Shown here in pieces: positions 1 through 64,000 of a stretch of DNA of 64,000 bases. The stretch covers positions 1,860,001-1,924,000 of the forward strand of contig CM022665.1 in assembly GCA_012295275.1 (NCBI GenBank), read 5' to 3'. This stretch comes from Chrysomallon squamiferum. Taxonomy: Eukaryota > Animalia > Mollusca. The notes under the pieces are model-generated. The model saw nothing but the letters and a program-made list of their open reading frames with translations, did not search any database and was not told the DNA's origin. Every line of letters begins with the position of its first letter. Positions within the stretch are counted from its first letter, which is position 1. Position numbers and translations under genes: made by a program.

Positions 1-1526
1 ATTATTTCCAAAATCTCAAAAAAACAACAACAAAAGAACAAAATAAACAAAGAATTTAACATTTTTAGATAAAATATAATATCTTTCTACAATTTAAAAA
101 TTCTTTACAAAACATAAAGATTAACATTAAAAATAATTACATAAATGACATGTAATGTTAAGATCTTAATACGAATAATATATAATGACATTAATAATAT
201 CTTTAAAAATAATAAAAATGAAAAATATGACTACAGTAAAACATATTTTTATTGAAAACTTGATAATGTGCAAGATTAACATATTTTTTTACTAACAAGA
301 CAGTGTATATTAGGAACAAAACGTGGAACTGAAATTAATGTTATTGCATTATTTGAGGTTTAAAAAGGTATAATTTTTAACAGTATGTACACAGAGATAC
401 CAGTTATTTTGTTGTGTGTTTTCCTGACATGTTACATTCTGAGACTGGTGCCAGACGGTGGACTGACAAGCAACAAGCCATATTCTTCCAAACAGTGTGA
501 AAAGTCTTTTTGCCTGATAACCATTTTATATACAGTATGCTTAGCATTAAAATAATATTCAGTCACTGACTTACAATAATGTTTAATAAAATATTGGAAC
601 TGAAAGGGAATGTTTGGTGTTTTTGTTTTTCATTTATGTTTACAAAACATAAAAATGTGAGAATAAAAAAATCATTCTTGTTATTTTATAACTAAATAAT
701 TTATCTTGTATACTGATAATTATAATGCTGATAAACACTGTGTGTTTGTGTGTAAAATGTATATCAAAACATTTACAGAAATGTAGAAAAAAAACTTGAT
801 TATCACTGAAAAGTGTATTTATTCACAATAAACACTTTTTTTGTTTTTTTTTCAGAAAAAGGAAGGAAAAAAAGAGAAACATGAACAGGATAAATGTTTT
901 AATGAAGTTCTCAATGCTACTGCATTTATACAAAATCAACCATACCGTAATATATCAAACTCAATGACAATGATGAAAATAATTTTTACAAATTACATTA
1001 AAATTGCCACCTGCCCCATACAACAGTTTAGTAAATTCAATATTACTTTCCAGCAATTCTAGCTGGAGTTTATGATACTATTTATTTATTTTTCAAAACT
1101 GTTTTAGAAACAACAATAGATCTTTACTGTGTTCCATCTGACATTTACTTTTGTGAGCCATGTGATTTGTTAAAAATGCTATTGTTTTCACATCAAAAGT
1201 TTTACATAAAACAAATGATTTAGGCCTTCTACTATTAATTATTTTCCAGCAACCTTTTTGAAAAAAACAAATATATATATATATATATAACTGTATTGAC
1301 AAATTTAAATGATCTGTCTTCAATGTAAGTTTTATTTGACTATATCCAGAGTCAAAGCTTAAACCATTTAGTTAAAGTGGATCTTGATCTATGTCGCTGT
1401 TAATACAAAATAATTCTGGTTACAAACAATTCTGTTAGTAGTTATATAATTCTAAAAAATAATAAAAATTTAAAAACAAATATGTGTGTGTGTGTGTGTG
1501 TATACATACATACATACATACATATA

Positions 1527-1761
1527 TGGTGGAAACTGGCAAAATTGGTCCCTGGTTATCCAGCCATGTTTTTTGGTCCTGAATTTATGTGATACATAAT
1601 GTGTATGAAAACCTTAATAAACTGAATCCTCTATATTTCAGATACTAGACCAGTTTTCATCCCCAAAGGCTTCAGTTATTGGTTAATTACCCATTCAGAC
1701 CTCATTCAAATAGGACATTTTTTAAGGTACCATGGTGATCTGATTTTGCCAGTTTCCACTG
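1527..1761. mobile_element. Tc1/mariner(pogo)-like MITE
   Basis: Perfect 17-bp terminal inverted repeat: GTGGAAACTGGCAAAAT (1529-1545) and ATTTTGCCAGTTTCCAC (1743-1759). The right end extends to ...CCACTG (CAGTGG-type terminus). Sits in a TA/TG microsatellite; ~235 bp; no ORF. Confidence 0.7.
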
Positions 1762-4204
1762 TGTGTGTGTGTGTGTGTGTGTGTGTATACACACACACAC
1801 ACACACATTCACACACATGTATGTATATGAATATATACACACACAAACTAATAATGCTAATAAAAATAAACATCATGGGATATAGTATGCAGCATCTTGG
1901 CAGTTAACACAATGGTTTTACAATTTGCTGTTCTTATATGCATGTAAGAAAATATTTTGTTACCACTAAAAAAAAAATTAAAAAATCATTGTAAAATGTT
2001 GAAAAGCTGTGTGAACTAATGAACTATCAAATGCCCTGTTATAATTTGAAAATTTGAACATGTACAAATGAGTTTTAAGAGCTGTAGTTCAAATATTTAA
2101 CACCTAGTAATGTAAAGTATACTAATAGATTAAACAGATTTAAGCCAGCAATTTATAGTTTATCCTATCAGTATTTTATTGAAGTCTATCAAAAGCAAAA
2201 CCATCAGTTAGTTTTACTTGTGTTTTAACAGCAGTTGTTTCCATTTTTTTTAAATGAGCAATGATCTACAGAGGTCACTAAGCAAATTATAACTTCAAAA
2301 GTTAGTGTGGCACAATCATTTCTTACATTTTAGAATTCTATTCCATTATACAACAAACTGAACTCATTCACCAATTACTAAACCATTTTCAGTTTAATTT
2401 TAATTAGGGTCTAAAATTCTAAAAGGATCTGAGTTTCAAGTTTTCCAAGAAATCCTGTTTCAACAGATGTCTAAATTTTAATCATCTTTTAAAATTATTA
2501 TTCTAAGACAGAATGACATTCACAATCTGTCAAAGCAAATAACCGGAAGTAATAAATGTCTGACTCTGCCCTGTCAAAATACACTATTTTATATTAGCTG
2601 TTAAAAAGAAAAGAGAAACATACATATTACACCTTTATTTGTAATAATTTTCTCAGAGGAAACCTGTCAGTTTCATACAAATAAGACATTTTGAGAATGA
2701 ACATTCCAAACAATTTACTTAACATTAATTGCATATTTTAAAGACATAGCTAATTTTAGCATGACTTCAGAATAATGTGTGTTTGATCAATAAAGTAATA
2801 TATTTAATCTTTACTAGTGAGCACTGCTAATGCCATAACAAACTCAATTCCAAAAAAATAATCTGGTATCTGAAATCAGTTTCATATATTACCCATATCA
2901 ATCCAAACATACATACATACAAGAACAATATACATAAATATATATCAGCAAATATTCATTTTGTTTTTTTCAAACAATTTACATAAACATTTTACATATA
3001 AACAGATGTTAATAATAAAAACACATGTAGAGCAGGTGTGGTATCAAACATGAATACACTGATTTTCATTATATAACAGCACTATGATTACAGAATGTAT
3101 TCAACAAAGCACTCCATTCTATTGTCAGTAAAACCTGATACGACAATTCCAATTCAAAATACTGTGCATCACAAAAGTATGCTACTTTGATAATGACCCT
3201 TTAAAAAAGAGATTATCAGTTTAAGGTTTATCCTTGTTTTACAAATAACTGAGAAATGGAAAAACAAAAGTAATATTTCGAAATGTACTAATGAATCTTC
3301 ATCCAGAACGAAAATGATATAAAACACTCAGGATTACACTTGTTTCAGTTTTTTAATTTTGTTTTAGTTTAAATCTGACTTTTCTTTCACATCAAAACAG
3401 TTGTGTTTAAAGGAACATGTATTACTTGTGAGAACACAATTTGACAAATCTGAAAAGCACAACACCCACTAACCAAAATGAAAATTCAGAAAAAAAATTT
3501 AAAATTTAAAATTGATCTATCTTTTTCTATTATCTACAAATAGGTACCAAATCATGAGTACAGCTGTTGAAAACAAATACTTAATGTACAATACAAACTG
3601 TGCTCAGTAATAAATTATTTTTGTTTGAAAGCTTGTTAAATGCAAAATCAATTTTTATCACTTTTGTGACCTGACCTATGACAAAAATCTGAATGTTTTC
3701 ATAATGAGACTTGAATTCTGCTTTATTAAAGCATATACCAATCAAATATATGTAAAATAAAATAAATAAATCTTGAATAAAAAACAAAATAATAACATAA
3801 TTAAGTTATGGTGTATTCTGTAAATTGCTGCATTCAGTAAGAAAATAAAGAGTATAAACTAAAGTACTGAGAGTGACTAACATAAATCAGTATTAACAGC
3901 AGCACAGTGAGAGAAATGTTTTTAGTTATTTTTAAACTGGGTCAATTTGATAAAAGTTAAATACAAAATATCTGGAAGATAAGAAATAATAAGACCAAAA
4001 AAAAAAAAAAAATTAAAAATTAAAAACATTTAAAAAACAAACAAAAAAAAAGTAAGAAAAATAAACAAACATTTTGTGCAGACAATTTTATGGAGACAAT
4101 AATAAAAATGCATGGCATCTTCTATTATTCTTTTAAATTAATTTTATTTGATCAAGTATTTACTGCAGTGAAAAATATACCGTCTACAGCCACTGAATTC
4201 ACAT

Positions 4205-7200
4205 TTAGTTAATACTTAAAGTCCAGTCTTCAGCAACATTAACATCAGGTTTCCTAATTGTAAAAACTTTGTTTTCACTGTTAAAAGAATGTCCAAGTTC
4301 TACTGATGAACCATCTGCAAAAAGAAAACAAATGAGCATTTTAATTCTTTACTTTTAAAAAAAATAAAAAATAAAATATTACTGATAATACATTTCTATA
4401 TACTTTAGATAAAATTAAATAATAAAACCAATGCTGAAAGAAAATGAAATTTGTATTTTCAATTTTTTAGTGTAACAAAATTAATTAAATGAAAATGAAC
4501 AGTACATAATTAATCAATTATAAATAATGTACATGATTTAATTCAAAGATCCCTTCAGATTTTATTTTAATCTATTTATTTATTTATTTTTATCATCCCT
4601 CTAGGACCCACATGTAACATTAATGTAATCTGACCTGTGGCCTACAATTGGCAAAAATAAACAAAGTAACCCAAAAAAAGGAAAACTGGTCAGACAAAAA
4701 GAAAAAAGAGTTTGCAAATGGAAAATATTTAAAATGAAAACAGGAACATTAAAAATGGATAGAGAATGTAACACACTTACCTCCTTTTTTAAGTAAAACT
4801 CTACCTGGAGCATTTGTGAAACCAACTATAACAATTTTTTCTATCCATTCTTTTGTTTTATAATTATTATTCTTTGCTAGGTTTCTGTAAAATAAAAACA
4901 CATTTTTATATTTTCTCTTGCTTTTGTTATTAAAGTAATAAAACTTTCAAAGTTATGTTTCAAAATTATTTTTATTACATAAATTTCTGAAGTTCTAAAG
5001 ATAATGTTTATACTTACTTGCTTTCTAAATGATTATTTTCAAAATGTAACTGTCTGTGAATGTATTCTCCATTTTTATAATTGAAAGTTCTATAGTCATC
5101 AACATACAAACTTCCTGAAGCTCTACCCTGAAATTGAAATTGACATAAACTTGATTAGAAAACATGTACATTTTTATAATTACTATTATGGAAATGAAAG
5201 CAATTAAATGTTTATAAATAAAAGAGTAAAGTTTTTTGTTGTTTTTTTAAAACACATTCATGATCAATAAAACAAATCATTCCACAGAAAACTAATTTGA
5301 AATGACATCCAATGACAAATTCATCAGCAGAAAAATGTTTAGATTTGACAATATTTACTTGTTTATCAAGACAGATAATCAGAGTAAATGGATCTTGATA
5401 TGACAGTGTTGCAGATCTTCTTATCCATTTTTTCTAGGTATTATAAATCCACCACGCTGATAAACAGGAATCTGAAATGTCAAGAATAAATTCTTTAATG
5501 TATAGCAGCTCAGTTACTTTTACTTTGTTTCCAGCAAGTGTACGTTTTCTGTTTTTTATTAATATTTTTTTAATCTAACATTTAATTTCATTATACTCAT
5601 TGTTTTTGGTGTGAAAAGCTTTTACTCAAAGAAACATCAAAATGTCAATTGCAAAAAGATTATTAAAAAAGCTAACAATAATTTTAGAACTTTAATTTTT
5701 ATGTAACTGGGTATATTTAATATTACTACAGATAAAGAATTGAAAGGGGAAAAAAATAAAGGAAATTACTAATCATTTAAAAAGTGTGGTACCAGCCCAA
5801 GTGATATTATGTCATTTAGAATTTGTTAACATTACAAACCTTATTAAGAGGTGCCGCTACATTTCTCTCCTCACCTCCAGTAAATCTGTCATAGGTCTGA
5901 ACGTCATACCAAATCTGAAGCACAAAACAGAATCTAACAAAATCTGTCTAACAGAATCAGCAGACAAAATATAGATTTTGTCAGCTATTACATGACTATA
6001 TGTAGTTTTGATCTAAAAATGTTTGATATGTAAGTATTTTAATTGTATTAATTCAACATGGACAATATCTATATTCTGACTAATGTAATTCAAAATATAA
6101 TTATAAAAACTAACCCAATGCAATCATGACAATTAAGAAAGTATTTTAAGAAAACACAACAAACCGTATCAGAGCCAGGGAAATAAACATTTGCTGTTGT
6201 AGCTCCTTGCTCAGTGACAGGCCGAACCAGAAGTGCTGGTCCTAAAATAATATCAAATTTTAATACTTAATGTTCCTCTGAAACCTATCATAGTCATATA
6301 TACATATTTTAATTATCTTTTCAATCACTTTCTAATTTATTTTATTTTTGATCATTATTAATTGTAAAAAAAAATAATGCAATTTTTAGTTACAGATTAA
6401 AAATAATACTTGCTTAAGGATAAAACTAAAATTGTACTTATAAACATTTGACATTTGTTTTGTTTTTTTGTGTTTGATGCACTCACCTAAAAGAAAATTA
6501 TCATCTATTCCAAAAGTAGCAACTTCTTCTGGAAACTCCACCCAAAGTGGCTGCATAATAGGCCTGCCATCTTTTTCAGCTAAATAGAATTCAGTATACA
6601 AATATGGCAACAATGAATATCGAAAACGGATGGCATCCCGAACAATTTTCATATTTTCTTCTGGGAGAAGATATGGTTCTCTTCTCTTTGTGTCCAAATG
6701 AGCATGAGCTCGGAAAAATGGATAAAATGACCCTGCCTAAAAAAAAAAAAAAAAAATAAATAAATAAATAAATAAATACAAAATTATTTGTAAGACTCAT
6801 TATCATTATTTAAAAATAAAAAAATAGTATAAACTTAAACAGCTACTTATCAACAACTAGAAGATGAAATGAATGAATGACCAACAAATTTAATTTTTTA
6901 GATAATAAATTGCAGGAATTTGAATTCAAATCTTATATGTAATGAGGAACAAAAAGTGTGAACAATGATTGAAAAATAACATAAATGATGATACAAACCT
7001 GATACCATCTTGTTTGAAGCTCAGCTTCTGGATTTCTGAAGAAACCCCCAACATCAGCACCAGAAAATGTTATTCCAGCAATATTTAAAGACAGGATCAT
7101 AGGTGTTGCTATTTTTAAATGTGACCACTCTCCCATATTATCACCAGTCCAAACAGCACCTGGATAAATAATCACAATCAAAAGTATTTTTAAAAAAAAG

Positions 7201-10200
7201 AACACAAAATATTAAAAAATATATATATTTGTTTTTAAATGCTATTTTTTAGAAAATTATCAAAGTACCATGAATTTAAATAAACAAATTAATAAATTAT
7301 TCAGCAATTAATTATGGTGTATTTATCTGAAAAACTATCTTATATTTCAGGGACAATATAACCGAAAATAAATACAACAAAATGATTCACGGTCTTGTGT
7401 TTTATAATTATAATTTGAGCTTTAAGAAAAATTATTTGGATATTTAACTTCAACTAATTAATTTATAAATACCATATTTCTGTGAGCCAGCAAAAAATGC
7501 TCGGCTCAAGACAAAAGGCCTGTCTTTTCCCCCAGATCTCTGAATTAACCCATCTGCTGTTGCCTTTTGCTGAAAAGTTTATAAAATACCAAATTTAAAA
7601 TGGCACAAACAAATAATCAACACTATTTTCATCTTAGTTTAGCTAGTTTAATGAAAATCAATTTATTCAATATTTAAATATAGTGAATATACAAAATTAA
7701 GTTTGGAATAAAAACAACAAAGACCTGTATTTTTTCATATTCCTATACAAGAAAAAAATATGTTAAATGGAAATTACATATGTTTAACTGTAATTTATCC
7801 CATCTAACGTGACTTAATCAGAATCTAGTATTTTTCTACTAATCATGTAAGAAATTTAAGTATTATTAATAACCATAAAAAGAAAAAACTAATCTGTGAT
7901 CAGCATTCTTTATTATTATATTTATTTTACTCAAAACTGCACATTAAATTTAAAATAAAAATGAAGGTTCACAAGAAAGACATTGTTAATAATTCCTAGT
8001 TATATTTTAAAAATCGAAAACACCCAACAAAATGAATGGGTGAAGGTATCTAAAGTACTTCCATTTGCACTTGAAATGCACCCATAGTATCATCACTAAT
8101 AACAATGTTAAAGCAGCATCAACTGGAATGAAATCACCAAGGACTATTGACCAAGGGGCCCAGTTTTCTAGGCCAATAAATTAAAATTGGTGCTTTGTTT
8201 ATGCCTATAGCAGGTACAAAAAACTAAATAAATTTAAAACAGAAAATAATTTTTAAACATTTACATTTGCAAAATTTGGAAAGCATTTCCAATTCATTTG
8301 ATAAATAGTATCTCATTTTTTTAAAATCTACAACTTATCACTAACCAATCCAACGATATTTGCTTTTCTTGACATTGGTACTCAAGGATTAATTATAATT
8401 TATTTATATTAACTGCATATTTGCAAGATCTCTAATACACGTTCCTTGTCAATTATGTTAATATATTGTATTCAATCTATCTAAATAGTAAATGAATAAA
8501 AAGAACACACACAAAAAAAATAGTAAAAAATAATAGAGAACAAAACTCCCAAGTTTTAACTTTCATTTGAATCACTGACATTCATTTACATTCTTGCTAT
8601 TAATGAAGTTGTGGTCTTCATGCAGGAAGTTATCAACAACATGCTGTCATTCATAAAACTTATTTTGTACATTAAAAAAAATTAGTAGTAATATAAAAAA
8701 AAATTATCATAAAAGTTAAATCTTTGTAAAAATTGGTAAATGTAAGTGACAAAATATCTACTTTTGTTTTAATGATACATTTAGTTTTTAAATAAAAATA
8801 CTTTCAACAATGCAATTTATAGAATAAATGTGCATAAAACCATCTGAAAGGTTAATATTACATTCTGATCATTTCAGAGCAAAAGATATGCAACAAATTG
8901 CTGAGGAAAAGCACAGGAAGCTGAATGCAAGAAGCACTGGGAAACAAGTCAAAAGAATGTTATTTTAGTGGATTTCTCATTATAAAAAAGTAAGTCTTTG
9001 TCTACAGGCTAAAATACATACCAGCAGGTCTAATCACAAAAACAAACAAATGCTTAACTGAGAAGATCTGGTAATTCAATTTTCATGAGTGTGAAATCCA
9101 AACTGATACATCTTTGTAGCCTTTCAGTAATTATTTGAGTCTGGTGTCAGCAATATCTCATTATTGTATCAAAATGCCAGTTAGTGTAATTTTAGTCACT
9201 CATTTCAAAATATGCTCATTTATGCAAGTAAAATGTTTTTGAAAAATCAGATCAAAGACTGACAATTCCAGTAAAACAACTGCTTTTCAGAAAACTGAAA
9301 AAATAAAATGTGTGCTTTGTGATTTTATGAGATACCTTCACAAATTTAGAAGAGAAAAAAAAACAAATGTGCCAGTAAATTAGATGCTTTGCCAAGGCTA
9401 GTTAGGCTTTAAGCTGCATTATAATGTCCATACCACATATAAACCATACAGATTATGAACATCACGATTTTCCAGGCCATTGTAATGGAGAACATCTTTA
9501 GGAAAAGTAACTTCAGGTCCCTGAAATACTGAGGGTTCGTTCATATCATTCCAAACCCATAGGTCAGGGGTTGAACCTGGATGAACGTCTAGTTCAAACA
9601 TATTAGCCCACCATTTGCGTACCTCAGGATTTAGGAAATCTGGCCAACACGATGTGCCTATAACAATAAAAAAAAGAAGAAAAGCCACTGACTTTGTACC
9701 TACCACATACATTCCATATACATTATGAACATCTCTATTTTCAAAGCCCCGATAATGAATGACATCTTTGTGAAATGTCACCTCGGGACCATTGAAAACT
9801 GATGGTTCATTCATGTCATTCCAGACAAAAAGATCAGGGGTTGCCCCTTGATGCACATCATATACAAATTTGCCTGCCCACCACTGCTGAACTTCTGGAT
9901 TGGTGAAATCTGGCCAAGCTGAGGTACCTAGAATAGTAACAATAATTTATTTTGAACTGAAACATTTTTATCTATGATGGCAAAACGAACTGGTGCACAT
10001 TCTTCCTTATCATTAAAAAAATAATAATAATAATTTCATTACAACCACTACATTAGAAATTATATTTTATTCTGATTTATAAATGCAAGAATTTATCAAC
10101 TGAAACATATTTTCTGCCAAGGAAAAGTGCTGAAACAGTTTGTGAGTATTATAATAAAATTTCTAACCTGGCCAACACCATCCTTCATAATCACTTCCAT

Positions 10201-10699
10201 CTCTATTTTTCACAAAAAATCCTTTAGATCTTGCATCTGTGTAAACTTCATAGGCATCATCTTTTTTCAAATGTGGGTCAACAATTATAACAAGTTTGCG
10301 ACCTTTTGAAGAAAGTTTTCCTATCATCTCTTTGGGATTAGGAAACTTGTCATTTGCCCAGGTGAAATATCTGACAAAGAAATGTTTTAAATTATTTAAA
10401 AACAAATTAGAAAAGGTCCCATTGTTGGAGGGGCATTGTTTTAATATGATCCAATTATATATCCAGTATGATAATATGATTCTTGAATTCTAATGTGTTC
10501 AAAATCAAGCAATTTCACTTGATTAATTTAAAACATATCTTTTCCTTTGTGAAATAAATTTTGTTACCACATAAACAGGAAAAAGTTAGTTTTACCTTTT
10601 GCCATCAGTGTGTTCAATGTCTAGCCACAAAACATCAAAAGGGATATCCACTTTATCCATATTTTCCTCAACTCTGAAATTGGTTTAAAAAATAAATAA

Positions 10700-10730
<31 letters not shown>

Positions 10731-13700
10731 GTCTGTGTTTGAGATATTGCAAATTATCAAAGTTTAAATCTGTGAAATCATTATTTTATAGCTCAAGTTA
10801 TTCCTTTATAAATTAATATCCATGTTCATAAAGTTTCTTGGAGCATTATTGTACTTTATTTTTTTCATTTGTATTAAGATATTGGATACATACGAGGCAA
10901 CATCAGTTTCATCATTGTAATTCCACCTGCACTGATGGTAAGCAATGGAGAACAACTGAAAAATAAAACAGGCACTGTAAGAGCATAATTTAAAACAAAT
11001 GTTATTTGTAAAAAATAATAAATAATTAATTTAAAAAATAAAAGTAATCACAATAAAGCTCAAAGTGAAATAAAAATTAATTATGTGCACATTTTTATAA
11101 AATAAATCTCTGAAACTAAATTTCTTTTTTCTCTTGTTAGTTCTCTAAAAAAGACATTATTTTTGTTCTTTTTATATTTACACTTAATCAAATAACAGTA
11201 AATAAAATGTTAAGTTAATTACAAACTGTTATGTGACTTAGCTTTCTATTATTCATTCTGATTCATTATTTCTACCTCAACAAACCTATAAATAAATTTA
11301 AAAACCAGTTGTTTTTTCTGAGTTTGTTAAATTAACTATTTGAGCAGACCTAATGGTACTTACAGGTGGAAGGGCAGTGGTGCCAGTGAGACGAGCATAC
11401 TGCCGGAACACATCTTTTGGTCGAGGTCCCATCATAACAAACAAATCAATTACTCCACTCTCTGAAAACCAGTGTGTATCAGTCTGTGGGATTTCATTAT
11501 TTCCTTGAACAAAATCAGCCATCTTGGAAAAAATAGTCTGAAATTAAAAAAAATACATTTTGTGTTTGGACAAAAAAATATCTGTACTTTTGAACTTCTG
11601 TTACTAACTACAACAAATGTCAAGTGAAACAGAAAAAATAAAATCATACACAATTTGTGTAAAATGTAACTGAAAAAGAATGAGTTTAGGTTTTAAATAT
11701 TTTTTGGTCTAAACCTGTCTGCAGTAGAAACAGATCATCCGACTGTATACTCATGCTGTCACTTTAGTGTTGCCATGTGGTGTGGTAATAAATGTCAATC
11801 AAACACAGAGTAACAATATTTGTAACTGTTACTTCATGTAAAAACTAAACTTTGACACTAACCTTGTCTGCCACATTAGAACTAATGTCAACCCACGTCT
11901 CAGCAGCATTATGCCAGAAAACACCAACAGTCTGCTTCTCACTATACATTTAGAGAAAATATATTATTCTAAATGTATTATTAATATAAATCCTTTGCAC
12001 TTATTGTTTGTTCAGTTTTAATTTTTATTATTTAGGTTGGAATTATTATGAACCATTTAAAAATCATTGACATACTGTAGATGAGTGGGTGGGTCTTCAG
12101 TGGTATCAACAAAATAATGAAAATATTCTTCAATTTCATTTTTGGTTATAAAGCATTTAAGACCACTAAATATTAACATTTAAAATCCAGTGTTTATTAA
12201 CACTTAAAATCTCAGTAGTATTTGTATTCCCAATATATAATGCTTTGCAGTCACATTAATATGTTAAATCCTGTTTCCTAAAATGTGTGAATATGGAAAA
12301 TCAATTAGGAAAAAGAAAAAACATCTGAAATGAAAGAACTTAAAAAATATAAGAAATACTAACTTGTGAGCAATCATCATTGGCACAGACCCATACAGAG
12401 CCATAGGATTGTAGAGTTCATATTCAAAAACATCAAGGTTAAACAATCTGTATGGATCACCATTTCTGGAAAAAAAACATTTTGTTTCAAGTAACAACAA
12501 ATTAATAAATAGAAAATTAAACATGTCCCAAATTTTTATCATCTTAAAAAGACAACTGTTATCAAATGATCCAAATTAGTTAATGCAGCTGACTGCAGGA
12601 AAGGTTAATACATCTAAAATATTTTAGAATAATGTTCTAAGGAATAAAGAAAACATATGTAGAAATTAAATGGTTTGTCCTTTCTTATGATTAATATGGT
12701 TAAAAAAAACAAAAATAACAAATTATTTATATTATAAAGCAATAAAATGATTCATCGTGCAACTGTAAACATTACTATGACCATGTCATTTTGCAACATT
12801 TAAAGCAAATATCTCTGCAGTATTACAGCCAAGTTTATTCTTTAGAATGAATTCTTACTTTGTAGTTTTCAAAGCTAGTGAATCAGCATGTAATGGAATG
12901 CCATAAACAAACTGGAAACCTGGAAAGTTTATGTCCATTCCAACAGATGTAGGGCCTATAAAAAAAGTTGCAATTTAATAGAAAAATGTATAGAGAATTA
13001 TTTGATATGATATGAAAATGATGTGAGAGAAAAAAAAGATATAAAAAAACAACCTTTACTTTCAATATATATTTTTTACTGCTAAAAAACCCACATAATA
13101 ATAATAGTGTGAACAAAATAATGAAAGCTTATGTAATAATAAGTTTTATTATTATTATTATTTATTTTATTTATTTTTATCTATTTCAGGTAATGTTTTT
13201 CTTCCGAAGGTAATTTTCAAAAATAAAAAAGCTGAAATGCTGACCATTAGGTTTGGAATCTGTAAATGATTTGTAGGTTTCTTCCCACAAGTCTGGTTCT
13301 TCTTTGGGTTTTTCATCTTTATTTTCTTCTTTGTTTTCTTCTTTAACTTCTTGTTTATCTTCTTCCTAGAACAGCAAAAATACATCAGACGCTGTCTTGA
13401 AAGTATAATATTAAATAATTTCAAACAATTTTTAAAAATTATGAATTTCATTTTATGAAACAAAATCTGTAATTGGTATTTTAAAACAATACTGCGAATG
13501 AATCTTTATTTTTGGTCTTAAGCGATAATTAACTGTTAGGCCAGTGGTTAGCACTCAGCACTCTACCTTTTTTTGTATCTTTGTTAACAATTAGAGTAGT
13601 TAAAACTTTAATAATTAATTAAATCATTAATGCAATCAAAATCATTTCAGTTTAATCCATTGATTTTATAATGATTATGAGTTTGCTGGGAATTCCAACT

Positions 13701-15363
13701 TTACTGAATAAGACGTACACAAGCTCTATACTAGGTTTTTCATTTTATATCCTTCTACATAAATGAGGAACTGAATTATCAACAACATACCTTTTTCTCT
13801 GCAGCATCTTCTTCTTCTGTCTTCTGAGGTTCAGGCTCTCGTGAATCTCTGAAAGGTGTGGAAAACCAAGATTTAATTCCAGATCCAATGCTACTGAACC
13901 AGCCCCTACAAAGTGTAGGAAAAATGCTGTTGTTCTTTTAGTTCACCTTAGAAGACATTACAAGGTTTTAATATTTTTGTTCAATACCACAATTATTACA
14001 AAAGAAACAACATCTGTTTACTGAACCTCTTTTAAAGAATAAATCAAAAATGTAATTGAGAAATAAAGAATAGGCTTCATGATCCTTATAATGTTGTACA
14101 TAAAAATGTAAATTATAAGTAACAGATAAAAATACATACGGTTTAATTCTTAAGTGTTCAAATTTGAGAAGACCCAATGCATTTAGACTGACAACCGGCT
14201 TGTCTTCTGAATAGAGGTCAATTTTAAAAGGGTCAGCAGATATTACACCCGTTATATCTTCCATTTTGAATGTAATGCTACGCCTGGAGCTTTCATCAAC
14301 TTTCATCCTGAAAATGACATTAAAATAATGAAATATAAAACTATTATTTTCAGTAAGTTTCTAAGTATAGAATTCACAAACAAGTACTGTTTATAATAAA
14401 TTATTATTTTAAAATAAAATACAAAATGTAACATTAACAGAAATAACATTTACTAACAGTTAAAAAATGCATTCCTTTTTATTGAGCAAACAAAAACAAC
14501 AGAATAAAAAAATTTAAAATTACAGAAGATATGTTCTTTGGCTTTGCTAGACAAACTACTTGATGAAATCAGAAAACATACTTACTCCTGAGGTAAAGGT
14601 TCTTTGGTTAACACCTCTCCATAAGGTATTTCATATCTAAGTTTCAATGGAGAGAGCTCATTGATTTTGAACCTAACTGTTTTGTCCTGAAGACCAAATA
14701 TTTGCAATATAAATTTTTGATCATTTTGTTTATTTATTAACTGTAATTCTATTGATGTGGATGTTGTTCTAAGAGAATTCAACAAAGCTTTATATGATGA
14801 CTGTCCTGCTTCTGTACTTCGCTGGCGTCTGAAAAATATATTTCAGAATAGAGTATACTGTAAATAACCAGAAAAATAAATATATTCAATAATTTATATA
14901 ATGGTATTTTCAAAATGGTGACATATATTAATAACATGTGTATCAAGGCAAAATAAAAAATGTCCAACAGATCTCAATGATTTTCTAAATTTACATCAGT
15001 TATATATATTATTATATTATTATAGTTAGAATTATAACTTACTTGCAGAATCCACTCTGGTCACAAGCTTTAAAGTTATCCCTACTGACAGACAGACACT
15101 GGGACACAAGCATGATCAGGCAAACAGTGAAATGTACAAGAACGTTTTTACTCTGAAGTAGAAAAGAAAGTCTGTTCTAAATATTCAATGACTTCACTAC
15201 AAGATGTTAACCTACTGGTATATTTTTCAACAGGTTTGATTTAATTTACTTAGTCAGTGTATTAGGTATAACGATTTAAAATCATTGTAATGGTATGTTA
15301 AAAACAGGATTACTGTTATTGTGTTACGCACAGACATACTTCTGTTTCGAATGAAGACATCAT
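4205..15363 (-). CDS. GANAB: Neutral alpha-glucosidase AB (ER glucosidase II alpha subunit, GH31), multi-exon
   Basis: Exons in transcription order, all GT-AG with matching phases: 15363-15340 (MMSSFETE, tentative start), 15152-15043 (signal peptide, [14 protein letters not shown]), 14828-14586, 14307-14140, 13905(or 13848)-13791, 13365-13245 ([15 protein letters not shown]), 12955-12859, 12465-12364 ([12 protein letters not shown]), 11941-11863, 11537-11364, 10955-10894 (YHQCRWNY), 10673-10596 (WLDIEH), 10370-10168, [9927-9704 or 9657-9434] ([10 protein letters not shown], nucleophile), 7569-7473, 7159-6999 (WTGDN, acid/base), 6736-6487, 6241-6165, 5914-5840, 5471-5359, 5127-5018, 4884-4781, 4314-4205 (stop TAA). 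One 1-nt frameshift in a homopolymer at 5428-5433. Confidence 0.95.
9434..9657 (-). CDS. GANAB: GANAB duplicated catalytic exon, copy B
   Basis: 224 nt, TAG acceptor and GTATGG donor. Encodes [75 protein letters not shown]. Confidence 0.9.
9704..9927 (-). CDS. GANAB: GANAB duplicated catalytic exon, copy A
   Basis: 224 nt, TAG acceptor and GTAGGT donor. Encodes [75 protein letters not shown]. Confidence 0.9.
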
Positions 15364-18181
15364 TGTAAACCTTTCAAATTTAATCTCTAAAGTGATTATT
15401 AAAAGAGAGTTTGTAATTAAAGATTTGAATACAATGCACTTCATCAGAGTGAAGAAGCAGAAATTGTGTAGACAACCTACAGCATTATAAAAAACATTTT
15501 GAATCAATAAACAGAAGTGGAACAATAATTCACTATTCAAAATACATTCTCTTTCGTCTTAGATTTTGAAAAAACATCAAAAAAACAATAACAATTTGAT
15601 AGAAACCAAATAACATTTGTTATTTAAAACAAACATCATTTATCTCAGGTTAAGATCAATGAGTTGAAAGCTGTGATATTAAGCACAATCATTCATAACC
15701 AGATAAAACAGATAATTATTGATCTTTCTAAGCATCTGGTTAAAGCTTTTATATTCACAAACTAATATATGTAGCTCAATATTTTAAATCTACTGAAGTC
15801 AAACAAATACGATATGCACATATATAACCCATTAATAAAATACATTCATATATACATTTTTATAAGACAATACAATGATTATTAACTGCTCAATTACTAA
15901 AATAATAATAATAAAAAAGAAAAAAATATAATGAAATTTTATATCTAATGAGATAACCTGAAACTTCACCAATTAATTATAATAGAAAAATTTGAAATAA
16001 TATTGTGCATGTGTGTGTGTTTAAGTTGTGTATTGAGTTTTCTGAATACATTTTGCAAAACTTGTCACAATTTAATATTTAATTTTTACTTATTTCATGA
16101 TTGTCATGGCTTCCTAAACAATGGTGCATGTTCAAAGTGGCACTTGCATTAGTGAAAACAAAGGAAAATAGAAAATGAACTGAAAATAAATAAATTTCAA
16201 AGTATTCAAATCACTGTTAATATCATCATGAAATATTTATTACATTAATTTATTTGACATGTATCCATTATAACAAGTGCTGTTTACCTGTACTTTCAAA
16301 CACACATGCACACTAATCATCAACATGAAATGTTTTCTTTTACTTCCATCAGTGAATTCACACATTTCTACACAGAAACATCTCGATATCCTAGACTACT
16401 GATCTGTCCAGTCAGAAACTTAGCATCTTTTTTCAGTGCAGCAAATTATCAATTAAAGTAAGTATCACAAATTAATTTTTTTTACAAAGTAGCATAAAAG
16501 TTCATAAAGAATAAATACTGTTATATGATCAGCAGACATCAGTGAAAGTGAAATACAGCTAGTTAATTTTTAATATAATGAAACTTCATAATCAACCTGC
16601 TCTTTCAACATTCACATCTTTCTTTTCTTTTCTTTAATGCAAATTTTTTTTCACTTCCATTTTGTTGGCCACTAATGTACACATATTTAACAAGTCAAAT
16701 TCAAAAATATTTTTGGATTGTTTGAATTTGGTTTTTTTTTTTTTTTTTAAGACGTTCCTTATATACCATAAATATCAAAAGGTCAGCAATGTAACAGATA
16801 TATCACAAAGCTAAGTGCTTTGATTTGGTATTTTAAACTATAATTTTATTTTTGTGACTAAGATTTTAAAGTAAATGGTTTATATTTCTTATTTCTATAT
16901 CTGATTCAATTATTTTTTGTAATCTGGCATACTGTTAAATATAAAATATCTAAGACAGTATGAAACCAAAAACCAGTTTCTCCAAATTATAAGAACAAAT
17001 AATTTAGCTCAGAACTGAATATCATTTTACCATTAGTTGAATTATGCCAAAGTACAATTTTAATTTTGCAAATGGTTAAGATTAATTAGTTGGATCCTGG
17101 TTCAAATATAAATAAATTTAATTTCGTATGGAAAACATCTTTCAAAAACTTATTAGAACCTGAATAAAATTTAGTGTTAAAGTTAGCATTAATTTAGAAA
17201 AGGGGCTCTCAGAAATATGTGTAGTTTAAATGTTATCAGTGTATTGTTGTCTTGAAGTGGCTAAACTGCCAGCATGTAATTCTTTTATATGACAGGCTAT
17301 ACAAATGGCAGGTACTCCTTGTCCCAGGAATGTTGTCATCAGTGGTAATGACTAAGTAATGGTAGTTTGCTAAAATCCTGCAGGGGTTCAAATTAACACT
17401 GTTCATTTTGTTTATCATTATTATAACGAGTACCTGTCATTGGTATTAGCACTGATATTGATTAGGACACGACAAGGTATAATTTATCTACTGGAAGTAG
17501 GTGTATACACTACACCATTTCAGTGTCTATACACTAATCGTTCATTTAACAGAATAATAAAAAACTGTACATATTTTCTTTATTCTGTTTAGATAATGAT
17601 CAAAATTATTTCATACTTCTAAAAGGATTTATCATTATGAAAATCGTAAAACAACAAATAAAATCCATAAAAAGCATATAAATAATTCATTAAAAAAAAA
17701 GGGTGAAAAAGTGTTACAAACATAATAAAGAATTAATACTAATAGTTTCCGATAATCGTGTACTAAAAAATTGATCTATAATTTATTCATGACGATTATT
17801 ATCTGTATGCTAAACAAACACAAACATAGTCAAACAATAAACTTACAAAATTATACATTATTATTTATATATTAGATGACTCTCCAACAAACACAACAAT
17901 CCTCGTGTAAAATGTCGACTGGCCTTTTTAAAGCAAAGTTATGAGAATTAAAAGATAGCCACATATTCGTATTTAGTTTTACAAACTGGCGGAAAAAAAG
18001 AAACAAAAAACTAAAACTAAAACACAACAGAAAATTAAGAAATATTAAATGAAAATATTTGTGATAGTTGTAAAAAGATATTAATTAAATGATTTATTAC
18101 TGTATTTATTAATTTTTATTAATAAATAAATCTGAATGGCGGATTGACGGAGAAGACCTACAGAAGCCCCTTAGTACCAAG

Positions 18182-18250
18182 CAGGGCCGGCGCTACCATA
18201 TAGGCAAATAAGGCAGCCGTCTAGAGAGCTGATTTCAGAGGGCGCATTTC
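18182..18250 (+). mobile_element. Probable hAT-type transposon terminus (fragment)
   Basis: GC-rich CAGGGCCGGCGCTA... start typical of hAT termini. No matching opposite end was found. Confidence 0.35.
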
Positions 18251-19184
18251 AACAGTTTTGAAAAATAAATAAATAAATTTTAGTTTTACTGAGGGTCGGT
18301 TTTTTTTTTTTGGGGGGGGTATCCTAGTTTATTTCATACAGGGACAAAAATCGGTTAGATTCTGTCTGACCGGAACAAGCAAAATAAGTGAGTGAAAATC
18401 GCGCATACACGAAACTTTCAGGACATAATTATGTTCGCCTGTTTTTATAGCCGTGGAACCAAACTGAGGGAATTAACTCGTTATTTTAATGGTATAAACA
18501 AGGAAAGAAATCCCCGTGTGGAGTATTTAATGTCTAGCCTCTAGATATCGCATAGGATGTTGAAAATAAATGTTTTAAAAATATCGCAGGCGCAAATCTG
18601 CTGTGAAAGAATATTTTATCGAAAGATAAGGCTTTAAACGTATCCTATTTTGGGTGGAGAAACACGAAAGTGCCAAACTAATGATTTTGGCTGCCTTGTC
18701 TGCCTTTAAGGTGCTTTTGCTTTAGGAACTTGACAGGAATACCCCGTTAAACTATCCAGTACTGTATATTGCAGACATATTTATAAATATACAGAAAACA
18801 TTTGTATGCATAGAAAATATAAGAATATATGATGATGATGATGAAACTTAGTCTAGAGTGTTGCAGCATAAAAAAAGTAAGCACAAAAAAAAAAAAAAAA
18901 AAAAAAACGTTTATTTTAAAGCAACAGAATTTGGCCTGACTACAAACAGAATGAGAAATATAGTTTCTCGCATTTAAATAACATTTTGAAACAGTTTTCT
19001 TTTAATGTTATACTTTAATATTAGCTGAAATGTATAAACAATAAATAAATAAAATACTGGCCTGAAATGTTTAGTAATATTAAAAGTTCGTAACATACTG
19101 CAGGACAATCAATATTTTATTTTCGTCTGAAAGGTAGGACGAACCTTAGTTGCTTGAGACCAGTATATTATTACTATAATAAAT

Positions 19185-19222
<38 letters not shown>

Positions 19223-20547
19223 TGTAACGGGGATGTCTTTTCAGTGTATCAAAACTTGTATAATGTCAATAATGTAATGTAACCAAACTTCGTCCCATCA
19301 CAAGATAATAAACAATTCAGATTTCAGGCATTGTTATCCCAGTATGAAGTTAACTTTAGCTCCATTATACTAAATAGTTAACAGGAATTCATATATCCGA
19401 AACAAAAGGACAAGTCGTATGCAGAATTAAGATATGTTATTTTATAAACTGAAAGTTAAAGAAAAACTGAATGACTTAATACTATAAATATATTTTGAAA
19501 GTTAAAGTTCCAAGTTCACAGAATGTTTATCGTTCACTGGCGACCTACAAGAACGAAAGAACGAACGATATTTCGTCCCAGTTTCGCATAAGAATAAACA
19601 AACGACTTCTCGTCAGAATTTGACAACTTTTCGTTCAATGAAGAAATGTATACAAGACGAGGTCGAACGAAACGGAAACTGTTTCTGTGATGTTGACATA
19701 GTTGTAAGGAGAAGAAGGAGTGTTCTTCCTCCTGAGAACGTTGTTTTTTATATAATAATGTCGAGAATTAACTGACAATTTATTTACTACAAAAACAACA
19801 ACAACAACGACACAAATGTACGCAGCTGGACCAAGCAACGCTTTGATAGATCAAAGGTTACTGATAAAAATATCAGTACTTAGGAAAATGTAATACTGTT
19901 TTTAAAGTTTGCTGTCATCTCGCTGATGTACAAATTAGTGTCTGCAGAATTATAGAATCCGCGGAGACGTAAATGTGCATATATACTAAGTATTACACTA
20001 GTTGTGAAAATATATGTAATTAAATAAATGCAAATTATTAAAACGTCTGAATAATATTCTTATTTCTTTTTGCTATCACTTTATTATTATAACCCACTGA
20101 ATTAATGAAGTGATAGCTATCAGATAATTAACTGTAAAGAAAATGATTCAAACTTAAAAAAGTAATTTGCAATTCAACTAATCTAAATTAAGCTACATAA
20201 TGTTTATGTAAGCATTTCACAGTGTTACTTTTTAAATTAGTGTATGTGACAATTATCTGGCGGTCTCTCGAAATTAAAGTGCGGCTGATAGTAGTCCTCT
20301 GGCGGCAATCCCTCCAGAAAACATTTGTTTTCATCTATGGCGCTAATGGGTTTCCATAGGCCCCTATTCAAAACGCTTTTGAAAATAATAGACTAATACT
20401 CGTCGATTTGCGCAACATATAAATAGATTCCATCGAAAAGTTGTTTACTTCCGTTGTGATTCTCAACGGCGAAAACAACACTTAGATTGGTTATCCATAG
20501 TTTCATAGCAAAGGAACGACGTATTTTTATATTTTATTTTATTTATA

Positions 20548-21125
20548 ATGTCTTGTAGTGGAGACAAATCAGTACATTTATCAAGTAAGTATGTCGTTAG
20601 AAAATATCCAATTTATTTCACCGAAAGTGAAATAATTTCACAACGGATTTGTGAGTTAACTTACCTTGAGCTTAAGGTTAACCTGACATATACTGATTCA
20701 GATAGCTCTGTAATGATTTTCGATATCGCATGGTGTTAAAATTGAATTATAAATTAACATTTTAGTATTGTAAGCTCAGATACTTGATAATCGTGGTATG
20801 CGAGTTATTCCATTTCTAGTTGTTAGCACAAACACAAGACTACTGCCGTACTGGTTAAATATTAGTGAGTTGTCTCATAACTGTACCGAATGAACATTCA
20901 CACAGAATCACCAGTTAGTGTCAGTCAAATGTGTCAGATCATCAGTTCTTGAGACACACACACACACACACACACAATTTTTTAATATTAACCCTATTTT
21001 GTTTATTTTTCTAGCAAATTCTGCAAGATTAAAGTCAGGATATCTTAAAAAGTTCAACAGTAAGTATATGTTTAAACATTAAAATGCTACTGAATTTTTG
21101 AATGGCAGTTCATGTAAAAAATCAA

Positions 21126-21190
<65 letters not shown>

Positions 21191-24100
21191 GAATTGGTAG
21201 ACTTGTAATAACCATTATTGTGATAGTTTTTGAATTTCACCAAGTACATCTTTTCTACAAAATATATATTTTACAATGTCAAACACACCATGAATAAATG
21301 TGTAAAAATAAATTTAATATGAACAGTTACTTTTAATGACAGTCAAATGTTTCTTGTAAGTTGTAAAATTATGGCTTGAGTTTGGAAACCTGCAGTCACC
21401 ATGGACTAATCCTACTAATTAGCAGCAAAGGAATCTATCAATTCATTTCCTTAGACAGGAAGGATATACAATGACATTTTGAAAAACTCATGCTTAAATT
21501 ACAAACATTTATTATTAAAATTACATATAATACAGTATAAATAACACTGAATCAAACCATATAACATTTCTGATTTTAGAGGGTTTCTTTTCCAAAAGCT
21601 GGGATCCAGAATTATTCGTTTTGTACCAGGACAGTACACTAGCCTGGTTCAAAAATGAAAAAAGCATTAATCCAAAAGGGAGTGTGTTTTTGAAGGTAAT
21701 TCAGTATGCACAAACAATTTAACATTTAATTTTAAATGTTTGTTATTACATATCTGATTTTTACTTTATGCTGGGCTGGGTTGTTTTAATTTTATTAGTC
21801 ATGTTTTGTTGTTGATTGAAACATTTTTACAATATCTGTTTTCATACATTAGATATCTCACATTATTGTTAGAGCACCTACTTGTACAGATATGTATATC
21901 ATTTAGAGTATTCAATTCATTCCTGCTGGTGTTGAACATTTCATATACATTGTTTTAGATGTGTTTACAAAATATTTAATTACTTTTGTAAATAGACTGG
22001 ATTGAATTGTGGCATATTTCTACTTTTGAAATTCCAGTGAGCAGTTATTAAACATTTGATGAATTACACAAGTATTTAAGTATACAAAACTGTATTCATA
22101 TCCTTAGTGCTGGTGAATTTATGAATATTTTTACCATCTGCTACATAAAATGCATATTAATAACTGATCATATAAGTTATGTATCTGGCAGTTGATAAAA
22201 ACTAAAATATTCTGAAATGTTCTTTTAAAACAACTTTTTTTTTTTTTTTAAACAAAATGTATTTGTAATATTGTGTTTGCTGAAGATATTTCAGATATAT
22301 AATACTATTAATTTACTAATGACGACTGGTTTATAAAGTAAGTTATATGTAATAAATTTATACTTTGGCTGAAGATATTGGAATTAAATTAATGATAATT
22401 ACAATATCAGTCATAAAGATAGAAATGTTTTTGTTTTCACTCAGCTACTACAGTAGCGTAAACTATGACAAAATGAATGTTTTTAATATTTTACTTTGTA
22501 CAAAGGATGTTTGTCAGTTCCTTGCTGTTGGATTAGTATGTCAACAAGTTCCAAAACGGCCAGATCTGCCAAAAGGAGGACGACTGACAAATTTAATAGG
22601 AATTCCAAAACAGCCTAGCACTAAGACTGAAATGGTTTGGGCTCTCTGTTCAAATGAAGATGATATAAAGTAAGCTTTTGATTTTATAAAATTCAAATAG
22701 TTTATTTATCATGTTAATGATACATCTTTATATATATTTATGAATTAATAATCTTATCACACTATTTCAAAAGATAAATTAAATATTTTGTGTGTTTTAG
22801 GTCCTGGGTTGAAGCAATCATTAGTGTGGTAAGTACAATAAAATGAGACATATATTTATTATTTTAATTTATTTATTTATTTATATAATTTATTTATTAC
22901 CTGTTAATTTCACACCAGTAATCATTTAAAAATCTTCACTACAAAGTTTTGCCTTAAATCATAGTAGCTTTTAATATTTCTATTATGTTTATTTACTCTA
23001 TCAATAGTTTCTTGAAGAGAAATTATAAAACATTTTCAAGTCATGAAAACGTATTTTTAAGGCAGGACACATACATGTATCATGGTTTTGTACTATAGTC
23101 ACTGTATATTAATTAGTAGTACTAGTTCTTTTGTTATGATTTGTGACACTATTATCAAGTTACATGCATTGCTAGTTGAATTTATATGAAAGTACATTAT
23201 TTTTGCAGTTACCTCCACCACCACAACCACCACCTCAGGGACAGCCAGGTGGGCCTCCAGGGCCTCCTCCTCCAGGGGTTCCTCCAGGACCACCACCCCC
23301 TGGTTTTCAACCAGGATACACTCAAGGTACAAAACTGTTGAAATGTGCATTCCAAAATACCAGTACATTTTTATTTTCCTTCAGTAATGTTTCTTTATAA
23401 ATGCAATATTGTTGATTTGTTCTGCAACATATTGTTATAAATCAATGAAAAAAACATTTTCTGTTCAGATCTGCTAATCTTCATGTGTATCTGATCAATT
23501 TCACTTGCTGCTTGTACTGACATCATCATCTTTCCTCATTTATCAGAATCTGTGTGTTTAATATTTAGTATAATAACTATTTAAAAGCACAGTTTGCTTA
23601 TTTATATATTTTTTTAATCCTTTTTGTATCTCAGTTTCTTAAAAAAAAAAAAAAAAAAAAAAAGAAGAATAATCATTATTATTTTGGTGTCACAAACAAA
23701 ATGTTCTTTATTAGATATAGAATGATTCCTTTATTTTGAAGAGATGTATGTTCCTATTTCCTAGGACAGCCAGCGTATCCACCACCACAAAGAGGATTTG
23801 GTGGGACAGCACCACCACCAAATTACGGACCACGACAAGGTGCTTACCCACAGCAGCAGCATGTGCCACAAAGGGGTGGCCCAGGTGGTAACACTACAGT
23901 GATAGTGCAGGACAGAGACAGAGGTGGATCTGATGGTTTGGGTGGTTTTGCTACAGGTAAGTAACTTTGGGAAGGTTACTTTTAAGCAGAATGTTTATTA
24001 TGAAGGCAGTTTCTAAAAATGTGAAAGAACAAAGGCGGTGCTGTTCACGAATAATTAAACAGTATTGTTCTTCATTAAAGAAAATTAGTCAGTATTTTGG

Positions 24101-24701
24101 ACATAATGTGGTTGTTTTCTAATTAGTGTATATATGTTATTGTTTGTTATTTGTTCTTTGTGAGCAACACTGGAATTAAAATGTGTGATTTGAAAAAGTT
24201 GGAAACATCAAAGTTTTCACTGCTCAGGTATATTTTGACTCACTTTGACTGTCAAAATAATCTGGTTTTACAAATTTGATTAATGTGTAACATTATAAGA
24301 ATATAGATTTAACTAACACTAATTATTTTTCAGGAATGCTTCTTGGTGGTGCTTTGGGTTATGGAATGGCAAGACCTTTTGGATTTGGTTGGGGTGGTGG
24401 TTATTATGGAGGCTGGGGGGGTGGTTGGGGTGGCGGGTATCATGACTATGGTCCTGATTACCACATAGAAAATAATTACTACGTGGAAAACACAAACATT
24501 GAAAACACTGAAATCAATGAAACAAATGTGGAAAACAATTATGAAGATGGTCAGGAGTATGATGATGGTGGAGGATATGATGATGGTGGGGGATATGATG
24601 ATGGTGGGGGATATGATGATGGTGGGGGTTATGATGACTTTGGAGGAGGGGATGATTTTGGTGGTGGTTTTGATGGGGGTGATTTTGGAGGTGACTTCTA
24701 A
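20548..24701 (+). CDS. PH-domain protein, evectin/PLEKHB-like, paralog 1
   Basis: Exons 20548-20584, 21015-21059 (LKSGYLKKF), 21580-21695 (SWDPELFVLYQDSTLAWF), 22506-22669, 22801-22828 (SWVEAI, PH C-terminal helix Trp), 23209-23326 (Pro-rich), 23765-23956 (TTVIVQDRDR), 24334-24701 (GMLLGGALGYGM then Gly/Tyr/Asp tail). The layout PH domain, Pro/Tyr-rich linker, VII-basic segment, GMLxGxAxG matches evectins. Confidence 0.85.
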
Positions 24702-26557
24702 TGAAGAAAGCTTTAAAAAGATTTTAAAAGATACTATTCATTACTGCTGAAAGATAATCTGCTAATTAATAATTATAGATACATAAATAAATAAAAAGTT
24801 GCCCTTCAAAATATGCAAATTTGGATAGGACTGATAAAAACTAATTCCTATTTTGCATAGGTTAGCTGTATTATACAGAACTGAAAAGGCCTTGTTATTA
24901 AATTATGATACAATGACATTCAACATTTTTTTCACTTGGAATGTAGAATACACACTATATATAGGTGTGTTTTAACAAGACTTTTAGACCAAAGGCAATC
25001 ATCATTCTGAATCCATAGAGTACAGAATTAGACAGCTAACAAGATTTTTTAATTTTATAGAAATTAAAAAATCATTTCAGAATGACACTTTAATAACCGA
25101 TGTTCTTTTCAGTACTTTCATTTTGATTAAATAATTCAATAATCTAGCACTTATTTTCACCAGCATTTTTCACTATTTGAAAAAAATATATAATATATTT
25201 TAATTTATTTAATTTATTAAATATAGAATAGATAATAATGAAAATGTCTTATGTGCCTTTACATTTTTTGTTGATTGTCTGGGCAAAAAAAAAAGAAGAA
25301 TTGTGAATTATATTTATTATAATTTTATATTTGAATCAAGTAGAAATATTCAAACCAGTGAATTTTTTGATATATAGTTGATGTTTATTGTCAAGTATTT
25401 CAGTTTGTCTCAGAATAATACTTTTGTATGTCCACCAAGTTTGTAAATCAATTAGTTAAAAGAGGAATGAAAAATAATTTATACTGTGTCACATTTTAAT
25501 TTTTTAAAGAACAAAGCTGAATCAATGCTTGAAGAATTGAACAGGTTTTTAAGATTTTATTCAAATTGGATAATTGTCCAAGTTTTTGAGATTTTAAATA
25601 AAAGTATTTTCTTGTTGACAAACTTATTACTAAAATATAAAATTCATTTTAAATGACTGCTATTTTATTTATTTATTATTGTTATTATTATTTTTTTTTA
25701 AAGTGTTTAGTCACAGTGTAGGTGCACTTTATTTAAATTGTGATCTGTTTTCTAAATCTTGAATTATGTTTTGCAATCCTGAAATTGATTTAGAAGAAAC
25801 ATATTCAGTTTTCTTGCTGTTCAAATTATAATTATTATTTCAAATATTATAAATTTCTCTTTTTAAAGTTAATATTCAGTTTTTAAAACATTCAGTTTTC
25901 AGGGGTTTTACAAATATTTTTATTTCAGATTATTTGATTTTAATTTAAAAAAAAAAAAAAAATATTATAATTATTTTTGGCCAAGTCAGATCTGTTACAT
26001 TTTGTAACTACAATGTGATGCATAATGTTAAAAGGTAATTTTATTTTATTTACTTATGTATAACTTTATGGTACATGTGACATGAATATTACTGTTTCAA
26101 AAGTTTTATAAAAAATCAAATCTATCATACTTTTATGATACATATTTCTATTATTATCATATAATTATTTAACCAAATGAGTTATTTATTGTTTTGTTGA
26201 CGTGTGTAATATATGTATTATTTATACATTTCAAAATGATTATTATTATGTGATACCTTGTGGTTTTCATAGATCTGTGATATATTTTTATTCTTTATTT
26301 AAGGAAAAAACTGACCCAGCCTGTTTTTGTTCAGGCAGGATGTGTTTAGTTAGCATGTATTGTATTTACTATGTTAATATTTACAATATTCATTATAATA
26401 GTTGCACATACATTATTTCACATAACATTTTGCAGCAGGAAAGAAATGAAGGCAGCTGTGAAAGTAATTGTTTTCTTTTGAATATATACATGTACAATGT
26501 ACATGTATATAATCTCAAATTTAAAATCCATTTTCTTGTTAAAGAATTAGTAGTTAA

Positions 26558-27190
26558 GGAGACACACTAAGCAAAAAATGAAAATATTTAAGTGAACAAA
26601 ATTATTTTTTAGTTTTTGACACAACCATTTAGAAAATTTATATAAAAAATTTACTGTTTCAGATAAATGTTTCAGGGTTTTAGCAAAAGGAAGTGCATAC
26701 ATGCATATTACATAATAATGATGCATAACATCATCCCTTTAGCTATAAGTGGAAATATGGTTTATAAAACTTCATTTGTTTTTTTTATCACCGATCTTTT
26801 TTCATACAGAAAGAAAATCTTGGACAAAATTAACTATTCTTTTCATATAACCTTTATACATTTTTCTGTTGTTTCAAAATACAAATGAAAAACATCTTTC
26901 TTTTTAAAAATTATTTCTTTTGAAGTATCTAAACAAAGATTAATTTCTTTCTGTTATTTTGTAGAAATACATGATAAACCCCAGCAGTGTGAATATTATA
27001 TATAATATATACATTGGTTTGTGTTGGAGAGGTTCATAAAAAAAGCCAAACATAAAAGTAACCATCTATAATAAAAATATATAAAAAAAAAACTAGTACT
27101 AGTTTTTTATGATAATAAAAGGGAATTTCCATCAAGTTTCAATTTTGTAACATAAAAAATAATTATTTGTTTTTGCTACACGTGTCATAA
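26558..27190. mobile_element. Kolobok-like non-autonomous element, degenerate copy in opposite orientation to 42140-42839
   Basis: Starts TTAA-GGAGACACA. Long blocks (ATTTAGAAAATTTATATAAAAA, TTTCAGATAAATGTTTCAGG, AAAAGGAAGTGCATA, ATAAGTGGAAATATGGTTTAT) are reverse complements of 42140-42839. Confidence 0.7.
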
Positions 27191-27667
27191 TTTTAATGTT
27201 TTTTGTTTTGTTTTGCTAGAATATATTTATTGTAGATTGTCATGGTTTAGTTATTATACTTCAAAGTAGAAAGTGTGAAGTTAAACAATTTAACATAGAA
27301 AAAAATATATATATTTCAGATTTTAACTAAACATTACAACTACATTCATAACTTTTGAAAGTGTCTTAGGTTTATACAGAACCTTGTTAGTTCTTAATTC
27401 TATATGTTCTTTATTTATGTTAATCTACATGCTTTTTATTTTATTTTATTTTATTTTTTTAATTAAATGCACTTACATTTAGCTACCTCTTTTTTGTGAT
27501 TTGAAAACCTAACATATGTATTTTAATACAAAAAGGTATAGAATCATTTACTCTTCAGAGGCCAAATAGACACTTCTAAGTCAGTTTACTATAAATTGAA
27601 AAGTTTCCTGTAGTATGAAAGCATATTCTGAACTTCCATTACTTTAATATAGCTTTTTCTACCTTAA

Positions 27668-27833
27668 TGATTATTTTTAAAAATGTGTTTTTAAGTTGAA
27701 ACTAAATTTCTGCTTAACTTCAGAAATAATATATATGTGTGTGTGTATATATATATATAATTACATATATATTATTTCTTAAGTTAAGCAGAAATTTAGT
27801 TTCAACTTAAAAACACATTTTTAAAAATAATCA
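27668..27833. repeat. Near-perfect inverted repeat, ~71-bp arms
   Basis: 27668-27738 is the reverse complement of 27763-27833 with one mismatch; ~24-nt (TG)/(TA) spacer. Confidence 0.9.
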
Positions 27834-28501
27834 GTTTAAAAAATGAAATGTTCATTTAAGATAAGTAATTAAGTTATTGTGACAAAACATCAGAATTTTG
27901 AAACTCTGAAAGTTAAAATACATGAATCAAAAATGTTATTAAACAGTTAAAATTAGTAAGTATGTATGTAGGTGTATTGAATACACTGGTGATAATAAAA
28001 GTCATAGATACAGAATAACATATGGCAACAATGCAAATAACAATCCACTTTATTCAGGTGAAAAATCTAATTTAATAATCTATAAATTCTGATAATCTGC
28101 TGAATATTTAGAAATAAACAGAGAAACACACACATACACACATGTATGTACATGCATATGTTACTGAAATCCACTAGAATATGTTGTGTGATACAACTGT
28201 TAATTTTTGTATTAGGAAAAAAAAAACAAGAAGAAAAGGTTGAATAGATTAATTCCAAAAGCTTACTTAATTTCTCATTAAGTTTAAACATGCATATAAT
28301 TATAACAAATTTAACACTAACATTGGCAAAAATGATATGTTCAAGAATGTGATATAACTAATAGTTGTTTATTTATATTTTATTTCTGAAATTAAAATTC
28401 CAAAACCTTTTTCTTTAAAGAATAACTTTATTTGCTTTATTACAGTTTTGAAAATAATTTTCAGTTTATTTTAATATATTTAAAGTTTCAGTTTATAACA
28501 C

Positions 28502-28505
<4 letters not shown>

Positions 28506-28568
<63 letters not shown>
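28506..28568. repeat. (TA)n microsatellite
   Basis: Directly visible. Confidence 0.95.
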
Positions 28569-28571
<3 letters not shown>

Positions 28572-29573
28572 TTTTTTTAAAATATTATCTGCAATGAAAT
28601 TATAAATCACTGTTTTAGGGTATTGTTTTTTTATGCTTTTTTGCACTTGTGTCTGTATGATTATCAATATTTTGACAGTAAACTATTTTATATTAAATGA
28701 CACTGGTTGTTTTTAAATAATGATCCAGCATGCAGAAATGATTCTTTTTTTCTTCTTCTAGTTTTTTTTTTTTTTTTTTTTTTAAATTTATTTATTTATT
28801 TATTATCATTATCATTTTTATTTACATCATTTTGTAAATATTTAAGAGGGATACACTTGACGAGCGCCGTATATATTTGCCAATTGATGTAGGTTTATTT
28901 TGTTTTTGTTTTAAAGAAACAACTACGGTGATTAAACTATATTAAATTATATATATATTTTTTAATTATCTATGATGAATAACGACTTCTCAGTATTGTT
29001 TCATATATAATGATCAAGTTTGAAAAATGAAACCACAAAAACCACGTACCACAATCTCTACTACAAGAATTATAGAACAAACTCGGAATAGCTTATCGCT
29101 TACATTTGATCCTAGAACTCCCTCTGCTGACTTAAAAACAAAACTGTGTGGAAATTTTGAGCCAAGCAAGAATCAATTCTCATTTGTGCTTTTATCTGGG
29201 TTAAATTTCGGGTCAAAGATTCCCATATGCCAACACTTTTTGTACGTATATGCAAAATTATTTTGGAAATTACTTTTTTTTTTTTTTTTTTTTTTTATTT
29301 TTATTTTTCTTTATATTTTTTAACTGTTCATAATTCTGAACCCCACCTATTTCGCAACCCTGACACTATTCTGTTAAGATGTCACTTTTATCAATGGCGA
29401 TATTCGGCCAGTGTTTTGATGTTTATAACGACGCAAGAACCTTGGAGACTCAAGTTTTTGTGTTTGGCTTAAATTGCTTGTAATAAGCACATTCGATCAG
29501 TCCTGTTTTTATTCCTTACGACTGTTGTCAACAACACAAATACCCTGCAATCCCAGCAGTCAGTGTGTCCACG

Positions 29574-29999
29574 ATGTCTTGCGGGGGAGACAATTCAGTA
29601 GAACTATCAAGTAAGTAATTAACTGATAAACGTTTTCCGATATGTCAGGAAGCAGAGCACTGTAACATTGTGTCAATATTTCTGATTTTTGTTTGTTATA
29701 ACAAATTGATCATTAATATGTTTATCACTCTTTGTCATAAAGTAAAAACACAGGGCCGTTGGTATAATTAAATAGATTAATGAATGTTTAATGAAAAGAT
29801 GTAGGCTATTTGCTGAATATGGTTGAACTGAAATGGTTAACCATGATGCGAAAAAAAGAACTAACATTAATATTGCACTTTTTTAATTTAATTTTTTTAA
29901 AATGTATATATATATATACACACACACACAAACACATAGACACACATACACACGCACACACACATATATATATACACACGCGATCTTAAACATTTTCGT

Positions 30000-30039
<40 letters not shown>

Positions 30040-30169
30040 ACATGCCTAAATGAAAGGACTGAAGAAGCAGCCAAAAATCAAAGGCATTAATCATGAGTAT
30101 TTTTTCTTCTATTTGATTATTATTATTATTTTATTATTATTTCTTCTTTTTCTTCTTCTTCTTCTTCTT

Positions 30170-30200
<31 letters not shown>

Positions 30201-33200
30201 TTATTATTATTATTGTTATTACTATTACTATTACTATTACATCATGTAACTGAATTGTAATACAGGGTAAACGAAAAAAAAGAAAAAGAAAAGACAAACT
30301 TTGTTATTCATTCAACAGTTTTATAAAGTATTATAAAAATATCCCACATCACTTGGAAAAACCAAAACAAACAAATGTAGCAGTTTGGCATTTGGGAAGA
30401 AATAAAAATAAATAAATGAAATATTATGCAGTTTTTAATTATACACACATATGTATATACTTTTTTTAATACCTTTTTAGCAAATGCTGCAAGATGCAAG
30501 TATGGTTACATGAGGAAATTTAATAGTAAGTATATATCATATTATAATAATTCACTATTTTAATTTATGATTTTTTCTTCTCTCTCTCTCTCTTTTGCTG
30601 TAATTTTATTGAAACTAAGCATTCTGGGATTACCATTGGCACTGTCAAATAATCAGTATTATTAATCCTGACAGTAACTATTATTAAAATAAATGTACAG
30701 ATTGTTTTTGTTTTTTGGTCACAGCATCATATATGTTTAAAGCTTTTCAGTTTAATTCGTGTGTGTTATACATTTCATAGAATAACGTGATGAGAAACAT
30801 CAAGTACGCATTAATGATGAAACTACATCACAAAGACGCTTTGACCCTATATCTCTCCATTACAAAATAACAGAACAGAGATTGAATTGCGAAATATCAA
30901 AATATAATAACAACACATTTCGAGCAGGACACGTATTTACTGAAACGGTATTTTTATCTCAGTAACTGAAATTAGACCATTCAGCAATTATAAGTATTAC
31001 AATGAAAAATACGTACATTGAAAATGAGTATTTTGCTACGTCACATTCAATAGAGTTTATATTCCACTAGGCAACGTCACGTCGGCTGTTATTGAATAGA
31101 ATCAATATTGACTTTGACGTCACTGATATAGGTTTAGTTATACATATATTAATAAAACAGCTTAATGGACAATAATGGCTTTCACTTGTGACCTAATGCA
31201 CTTTCTGTTTGAAGTAAGGCGTACGTGTATTCTACGTATTTGAATGTGTGGTTTATATAGACTAACACAAACAACAAAAAGAAAGACGAAAGAAAATAAA
31301 ATAAGAAAGAAAAGAAAAGAAAAGAGTATAAAAAAAAAAAAAGAAGAACTTCAACAACATATTAGAATGAATACATGTATTAGTATGCGTGTGTCTTTTA
31401 TATACGCTAGATTTGTGAAAATACAGAGACATATGCGACTGAACTCTGTAATTATTGGCTAAGAGTGCGAATGATCAACGTAAGTGGCTTCCTGTTATGC
31501 AGAGAATTTTGTCTCTCGTAATTTTCTCAGACAACATAACCTAGCTTATAACAGTTAACACACATCAAATGTGCTGTCGCATATATGAACACATGCTATG
31601 GATCTCTACTATTTACTTAATATTTCAGTATATGACTTCACAAGATCGTTATATCTTTGAAGAAAATACTACATTTAATTACTTTAGAGCCTCAGTAAAA
31701 AGAGTAACGTTATCCTGTTAACAAATATTAATATGAACATACATCTTAAAATTAATACATTAAAAAAAGAGGAAAATTTGAAGAGAACAAACAACTATGT
31801 AATAAATATATGAATAAATAAAAAAAGAAAGAAAAACGTTTCACTTCTTGATTGTTTCAGAGGGTACGTTTTCCAAGAGCTGGGAATTAGAACTATTTGT
31901 TTTGTTTCAAGACAGCACATTGGCATGGTATAAGAATGAAAGCAGTTTTCAGCCAAAAGGATATGTTTTTCTTCAGGTAAAGAATTGTGACTTAATTTCT
32001 TTCTATTTATTTATTTATTTATTTATTTATTACTGGTGAAATATTTACAGTTTATATTTTAGTGGATATATATATATAACATGATTTGGTTAAATTTGAT
32101 GTTATTTTATGTAAAATGTTTGATTTGACAGGACGTCTGTCAGTTTCTTGCTGTTGGAATGGTCTGCAGGCAGGTTCCAAATCGGCCGGAACTACCACCA
32201 GATGGAACTCTTGACTGTTTAATAGGAATCCCCAAGAAAGCCAGCAAGAGCGCTGAAATGGTGTGGGCCCTGTGCTCCAGTCAAGAAGAATTAAAGTAAA
32301 CTTTTATTATCACTGAATTATTCCTTTATTGTACATTTTACTTCAGAATATAAATCTCATTAGCAGATATGGTGTTTCGTGCTGGGGTGTTGTTAAACAT
32401 TAATTCATTCAGAATATAAATAGAATGACCCAGAGGTTAAAGACCCTGAAAGTAAATTTACATTTAAGCACAAAACATTTATTAAGGAAAGATCATCGAC
32501 TGCTTAGAACACAACCCTAATGTACATGTGCACACACACATACAAATATATAAACATGATTTTATTGTCGAAGTGTCCATTATTTGCTAAACTGTGAAGT
32601 ACGAGTAAAGCACACTCATATTTTTTACAAATTAAAATTTTAAGTATTTTACGCTGTAAGACTTGTTCCTTCCATACTTGACTAACTTTAATTAATAATG
32701 TACCTTTTTTTTCTCTTATTTATTTTTTTATTATTTTTTTTTTTGCGTTAAATAAGAGTGTTTTTGGCACAATGTTTATTGTTTAACTATCGTAAATAGG
32801 TTTTATTATTACTATTATTGACAATTCTGCATGGCTGAATTTGAAAAGATCTCATTTGGAGTACTGTACTTTTGACCAAAATAGCTTAACGCTTCATGTA
32901 TTTGGTTAGTTTACAGTTACAATATGACCTGCTTCTGTTGTTTCCAGGGGAAATTTAAAGAAAAAAAAATAATTAAAAAAATGCTTTCAGTTAATCTTTG
33001 TCACAAACACTGAGATGACACAAGTTATAAACCTTTACATATGTGACAAAAATTAAAAAAAAAAAAAAAAAAAAACCCATAAATTTCCAAAACCACATCG
33101 CAAGCCCATTCCTATTTAATCAGGATATAGTTATAATGAACGAGTCTAGTTTCCAAATATACAGGTCACCGAATTCAAACCCTCAGTATTTGTCTTTCAC

Positions 33201-34272
33201 ATTGTTAATGTATAGTTGAGCGAGTCGGTCACTGGCTTCTGTATGAGATTAACTCTTCTTTAAAAGGTTGCAAAATCAAACATTGTAGAAGTTGCAAAAT
33301 CGAAAATTAACAGAATATCGTTACACGTTAAAAGAATACCAACTATCTTTAACGTGTCCTTGACAGCCATGCTTTAACGTACGCTAATAAACTTCCTCAG
33401 TCTTGCAAATCAACGATTATTACTGAAGTAGCTCTCGGCCTTTTTTTCTTTTGATACTGAACTCTGGAATAAAATCATTTTAATTACTTTTGGAATTCCT
33501 TAAGGGTGAAGTGGTCTGAAATAATATTATCGATTAGGACAAATAAAGGAACATGCAAATTAAAAAAAACGTAACACACGCAAGTACATTAATTAAAATA
33601 AATGAATAAAAGAATAAATATTTAATTTATTTGGTCCGGCCCATTCTGCTCAGGTAACATGATTGCTTTATATCGATCGATAAGATTTGTAAATAACATT
33701 GCAGTGTACTTGATATAAACTGCTTTTAAAAACGTAGACTATGATTATGCAGTACCCAGTATACATTCAAAACCAGCAATCTAAAGAGGGTAGTGTAATT
33801 CATCATTATCATTAAGATTAATATTATTTTGTTGTTGTTATGAAGGAAATGATTAGATTAATTAGAAAAGAGTTTTTGTTTATTACATCTTACAATTAAT
33901 ACAAATACACACACACACACGAACACACACAACCACACACACACACAACGTACCGATATTGTATGTATGTATGTATGTATACACACAAACACACACTAGT
34001 ATTTTTTGCTATTTGTAGAGAATGGATGCAAGCCATGTCGGCAGTAGTAAGTATTTTATATTATCTGCATTCCTTTTCTTTTTTCAATTTTACAAATAGT
34101 GTATAAAATAAATACATCATCATGTTAACGAATTTAAGTATAATATTTAGTGCTAGGTTTGTAAGTATGACTGTCTCAGGGGGTGGTTGGTTTGTGACCA
34201 CTGATCTATAATTTGAACTTGGAAAAGATTGGCAAATACCCAAAGCACCCCTTTTCCTGGGTTATTCATAAT

Positions 34273-34306
<34 letters not shown>

Positions 34307-35646
34307 ATTATGAATAACCCAGTAAAAGGGTTATAAATATGTATATATATATATATAAAAAAAATTTTAAAAACAGTAACAGAAAAAGTAGGAGATTGGG
34401 CCAGTTGGGAATCTGTATTATTATGATTATGTTACTGAAATGTCATTTTTATTGTACCTTTTTTTTTTTAGATTCAGCAGCCACCTCAACAACAGCAACA
34501 GTTGCCACCGCAGCCTTCAAATAGCGCAGTGCCACAGCAACAACAGATACCTCAGTCTACAGTAGCTGCTGCTCGGTACCCACAAGGTGAAAAATACTTG
34601 ACTGACAGATAACTAATTATCAGTGCAAGGGGCGAGGGGTACTTTAAGAGAAAGAGAGAATGTTAGAAAGGCTGTAAATATCTTGTTTTTACGTTTCATA
34701 ATCCCAGTTAATCGAGCATTTTCTGTTTTCTGACAACAGGCAAGCCACACAAACCACAGAAGGTTCGCTACTCAGGAAATCAGAGAGATAATTCATCTCA
34801 CACCGTCATCATTAAAGAGAGACGTCGTTCGAGTGGCAGCAGTGGCGACTTTGCAGCTGGTAGGTATCAATGACGAGACTGTATTTATATTCTGATGTTA
34901 CTTTGATGAAATAATTACCATGTTACTTAACAATTCTAATGCGATAAGACGTAATAATAGTGCTTCTCGTTTGACCAAATGCTGGAGATGACTCGGCATA
35001 ATAGTGATTCACTTTATTATTTTAATCTATCTGTCTGTTGTACATACGCATATAAATTTGTTTTGCAGGCCTCCTCCTTGGCACCGCTTTGAGTGGAGGT
35101 CACATAGGTCCACACTTCGGTTTTGGTCGTGGATGGGGCGGTGACTATTTTGATCACAGATGGGACCACCATCATGGTTATTACGACAATGGACCTGATG
35201 TTCACATAGAAAATAATTACTATTCAAACACCACAAATATTGAAAACACGAACATTAATGAAACTAATGTTGAAAATAATATTGATAGTGAAATTGCTGA
35301 TGAGCAAGTAAATGACGAAGAAGCTATTGAAGGTGACGTAGCTGAAGAGGGTGAGCCAACAGAGGCAGGCGAACCACCTGAGGAAGAATGCGAGCCTCCT
35401 GAGGAAGAATGCGAGCCTCCTGAAGAAGAATGCGAGCCTCCTGAAGAGGAATGCGAACCACCCGAAGAGGAATGCGAACCTCCCGAAGAGGAATGCGAGC
35501 CTCCCGAAGAAGAATGCGAGCCTCCTGAAGAGGAATGCGAGCCTCCTGAAGAAGAATGCGAGCCTCCCGAGGAAGAATGCGAACCACCTGAAGAGGAATG
35601 CGAACCACCTGAAGAGGAATGCGAGCCACCTGAAGAGGAATGCTAA
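29574..35646 (+). CDS. PH-domain protein, evectin/PLEKHB-like, paralog 2 with (EPPEEEC)13 tail
   Basis: Exons 29574-29610, 30481-30525, 31861-31976, 32132-32295, 34019-34046, 34472-34586, 34740-34859, 35069-35646. Exon phases, and the lengths of exons 1-5 (37, 45, 116, 164, 28 nt), are identical to paralog 1. Confidence 0.85.
34249..34330. repeat. Palindrome centred on (TA)n
   Basis: CCCTTTTCCTGGGTTATTCATAATCTTA-(TA)n-TAAGATTATGAATAACCCAGTAAAAGGG; one mismatch. Confidence 0.9.
35371..35643 (+). repeat. Coding 21-bp minisatellite, 13 copies (EPPEEEC)
   Basis: 273 nt = 13 x 21. Only synonymous variation between units. Confidence 0.95.
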
Positions 35647-36346
35647 AAATGACTACAGAAGTGGGAAACGTTTTAAACAAACAATGCGACTTTCCTATGG
35701 AAAAGACGAAACATTTTATGACCTGTTATTTTAGAGAAAACGCTTCTGCAGTCGCATCCAAACAACCGAATATTTCCTTGTCAAACCAATTTCTAAATGC
35801 TAAATCTGTGATATTTATATAATGTTGAATTTTTTTATTGTTATTATTTTTTAAACAGTAATAAAAAGTCAAACGTAACATATGATCTTCTATCAGTATT
35901 ATAACGATTACCTCAGCATTCAAATATTATCATCTTTCTTTGTTCAATGCATTAATCGTTCAAAATTATCAAAATATAAAGTTGAGAAGTAAAACGTAAT
36001 AGTAGTAATAATAATGATTATGATGACGGTGATTATGATGATATTGATGATGTTGATCTTTCTTTTTATTTATTTACTTGTTTTTATTTTTATTATTTTA
36101 TTTTATTTTATTTTATTTATTTTTTTTGCGCTTCAGTTAAATCCAGATAGTGTTTTCTAAAATGACATCGATACTTACCATAGCACTGAACGATTTCATT
36201 CAGTGACATAATTTTCAAATGTGTTTTATTTCTCACCTGTTTTGAAAGTTGTAAATATTTTTTATTTGCTTTGTGTTTATTAAAACATTAATCAAATATG
36301 TATCTGTTATTAATAAACATTTTAATGAATATTTATAATAATAAAT

Positions 36347-36350
<4 letters not shown>

Positions 36351-36418
<68 letters not shown>
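36351..36418. repeat. (AG)n microsatellite
   Basis: Directly visible. Similar tracts at 41161-41259 and 61393-61451. Confidence 0.95.
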
Positions 36419-36419
<1 letters not shown>

Positions 36420-37683
36420 CAGGAAAATAAAATAAATCAACACTGAATAAAGAAAAAATGTGATTGGTTTTAGCGCTGGTGACTGAATAATTGGTTTATT
36501 ATGTTGACAAACCAAAAATAGTGTGTTCTCTCTGGCAACGAAATAATCTACGAAAAACTATATTAGATACATAACAGACTCTAATTAAATAATGTATTGA
36601 CATCTCTTTATTCAATATGTATTTCTTTTTCTTTTTTTAATTACTTTTTTATCTTGTTTCTTTTCCTTTTCTATTTCCTTTTTTTTATATTTTTTTTTTC
36701 TCTCTCTCTCTTTCTTTCTTTTTAAAAAATAATTATTACTTATTTTTATTACTTTTAGCCCGTGAACACGGCAGCTCTGAGTTCTGTTAACAATGAGAGA
36801 CATCAATAAAAACCATTCACGACAGCTGACATTCATACTTACAGCGTCATCTTGCTGACGATGTTTATTCTCACTGAATCGGTTTATTGAACGTACATCG
36901 ATTTATTCTGTAACTAACAACGCTGAAATATTTATTTAGTCTTTTTATCATGGGGTTTTTTTTGGGGGGGGGTGAGAAAACTCGCTGATTTACCATTAAG
37001 ATTTTATATTTATATTTTTTTTTAACTCCAAGTTATAAAAACCTAAAATAAATAAACTATTGTTTTATGCTGAGCTATTTAAATAATATGGCTCAGAACT
37101 TAAAAATAAGATTCTGAAAAAAAGAAAAAAAAGAAAAAAAAAAGGAACCGTTTGAATTCAGATTTTGAAAACACACACATCCCTGCAATTTGTTACTGTG
37201 TGTATGTACATTCATAAGGAATGTGTTTGCATCTGTATATATATGTGCATGGTTACGTACATGCCAGTGAGTGTGTTGTGTGTTACAGCTTTAAATAACG
37301 TCCGAATATAGATTTAACCCAGATCAAAAGGTTCGGTCAAGGACAGTTAACGATCTGGACAGTATGAATTGCCAAACCTGAAAAATAATCCTATTATTTT
37401 GAAGTAGATCAATATTCGTTAAAAGTATTCAGTGGTGCTACCCCTATTATAAAAAGCAAACTTAAGGACAATTCAGAGCTAAATATGTTTAGTAATTATT
37501 TTAACAGCAGGCACTATGACGTAGATCTACAATTACCTAAGTGTATTCTACGCCGCAGCGAATATCTGTTTGGATTTTCCTTTGACAACGTACGTTACCA
37601 GTGTTGTATAAACACTTTTAATAGTATCCATGTAAATAAAACAGGTATTCACTTTACCGGGACTAAAAATATATGTATGTACT

Positions 37684-37744
<61 letters not shown>

Positions 37745-38082
37745 AATTACTGACAAATTGTATGTGTATATGTATGTTCGTTTGTATGTGTGTATGTGAT
37801 AATGGTTTATGAAATATATAAGAACTTTCCACGTTTAGATATTTGTGCCAACATCAAACCATATAATTCCATTCCCAAAAATCTAAGGGCTGGGGGAGTT
37901 CATAATTAAGTAAATACATTACATATCAGAGACATGTCCCACTCTAAGAATTTCGGGTAAGAGTGTGTAGACCTGCGTAGGCTTATCATTTTAATTTATT
38001 TACTGATTATTAATCATGTTGTGAAAAATTTAGGCTGGGGTCATGTGGAAAGATTTCTAGAAGTCGTGACTTTTTATTATGA

Positions 38083-38126
<44 letters not shown>

Positions 38127-38479
38127 GTAATAATAGTAATAATAATAATAATAATAATAACAACAATAATAATAATAATAATTTGTATTTATTTATTTAT
38201 TTATTTATTTATTTGTATTGTTATTACTGTTATCAGAAACGGAAAAATACTGGTGTAAATAAAATATTTATTATTATTATTATTTTTTAAATCATTTTAT
38301 TTAATAAATATTTCAGACAAAACTCATTATTTTTCTGTCTACTGTTATTCTGGAGAACATATAGCTTAGTGGTTAGATTGTAGCGCAGAAAGGTTGTTAA
38401 TATTATTATAAGAACAGTTAAGTAGAAATAAATATAAATAACGTTAAAAAATAAATAAAAAAATAGAAAAATAATAATA

Positions 38480-38576
38480 AAAACTGGACAGCGTCCGTGG
38501 TTCTGTGGGATCGAACCCACTTCAGTTCAAATGCTTGGTATGCTTTAACGAAGTAACCACTGGACAATAGCCAGTC
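38480..38576 (-). ncRNA. Vault RNA-like Pol III gene, copy 1
   Basis: GACUGGCUAUUGUCCAGUGGUUACUUCGUUAAAGCAUACCAAGCAUUUGAACUGAAGUGGGUUCGAUCCCACAGAACCACGGACGCUGUCCAGUUUU(U). A-box, B-box GGTTCGATCC, T5 terminator, 5'/3' panhandle stem. Confidence 0.8.
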
Positions 38577-39192
38577 CTGATTATAGCCTCGTATTTAACG
38601 TATTAGTGTATATTGTTAATTGTTTCATGTACAGGTGTCAGTTTTGACCAGTAGTAGCTGTAAGTCAGAGTAGCACAGACGTACTCGTTTGTAGGTGGGC
38701 GTGGGGTGGGGGGTTGCGGTTTGTAAAGTATTTGACCACAGTTTGTAGATCTAGCTTCTTCTTAATTCGCAACTAGTGTGCTATCTCAATTCTAATAAAA
38801 TAACAATGGTCTAATCATGTCAGTTGTATTTTACATATGAGCAACAATACAATAACACTTTTTTTTTAATTTTAATTTTTTTTTAAATTTTTTTTTTAAA
38901 CATTCTATTTAATAAATATTTCAGACAAAACTCATTATTTTTCTGTCTACTGTGATTCTGGAGAACATATAGCTTAGTGGTTAGATTGTAGCGCAGAAAG
39001 GTGCCGTTATTTTCCGTTCCAGCAAAATACCTTTCTGTTGTAAGTGTGAACAATGAGCGTCATCTCTCATTATTACGTATGCAAAATCTGACACGTGACG
39101 TTGTTAATATTATTCTAAGAAAAATTAAGTAGTAATAAATATAAATAGTTCAAATTAAGAAAGAAAGGAGAAAAAAAAAAAATAATAATAAT

Positions 39193-39294
39193 AAAAACTG
39201 GACAGCGTCTGTGGTTCTGTGGGATCGAACCCACTTCAGTTCAAATGCTTGGTATGCTTTTTCTAACGAAGTAACCACTGGACAATAGCCAGTC
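39193..39294 (-). ncRNA. Vault RNA-like Pol III gene, copy 2
   Basis: As copy 1, with a 4-nt insertion in the central variable loop and one G>A change in the 3' stem strand. Confidence 0.78.
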
Positions 39295-40203
39295 CTGATT
39301 ATAGCCTCGTATTTAACGCATTAGTGTATATTGTTAATTGTTTCATGTACAGGTGTCAGTTTTGACCAGTAGTAGCTGTAAGTCAGAGTAGCACAGACGT
39401 ACTCGCTTGAAGGTGGGCGTGGGGTGGGGGGTTGCGGTTTGTAAAGTATTTGACCACCGTTTGTAGATCTAGCTTCTTCTTAATTTCAATACGTTTTTTA
39501 TTATAATTATTATTATTTTTCATTGCTTGAACAAACGTCGATTTATTTTTGTAACTATTTATCAGAGTATTTATACTTTGCGAAATTACTGTGCTAAAAG
39601 ATATTGAAAAAATAATAATACTAAAAATAAATAATAAGATAACAAATATCTTTAAATAGTTTAGTGGTGGGTTGAGTTATGCACATTATTTAATAAATAT
39701 AATTCACGTATAATGTTACAATACATCCCAATATTTAGAAAAATTATTTGAAAACAATTAGAAACATTTCTGCTCAGTTCGCAACTAGTGTGCTATCTCA
39801 ATACTAATAAAATAACAATGGTCTAATCATGTCAGTTGTATTATGCGTATGAGCAACAATACAATAATAATTTTTTATTTATTTATTTATTTATTTATTT
39901 TAAACATTCTATTTAATAAATATTTCAGACAAAACTCATTATTTTTCTGGCTACTGTTATTCTGGAGAACATATAGCTTAGTGGTTAGATTGTAGCGCAG
40001 AAAGGTGCCGTTATTTTCCGTTCCAGCAAAATACCTTTCTGTTGTAAGTGTGAGCAATGAGCGTCATCTCTCATTATTACGTATGCAAAATCTGACACGT
40101 GACGTTAATATTATTCTAAGAAAAATTAAGTAGTAATAAATATAAATAATTCATATAAAATAAGGTTAATAAATAAATAAATAAATAAATGCAAATAAAA
40201 ATA

Positions 40204-40301
40204 AAAAACTAGACAGCGTCCGTGGTTCTGTGGGATCGAACCCACTTCAGTTCAAATGCTTGGTATGCTTTAACGAAGTAACCACTGGACAATAGCCAGT
40301 C
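40204..40301 (-). ncRNA. Vault RNA-like Pol III gene, copy 3
   Basis: As copy 1, with one C>U change in the terminal stem (G-C becomes G.U); T6 terminator. Confidence 0.78.
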
Positions 40302-40921
40302 CTGACTATAACCTCGTATTTAACGTATTAGTGTATATTGTTAATTCTTTCATGTTCAGTGTGTAGATCTAGCTTCTGCTTACTTTTAATATGTTTTTTT
40401 ATTGCTTGAACAAACGTCGATTTATTTTTGTAACTATTTGTCAGTGTATTTATACTTTGCGAAATTACTGTGATAAAAGATATTTAAAAAAATAATAATA
40501 ATAATAAAAAAATAATAAAATACTTTCACATTTTTTCGTACGTACATGAATATCTTCAACATACTTTATCTCTCAAACAGTATTTTGCCGGTGACATATT
40601 GGTAGTTCTAACCCCCCACCCTGAACACATTTTTAGCTTTCTTTGTTTACCATATTTACTACTGTACTACATGACAAACAACAACATCCTGTTCATTTCT
40701 GCTGTTTTAATATATTTACCAATTTACTTGTTCATATTAATAAAGTATATTCGTCCAAAGGCAATAATTTGTTTATTTTATCTATTGTCATTTTCTTCAG
40801 GAAATTAGTCGAACACACCAAATATAAAAAGATACAAAATGTTTTTTTACTTAAAAAAAAAATTAAAAACGCATTTTAAAAATGTATATATTTTATTAAT
40901 AAAAATACACGTGTTAATGTA

Positions 40922-47850
<6,929 letters not shown>

Positions 47851-49016
47851 TATAAATCAAATTATGCGGAAAATAAAACAGATTGTGAGTGAACAAAATT
47901 TAATAACAGTTCTGTTAACCTGTATCGTTATATAATTTTATTGTTAGACCTTTAAAAATACTATTAATGCTAACATTTGGATGTATTAAATAAAACATCG
48001 ACTAAACGAATGTAAGAACGAGACCTAATTTGGTGTAATTTAGAGTTCTCTCCCTTATAAGTTAGTTTCGACAATTTCTATTTTGCGGAAAGATGGTAGC
48101 AAAACGTACGAAACTCATTGTAAAAAAATATATATTATTATAAATGCTAAATTGTAATGTAACAGATATACTTTCAGTTATTTATTTTAAGTTGTAAGTG
48201 CAAAACAACCACAATATTCTGTTTGTTTTGTTTTCTTAAATACTGTTACTAACAATTTGATATTCAGTCGGTTAAAAAGACCGTTATTTTAAATTATTTA
48301 ATGTTTCGTACCTTACAGTTACAAGTCTAGGTAGTTTCGTATCTTTTAAATCATGAAAATGCCAGCAGCGGAACAGTTTGTATAAGTATGTTGGTAGTGT
48401 TGGGGAAAAAAAACGCACAACACACAGACATACACACACACACACATTTAAAAAAAAACAAAAAAAAACAATAACGCAAAACGTTAGAATTCATTAATTT
48501 CACATGAAAACACAAAGGAATTGAAACTGAAAGATATAGGTAGAAAATGCAAGTAAGCAAAATCAGAAAAATGAAATTCAAACAAACCTTCAGTGTTTGT
48601 AAATTACCAGCTCAAATTTGAATGTAAGATTAAAACAGAAACTTGAAAGAGAAAAGACAGAAGAAGGAAAATATTGAAGTAATAAGCATTCTCAGGATCT
48701 TTGAAACGTTAAATTATTTAGTGAATAAAAATTGGCAAGAATTTTAAAATTCTATAATATTAAATTTTATTAAAACATTTTAAAATGTTACTTTTAAAAA
48801 TTTACATTAATTGTTGTTGTTGTTTGTTTTTTCATTTTTTGTTTTGCTCTGTATATTTATACAGCTATTATTTTTTTTCAGTAATGACTGTATTAAAATT
48901 CATTTAAGATACTCATTTTAGAAATTATTTCAGGTTAACAGACTTTACATACAAACTATTCCATAAAGTATGAACTGAATGTAGTCACAACTGGTGTAAC
49001 CCTGTGAGATTAAACC
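47851..49016. promoter_or_regulatory. Probable bidirectional promoter region between ADAT3 and the BTB-kelch gene
   Basis: Divergent start codons 1.17 kb apart, with locally more CpG. Transcription start sites cannot be determined from sequence. Confidence 0.5.
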
Positions 49017-50934
49017 ATGGATGGCAATGGTAGAACAATGGGATCAAAAGATCTGCATGCTTTGAGACTTCAGGATTTGCTTCATCAGCAGATGATAGAA
49101 AATTCAGAATTCTGTGATGTGGCTTTACTTATTGGTGATACGGTAAATAAATGCATTGAAATAGATTAAGAAAAATCACTTGATTAATTCAGAATTTAAG
49201 AAACTTAGTTAAAATTGTCAGCATTATTTCCTTTAATTATGTTTGAAATAATGGATTGTAATACTGATTTTATTTATTGGGGTTTTTTTATATTTTTTTT
49301 TTTTAAATAGACACTAGACATTTGTGAATGATAATTTTATGCTGCTCACTATATTTTTATGTTTTAGATTTTAAGCATATTTTTAGAATTTTATTTTAGT
49401 GTGATACTAATTCTTGTGAGATAATAATAATTATTTAAGATTTGAAGTGCTGTGAAGCAGTTGTTTATGCTTGTTTGTCATTATTTCAGGAGTTCAAGGC
49501 CCACTGGTGTGTTTTGGTGTCTTGTCCCTTCTTCCAGTCACTGTATGACAGTGGGATGAAAGAAAAGGTTGTTGGTAAGTTACTGTGTTAAAAATGAAGT
49601 TAAACATGCACTTACTGATTGGTAAATTCTATAGTAGGTACCGGCAGCCTAGCTGATATAATTGGTCGAAGCTGTTAAAAGTTCTGATTTTGTCCATTTT
49701 CCTCCACTCCCAAATCCCTTCTGTAAATCCTACCATAAAAAACAAATACATTTATCTAAAGATCTTTGTGCGCTCTTTTAAATGGTGTTGTTGTTCTTGT
49801 TGTATATTAAATCAGTTCTTTGTATGACAGTGTTAAACGTGGTAGGGGTAAACGCACTTTGGCACCTGTGGTCAGCAATTAATAGCATGGAGTAAAAAGT
49901 CCTAAAATAGGGTCACTCTACAAATGCCTGGCTTGTTTTCGCCAAAATGGCTTCAATGTTATTTTTAGCACAGATAGAAGGGTCAAAGTTCAGTCTTTCT
50001 AACTGCATGTCATCACTGGCAATGGCTTATATCAAAAGTTGTGTCCAAAAATTTACTTTTTCATGCCTTCAAACCAATTTTGAAAAGAACTGGCTGAAAA
50101 TATAACCTATGTTCACGGGATCAAATGAAAGTTCATTCAATTACCTTTCAAACAATGTGCGACACTACAGTGTGTCTTCTTTGGCAAAAAGAAGCTCCGT
50201 GTTTGAAAGTAGCATGTGCTTAGCAAAATAGCCATTGCGTTACGTTTTCTACAGAACAAAATCACCGTTGATTTTATGTACAGCTAGAAAGGTCTGGCGC
50301 TGTTTAAAATGATTATATTTATATGTTGTTTATAATTTTAATATCTTATTGGCTGTATGTTTTTCTTCAATGTTCCTACTTTTAGCATCTACATTATAGC
50401 ACTTGTGTTGCGAATTTGCGTTCTGAAATAAACAAATTAACATTGTTTTGCTGATTACTATCTTCCATTTAAAACCATTGATTATTCTTCTTTCAAAATT
50501 CTTGCGATAAATGGCAAATTAAGAATCGTAAACATAACAAACTATACAACATAATAGAACAATGTATTCAGAGGTATTGATGGAATGCTGAATACAAATT
50601 TAATCACTTTTTTAAAATATAAAATCATAAATTGATCATTTTTAAACATTATTTTTGCTTGTTGATAAGCTTTATCAGAGAAAATTTCAACAGTGGTCAG
50701 ATAATACACAACTTATGTTTGCTGTCAAATCACAGCAAGTACAAAGCTAAGAAAATTATTTTATGTTTGCTTCAAATGACAGACTTACAACACCTGTGTC
50801 TTTAATTGCCTCTAGTCTCATGATTACATAAATTTTATTGTCACTTTCTGGAGTTGACTGTAAGGATTAGCTGAGTTTATGTATTGCAAAGGATTATGGT
50901 TAAACATCAAATGCTTGTAGACCTTTTAAGTAAC

Positions 50935-50971
<37 letters not shown>

Positions 50972-53611
50972 ATATACTCATCACAGTATCTTAACTTATT
51001 ACTACTAATTATTTAATAGAGTGAAAATTCAAGCTGCTTATGTAAATAAAGTTGTGCTGTTCTATATAAATTGAAAAGGTAATATTTTTTTATGAGCATA
51101 AGAAATGTTTTTTTACTTTTTATTAAAAATGTTAGATTCAAGTACGTCATTTGAAAGATCTTGATAAATTGTTCACAACACAGGTTGAATTTGTCAAATA
51201 ACTGATTCCACAGTGTCTATTTGCACTTATAATCATTCTGCCATGTGTCATTTTGAAGATTTCGGCATGTTTAGCATGTTATTGTGAACACACATACAAA
51301 CATACAGATCTGAAAAAAATTGACCTCATTTAGCAAGTTGGTCCAATCACTCTTGTTGATTTTCAGCCTTTTGTGTCAATTACTTTTCAAACTACAGTTG
51401 GCCAAAGTAGCCCTTTCTGCTAATTAGCCAAAATAGGGCTAAAAAACAACCAAATACCTGTCATACCGATTTGCATATATCTTCTGAACCGCTGGAGTCG
51501 TAATTTTTTGTTTGTTTTCATTCTTTTTGCTACAGCTTTCATAATGTGCTAATTTTTTGCATATTATGTGAAATTAAAGTCAGAAAAAATTTGCCTGCCG
51601 GTACCTATCTATAGTAAAATATATGTTTTTTACATTTGTTTTGATTATTATAGTTATTATATTGTAATTATTAATTAAATGCCATGTGTTTTTTTTTCTC
51701 ACTAAATCCAAATAAGGGTTAACATTTTAATAAAATGAAATCCAATTGATGTTTCTTATTTGAATCAGTGATATAATAACTGTTTAAAATTGTCTTTCAG
51801 GTACAATCACTCTAAAGTTTGGAACTCCTTGGGCCATGAGAGATGCCATTAAATTTCTTTATCTGGGCTGTGTGAGGGTTTCCTTAGAAAATGTAAAGGA
51901 TCTTCTTGAAGCTGCTGAATATCTTCAGATATCCGAGTTAAAGAAATGTTGCAGTGATTATCTGTACAGTATAGATCTCACTGTCGATAATTGTGTCAGT
52001 CTTTCCCTGCTGTCCAGTCTGTATGACCTAGAATTGTACAACAAAACATTCCAGTACCTAAGAGGCCACTTGCCTGATGTGATGAATAAAGATGAGATGC
52101 TGGAGCTGACCAAAGACTCCATAATGTCTTTTCTTGTAGATGAAACTCTAACATATGTTCGACAAATAGACTTTTTCAAATTTATTGTTCGCTGGACTAA
52201 TCATGATCTAGAGAAGCGAAAAGGACATTTTTCAGAGTTGTTTACGTCACTGGATCTAAGTAAAATTGGCAAAACACATCTTGAAGAGGAAATAGAATCC
52301 AATGAGCTAGTTGTTAGTGATGAAAAGTGCAAGATCCATGTTCTCAATGTTAAACTGAAACATATGTCAGGTCTTCTTTCTGAAACTTCTGATCATAAAG
52401 AAGTTATTTTGTTGTGTGGTGGCAGTGGCCCAGGTGTTTATATTGGCCACTTTATGCTCCCATTCTCTGATTTTATGGCAGTGAGTAATGTATTTGCATA
52501 CATCGTTGAAGAGAAACGATGGACTGAATTGTCACCACTTCCCTATGCCATCAGGCGTCCAATGTTAATCTGTGATAATGCTGGCAATTTTTATGTGTAT
52601 GACATTTCTCAAAGCTTGGAAGGATCATACATATTTCAGTTTAAGGTTACTGAAAGGACTTGGTCCAGCATCAAGGTGTCATTTCCCAGTAATTGTGAGA
52701 ATGTATCTGTTCAGAGCATGTTGTGTTGTTCTGATCGGATCTTTTTTGTGGCATCAGGAATGGTAAAGAAATCTCGTCAAGGGGGTGCAGCTGCAGCAAG
52801 TAGCAGTCCTCCTCTGTCATGGAGTTGCTTTCTTATGGAGGTCAACCGAGAGGGTAATGAAAGTCAAATATGCTGTAATCTGTTTCCCAGAAATGTGAAC
52901 ACTGAAATCAAAGCATGCGTGTTCAAAAATATGTACATTTGTGTGAGTGGCTGGAAGTGTGGGGAAAAACAGGGAAAGAGTTGCCGATCCAACAGCAGGT
53001 TTATATACTATGATGTCAGACAAGGAAGAAGAAATGATGGGTCCAAAGGCAGCCATTTTGAATCATGTATGCTTCCTTACCAAGATGGAATCCTTATTGG
53101 TAAACCAGGCAAGACCAGTGTGAGAATGTTCTCATTCAGAGACCGCAGATGGAGACTGCAAAGGGATCTTGGTATTCCTTTGCCCCCAGAACATTCAGAT
53201 CGCTCGGACTACTCCTACCTGTGTTACAACGAAGAACTGTACGTCTTTGGAGGGAAAAGTCAAGATACACGGCAGCCTCTGAAGACTGTTTTCAAGTACA
53301 ATCTTGAAAAAAAAATATGGCTGAAGCTGGAAGACATGCCAGAGTCTTTGATGGGAAGTGGAGTTGCTATTGGCCGACTTCCCACAGAACAGGTTTGCTG
53401 TCACATCAACTGTCCACACTGTCAGTACATAACACGACGCAGCCAGGCCACTTATGACATAACATTTTCTGATCCCGATGAAGATGACGACTATTCTTAT
53501 GATGATTATTCCTACGAGTACTCCAATCACTCCTATCTCTGGGATGACGATGATGGTGATGTTGATGATGAGGATTTATTGGAGCCAGGCTATGATTATT
53601 GGGGATACTGA
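49017..53611 (+). CDS. BTB-BACK-kelch (KLHL/KBTBD-like) protein
   Basis: Exons 49017-49142 (FCDVALLIG), 49490-49574 (FKAHWCVLVSCPFFQSLYDSGMKE), 51801-53611 (LLEAAEYLQI, BACK domain, kelch-like LYVFGG...VFKYN...W). Confidence 0.9.
49635..51607. mobile_element. Non-autonomous DNA transposon (hAT-like), ~1.97 kb, in intron 2 of the kelch gene
   Basis: Perfect 13-bp TIR TAGGTACCGGCAG / CTGCCGGTACCTA. Perfect flanking direct repeat TCTATAG (49628-49634 and 51608-51614). No long ORF. Confidence 0.85.
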
Positions 53612-53754
53612 AATTAATCTGATAATAACAGAAGGGAACCAGCTTGTCATTTCCTATTCTAAGGATTTTAAAGTATTTTTCTGGAATTTTCTATTTTAAT
53701 GTTCACATTTAAATGCATCCTTTGGTCTTATTGTATTAGCTAAAATACCAAAGC

Positions 53755-54297
53755 ATATTTTTAGGTTGGAATATAACTGAAATATAATTTATCAGTAATG
53801 ATTGCAGGTGATAAAGCATTATTAGTTATCATAATAAGCATATTTATTTCCAAATTAAATTTTTCTGTTCAGTTAAAATTATCTTTGTAATTGTACACTT
53901 TGTTTATAGATGACATTTTTTAATTTTTCACAATAGAAATTTGCTGGTAGTTGGATTGTAAGTTTACTAGTGTTAATGTTACAAACATAACAACTTAATA
54001 TTAGTTAAAATACTAAAATGTATTTTTAGGTTGGTATATAACTGAAGTATAATTTAACAGTAGTGATTGCAAGTGATAAAGCAGTAATTATTAGTTATCA
54101 TAATAAACATATGTATTTCCAAACTGAATTTTTCTGATCAGTAAAAATTATCTTTGTGATTATACATTTTGTTTGTTGGTGACATTTTTGAATTTTTCAC
54201 ATTGAAATTTGTTGGTAGTTGGATTGTAACTTTTTACTAGTGTTCTTGTTTTGTTTATTTTAAAATTTTAAAATGTTACAAACATAACCACTTAATC
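53755..54297 (+). repeat. Two-copy ~265-bp tandem duplication downstream of the kelch stop codon (probable 3' UTR)
   Basis: TATTTTTAGGTTGG(A/T)ATATAACTGAA... to ...AATGTTACAAACATAAC(A/C)ACTTAAT occurs from 53755 and again from 54021. Confidence 0.85.
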
Positions 54298-56633
54298 AAC
54301 ATACTATGCCTTAATCATTATTTTACAACTGTATTTTACTATTTAAATTATCATAGTAATGGTTCATTTGGATATTAATATTTATGTTTTTAGTATAGAC
54401 CAGCATTTGAACATCTTTTGGTTGAAGAATATATTTGGATAAATCCCTTAAATACTATTTCTTTTAAAGTGTTCTGTTTTGTGTTTCAGAGTGAGATAAA
54501 TTATTGATATTTATGTTGAAAATAGTTGACCATATCCCAAAATCTGGTTTACCTGCCAGATTATTCAAATTCAAATTTTAACTCCTCATCTCAGCTCCCA
54601 TCAGAATAGTATGTTTAATAGTTTTAGCAAACATTTAACCTATTGTTCACTGAGGTCAGTGAATCTTTTTGGCCTTAACCTTAATATTGTTTTGAATTGA
54701 TTAATTATTTCATATTTTGATTTGTGAATTATATTGTTAACTGATTAATATTAATGTTAGGTAAAATTTGTACAAAAGTCTTTAATTCTTACACAGATGT
54801 TGGTTTTTATTTTATTCCTTCCATTTCTGGAAAATAATTTAAATTTTACAGTAAAAATGTACAACTTGGTTTACAAAATACAATGTCATTTTAAAAATGA
54901 TTATTATATATATTTTTTTGCTATTGATCACAATTGTCTTACTTTTTACCTGAATTCTTTGTGATGGTATAAATGTATTAATTTTATTTCAAGTTCCTGT
55001 TTAATGATAGATGGTTCCCTACATTCTTTTGTTTATTTTTGGTACTAGTTTTAAAAAGTTATCATTTATTCAAGCTGTTACATAATTCACTGTATAAACA
55101 TGTTTAATCTTTTGTTTTGAAATTGCTTTTCGTTAATAAAACGTTAAACTGAAGATATTTTATTGTTGATTCTTAATTCCCAAAGAAGGAAAGAATGGCA
55201 AAGAAGTCTTGGATAGTTCTATAAATATGTCTTAAAAACAACAAAATTGTTATTTTTTTTATACACACATTAACCATCAAAAAGCTGGAAGTGATTGCAT
55301 AATAATCAGCTGATCAATAAAATGAAAATTGAAAGTGGCCAACACAGGCATATCCCATTTATCCCTTTAGAGGACATGGAAATCCAAAATGTTACTTAGA
55401 AAGTCCCACCACCATTATCTGTTGTCAAAGAATGTTTTATTGGTGTATACAAATGTAAAAATTATGACGTTAAATATTCTATTCTACCTGAAACATTGCT
55501 ACATTATTTGTATCTGTATGTAGCAGGAAATGAAATATACATAATTATTGCACTAAGTATTTAAAACTACTTTTTACCCCAGTTTTAATTATGCTATTTT
55601 ATTTTGATGAGATGAATCAGCTTTTGTCTTCAAACTGTGTAGAAGAATTATTGAAAGTTGTATTGGAAATAAATGTTTTCTATTTGTTTGACAAAATGTT
55701 CTGGCCAATTATAATTACCTATCCCCACATTTTTTCTTTAAAAATAATCACTTCAAAAAGTGCTGTATCCTTAGAGTTTAAGAATATTTTTCATTTCTAC
55801 ATATGAAATAATTGTATTATGATGGAAAATGTCCACCTCTTAACAACCTCAAAATCTTTTGCTATATTTTCAACAAACATCTTTATAAGTATCATGAAAA
55901 AATACATTAAATTCATAGCTAAATAGAGTTATTTGTAATGTTCAAGAAAAGGCTATATATATATAAATAGATAAAAAAATAATAATAAAAAATAAATAAA
56001 TTAAAAAACAAAATCCACGTAACATTTTCTATCAAGTTCCTACCAAAATTATTTCATAACATCAATATTAGTAATGCTAGATTTATTTATGCATTAAAAT
56101 GTTCAAATCTGAATTTGGCTTATTAAACTTTTAGTCCATATATCTTCGTAATACTATAAATTGCTTCTAAAAGAACAAAAAAATACACTGTCTTAAAATG
56201 TATTTTTGTAAAGTTTTTCTTAGGTCTGGTGATTAAATAGTCAGTATTTATCATTAAATATTACATTACATATTTATGCTAACAAACTTATTTTAACTAA
56301 AATCTATGGATTATGTATTTTATTCGCTAGTTTTAAAGACTGCGGTGTTATATTTAAAATACAATAACATTCAATCACTTACTCTCAGTAATAATAATAA
56401 TAATAATATAATAATAATAATAATAATAATAACAATAATAAGAATAAGAATAAGAATAAAAAGAATAATAATAAGGTGAATGACTTTATTTCATATATAG
56501 AAAATATTAAGTGCTAGTTTGTCTAATTAATAATAAATTCTACTGTGTTTATAATATGTTTGAAATATATTTCCGATATGGTACAAAAATATTTCATTTA
56601 ACATATCCAATTAATATCTGCTCATTTAAATGG

Positions 56634-58871
56634 TTAAATCATGTACATATTTTTTGTGTTACTCAAACAGTGTGATAGGACTGTTTCGACTGAAATGTTT
56701 TTCAGACGTGCCACTTCAACAGCAACAACAACTGCCATTCCTGGGTGAGAAACAGGCAGTTCATTCCGTGGAACCTGAATTTAAAAAAAAAGAAAAAACA
56801 AAAAACAAAGCTATTAGCAATAATGTCAGCTCAGTATATGTGATATGATATTTACAAATGTGCATATATATTGTAAAGGAAGCAGAACGAAAATTTAATG
56901 TAGAAATAAGATAACGTTTTTCAAAATATAATCATAATGCATAAAATTAAACCATAAATCAATTTCTGCTAATGATAGAACAGATAAAAAGAAAATATTA
57001 TTTACTGTTGAAGGAACAAAGTATGGAGCATCAGTTTCAAGCAACAATTTGTCAAGGGAAATGTTTTGAGCCACCTCCTGGATTGGTTTGGCAGTTGTAT
57101 AAGTGACCAATGGAGTTAACCCAATATACAGATTAGAAAACTTATTCAACCATTTTTTGCAACTGGCATAATTTCCAGTAAAGCAATGTAAATGGATCTT
57201 GTAATTTGTTGGAACAATCTGAAAAAATAATAAAATAAATAAATAAATGAATGAATGAATGAATTTTATTTATTTATTTTCAGTGTTTGTAAAAAATTAA
57301 ATTTTTATTAATTCTTACAGTCAGCAAGGATGTTTCTGATAAATTATTTTTTGTTCTAGTGTATGTTATTTACAATGTGTTAAATAAACACTAACATTGT
57401 AACTATATAACTAAGTTCACCAACTGTCACATAAAAAAAGCGAATTCAAAAAAAAAAAAAAAAATAATAATAATAATAATAAAATACCCTCAATGAACAA
57501 TTAACTTAATACCAATATTTTACCTTGTATTTTTTTAATGTCAAAATAAAAAATTACAAGAATGTGTCATTAACTTAAACTATTTGTTTTTTTAACCAAA
57601 CTATTTTTTGTTTTCAGCCAATACAAGAAAAGAAAAGCTAAGCAGTTCAATTTACCTTTTCCATTATCTTCAGACAGTCATTTTCTGCATCTCTGCAATG
57701 GATCACAATTGGTTTTTTTACTTCTATAGCAAACTTCAGTTGTTTGATGAAGACAGATTGCTGGACTTCCTTATGCTGATAAAACCTTTTAATAACAACA
57801 GTCAGTTTATACTTGTTATTTCACTTGCTAAATTTCACCAATTCAAACATTTCAGGACTTTTTTTTATAACGAAAAATTATTTCAGTGTTGCTTTTCTTA
57901 TATAAAAGCATACAGACTGATTTGTTCAAACCATAACAATTGAAACAGTCACCTGATAGGAAACAGAAACTTTTAATATATTTATTTTTGTTTTTAAAAT
58001 ATCTGAAATTGTAAACAATAAATCACATCAAAAATAAAATTTGAAGTAGTTTTCTTTCTTACGTTCCAGAATAGTCAAGGCCAATTTCTCCAACAGCAAC
58101 AACTTTGGGATGCTGAACACAAATTTTCAAATTATTAAATAAGGTGTCGTTTAATCGAAAGGCATGCTTTGGGTGGCAACCCATTGCAATGTAAATAGTT
58201 GACTTGATGTCCATCACAAGGTCAAACCAGAGACCCTCTTAAATAAAAATTTATAAAATGAAATTATATATTACAAAAACAGTTTGACAGTGTGATAGAC
58301 TGGGTTATGATTAACTAGTCTGTTTTGGAAATTAGACAAACATTTCAACTCTTCATTGTATTTTATCAGTACTTTAGATTGTCATTTTGAAAAAGGATTC
58401 AGAAGAACAAAAATGCTCATTTTTATTAAATTGTATACATCTGAAAAACTCTTTGATTAAATAAAATTGTCTAGACTCACCCTGAGGTATAAATGAAGCA
58501 GGGTTGCAGAACACAGCTATGCAGCCAGAGAAGTTTTCAGGAAATGTCTCTTTATTCTGTTGCCTGAAATTTTCAAATGTACCCTGAAAATGAACTCTAT
58601 CAAACAGAAAATCAAGATGACAATGAGAATCAATAAATGGCATAGAAAATCCACAAAATTTTCTTTTGAATTTTTCCTTCCAGTCAAAAGGTGGTGAACT
58701 GGGAGATGTGTTATCATGCAATCTATAACCAAAAGAACTGGAATCTTGTAGATTCATCTTTTCAAATTTATTAAATAAAGAACACATGTTCTTTGATTCT
58801 GAAAACTTTCTTGTGCATTCCACTGGAGCTATACATGTTGTTGTAGGAGATGTGGATTCCCTGTCAGACAT
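56634..58871 (-). CDS. TatD-family nuclease (TATDN2-like)
   Basis: Intact exons: ...58871-58481 (FIDSHCHLDFL), 58237-58063 (GCHPKHA, GEIGLDY), 57785-57656 (VIHCRDA), 57218-57006 (HLHCFTG, LLETDAPYF), 56774-56634 (SHPG, stop TAA). The start is uncertain; the first ATG after the last upstream disruption is at 58871. Confidence 0.88.
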
Positions 58872-60490
58872 TAATTCACTCTGAGAGAAAAACACAGCTT
58901 TTTCTTCTAAACTACATGCTGGTATTGATTCTGATGGGCTAAATGTTCTTGAAGATATATTGTTAGACTGTTAATTAATTTCAGTATTTAACACATGTTT
59001 TGAAATAAGATCACTGGAGATGTATTTTGAAGTGTCTTTAGGCTGATGTTCAGCAATATAAGAGTAGGGATAGAAATTTGGATAAATTTCTACCTGGATC
59101 AACACATGAATAATGAATGTCTGGTTCAGTTTTCTCTACTCTAGTACAATCTTCACATGCAATATCAGATTTACTGTTCCTATGAGTCATGGTTTCCCTA
59201 ATATTAAGATCCACAGCAGTCTTTTTCCCTTTAGTATTAGTGAGATCCACTAATACTTTCTTCACTGAGAATGTTATCTATATTTCTGCACGATATCTTT
59301 AAATGAGGTTCAGTCTCTACACTCCTGTGATCCCCTGCAGTTTCTGTTTCAGTATCATTTGTATTGTCAGCCTGTTTCTGAAATAAATTTTCAGATAAAT
59401 AAGTGTCATCAAAATCTAAAAACAAAACAACATTTAAAATCAAAATTGTTGATCAATTCATGTTAGTGAGAAAATCTATATTATTGACAGATGCATACAT
59501 TGTTCATCAGTAATATAAATCTCTATTATTATCTGTATTTTAAAACAGTTGCTTGAAATAACGCATGTTAGATGATGAGAAAAATATGTGGCAAATAACA
59601 GAAATTACATTTCTGATCAATTGGAAATCTTACTTTAAACAAGAATGTAAAAGCCATTTTTCTTTTTGAAAAAGGATGAAGCTATATTAAATTCTTACTG
59701 CGATGTTGCAACTGATACACTTGTCTTTGAACAGAATTATGAGGTTCACTTTGATATAGATCACCCCCCAATGATATGGGATGGTTCAGAAGGTGCTGAT
59801 CTGGATTTCAGTCTCAAAGTTACAAAAACAAAATCTATCTGAAAAGACATATTGATTAATAATTAAATACAGTTCATACACAGCTTTCTTGGAAATACTG
59901 TCATTTTATTTAATGCGTTTTCTTCTCAAAACTCACTACTAAAAGGATTTCCTCATCAATGTTGCCAACCATGAATATGTTCTTGAATAACAATTAATTT
60001 TTCAAATAATTTAAGAAGTGACATCATTCAAACTTTATTCAGAGATTTGTGTATTTCTAACCTATTCGATTTTCAAAAAAGTTTCAGAACGACCTTGCTG
60101 AAATTCAATAATTCAAACACTTATATCTACAAGAAATATATTTTATTTTCCAACAAAGTGTGGTTAAAATCTTGCTGATAAACAATTTTCTTAAATTATG
60201 TTCAACAATTGTATATTTGCTCCTCCTGTATTGACAAAAATGTGATTTTTGGCTTTTTCCATCTTTGATGAATATTATCATCTTCCAAACAACTACAATT
60301 TGTACTATATCATTAACAAAAATGTTTGTGAAAACAGATTAAAATTCATTCTGGTAACATGTAAATTAATTAATAGTTGGATCTATCAGTTCTTAAGTTC
60401 ACTATTTTTGTTCTGGAATTCATTTATTTTCTGTTAAATACAAATTAATGTAGTTTTTAAGAACATTATTTTCTGAACTCCCAATTTCTG
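58872..60490 (-). pseudogene. Disrupted N-terminal exons of the TatD gene
   Basis: The exon starting at acceptor 59415 has two frame changes and an in-frame TAA at 58973-58971. Exon-like segment 59838-59699 is closed in all three frames unless one base is removed. Confidence 0.5.
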
Positions 60491-61314
60491 AGATTTAAAT
60501 AAAAAAATGTATAGATGATCTGTTAGTATTTGATAAGTATTTTATTAGTTAAAACTTGCTTTTGCCTTTATCAACAAATAGATCTAGTTTAAACATAATG
60601 CATGAACAATTTAAAGATGATTAATCAGCATTTCAGATATGTGGAGAAAATAAAATGAATACAGACAACAAATTAAAATTAAATTAAGCTAAATAACTGA
60701 AAGTAATCAATTACGATTATAACTATAAGAACGAAAACATGAAAGTTTATAATAGATTTTGTGGCACTTTTTAAATTTTCGGCGGATACTTTCTCTTAAA
60801 CGTCAGCAGTCACTGTTATCTGTATGATTAAATAAAGCCTCAAACACTGTTTTAATAGATTCACTAAAATAAGACGCAATAAAATAACTGCAGCAGATAT
60901 ATATATATTTTGTAAATATCTCGCTCACACTTCTGAGTTTTCGCAAACGTATTTTATTTTGTCATTTAATATTACTTTATGGTGCGCGATCTCGATGCGC
61001 GTTTCATTTATGGTTATAAAAGAAAGGGAAAAAAACAACAACAACAACAACAACAAAACACACATACCACATACTAAAAAAAAAAAAAAAAAAAAACGGC
61101 GCACCTCGGCTCTCTGGTTACAGCAAACGAAGAATTATTATTTCCCCCCACTCCTTTAATTTTACACACTCAGACAGAGTGACTAGTTTTTAGCCCATTT
61201 CCGATTAATTTTATTTGCACGTGATGTTAAGGCATTGAAATATACAATTTATTTTTTTATTTATTTTTTTTAAATTCATCTGTTGTGCATGATTATTTCA
61301 GAATTATAATTATT

Positions 61315-61370
61315 CAGTGGCGTAGCGTGGGCGGGTGCAGAGGGGCGGTTGCCCGGGGCGCAAAATTCTT
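61315..61370 (+). mobile_element. Probable hAT-type transposon terminus (fragment)
   Basis: GC-rich CAGTGGCGTAGC...GCCCGGGGCGCAAA start typical of hAT MITE ends. No partner end was found. Confidence 0.35.
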
Positions 61371-61390
61371 AGTAAAAAGCCAGCCCCAAA

Positions 61391-61455
<65 letters not shown>

Positions 61456-61931
61456 GCACTGAAAATTTGCACATACAACCACACACTCAGTTATATATAT
61501 ATATATATTTTTTTTTTTTAAAAGAGGATTATATTTGAATATTTAAGATTAATCGAATTAATTATTATCATGTAATTAACAAAAATTTGCTGATAATCAT
61601 AATAGTGATAACGAAAATAAAAAGAAGAATAACAGAACAGTAAAATATACTTTAATATTATGATTGAAGTGATGCAAAACAACGATAAATATTAAAGAAA
61701 TCAAAATTAAGTTACAGTTAACGTCAATAAAGCCCTTTCGTTCTTCTTTAAAAGAAAGAAAGAAAAAAAAAAAAATAATAATAAATAAATAAATAAAAAA
61801 AAACAAGAAAACAAAACAAAACAAAATAATTTCCTTCTTTTTCTTTCTTTCTTTCTACATTTTTAATGTTTTTTTCTGTTTCTTTTTTCCTTTCCTTTCC
61901 TTTCTTTCTTTTCTTTTCTTTTTTTTTTTTT

Positions 61932-61962
<31 letters not shown>

Positions 61963-64000
61963 CATAGCTACAAATAAACAGTATTACAGTTAAAGTTTTT
62001 AAATTTTTTTTTTTTTTAAAGTTTAATCGTGACTTCTGTTACCGCCAGGTGATCGCAAATTCTCTAGGCGTCCACTTCATTTTTACAAATGTCTTTTTTG
62101 CGTGTTTTGACAGTATTCTCCTATTTTAAAGACCTCTAAGCCACAGGAGAGAAAACTGTACAGAGTTTTAATTGTCACTTTATCTAAACTAAGCACCACC
62201 TTATCGATTCTGTGGCGAGAAAAACCGTCCAATTACGTATACTGTTTCTATATTCTGACTGCTTCTGATAAGACGAACGCTGAAAAATTACAAAAATGAC
62301 AAATCGTAACGTGGCGGTTTAGGCTCCTCCAGTGAAAACCAAGAATGCTGTGGCCTCGACTTTGAGAGTGTCACGGATTATAATTATATCACAGTCATTT
62401 TCTAAAACACCACCAATTAGAGGGTTTTCTTTTCTCTTTAACTGATAGTGTGGATAACGTATCCATTTCCTGCGCATAGCTTTAAAAGTGTGCAGTCAGT
62501 AAAATCTTACAGTTCATGTTGTTTTGAAAGTGACGCCACCCAATTAACTAACAAATAAATAAGAATACACGCACACATACATTCACACACGTCTCAGATT
62601 AAATAAACAAGGATTACATCGCTCATATAAATAATAATAATAACAACAACAAAAACAACATCGTAGCTTAATCCTATCACAAACTCCAGTGTAATCATGA
62701 ATATATATCTGCAAGTATTTTCTTCACAATAAATTTCATCACAGACCATGTGCTATCTGGTTCAGCTCAGTTGTAACAAATATTACAGAATTAATTATAT
62801 TGGTGGCAGTTCTAGAACTCTCTGTATCTACACAGTGTTTTGAATTAAACCTCTCATTAGTCCACCAGTGCTTTCTATACTAAAAATTAACTAATGCATT
62901 CAGATCCAGTGTGAAATAAAATAATTAATTAATTAGTACGCGAATAAAATAATTAATAAAAATAACAACAATCAGTTATGAGATAGCACTGGCAGTCCTT
63001 TGTATATATATATATATATATAGTAGCAACGTTTATTTTTTGGGGGTGGGGGGTTGACAAGTCTACTTAAAGTGTTGTCAAACGACATGATATTCGATGT
63101 TACATTATACATTATACCATCTAATACTAAGAAAGCTTTAATATTTTATTTATTTACTTAAGTCTGGTGGGTAAAAATAACATCAACCTCAAAACGCAGT
63201 GAATTTCCGCACCTCGTACCTCTTAAATGATATGTTATAACTTTCTAAGAATTTGAAATTACTATTTCTAGCAGTTTTTATATGAGGCCAATATCAAAAT
63301 GTGGTATCAAAATATAAACACTAAAGAAGTAACTTTTAACTCTGTGAGTGTGTAATTTATTGAAGTAAAAATTATAGCTCCGTCTCAGAAAGCTATACTT
63401 TCAGTTACTGCCCGAAAATACAGAAATGTATCTAGTCGACTATCTTATCTTGCCATTACTTACAGTGATTTCAGGATGTGTATATATAGTAAAAGTGTAT
63501 GTGTGTGTAAAATGTGTTTTGTAATTGTAATATTTGTAAATATTTTATGTAATATTTAAGTTGTGTGTATGTTTGTGTTTGTGTGTGGGTATGTGTGTGT
63601 ATGTGTGTGTGTTTGTGTGTGTGAGTGTAAACTAAAATCCCGGTTAAAATCTTTGGGGGTATATCACAACGCAATATTGCGTTTTTAATATTTTCCTGTT
63701 TACAAATAATTCCATGGTTATTATAACATCAAACATTTGTTTATAAACTGTGGTGAACGAGATATCACAGTGTCGTTTTTCATGAATATTTATAACCTAT
63801 TTATCTTTCCTTTTTCTTTGTTTTCTTATTTAGTCTATCAGTTTCAGACCAGAATAAAATTTACATGTGATTTACTTTTAATATTTATAAAAACATTTAA
63901 TACAGGTTAGAGAGTAAAACTCACGAGCAGAATTTTCTCGCCTTAAATTATTCAACATTACTGGATCAAAAATCCTTTACAGAGCGAGTCACCGTATTCC

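What the first reader, a model, noticed from the sequence alone, without database searches (positions are those of the whole stretch)
9434..9927. Mutually exclusive duplicated exon carrying the catalytic nucleophile of glucosidase II alpha
Seen: two homologous 224-nt exons (9927-9704 and 9657-9434), both open, with the same phases (1 in, 0 out) and intact splice sites. Each encodes [10 protein letters not shown]. They differ at many synonymous positions and at residues near the active site (SAW/SCW, FVWND/WVWND, FNG/FQG, FHKD/FPKD). The gap is only 46 nt, and splicing A to B would shift the frame (224 mod 3 = 2). Established: a very short donor-to-branchpoint distance and frameshift/NMD are both known ways of enforcing mutually exclusive splicing. 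Inference: one gene makes two catalytic variants of an essential ER glycoprotein quality-control enzyme, possibly differing in substrate preference or pH optimum. I know of no such arrangement in vertebrate GANAB.
Basis: partly seen in the sequence, partly recalled or inferred. Interest (0 to 1): 0.85.

Follow-up and report, generated by a model that had tools for sequence, protein, structure and literature searches.

The report
Swappable catalytic exon in snail glucosidase
In this snail, a relative of the vent snail Gigantopelta, the gene for the sugar-trimming enzyme that times protein folding carries two old, diverged copies of its catalytic exon, both used in RNA and also seen in a second genome, so it likely makes two working versions of an enzyme whose catalytic exon is single in the other animals checked.

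Summary
Confirmed and extended. Exons A (9927-9704) and B (9657-9434) are 224-nt homologues (56/74 aa identical; synonymous sites near saturation, pN/pS about 0.2) inside a glucosidase II alpha gene whose closest named relative is Gigantopelta aegis. RNA contigs of 4 runs (one study) join the upstream exon to A and to B in 4 of 4, B to the downstream exon in 4 of 4, and A to it in 1 of 4. None splices A to B. A second, unnamed Gigantopelta-like genome carries the same A-spacer-B tandem (35-nt spacer) and six shared B-specific residues, so the pair is old and conserved. All mapped catalytic and second-shell residues are identical in A and B; the differences lie on the pocket-rim subdomain and in the barrel. 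The 46-nt gap is in frame, and 3 of 4 runs read through it from A; the relative's spacer is out of frame. Best reading: sterically enforced mutually exclusive exons giving two active, fine-tuned isoforms. No functional difference is shown. A new member of a known kind, not found in print for this enzyme (10 searches).

The parts
9704..9927 (-). Exon A, 224 nt: conventional copy of the GH31 nucleophile exon (end of subdomain B2, nucleophile strand, all of subdomain B3)
   Evidence: joined to the upstream exon in 4 of 4 RNA runs and to the downstream exon in 1 of 4; 60/74 aa to Gigantopelta aegis
9815..9817 (-). Nucleophile Asp codon in exon A (human D542, Chaetomium D556)
   Evidence: ungapped alignment to PDB chains; D556 named as nucleophile in PMC4742823
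9658..9703 (-). 46-nt spacer intron, GT..AG, with B's polypyrimidine tract. Every candidate branch adenine lies under 46 nt from A's donor. In frame and stop-free if retained
   Evidence: the other 20 introns of the gene model are 133-1864 nt (one search lists 22 introns; its first, with an uncorrected boundary, is left out); homologous 35-nt spacer in a relative
9434..9657 (-). Exon B, 224 nt: derived copy with K14, L22, W33, Q45, P52, L56 shared with the relative's B copy
   Evidence: joined to both flanking exons in 4 of 4 RNA runs
9545..9547 (-). Nucleophile Asp codon in exon B
9521..9523 (-). Q45 codon in B, next to the pocket-rim Phe (mouse F571); Asn in 139 of 159 distinct homologous cores, Gln only in the relative's B copy
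10168..10370 (-). Common upstream exon (203 nt, ends in the WCWP motif)
7473..7569 (-). Common downstream exon (97 nt)
6999..7159 (-). Exon carrying the WTGD motif (acid/base Asp of GH31; role recalled and consistent with D633 in PMC4742823), shared by both isoforms
4204..15152 (-). Whole GANAB / glucosidase II alpha gene model, 23 exons counting both copies; start-codon exon not located
   Evidence: 671/820 aa (82%) identical to G. aegis isoform X1 up to the frameshift in exon 5471-5359

Best explanation
The glucosidase II alpha gene of this Gigantopelta-related snail carries two diverged copies of its nucleophile exon, both joined to the same upstream exon in RNA, and the 46-nt spacer likely blocks splicing of one copy to the other, so the gene likely makes two active enzymes predicted to differ only in fine tuning at the pocket rim. 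Shown: the tandem, the junctions, purifying selection, and the same arrangement in a second genome. Inferred mechanism: B's branch point sits within 46 nt of A's donor, under the roughly 50-nt limit for assembling both spliceosome halves, so the spacer cannot be removed. The upstream donor picks A's acceptor or B's. When it picks A, A's donor jumps to the downstream exon. Joining both copies or skipping both shifts the frame and would be cleared by NMD. When A is picked but B's donor is used, the spacer stays in: in this species that RNA is in frame and is probably a by-product; in the relative it is out of frame. Inferred function: both proteins are retaining alpha-1,3-glucosidases with the same catalytic residues, and B's changes in subdomain B3 (Q45, P52, L56) and at W33 shift rates or stability rather than chemistry.
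For: Junctions upstream-A 4 of 4, upstream-B 4 of 4, B-downstream 4 of 4, A-downstream 1 of 4; no A-B spliced joint and no skip-both joint in 4 of 4. pS 0.75, pN 0.16, pN/pS 95% interval 0.13-0.34; 40 of 64 differences at third codon positions. P0244 and P0246 (unnamed ENA contigs) fit one DNA read in two frames over 42 of 42 overlapping residues (best of 60 control fragments: 6), giving A-type exon, 35-nt intron, B-type exon. That intron aligns with the window's gap better than 1999 of 2000 shuffles; the relative's A end matches window A at 44/49 nt against 38/49 for B, and its B start matches window B at 26/39 against 19/39 for A. The two B copies group at 97/92 support and share six diagnostic residues. 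All 13 columns invariant in 147 of 147 distinct homologous segments are kept in both copies. Steric threshold of about 50 nt from passages of PMC7969005.
Against: All RNA comes from one study and from assembled contigs, which show presence, not absence. The A-downstream joint rests on one contig with 24 letters on the short side, under the tool's 31-letter bridging rule. In 3 of 4 runs the A contig continues through the gap instead. AU tests did not reject separate duplications in each species (p 0.39 and 0.36). The three annotated G. aegis isoforms all carry the A type. No branch point was mapped and no consensus branch motif was found in the gap. No protein or enzyme data exist. W33 and P52 occur in ordinary orthologues elsewhere.
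Confidence: 0.7

Rival explanations
1. Both exons are used and kept by selection, but the two proteins are functionally equivalent. Each copy is held only because a fixed share of transcripts includes it and would otherwise give a dead enzyme.
For: All mapped catalytic and second-shell residues are identical. Of the 18 differences, many swap between residues common in homologues. W33 occurs in 5 of 159 and P52 in 57 of 159 distinct cores.
Against: Q45 is found in only 1 of 159 other cores, the relative's B copy, and six B-specific residues are shared by two species whose B copies otherwise differ at 16 of 74 positions. Shared ancestry alone could also explain this.
Confidence: 0.2
2. In this species B is the working exon and A is giving way. 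A-containing RNA mostly keeps the 46-nt gap and encodes an in-frame protein with two nucleophile segments and a hydrophobic linker, which is degraded or acts as a brake on expression.
For: A contigs run through the gap in X1, X2 and X3, while the intron upstream of A has almost no cover; the upstream-B joint is deeper than upstream-A in 4 of 4 runs (11.5/4.8, 10.4/5.9, 13.4/5.3, 7.2/4.8; contig depths, a poor measure). The retained form has no stop.
Against: X4 shows upstream-A-downstream on one contig. A is the better conserved copy (60/74 to G. aegis; short branch). The relative's spacer is out of frame, so the doubled protein is not conserved. Other intron pieces are covered at depth 4-5, so unspliced RNA or DNA is present.
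Confidence: 0.08
3. The second copy is an assembly duplication or a decaying pseudo-exon.
For: The assembly has at least one likely error in this gene (a one-base frameshift in exon 5471-5359). No independent DNA run was laid on the tandem.
Against: The copies differ at 65 of 224 nt. RNA contigs cross the A-gap-B boundaries with no or one other letter. Selection is purifying. A second genome has the same tandem.
Confidence: 0.02

Closest known systems
Glucosidase II alpha (GANAB, GH31; PDB 8D43, 5F0E, 5DKX)
   Same: Best solved-structure matches of both exons (E about 1e-30 to 1e-31 for the mammalian chains); same WNDMNE motif and second-shell residues.
   Different: No annotated isoform of the 10 mollusc clusters examined differs in this segment. 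Known vertebrate GANAB splicing affects a non-catalytic exon in the N-terminal part (recalled, not checked).
coq-2 exons 6a/6e of helminths, molluscs and annelids (PMC7434440; abstract and section 5 read)
   Same: Equal-length mutually exclusive exons in an enzyme core, with a few invariant isoform-specific residues near the substrate site.
   Different: There the switch is shown to control which quinone is made and is spread over several phyla. Here no functional change is shown and the pair is seen in two related snail genomes only.
OGDH exons 4a/4b (PMC7969005; passages read)
   Same: Duplicated exons kept apart by a branch point under about 50 nt from the upstream donor.
   Different: OGDH uses distant branch points in a longer intron and switches calcium sensing. 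Here the whole intron is 46 or 35 nt and the exon carries the catalytic nucleophile.
KHK duplicated exons (PMC9741552) and fly CG42249 (PMC7954323); passages read
   Same: Homologous exons that hold catalytic residues. [quoted passage not shown]
   Different: Different enzyme families. Such events are rare: 9 affecting catalytic sites in PMC7954323. Neither main text contains the word glucosidase (supplements not read).

Membership tests
Glucosidase II alpha (GANAB orthologues, GH31) | GH31 TIM-barrel domain (PF01055) | tested here: met
   Both exons score 57 and 55.8 bits against a cut-off of 23.5
Glucosidase II alpha (GANAB orthologues, GH31) | WiDMNE nucleophile motif with Asn at the variable position | tested here: met
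   Present in A and B; motif defined in PMC4742823
Glucosidase II alpha (GANAB orthologues, GH31) | Full-length colinearity with named orthologues | tested here: met
   tblastn of G. aegis X1 covers residues 3-954 in order; 82% identity over 820 aa; one frameshift in exon 5471-5359
Glucosidase II alpha (GANAB orthologues, GH31) | Signal peptide and ER location | tested here: inconclusive
   First exon found encodes a hydrophobic stretch aligning to residues 3-35 of the orthologue; start codon not located
Glucosidase II alpha (GANAB orthologues, GH31) | Alpha-1,3-glucosidase activity on Glc2/Glc1Man9 and binding to the beta subunit | not testable with these tools
   Needs enzyme assays
Homologous mutually exclusive exons (tandem duplicated exon substitution) | Adjacent homologous exons of the same length and phase with intact splice sites | tested here: met
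Homologous mutually exclusive exons (tandem duplicated exon substitution) | Each exon is spliced to both common flanking exons | tested here: met
   B: both joints 4 of 4 runs. A: upstream joint 4 of 4, downstream joint 1 of 4 with only 24 letters on the short side; weak for A
Homologous mutually exclusive exons (tandem duplicated exon substitution) | The two exons do not occur together in mature RNA | tested here: inconclusive
   No spliced A-B joint in 4 of 4 runs, but contigs cannot show absence, and 3 of 4 runs hold A, gap and B start unspliced
Homologous mutually exclusive exons (tandem duplicated exon substitution) | An enforcing mechanism (steric limit, NMD or RNA pairing) | tested here: inconclusive
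   Geometry fits the steric limit (46 and 35 nt) and spliced A-B is out of frame; branch point not mapped; no convincing docking-site pairing among the 25 shown of 44 AT-rich inverted repeats
Homologous mutually exclusive exons (tandem duplicated exon substitution) | Both copies conserved under purifying selection across species | tested here: met
   pN/pS about 0.2; second genome with A and B orthologues at 58/74 each
Homologous mutually exclusive exons (tandem duplicated exon substitution) | Both isoforms are translated; regulated by tissue or stage | not testable with these tools
   No proteomics; RNA from one study, contigs only

The most novel reading that the evidence does not exclude
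Vent snails of the Gigantopelta lineage evolved, by splicing alone, a second glucosidase II whose pocket rim (Q45 beside the +1/+2-site Phe, with W33, P52, L56) resets the rate of the second glucose trim or widens its alpha-glucoside range. One gene would then set two glycoprotein-folding timers, or add a digestive role in symbiont-bearing tissue. In this species an in-frame A-spacer-B protein could be a third, regulatory product.
Probability: 0.2. Interest if true: 0.75.

Novelty: new member of a known kind. Interest (0 to 1): 0.5.

Why it matters
Glucosidase II sets the time window of the calnexin/calreticulin folding cycle, and its catalytic core is treated as fixed. A pair of natural core variants, kept since before two snail lineages split, offers a ready-made test of which rim residues set the fast first and slow second trimming step. 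It also adds a rare case of a catalytic residue inside a mutually exclusive exon, enforced by one of the simplest possible devices, an intron too short to splice. Annotation matters too: G. aegis RefSeq lists only the A type, so a B exon may be hidden there.

Tried and rejected
No whole genome is held for this window, so paralogues elsewhere in the genome were not checked. A third or decayed exon copy in the window: none (tblastn and blastn). Annotated isoforms: 56 listed members of 10 mollusc clusters (of 96 members; 4 lacked the segment) show no within-species difference in this segment; this is absence of annotation, not of the exon. Competing RNA pairings: 44 inverted repeats, 25 shown, AT-rich and unconvincing. 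Branch-point consensus scan of the gap: no hit. The first tree, without the relative, put A with G. aegis (93/78) and did not reject an A+B clade (p 0.15). P0121 (sturgeon, flagged as contaminated) has two identical copies of the segment and was set aside as a likely assembly artefact. The in-frame retained-gap protein as a conserved feature was rejected because the relative's spacer is 35 nt. No structure was predicted, so the placing of residues rests on alignment to published numbering. Earlier findings of the scan: nothing.

Full report
Observation. On the minus strand, 9927-9704 (A) and 9657-9434 (B) are both 224 nt, AG-bounded upstream and GT-bounded downstream, and open in one shared frame. 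They match at 159 of 224 nt and 56 of 74 aa, and are separated by a 46-nt GT..AG spacer. Both carry the GH31 nucleophile motif, score above the Pfam PF01055 cut-off and match mammalian glucosidase II alpha best among solved structures. They sit in a 23-exon gene model from 15152 to 4204 that follows Gigantopelta aegis isoform X1 in order and is 82% identical to it over 820 aa. G. aegis was the top full-length, single-copy hit for both exons (81% to A, 73% to B). The window is therefore inferred to come from a related gastropod; the species was not identified.

Both copies are under selection. Of 64 nucleotide differences in the 74 codons, 40 are at third positions. pS is 0.75, near saturation, and pN is 0.16 (pN/pS 95% interval 0.13-0.34). 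Random placement of 64 changes never gave as few as 18 amino-acid changes in 20000 trials. All 13 columns invariant across 147 distinct homologous segments are kept in both copies. This rules out an assembly duplicate and a neutral pseudo-exon.

RNA. Five public runs hold the stretch; four are RNA, from one study, kept as contigs. I laid those four. The upstream exon joins A in 4 of 4 and B in 4 of 4. B joins the downstream exon in 4 of 4. A joins it in 1 of 4 (X4, one contig running upstream-A-downstream, 31 and 24 letters on the sides, so under the tool's 31-letter rule on one side). No run shows A spliced to B or both skipped, but contigs cannot prove absence. The upstream-B joint is the deeper in all four (contig depths 7.2-13.4 against 4.8-5.9), a rough hint that B is the larger share here. 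Against a clean picture, in X1, X2 and X3 the A contig runs on through the spacer towards or into B. The intron upstream of A has almost no cover, but other intron pieces reach depth 4-5, so this may be partly spliced RNA.

A plus spacer is 270 nt without a stop, so the retained form stays in frame. Spliced A-B stops at codon 601 and skip-both at codon 556. NMD would thus guard those two errors but not retention.

A second genome has the tandem. A search with the A-spacer-B frame returned P0244 and P0246, unnamed proteins called on ENA contigs of 16 and 160 kb; P0351, on a 152-kb contig, repeats P0244 with a longer start. P0244 holds an A-type exon, 67/74 identical to G. aegis and 58/74 to window A. 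P0246 holds a B-type exon, 58/74 to window B. The tail of P0244 and the head of P0246 fit one DNA in two frames over all 42 overlapping residues; 60 control fragments reached at most 6. This gives A end, 35-nt intron, B start. The DNA itself could not be fetched, so this is a reconstruction from proteins. The intron aligns with the window's spacer better than 1999 of 2000 shuffles, and the recoverable exon ends pair A with A (44/49 against 38/49) and B with B (26/39 against 19/39). The two B copies group at 97/92 and share K14, L22, W33, Q45, P52 and L56; the five snail rows form one clade at 95/90 apart from abalone, limpets and bivalves. AU tests on these 74 columns did not reject independent duplications (p 0.39, 0.36). 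One duplication before the two lineages split is the simplest reading. For scale, the two sequenced peltospirids split 66 Ma (PMC7736800) or 116 Ma (PMC7895826) (passages); applying this to the window is inference. The 35-nt spacer is out of frame, so the in-frame retained form is not conserved. The three annotated G. aegis isoforms are all A type, and no species among 56 listed members of 10 mollusc clusters has two versions of the segment.

Mechanism of exclusion. The other introns of the gene are 133 nt or longer. Any branch adenine in a 46- or 35-nt intron lies under the roughly 50-nt donor-to-branch limit described in PMC7969005 (passages). Steric exclusion is therefore likely; the branch point was not mapped and no consensus motif was found. 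No convincing RNA pairing was seen. What chooses between A and B is unknown.

Effect on the enzyme. The exon maps without gaps to Chaetomium residues 520-593 (offset fixed by the nucleophile D556). By PMC4742823 (parts 1 and 2 of 4 read) this covers the end of subdomain B2, the nucleophile and all of subdomain B3, both parts of the pocket. D556 and the second-shell E559, S561 and F563 are identical in A and B; the other named substrate contacts lie in other exons. The B-specific Q45 is next to the Phe equal to mouse F571, which lines the +1/+2 subsites (PMC12732852, passages). Gln occurs there in 1 of 159 other distinct cores, the relative's B. W33 occurs in 5 of 159, including named beetle orthologues, and P52 in 57 of 159, so these two are compatible with ordinary function. 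Both isoforms are likely active, and any difference is likely one of rate or stability.

Comparison and novelty. Homologous mutually exclusive exons in enzymes are a known kind: coq-2 (abstract and section 5), OGDH, KHK (passages), and 9 events touching catalytic sites in PMC7954323 (passages). Ten literature searches (listings and abstract starts seen) gave no report of this in glucosidase II or another GH31 enzyme. The two vent-snail genome papers searched do not contain the word glucosidase in their main text. PMC6583763 was seen as one passage only. Supplements were not read and could list such an event; subscription papers are outside the library.

Verdict. Real, expressed, old and conserved in two related snail genomes; a new member of a known kind.

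Noticed in passing
window 5471-5359 (-), near 5427: One-base frameshift in a run of A in a late exon of this gene; both isoform models stop at codon 829. Likely an assembly error in an essential gene; not checked against reads.
   Followed up: partly
window 13905-13791 (-): Exon in the flexible N-terminal insert (subdomain B1 region). Its first half is present in G. aegis X2, abalone X1 and chiton proteins but absent from oyster X2 and Solemya, so it may be alternatively spliced, like the optional vertebrate GANAB exon (recalled).
   Followed up: no
P0121 (sturgeon record flagged as contaminated): Two identical tandem copies of the same nucleophile segment in one predicted protein; likely an assembly duplicate.
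   Followed up: partly
P0269, P0273, P0276 (unnamed contigs): Read-through ORFs show an extra intron in the middle of this segment in other animals, so the single 224-nt exon is not universal.
   Followed up: no
window 24291-24701 (+) and 35056-35646 (+): Two related Gly/Tyr-rich then acidic ORFs, one with a short Gly-Tyr-Asp repeat and one with about 15 copies of a 7-residue Pro/Glu/Cys repeat; no Pfam match. They look like secreted structural proteins.
   Followed up: partly
window 51788-53611 (+): Long uninterrupted ORF (607 aa) with BTB, BACK and Kelch domains.
   Followed up: partly
window 56895-58970 (-) and 40922-43208 (-): Exons of a TatD DNase gene (PF01026 on 56895-57269) and of a deaminase-like gene (weak PF14437 hit on 40922-41326, below cut-off).
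   Followed up: partly

Follow-up and report, generated by a model that had tools for sequence, protein, structure and literature searches.

Three vault RNA genes downstream of ADAT3

Three minus-strand genes in the 64-kb window (the whole stretch of Chrysomallon squamiferum DNA analyzed here) are real, ordinary new members of the vault RNA (vtRNA) family in a gastropod and have been triplicated recently. We hold with high confidence that these recently duplicated family members likely specify a Pol III-made panhandle RNA of about 100 nt, which would bind TEP1 and in part enter the vault. Copy 1 (vt1) lies at 40202..40302 (RF00006 score of 55.3 bits, E value of 1.1e-9, terminator of six T's), copy 2 (vt2) at 39191..39295 (51.7 bits, 1.1e-8, five T's), and copy 3 (vt3) at 38477..38577 (55.5 bits, 9.4e-10, five T's). 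Counted to the fourth T of the terminator, the units span 40301-40205 (97 nt), 39294-39194 (101 nt), and 38576-38480 (97 nt), respectively, lengths that fall inside the 80- to 150-nt range of vault RNAs. They were the only three Rfam family matches in the entire window; their alignments cover positions 1-99 of the 99-position RF00006 (Vault) model, and the full-model scores exceed the curated gathering score of 34 bits by 18 to 21 bits. By-eye comparison of the first 29 positions with the Rfam consensus line gave 22 identities. A BLASTN search with one unit as the query returned no fourth copy in the 64-kb window, and no further vault-like copy emerged from 35.7-47.5 kb in a permissive Rfam scan. 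The original prediction had placed three vault RNA genes on the minus strand at these positions and had named an RF00006 search as a check; with 51.7 to 55.5 bits against a cut-off of 34, no tRNA call, low copy number, and compensatory changes across species in the terminal stem, both the placement and the family assignment were upheld.

The internal promoter boxes and oligo-T terminator that had been predicted are present in every unit. In vt1, the A-box region with the GGTTACTTCG motif was located at 40274..40292 (minus strand) from the sequence and the Rfam alignment, and the B box at 40230..40245 (minus strand), where it falls in a T-arm-like hairpin predicted to have 5 bp and a 6-nt loop (pair probabilities of 0.69 to 1.00; MFE and centroid folds). 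The same elements are found in vt2 and vt3, both boxes being identical in the three copies, and a run of five or six T's stands directly 3' of the closing stem in each unit. Under the scheme of PMC8824774, after Stadler 2009, the marks of a vault RNA are a box A with 3' TTACTTCG, a box B, and a Pol III T run within 150 nt; vt1, vt2, and vt3 carry each of these, with one A-box base off consensus (a T at a position where the consensus is a purine). The vault-specific GGTTACTTCG and 3' CGCTGTCC motifs also occur together in the unit. Directly upstream, a 57-nt segment (40303..40359 at vt1, minus strand) is common to the three copies by alignment and motif scan, as is the terminator, and represents a candidate upstream Pol III element. 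The motif scan found in it a weak TATA-like TTAAATA about 21 nt upstream of the gene, less marked than the upstream TATA of two metagenome loci considered below (L003 and L012). CRE-like motifs occur downstream of vt1 and vt2, but none lies within 400 nt upstream of any copy, and a promoter role for them was rejected.

By analogy with the family, TFIIIC would bind the internal boxes, and Pol III would start at the G at 40302/40301 (and at the equivalent positions of the other copies) and stop in the T run. The closing helix with its conserved GGUUACUUCG segment would be recognized by the TROVE domain of TEP1, which would stabilize the RNA and bring the smaller part of it to the MVP shell, most of the RNA staying free. 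Published accounts describe vtRNAs as transcribed by Pol III from split internal A and B boxes (PMC7916137), state that vtRNA stability and vault association in mouse require TEP1 (PMC2193651), and report that the TROVE domain of TEP1 binds vtRNA and that most vtRNA lies outside the particle (PMC3762200). In mussel gill, MVP protein is found in abundance (PMC5302490), and the trypanosome vault contains vtRNA too (PMC12547018). In the cDNA-library run X9, contig cover was zero over the three units and 2-3 deep at the 3' end of ADAT3, contigs of this kind being uninformative for a 100-nt RNA. Expression and vault binding of vtRNAs in snails look untested in the literature searched.

Predicted fold and the B-box hairpin

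The minus strand of each unit folds as a panhandle, with MFE and centroid predictions in agreement and z-scores of -2.9 (vt1), -2.2 (vt2), and -3.1 (vt3) against dinucleotide shuffles. This predicted fold is the one originally described, with two exceptions among the proposed pairings: the terminal stem of vt1 holds one G-U wobble (TCTAG rather than TCCAG), and the GUCC stem (P2) of vt2 holds a C.A mismatch. The vt2 unit also carries a 4-nt insertion in the central loop. Two copies were also folded as the plus strand, with z-scores of -1.7 and -2.7, so folding alone does not fix the strand; the boxes and the terminator do.

The B box had been assigned to a GUGGG/CCCAC hairpin, with which the predicted fold agrees. 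The 6-nt loop of this hairpin is one nucleotide shorter than a tRNA T-loop, and the hairpin sits outside, before the closing stem, where the snail copies have 7 nt more between the B box and that stem than the RF00006 model; these extra nucleotides form the predicted T-arm-like hairpin. The inner helix of the Rfam model (5' UUCG with the B box) fits the CM alignment, yet its predicted probability in the window copies is 0.0, since the local B-box hairpin wins in the prediction.

Scanning metagenome contigs with a two-box motif gave 59 loci, of which 10 reached the RF00006 cut-off and 49 were dropped. Pairing was counted in nine sequences, namely, the three window copies and 6 of the 10 metagenome loci, with L050 and L056 omitted as near-duplicates and L027 and L055 omitted for their tRNA overlap. 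In this set, which leans towards pairing (sequences picked by motif and model score, registers anchored by hand, no shuffle control), the terminal stem P1 was paired in 63/63 cells, with both sides changed at four of its seven positions, while P2 was paired in 33/36 cells and P3 in 51/54. As the set is motif and model selected and draws on about four lineages, the covariation backs the structure but does not prove it.

The GTGGG/CCCAC hairpin precedes the closing stem in the window copies and in L003, L036, and L049 (pair probabilities of 0.69 to 1.00), and a compact arrangement as in the Rfam model is found in L012 and L058. Since its stem is invariant, the B-box hairpin displays conservation without covariation. 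The eukaryote-like loci L003/L056 and L036/L049/L050 resemble the snail copies in their RF00006 match (57-58 bits) and in carrying this hairpin before the closing stem, but they differ in having a canonical 7-nt hairpin loop, a clear upstream TATAAATA, and a single copy in metagenome contigs. At L055 (78-208, plus strand), a tRNA-Met(CAT) call at 103-178 lies within a vault-type panhandle with terminator; at L027 (694-840, plus strand), a tRNA match lies inside the Vault match, and a second partial copy follows 243 nt further on; and at L036 (2188-2301, minus strand), ARAGORN places a tRNA-Asp inside the Vault match. At L033 (418-568, plus strand), the Vault match is 151 nt long and scores 47.3 bits; a long additional hairpin separates its B box from the closing stem. 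The contig holds a direct repeat of about 270 nt whose end falls within the 5' portion of the RNA, so this locus may also be tandem.

A bolder interpretation, which we consider possible but doubtful, is that the snail locus is an undescribed invertebrate vtRNA subtype in which a tRNA T-arm module (the B-box hairpin) lies inside a three-way junction, the module being common to other animal-like vtRNAs, with a gradation towards vault-type panhandles built around a complete tRNA-like cloverleaf (L055, L027, and L036). It would be joined by active birth and death of copies in the snail, with two- and three-copy haplotypes homogenized by gene conversion. If true, the T-arm subtype would be a visible trace of the origin of vtRNA from tRNA. 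The near-identical copies and the T-arm-like hairpin offer concrete and cheap tests of how vtRNA structure evolves; the question of vault function is not opened by them.

Tandem duplication, copy number, and other explanations

The three genes sit in a recent tandem duplication block (38265..40522, unstranded) with copy-specific deletions, in which self-BLAST gave 87-94% identity including gaps and to which the repeats D4, D6, D7, D8, D12, and D13 belong. Gene spacing within the block is 1007 and 718 nt, and the duplicated unit, about 1 kb in length, takes in both flanks. The RNA copies show 1 or 2 differences per 98 positions (98-99% identical), to which vt2 adds its insertion, and the aligned flank segments are 92-98% identical (2-8% substitutions) with long copy-specific deletions; from the identity of the flanks, we infer that the cluster arose recently in the snail lineage. 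Judged from its sequence, the cluster is a young tandem duplication among AT-rich repeats and not the counterpart of the human three-gene locus. The earlier description of a locus clustered as in vertebrates holds in that three genes stand in tandem, but the likeness is one of surface, the flanks pointing to a recent lineage-specific duplication. The extra copies would most likely have come from unequal crossing-over among the AT-rich repeats and would affect dosage rather than provide new function. Purifying selection on the RNA was considered from 4/294 versus 26/608 substitutions (pooled, non-independent pairs), a difference too weak to claim.

Contigs of the public runs X1, X5, and X6 were placed on vt1 at 80% likeness, a setting that less similar paralogues would escape, and 7, 7, and 3 contigs, respectively, touched the unit. 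Four 5' loose ends match, by eye, the vt2 or vt3 flanks in the window; this check covered the 5' side, the AT-rich 3' flank being skipped as low-complexity. The small number of contigs and the location of their 5' flanks inside the cluster argue against a SINE. Dispersed copies, named in the original prediction as the pattern that would tell against a vault RNA locus, were thus looked for at 80% likeness, and nothing like a dispersed repeat was seen in the 3 to 7 contigs per run. Core contigs were deeper than the flanks (196 versus 59-65 in X1, 157 versus 83-96 in X5, and 126 versus 62-63 in X6), such depth being no measure of copy number. Distinct upstream contexts numbered three in X5 and two in X6, which hints at copy-number variation, and the upstream bases of the core contig are of the vt2/vt3 type in X1 and of the vt1 type in X5 and X6, a hint of homogenization within haplotypes. 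In run X10, from another organism, a contig matched only the conserved 5' 33 nt (40270-40302), with 3 differences, and bore the same 12-nt word in both loose ends; the match may be the vtRNA of that organism or a chance repeat.

A reading in which the unit is a tRNA-derived SINE head or a degenerate tRNA pseudogene that scores on a permissive Vault model is very improbable. The unit does have A and B boxes and a T-arm-like hairpin, gastropod SINE superfamilies are described (PMC4758252), and tRNA-overlapping sequences reach 37-43 bits on RF00006. These are L027 (36.7 bits) and L055 (43.2 bits), 2 of the 10 metagenome loci, and they show how permissive the RF00006 cut-off is when used alone. 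Scores of the window copies are higher, and none of these copies has a tRNA match. A cloverleaf with acceptor, D, anticodon, and T arms was not detected: ARAGORN called 0 tRNA genes in the window, the negative outcome that had been expected, and the Rfam scan gave no RF00005 match near the locus even at E values up to 1. The copies are three per 64 kb, all in tandem, rather than dispersed at high number in unrelated flanks. In place of a SINE body, LINE-related tail, or target-site duplications, there is flank sequence shared on both sides of the gene, as in a segmental duplication, and the terminator directly after the closing stem leaves no room for a SINE body. Matching contigs are few and have 5' flanks from within the cluster, and the unit carries both vault-specific motifs.

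It is also conceivable, though unlikely, that the genes are vault RNAs by descent but not all functional: a single gene would work, and one or two others (vt2 being the likeliest) would be by-products of a young duplication, silent or in decay. The mismatch in P2, the insertion, the lowest score, and the weakest fold all belong to vt2; the flanks carry copy-specific deletions; and X6, with its two upstream contexts and a core depth of 126 versus 62-63, fits a two-copy haplotype, as far as depth can be read without equating it to copy number. Against this, vt1, vt2, and vt3 all retain identical A and B boxes, the 57-nt upstream segment, and the terminator, and a one-letter variant over the 3' stem occurs also in contigs of X1 and X5. 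Cover in X6 is zero in bin 39204-39487, but no contig joins across it, so the gap is no proof of vt2 absence. That the assembly made three copies out of one gene is scarcely credible. The RNA copies are 98-99% identical, and the insertion of vt2 is missing from the differences listed for X1, X5, and X6, although the core contigs of these runs pass over its site without a break; yet many substitutions and long indels separate the flanks, and in independent runs two or three distinct upstream contexts converge on the gene. Y RNAs of invertebrates are poorly covered by models, and neither the Rfam search of the window nor the permissive scan gave a Y RNA family match. That result, and a sequence that gives no pointer to another partner, speak against a vault-type Pol III RNA acting apart from the vault, as a free riboregulator or a Y-RNA-like partner of a TROVE protein, which we regard as quite improbable. 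MVP, moreover, occurs in bivalves (PMC5302490). Such a role would suit the figure of about 80% of metazoan vtRNA outside vaults given in PMC3762200, and the B-box region, unlike that of the Rfam model, folds as a T-arm-like hairpin.

Known vault RNAs and the gene neighborhood

Vault RNAs of the gastropod Lottia gigantea and the leech Helobdella robusta were taken from Rfam RF00006 in PMC8824774 (2022), which also lists Macrostomum and reports five expressed vtRNAs of Fasciola. The suggestion that animal vault RNAs are known mainly from deuterostomes, and that a protostome locus might found an undescribed family, therefore fails, as protostome, lophotrochozoan, and gastropod vault RNAs are already on record there. 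The RF00006 members (including Lottia gigantea, Helobdella robusta, and Macrostomum lignano) are like the snail copies in the A box with TTACTTCG, the B box, the panhandle, the T run, and a length of 80-150 nt. A standard Rfam scan annotates the locus, and a gastropod vtRNA is already in Rfam, so that the family call in itself matters little; its modest value is that of an extra lophotrochozoan sequence where invertebrate members are few and mostly untested. No paper devoted to snail vtRNA emerged from the literature search, whose scope excluded Stadler 2009 and the 2019 trypanosome vtRNA paper; T-arm-like hairpins or additional invertebrate members may already be described in those two.

Among described systems, vtRNA1-5 of Fasciola hepatica (PMC8824774) are lophotrochozoan, multicopy, and clustered (4/5 within 133 kb) like the snail genes, with the same 5' motif and with additional sequence separating the B-box region from the 3' stem. 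In contrast, the Fasciola genes have degenerate B boxes, distant and diverged copies, and expression data, whereas the snail locus is known from sequence. The human VTRNA1-1/1-2/1-3 genes resemble the snail cluster in comprising three genes at one locus with a split internal A/B promoter (PMC7916137). The snail cluster differs from the human one in its near-identical copies with homologous flanks, from which its duplication appears young and independent, and in its neighbors, which are ADAT3 and PH-domain genes. Those of the vertebrate VTRNA1 cluster we take to be ZMAT2 and protocadherin alpha.

ADAT3, named as a neighbor in the original prediction, was confirmed by tblastn and named homologues at 40922..46883 (minus strand, eight exon matches). 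The Gigantopelta aegis protein aligned over eight exons between 46883 and 40925, with 233/316 aligned residues identical (74%), compared with about 55-62% for ADAT3 of other molluscs when all 63 matches were ranked. This ranking puts the source animal among the gastropods, as a relative of Gigantopelta but distinct from it, in agreement with the mollusc host considered in the original prediction. The coral protein P0042 was set aside as the top ADAT3 relative, at 50% identity and 795 aligned residues for a 520-residue protein; it led by summed score only, because of overlapping repeated matches. The vt1 gene begins about 620 nt past the ADAT3 stop codon in the same orientation. Eight translated pieces of window genes had no tblastn match on the 10 RF00006-positive metagenome loci, short contigs that are little informative on synteny with ADAT3.

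A single-exon BTB-kelch gene (51827-53611) had its best named matches in Haliotis rubra (59%), Patella vulgata (52%), and the bivalve Potamilus (44%), with one further protein ahead of these at 84%. The Potamilus homologues of ADAT3 (40922-46883) and BTB-kelch (51827-53611) bear locus tags 040180 and 040182 and lie on contigs of equal length; this suggests a gene order common to gastropods and bivalves, and the ADAT3/BTB-kelch region would be worth searching for a syntenic vtRNA. On the plus strand, two similar genes at 22356-24701 and 31818-35646 have Gly/His/Tyr-rich and then acidic low-complexity tails; in the latter gene, a PH-domain exon is accompanied by a long EEECEPP repeat. The pair appear to be tandem paralogues, presumably of a PLEKHB-like gene. 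A glucosidase II alpha-like (GH31) gene on the minus strand has tandem exons with the WNDMNE catalytic motif (9927-9704 and 9657-9434), each 224 nt long with AG/GT ends and 46 nt apart. Because inclusion of both would shift the frame, these exons look mutually exclusive and would give two active-site variants. Exons of a TatD-family nuclease gene lie at 56895-58970 on the minus strand.
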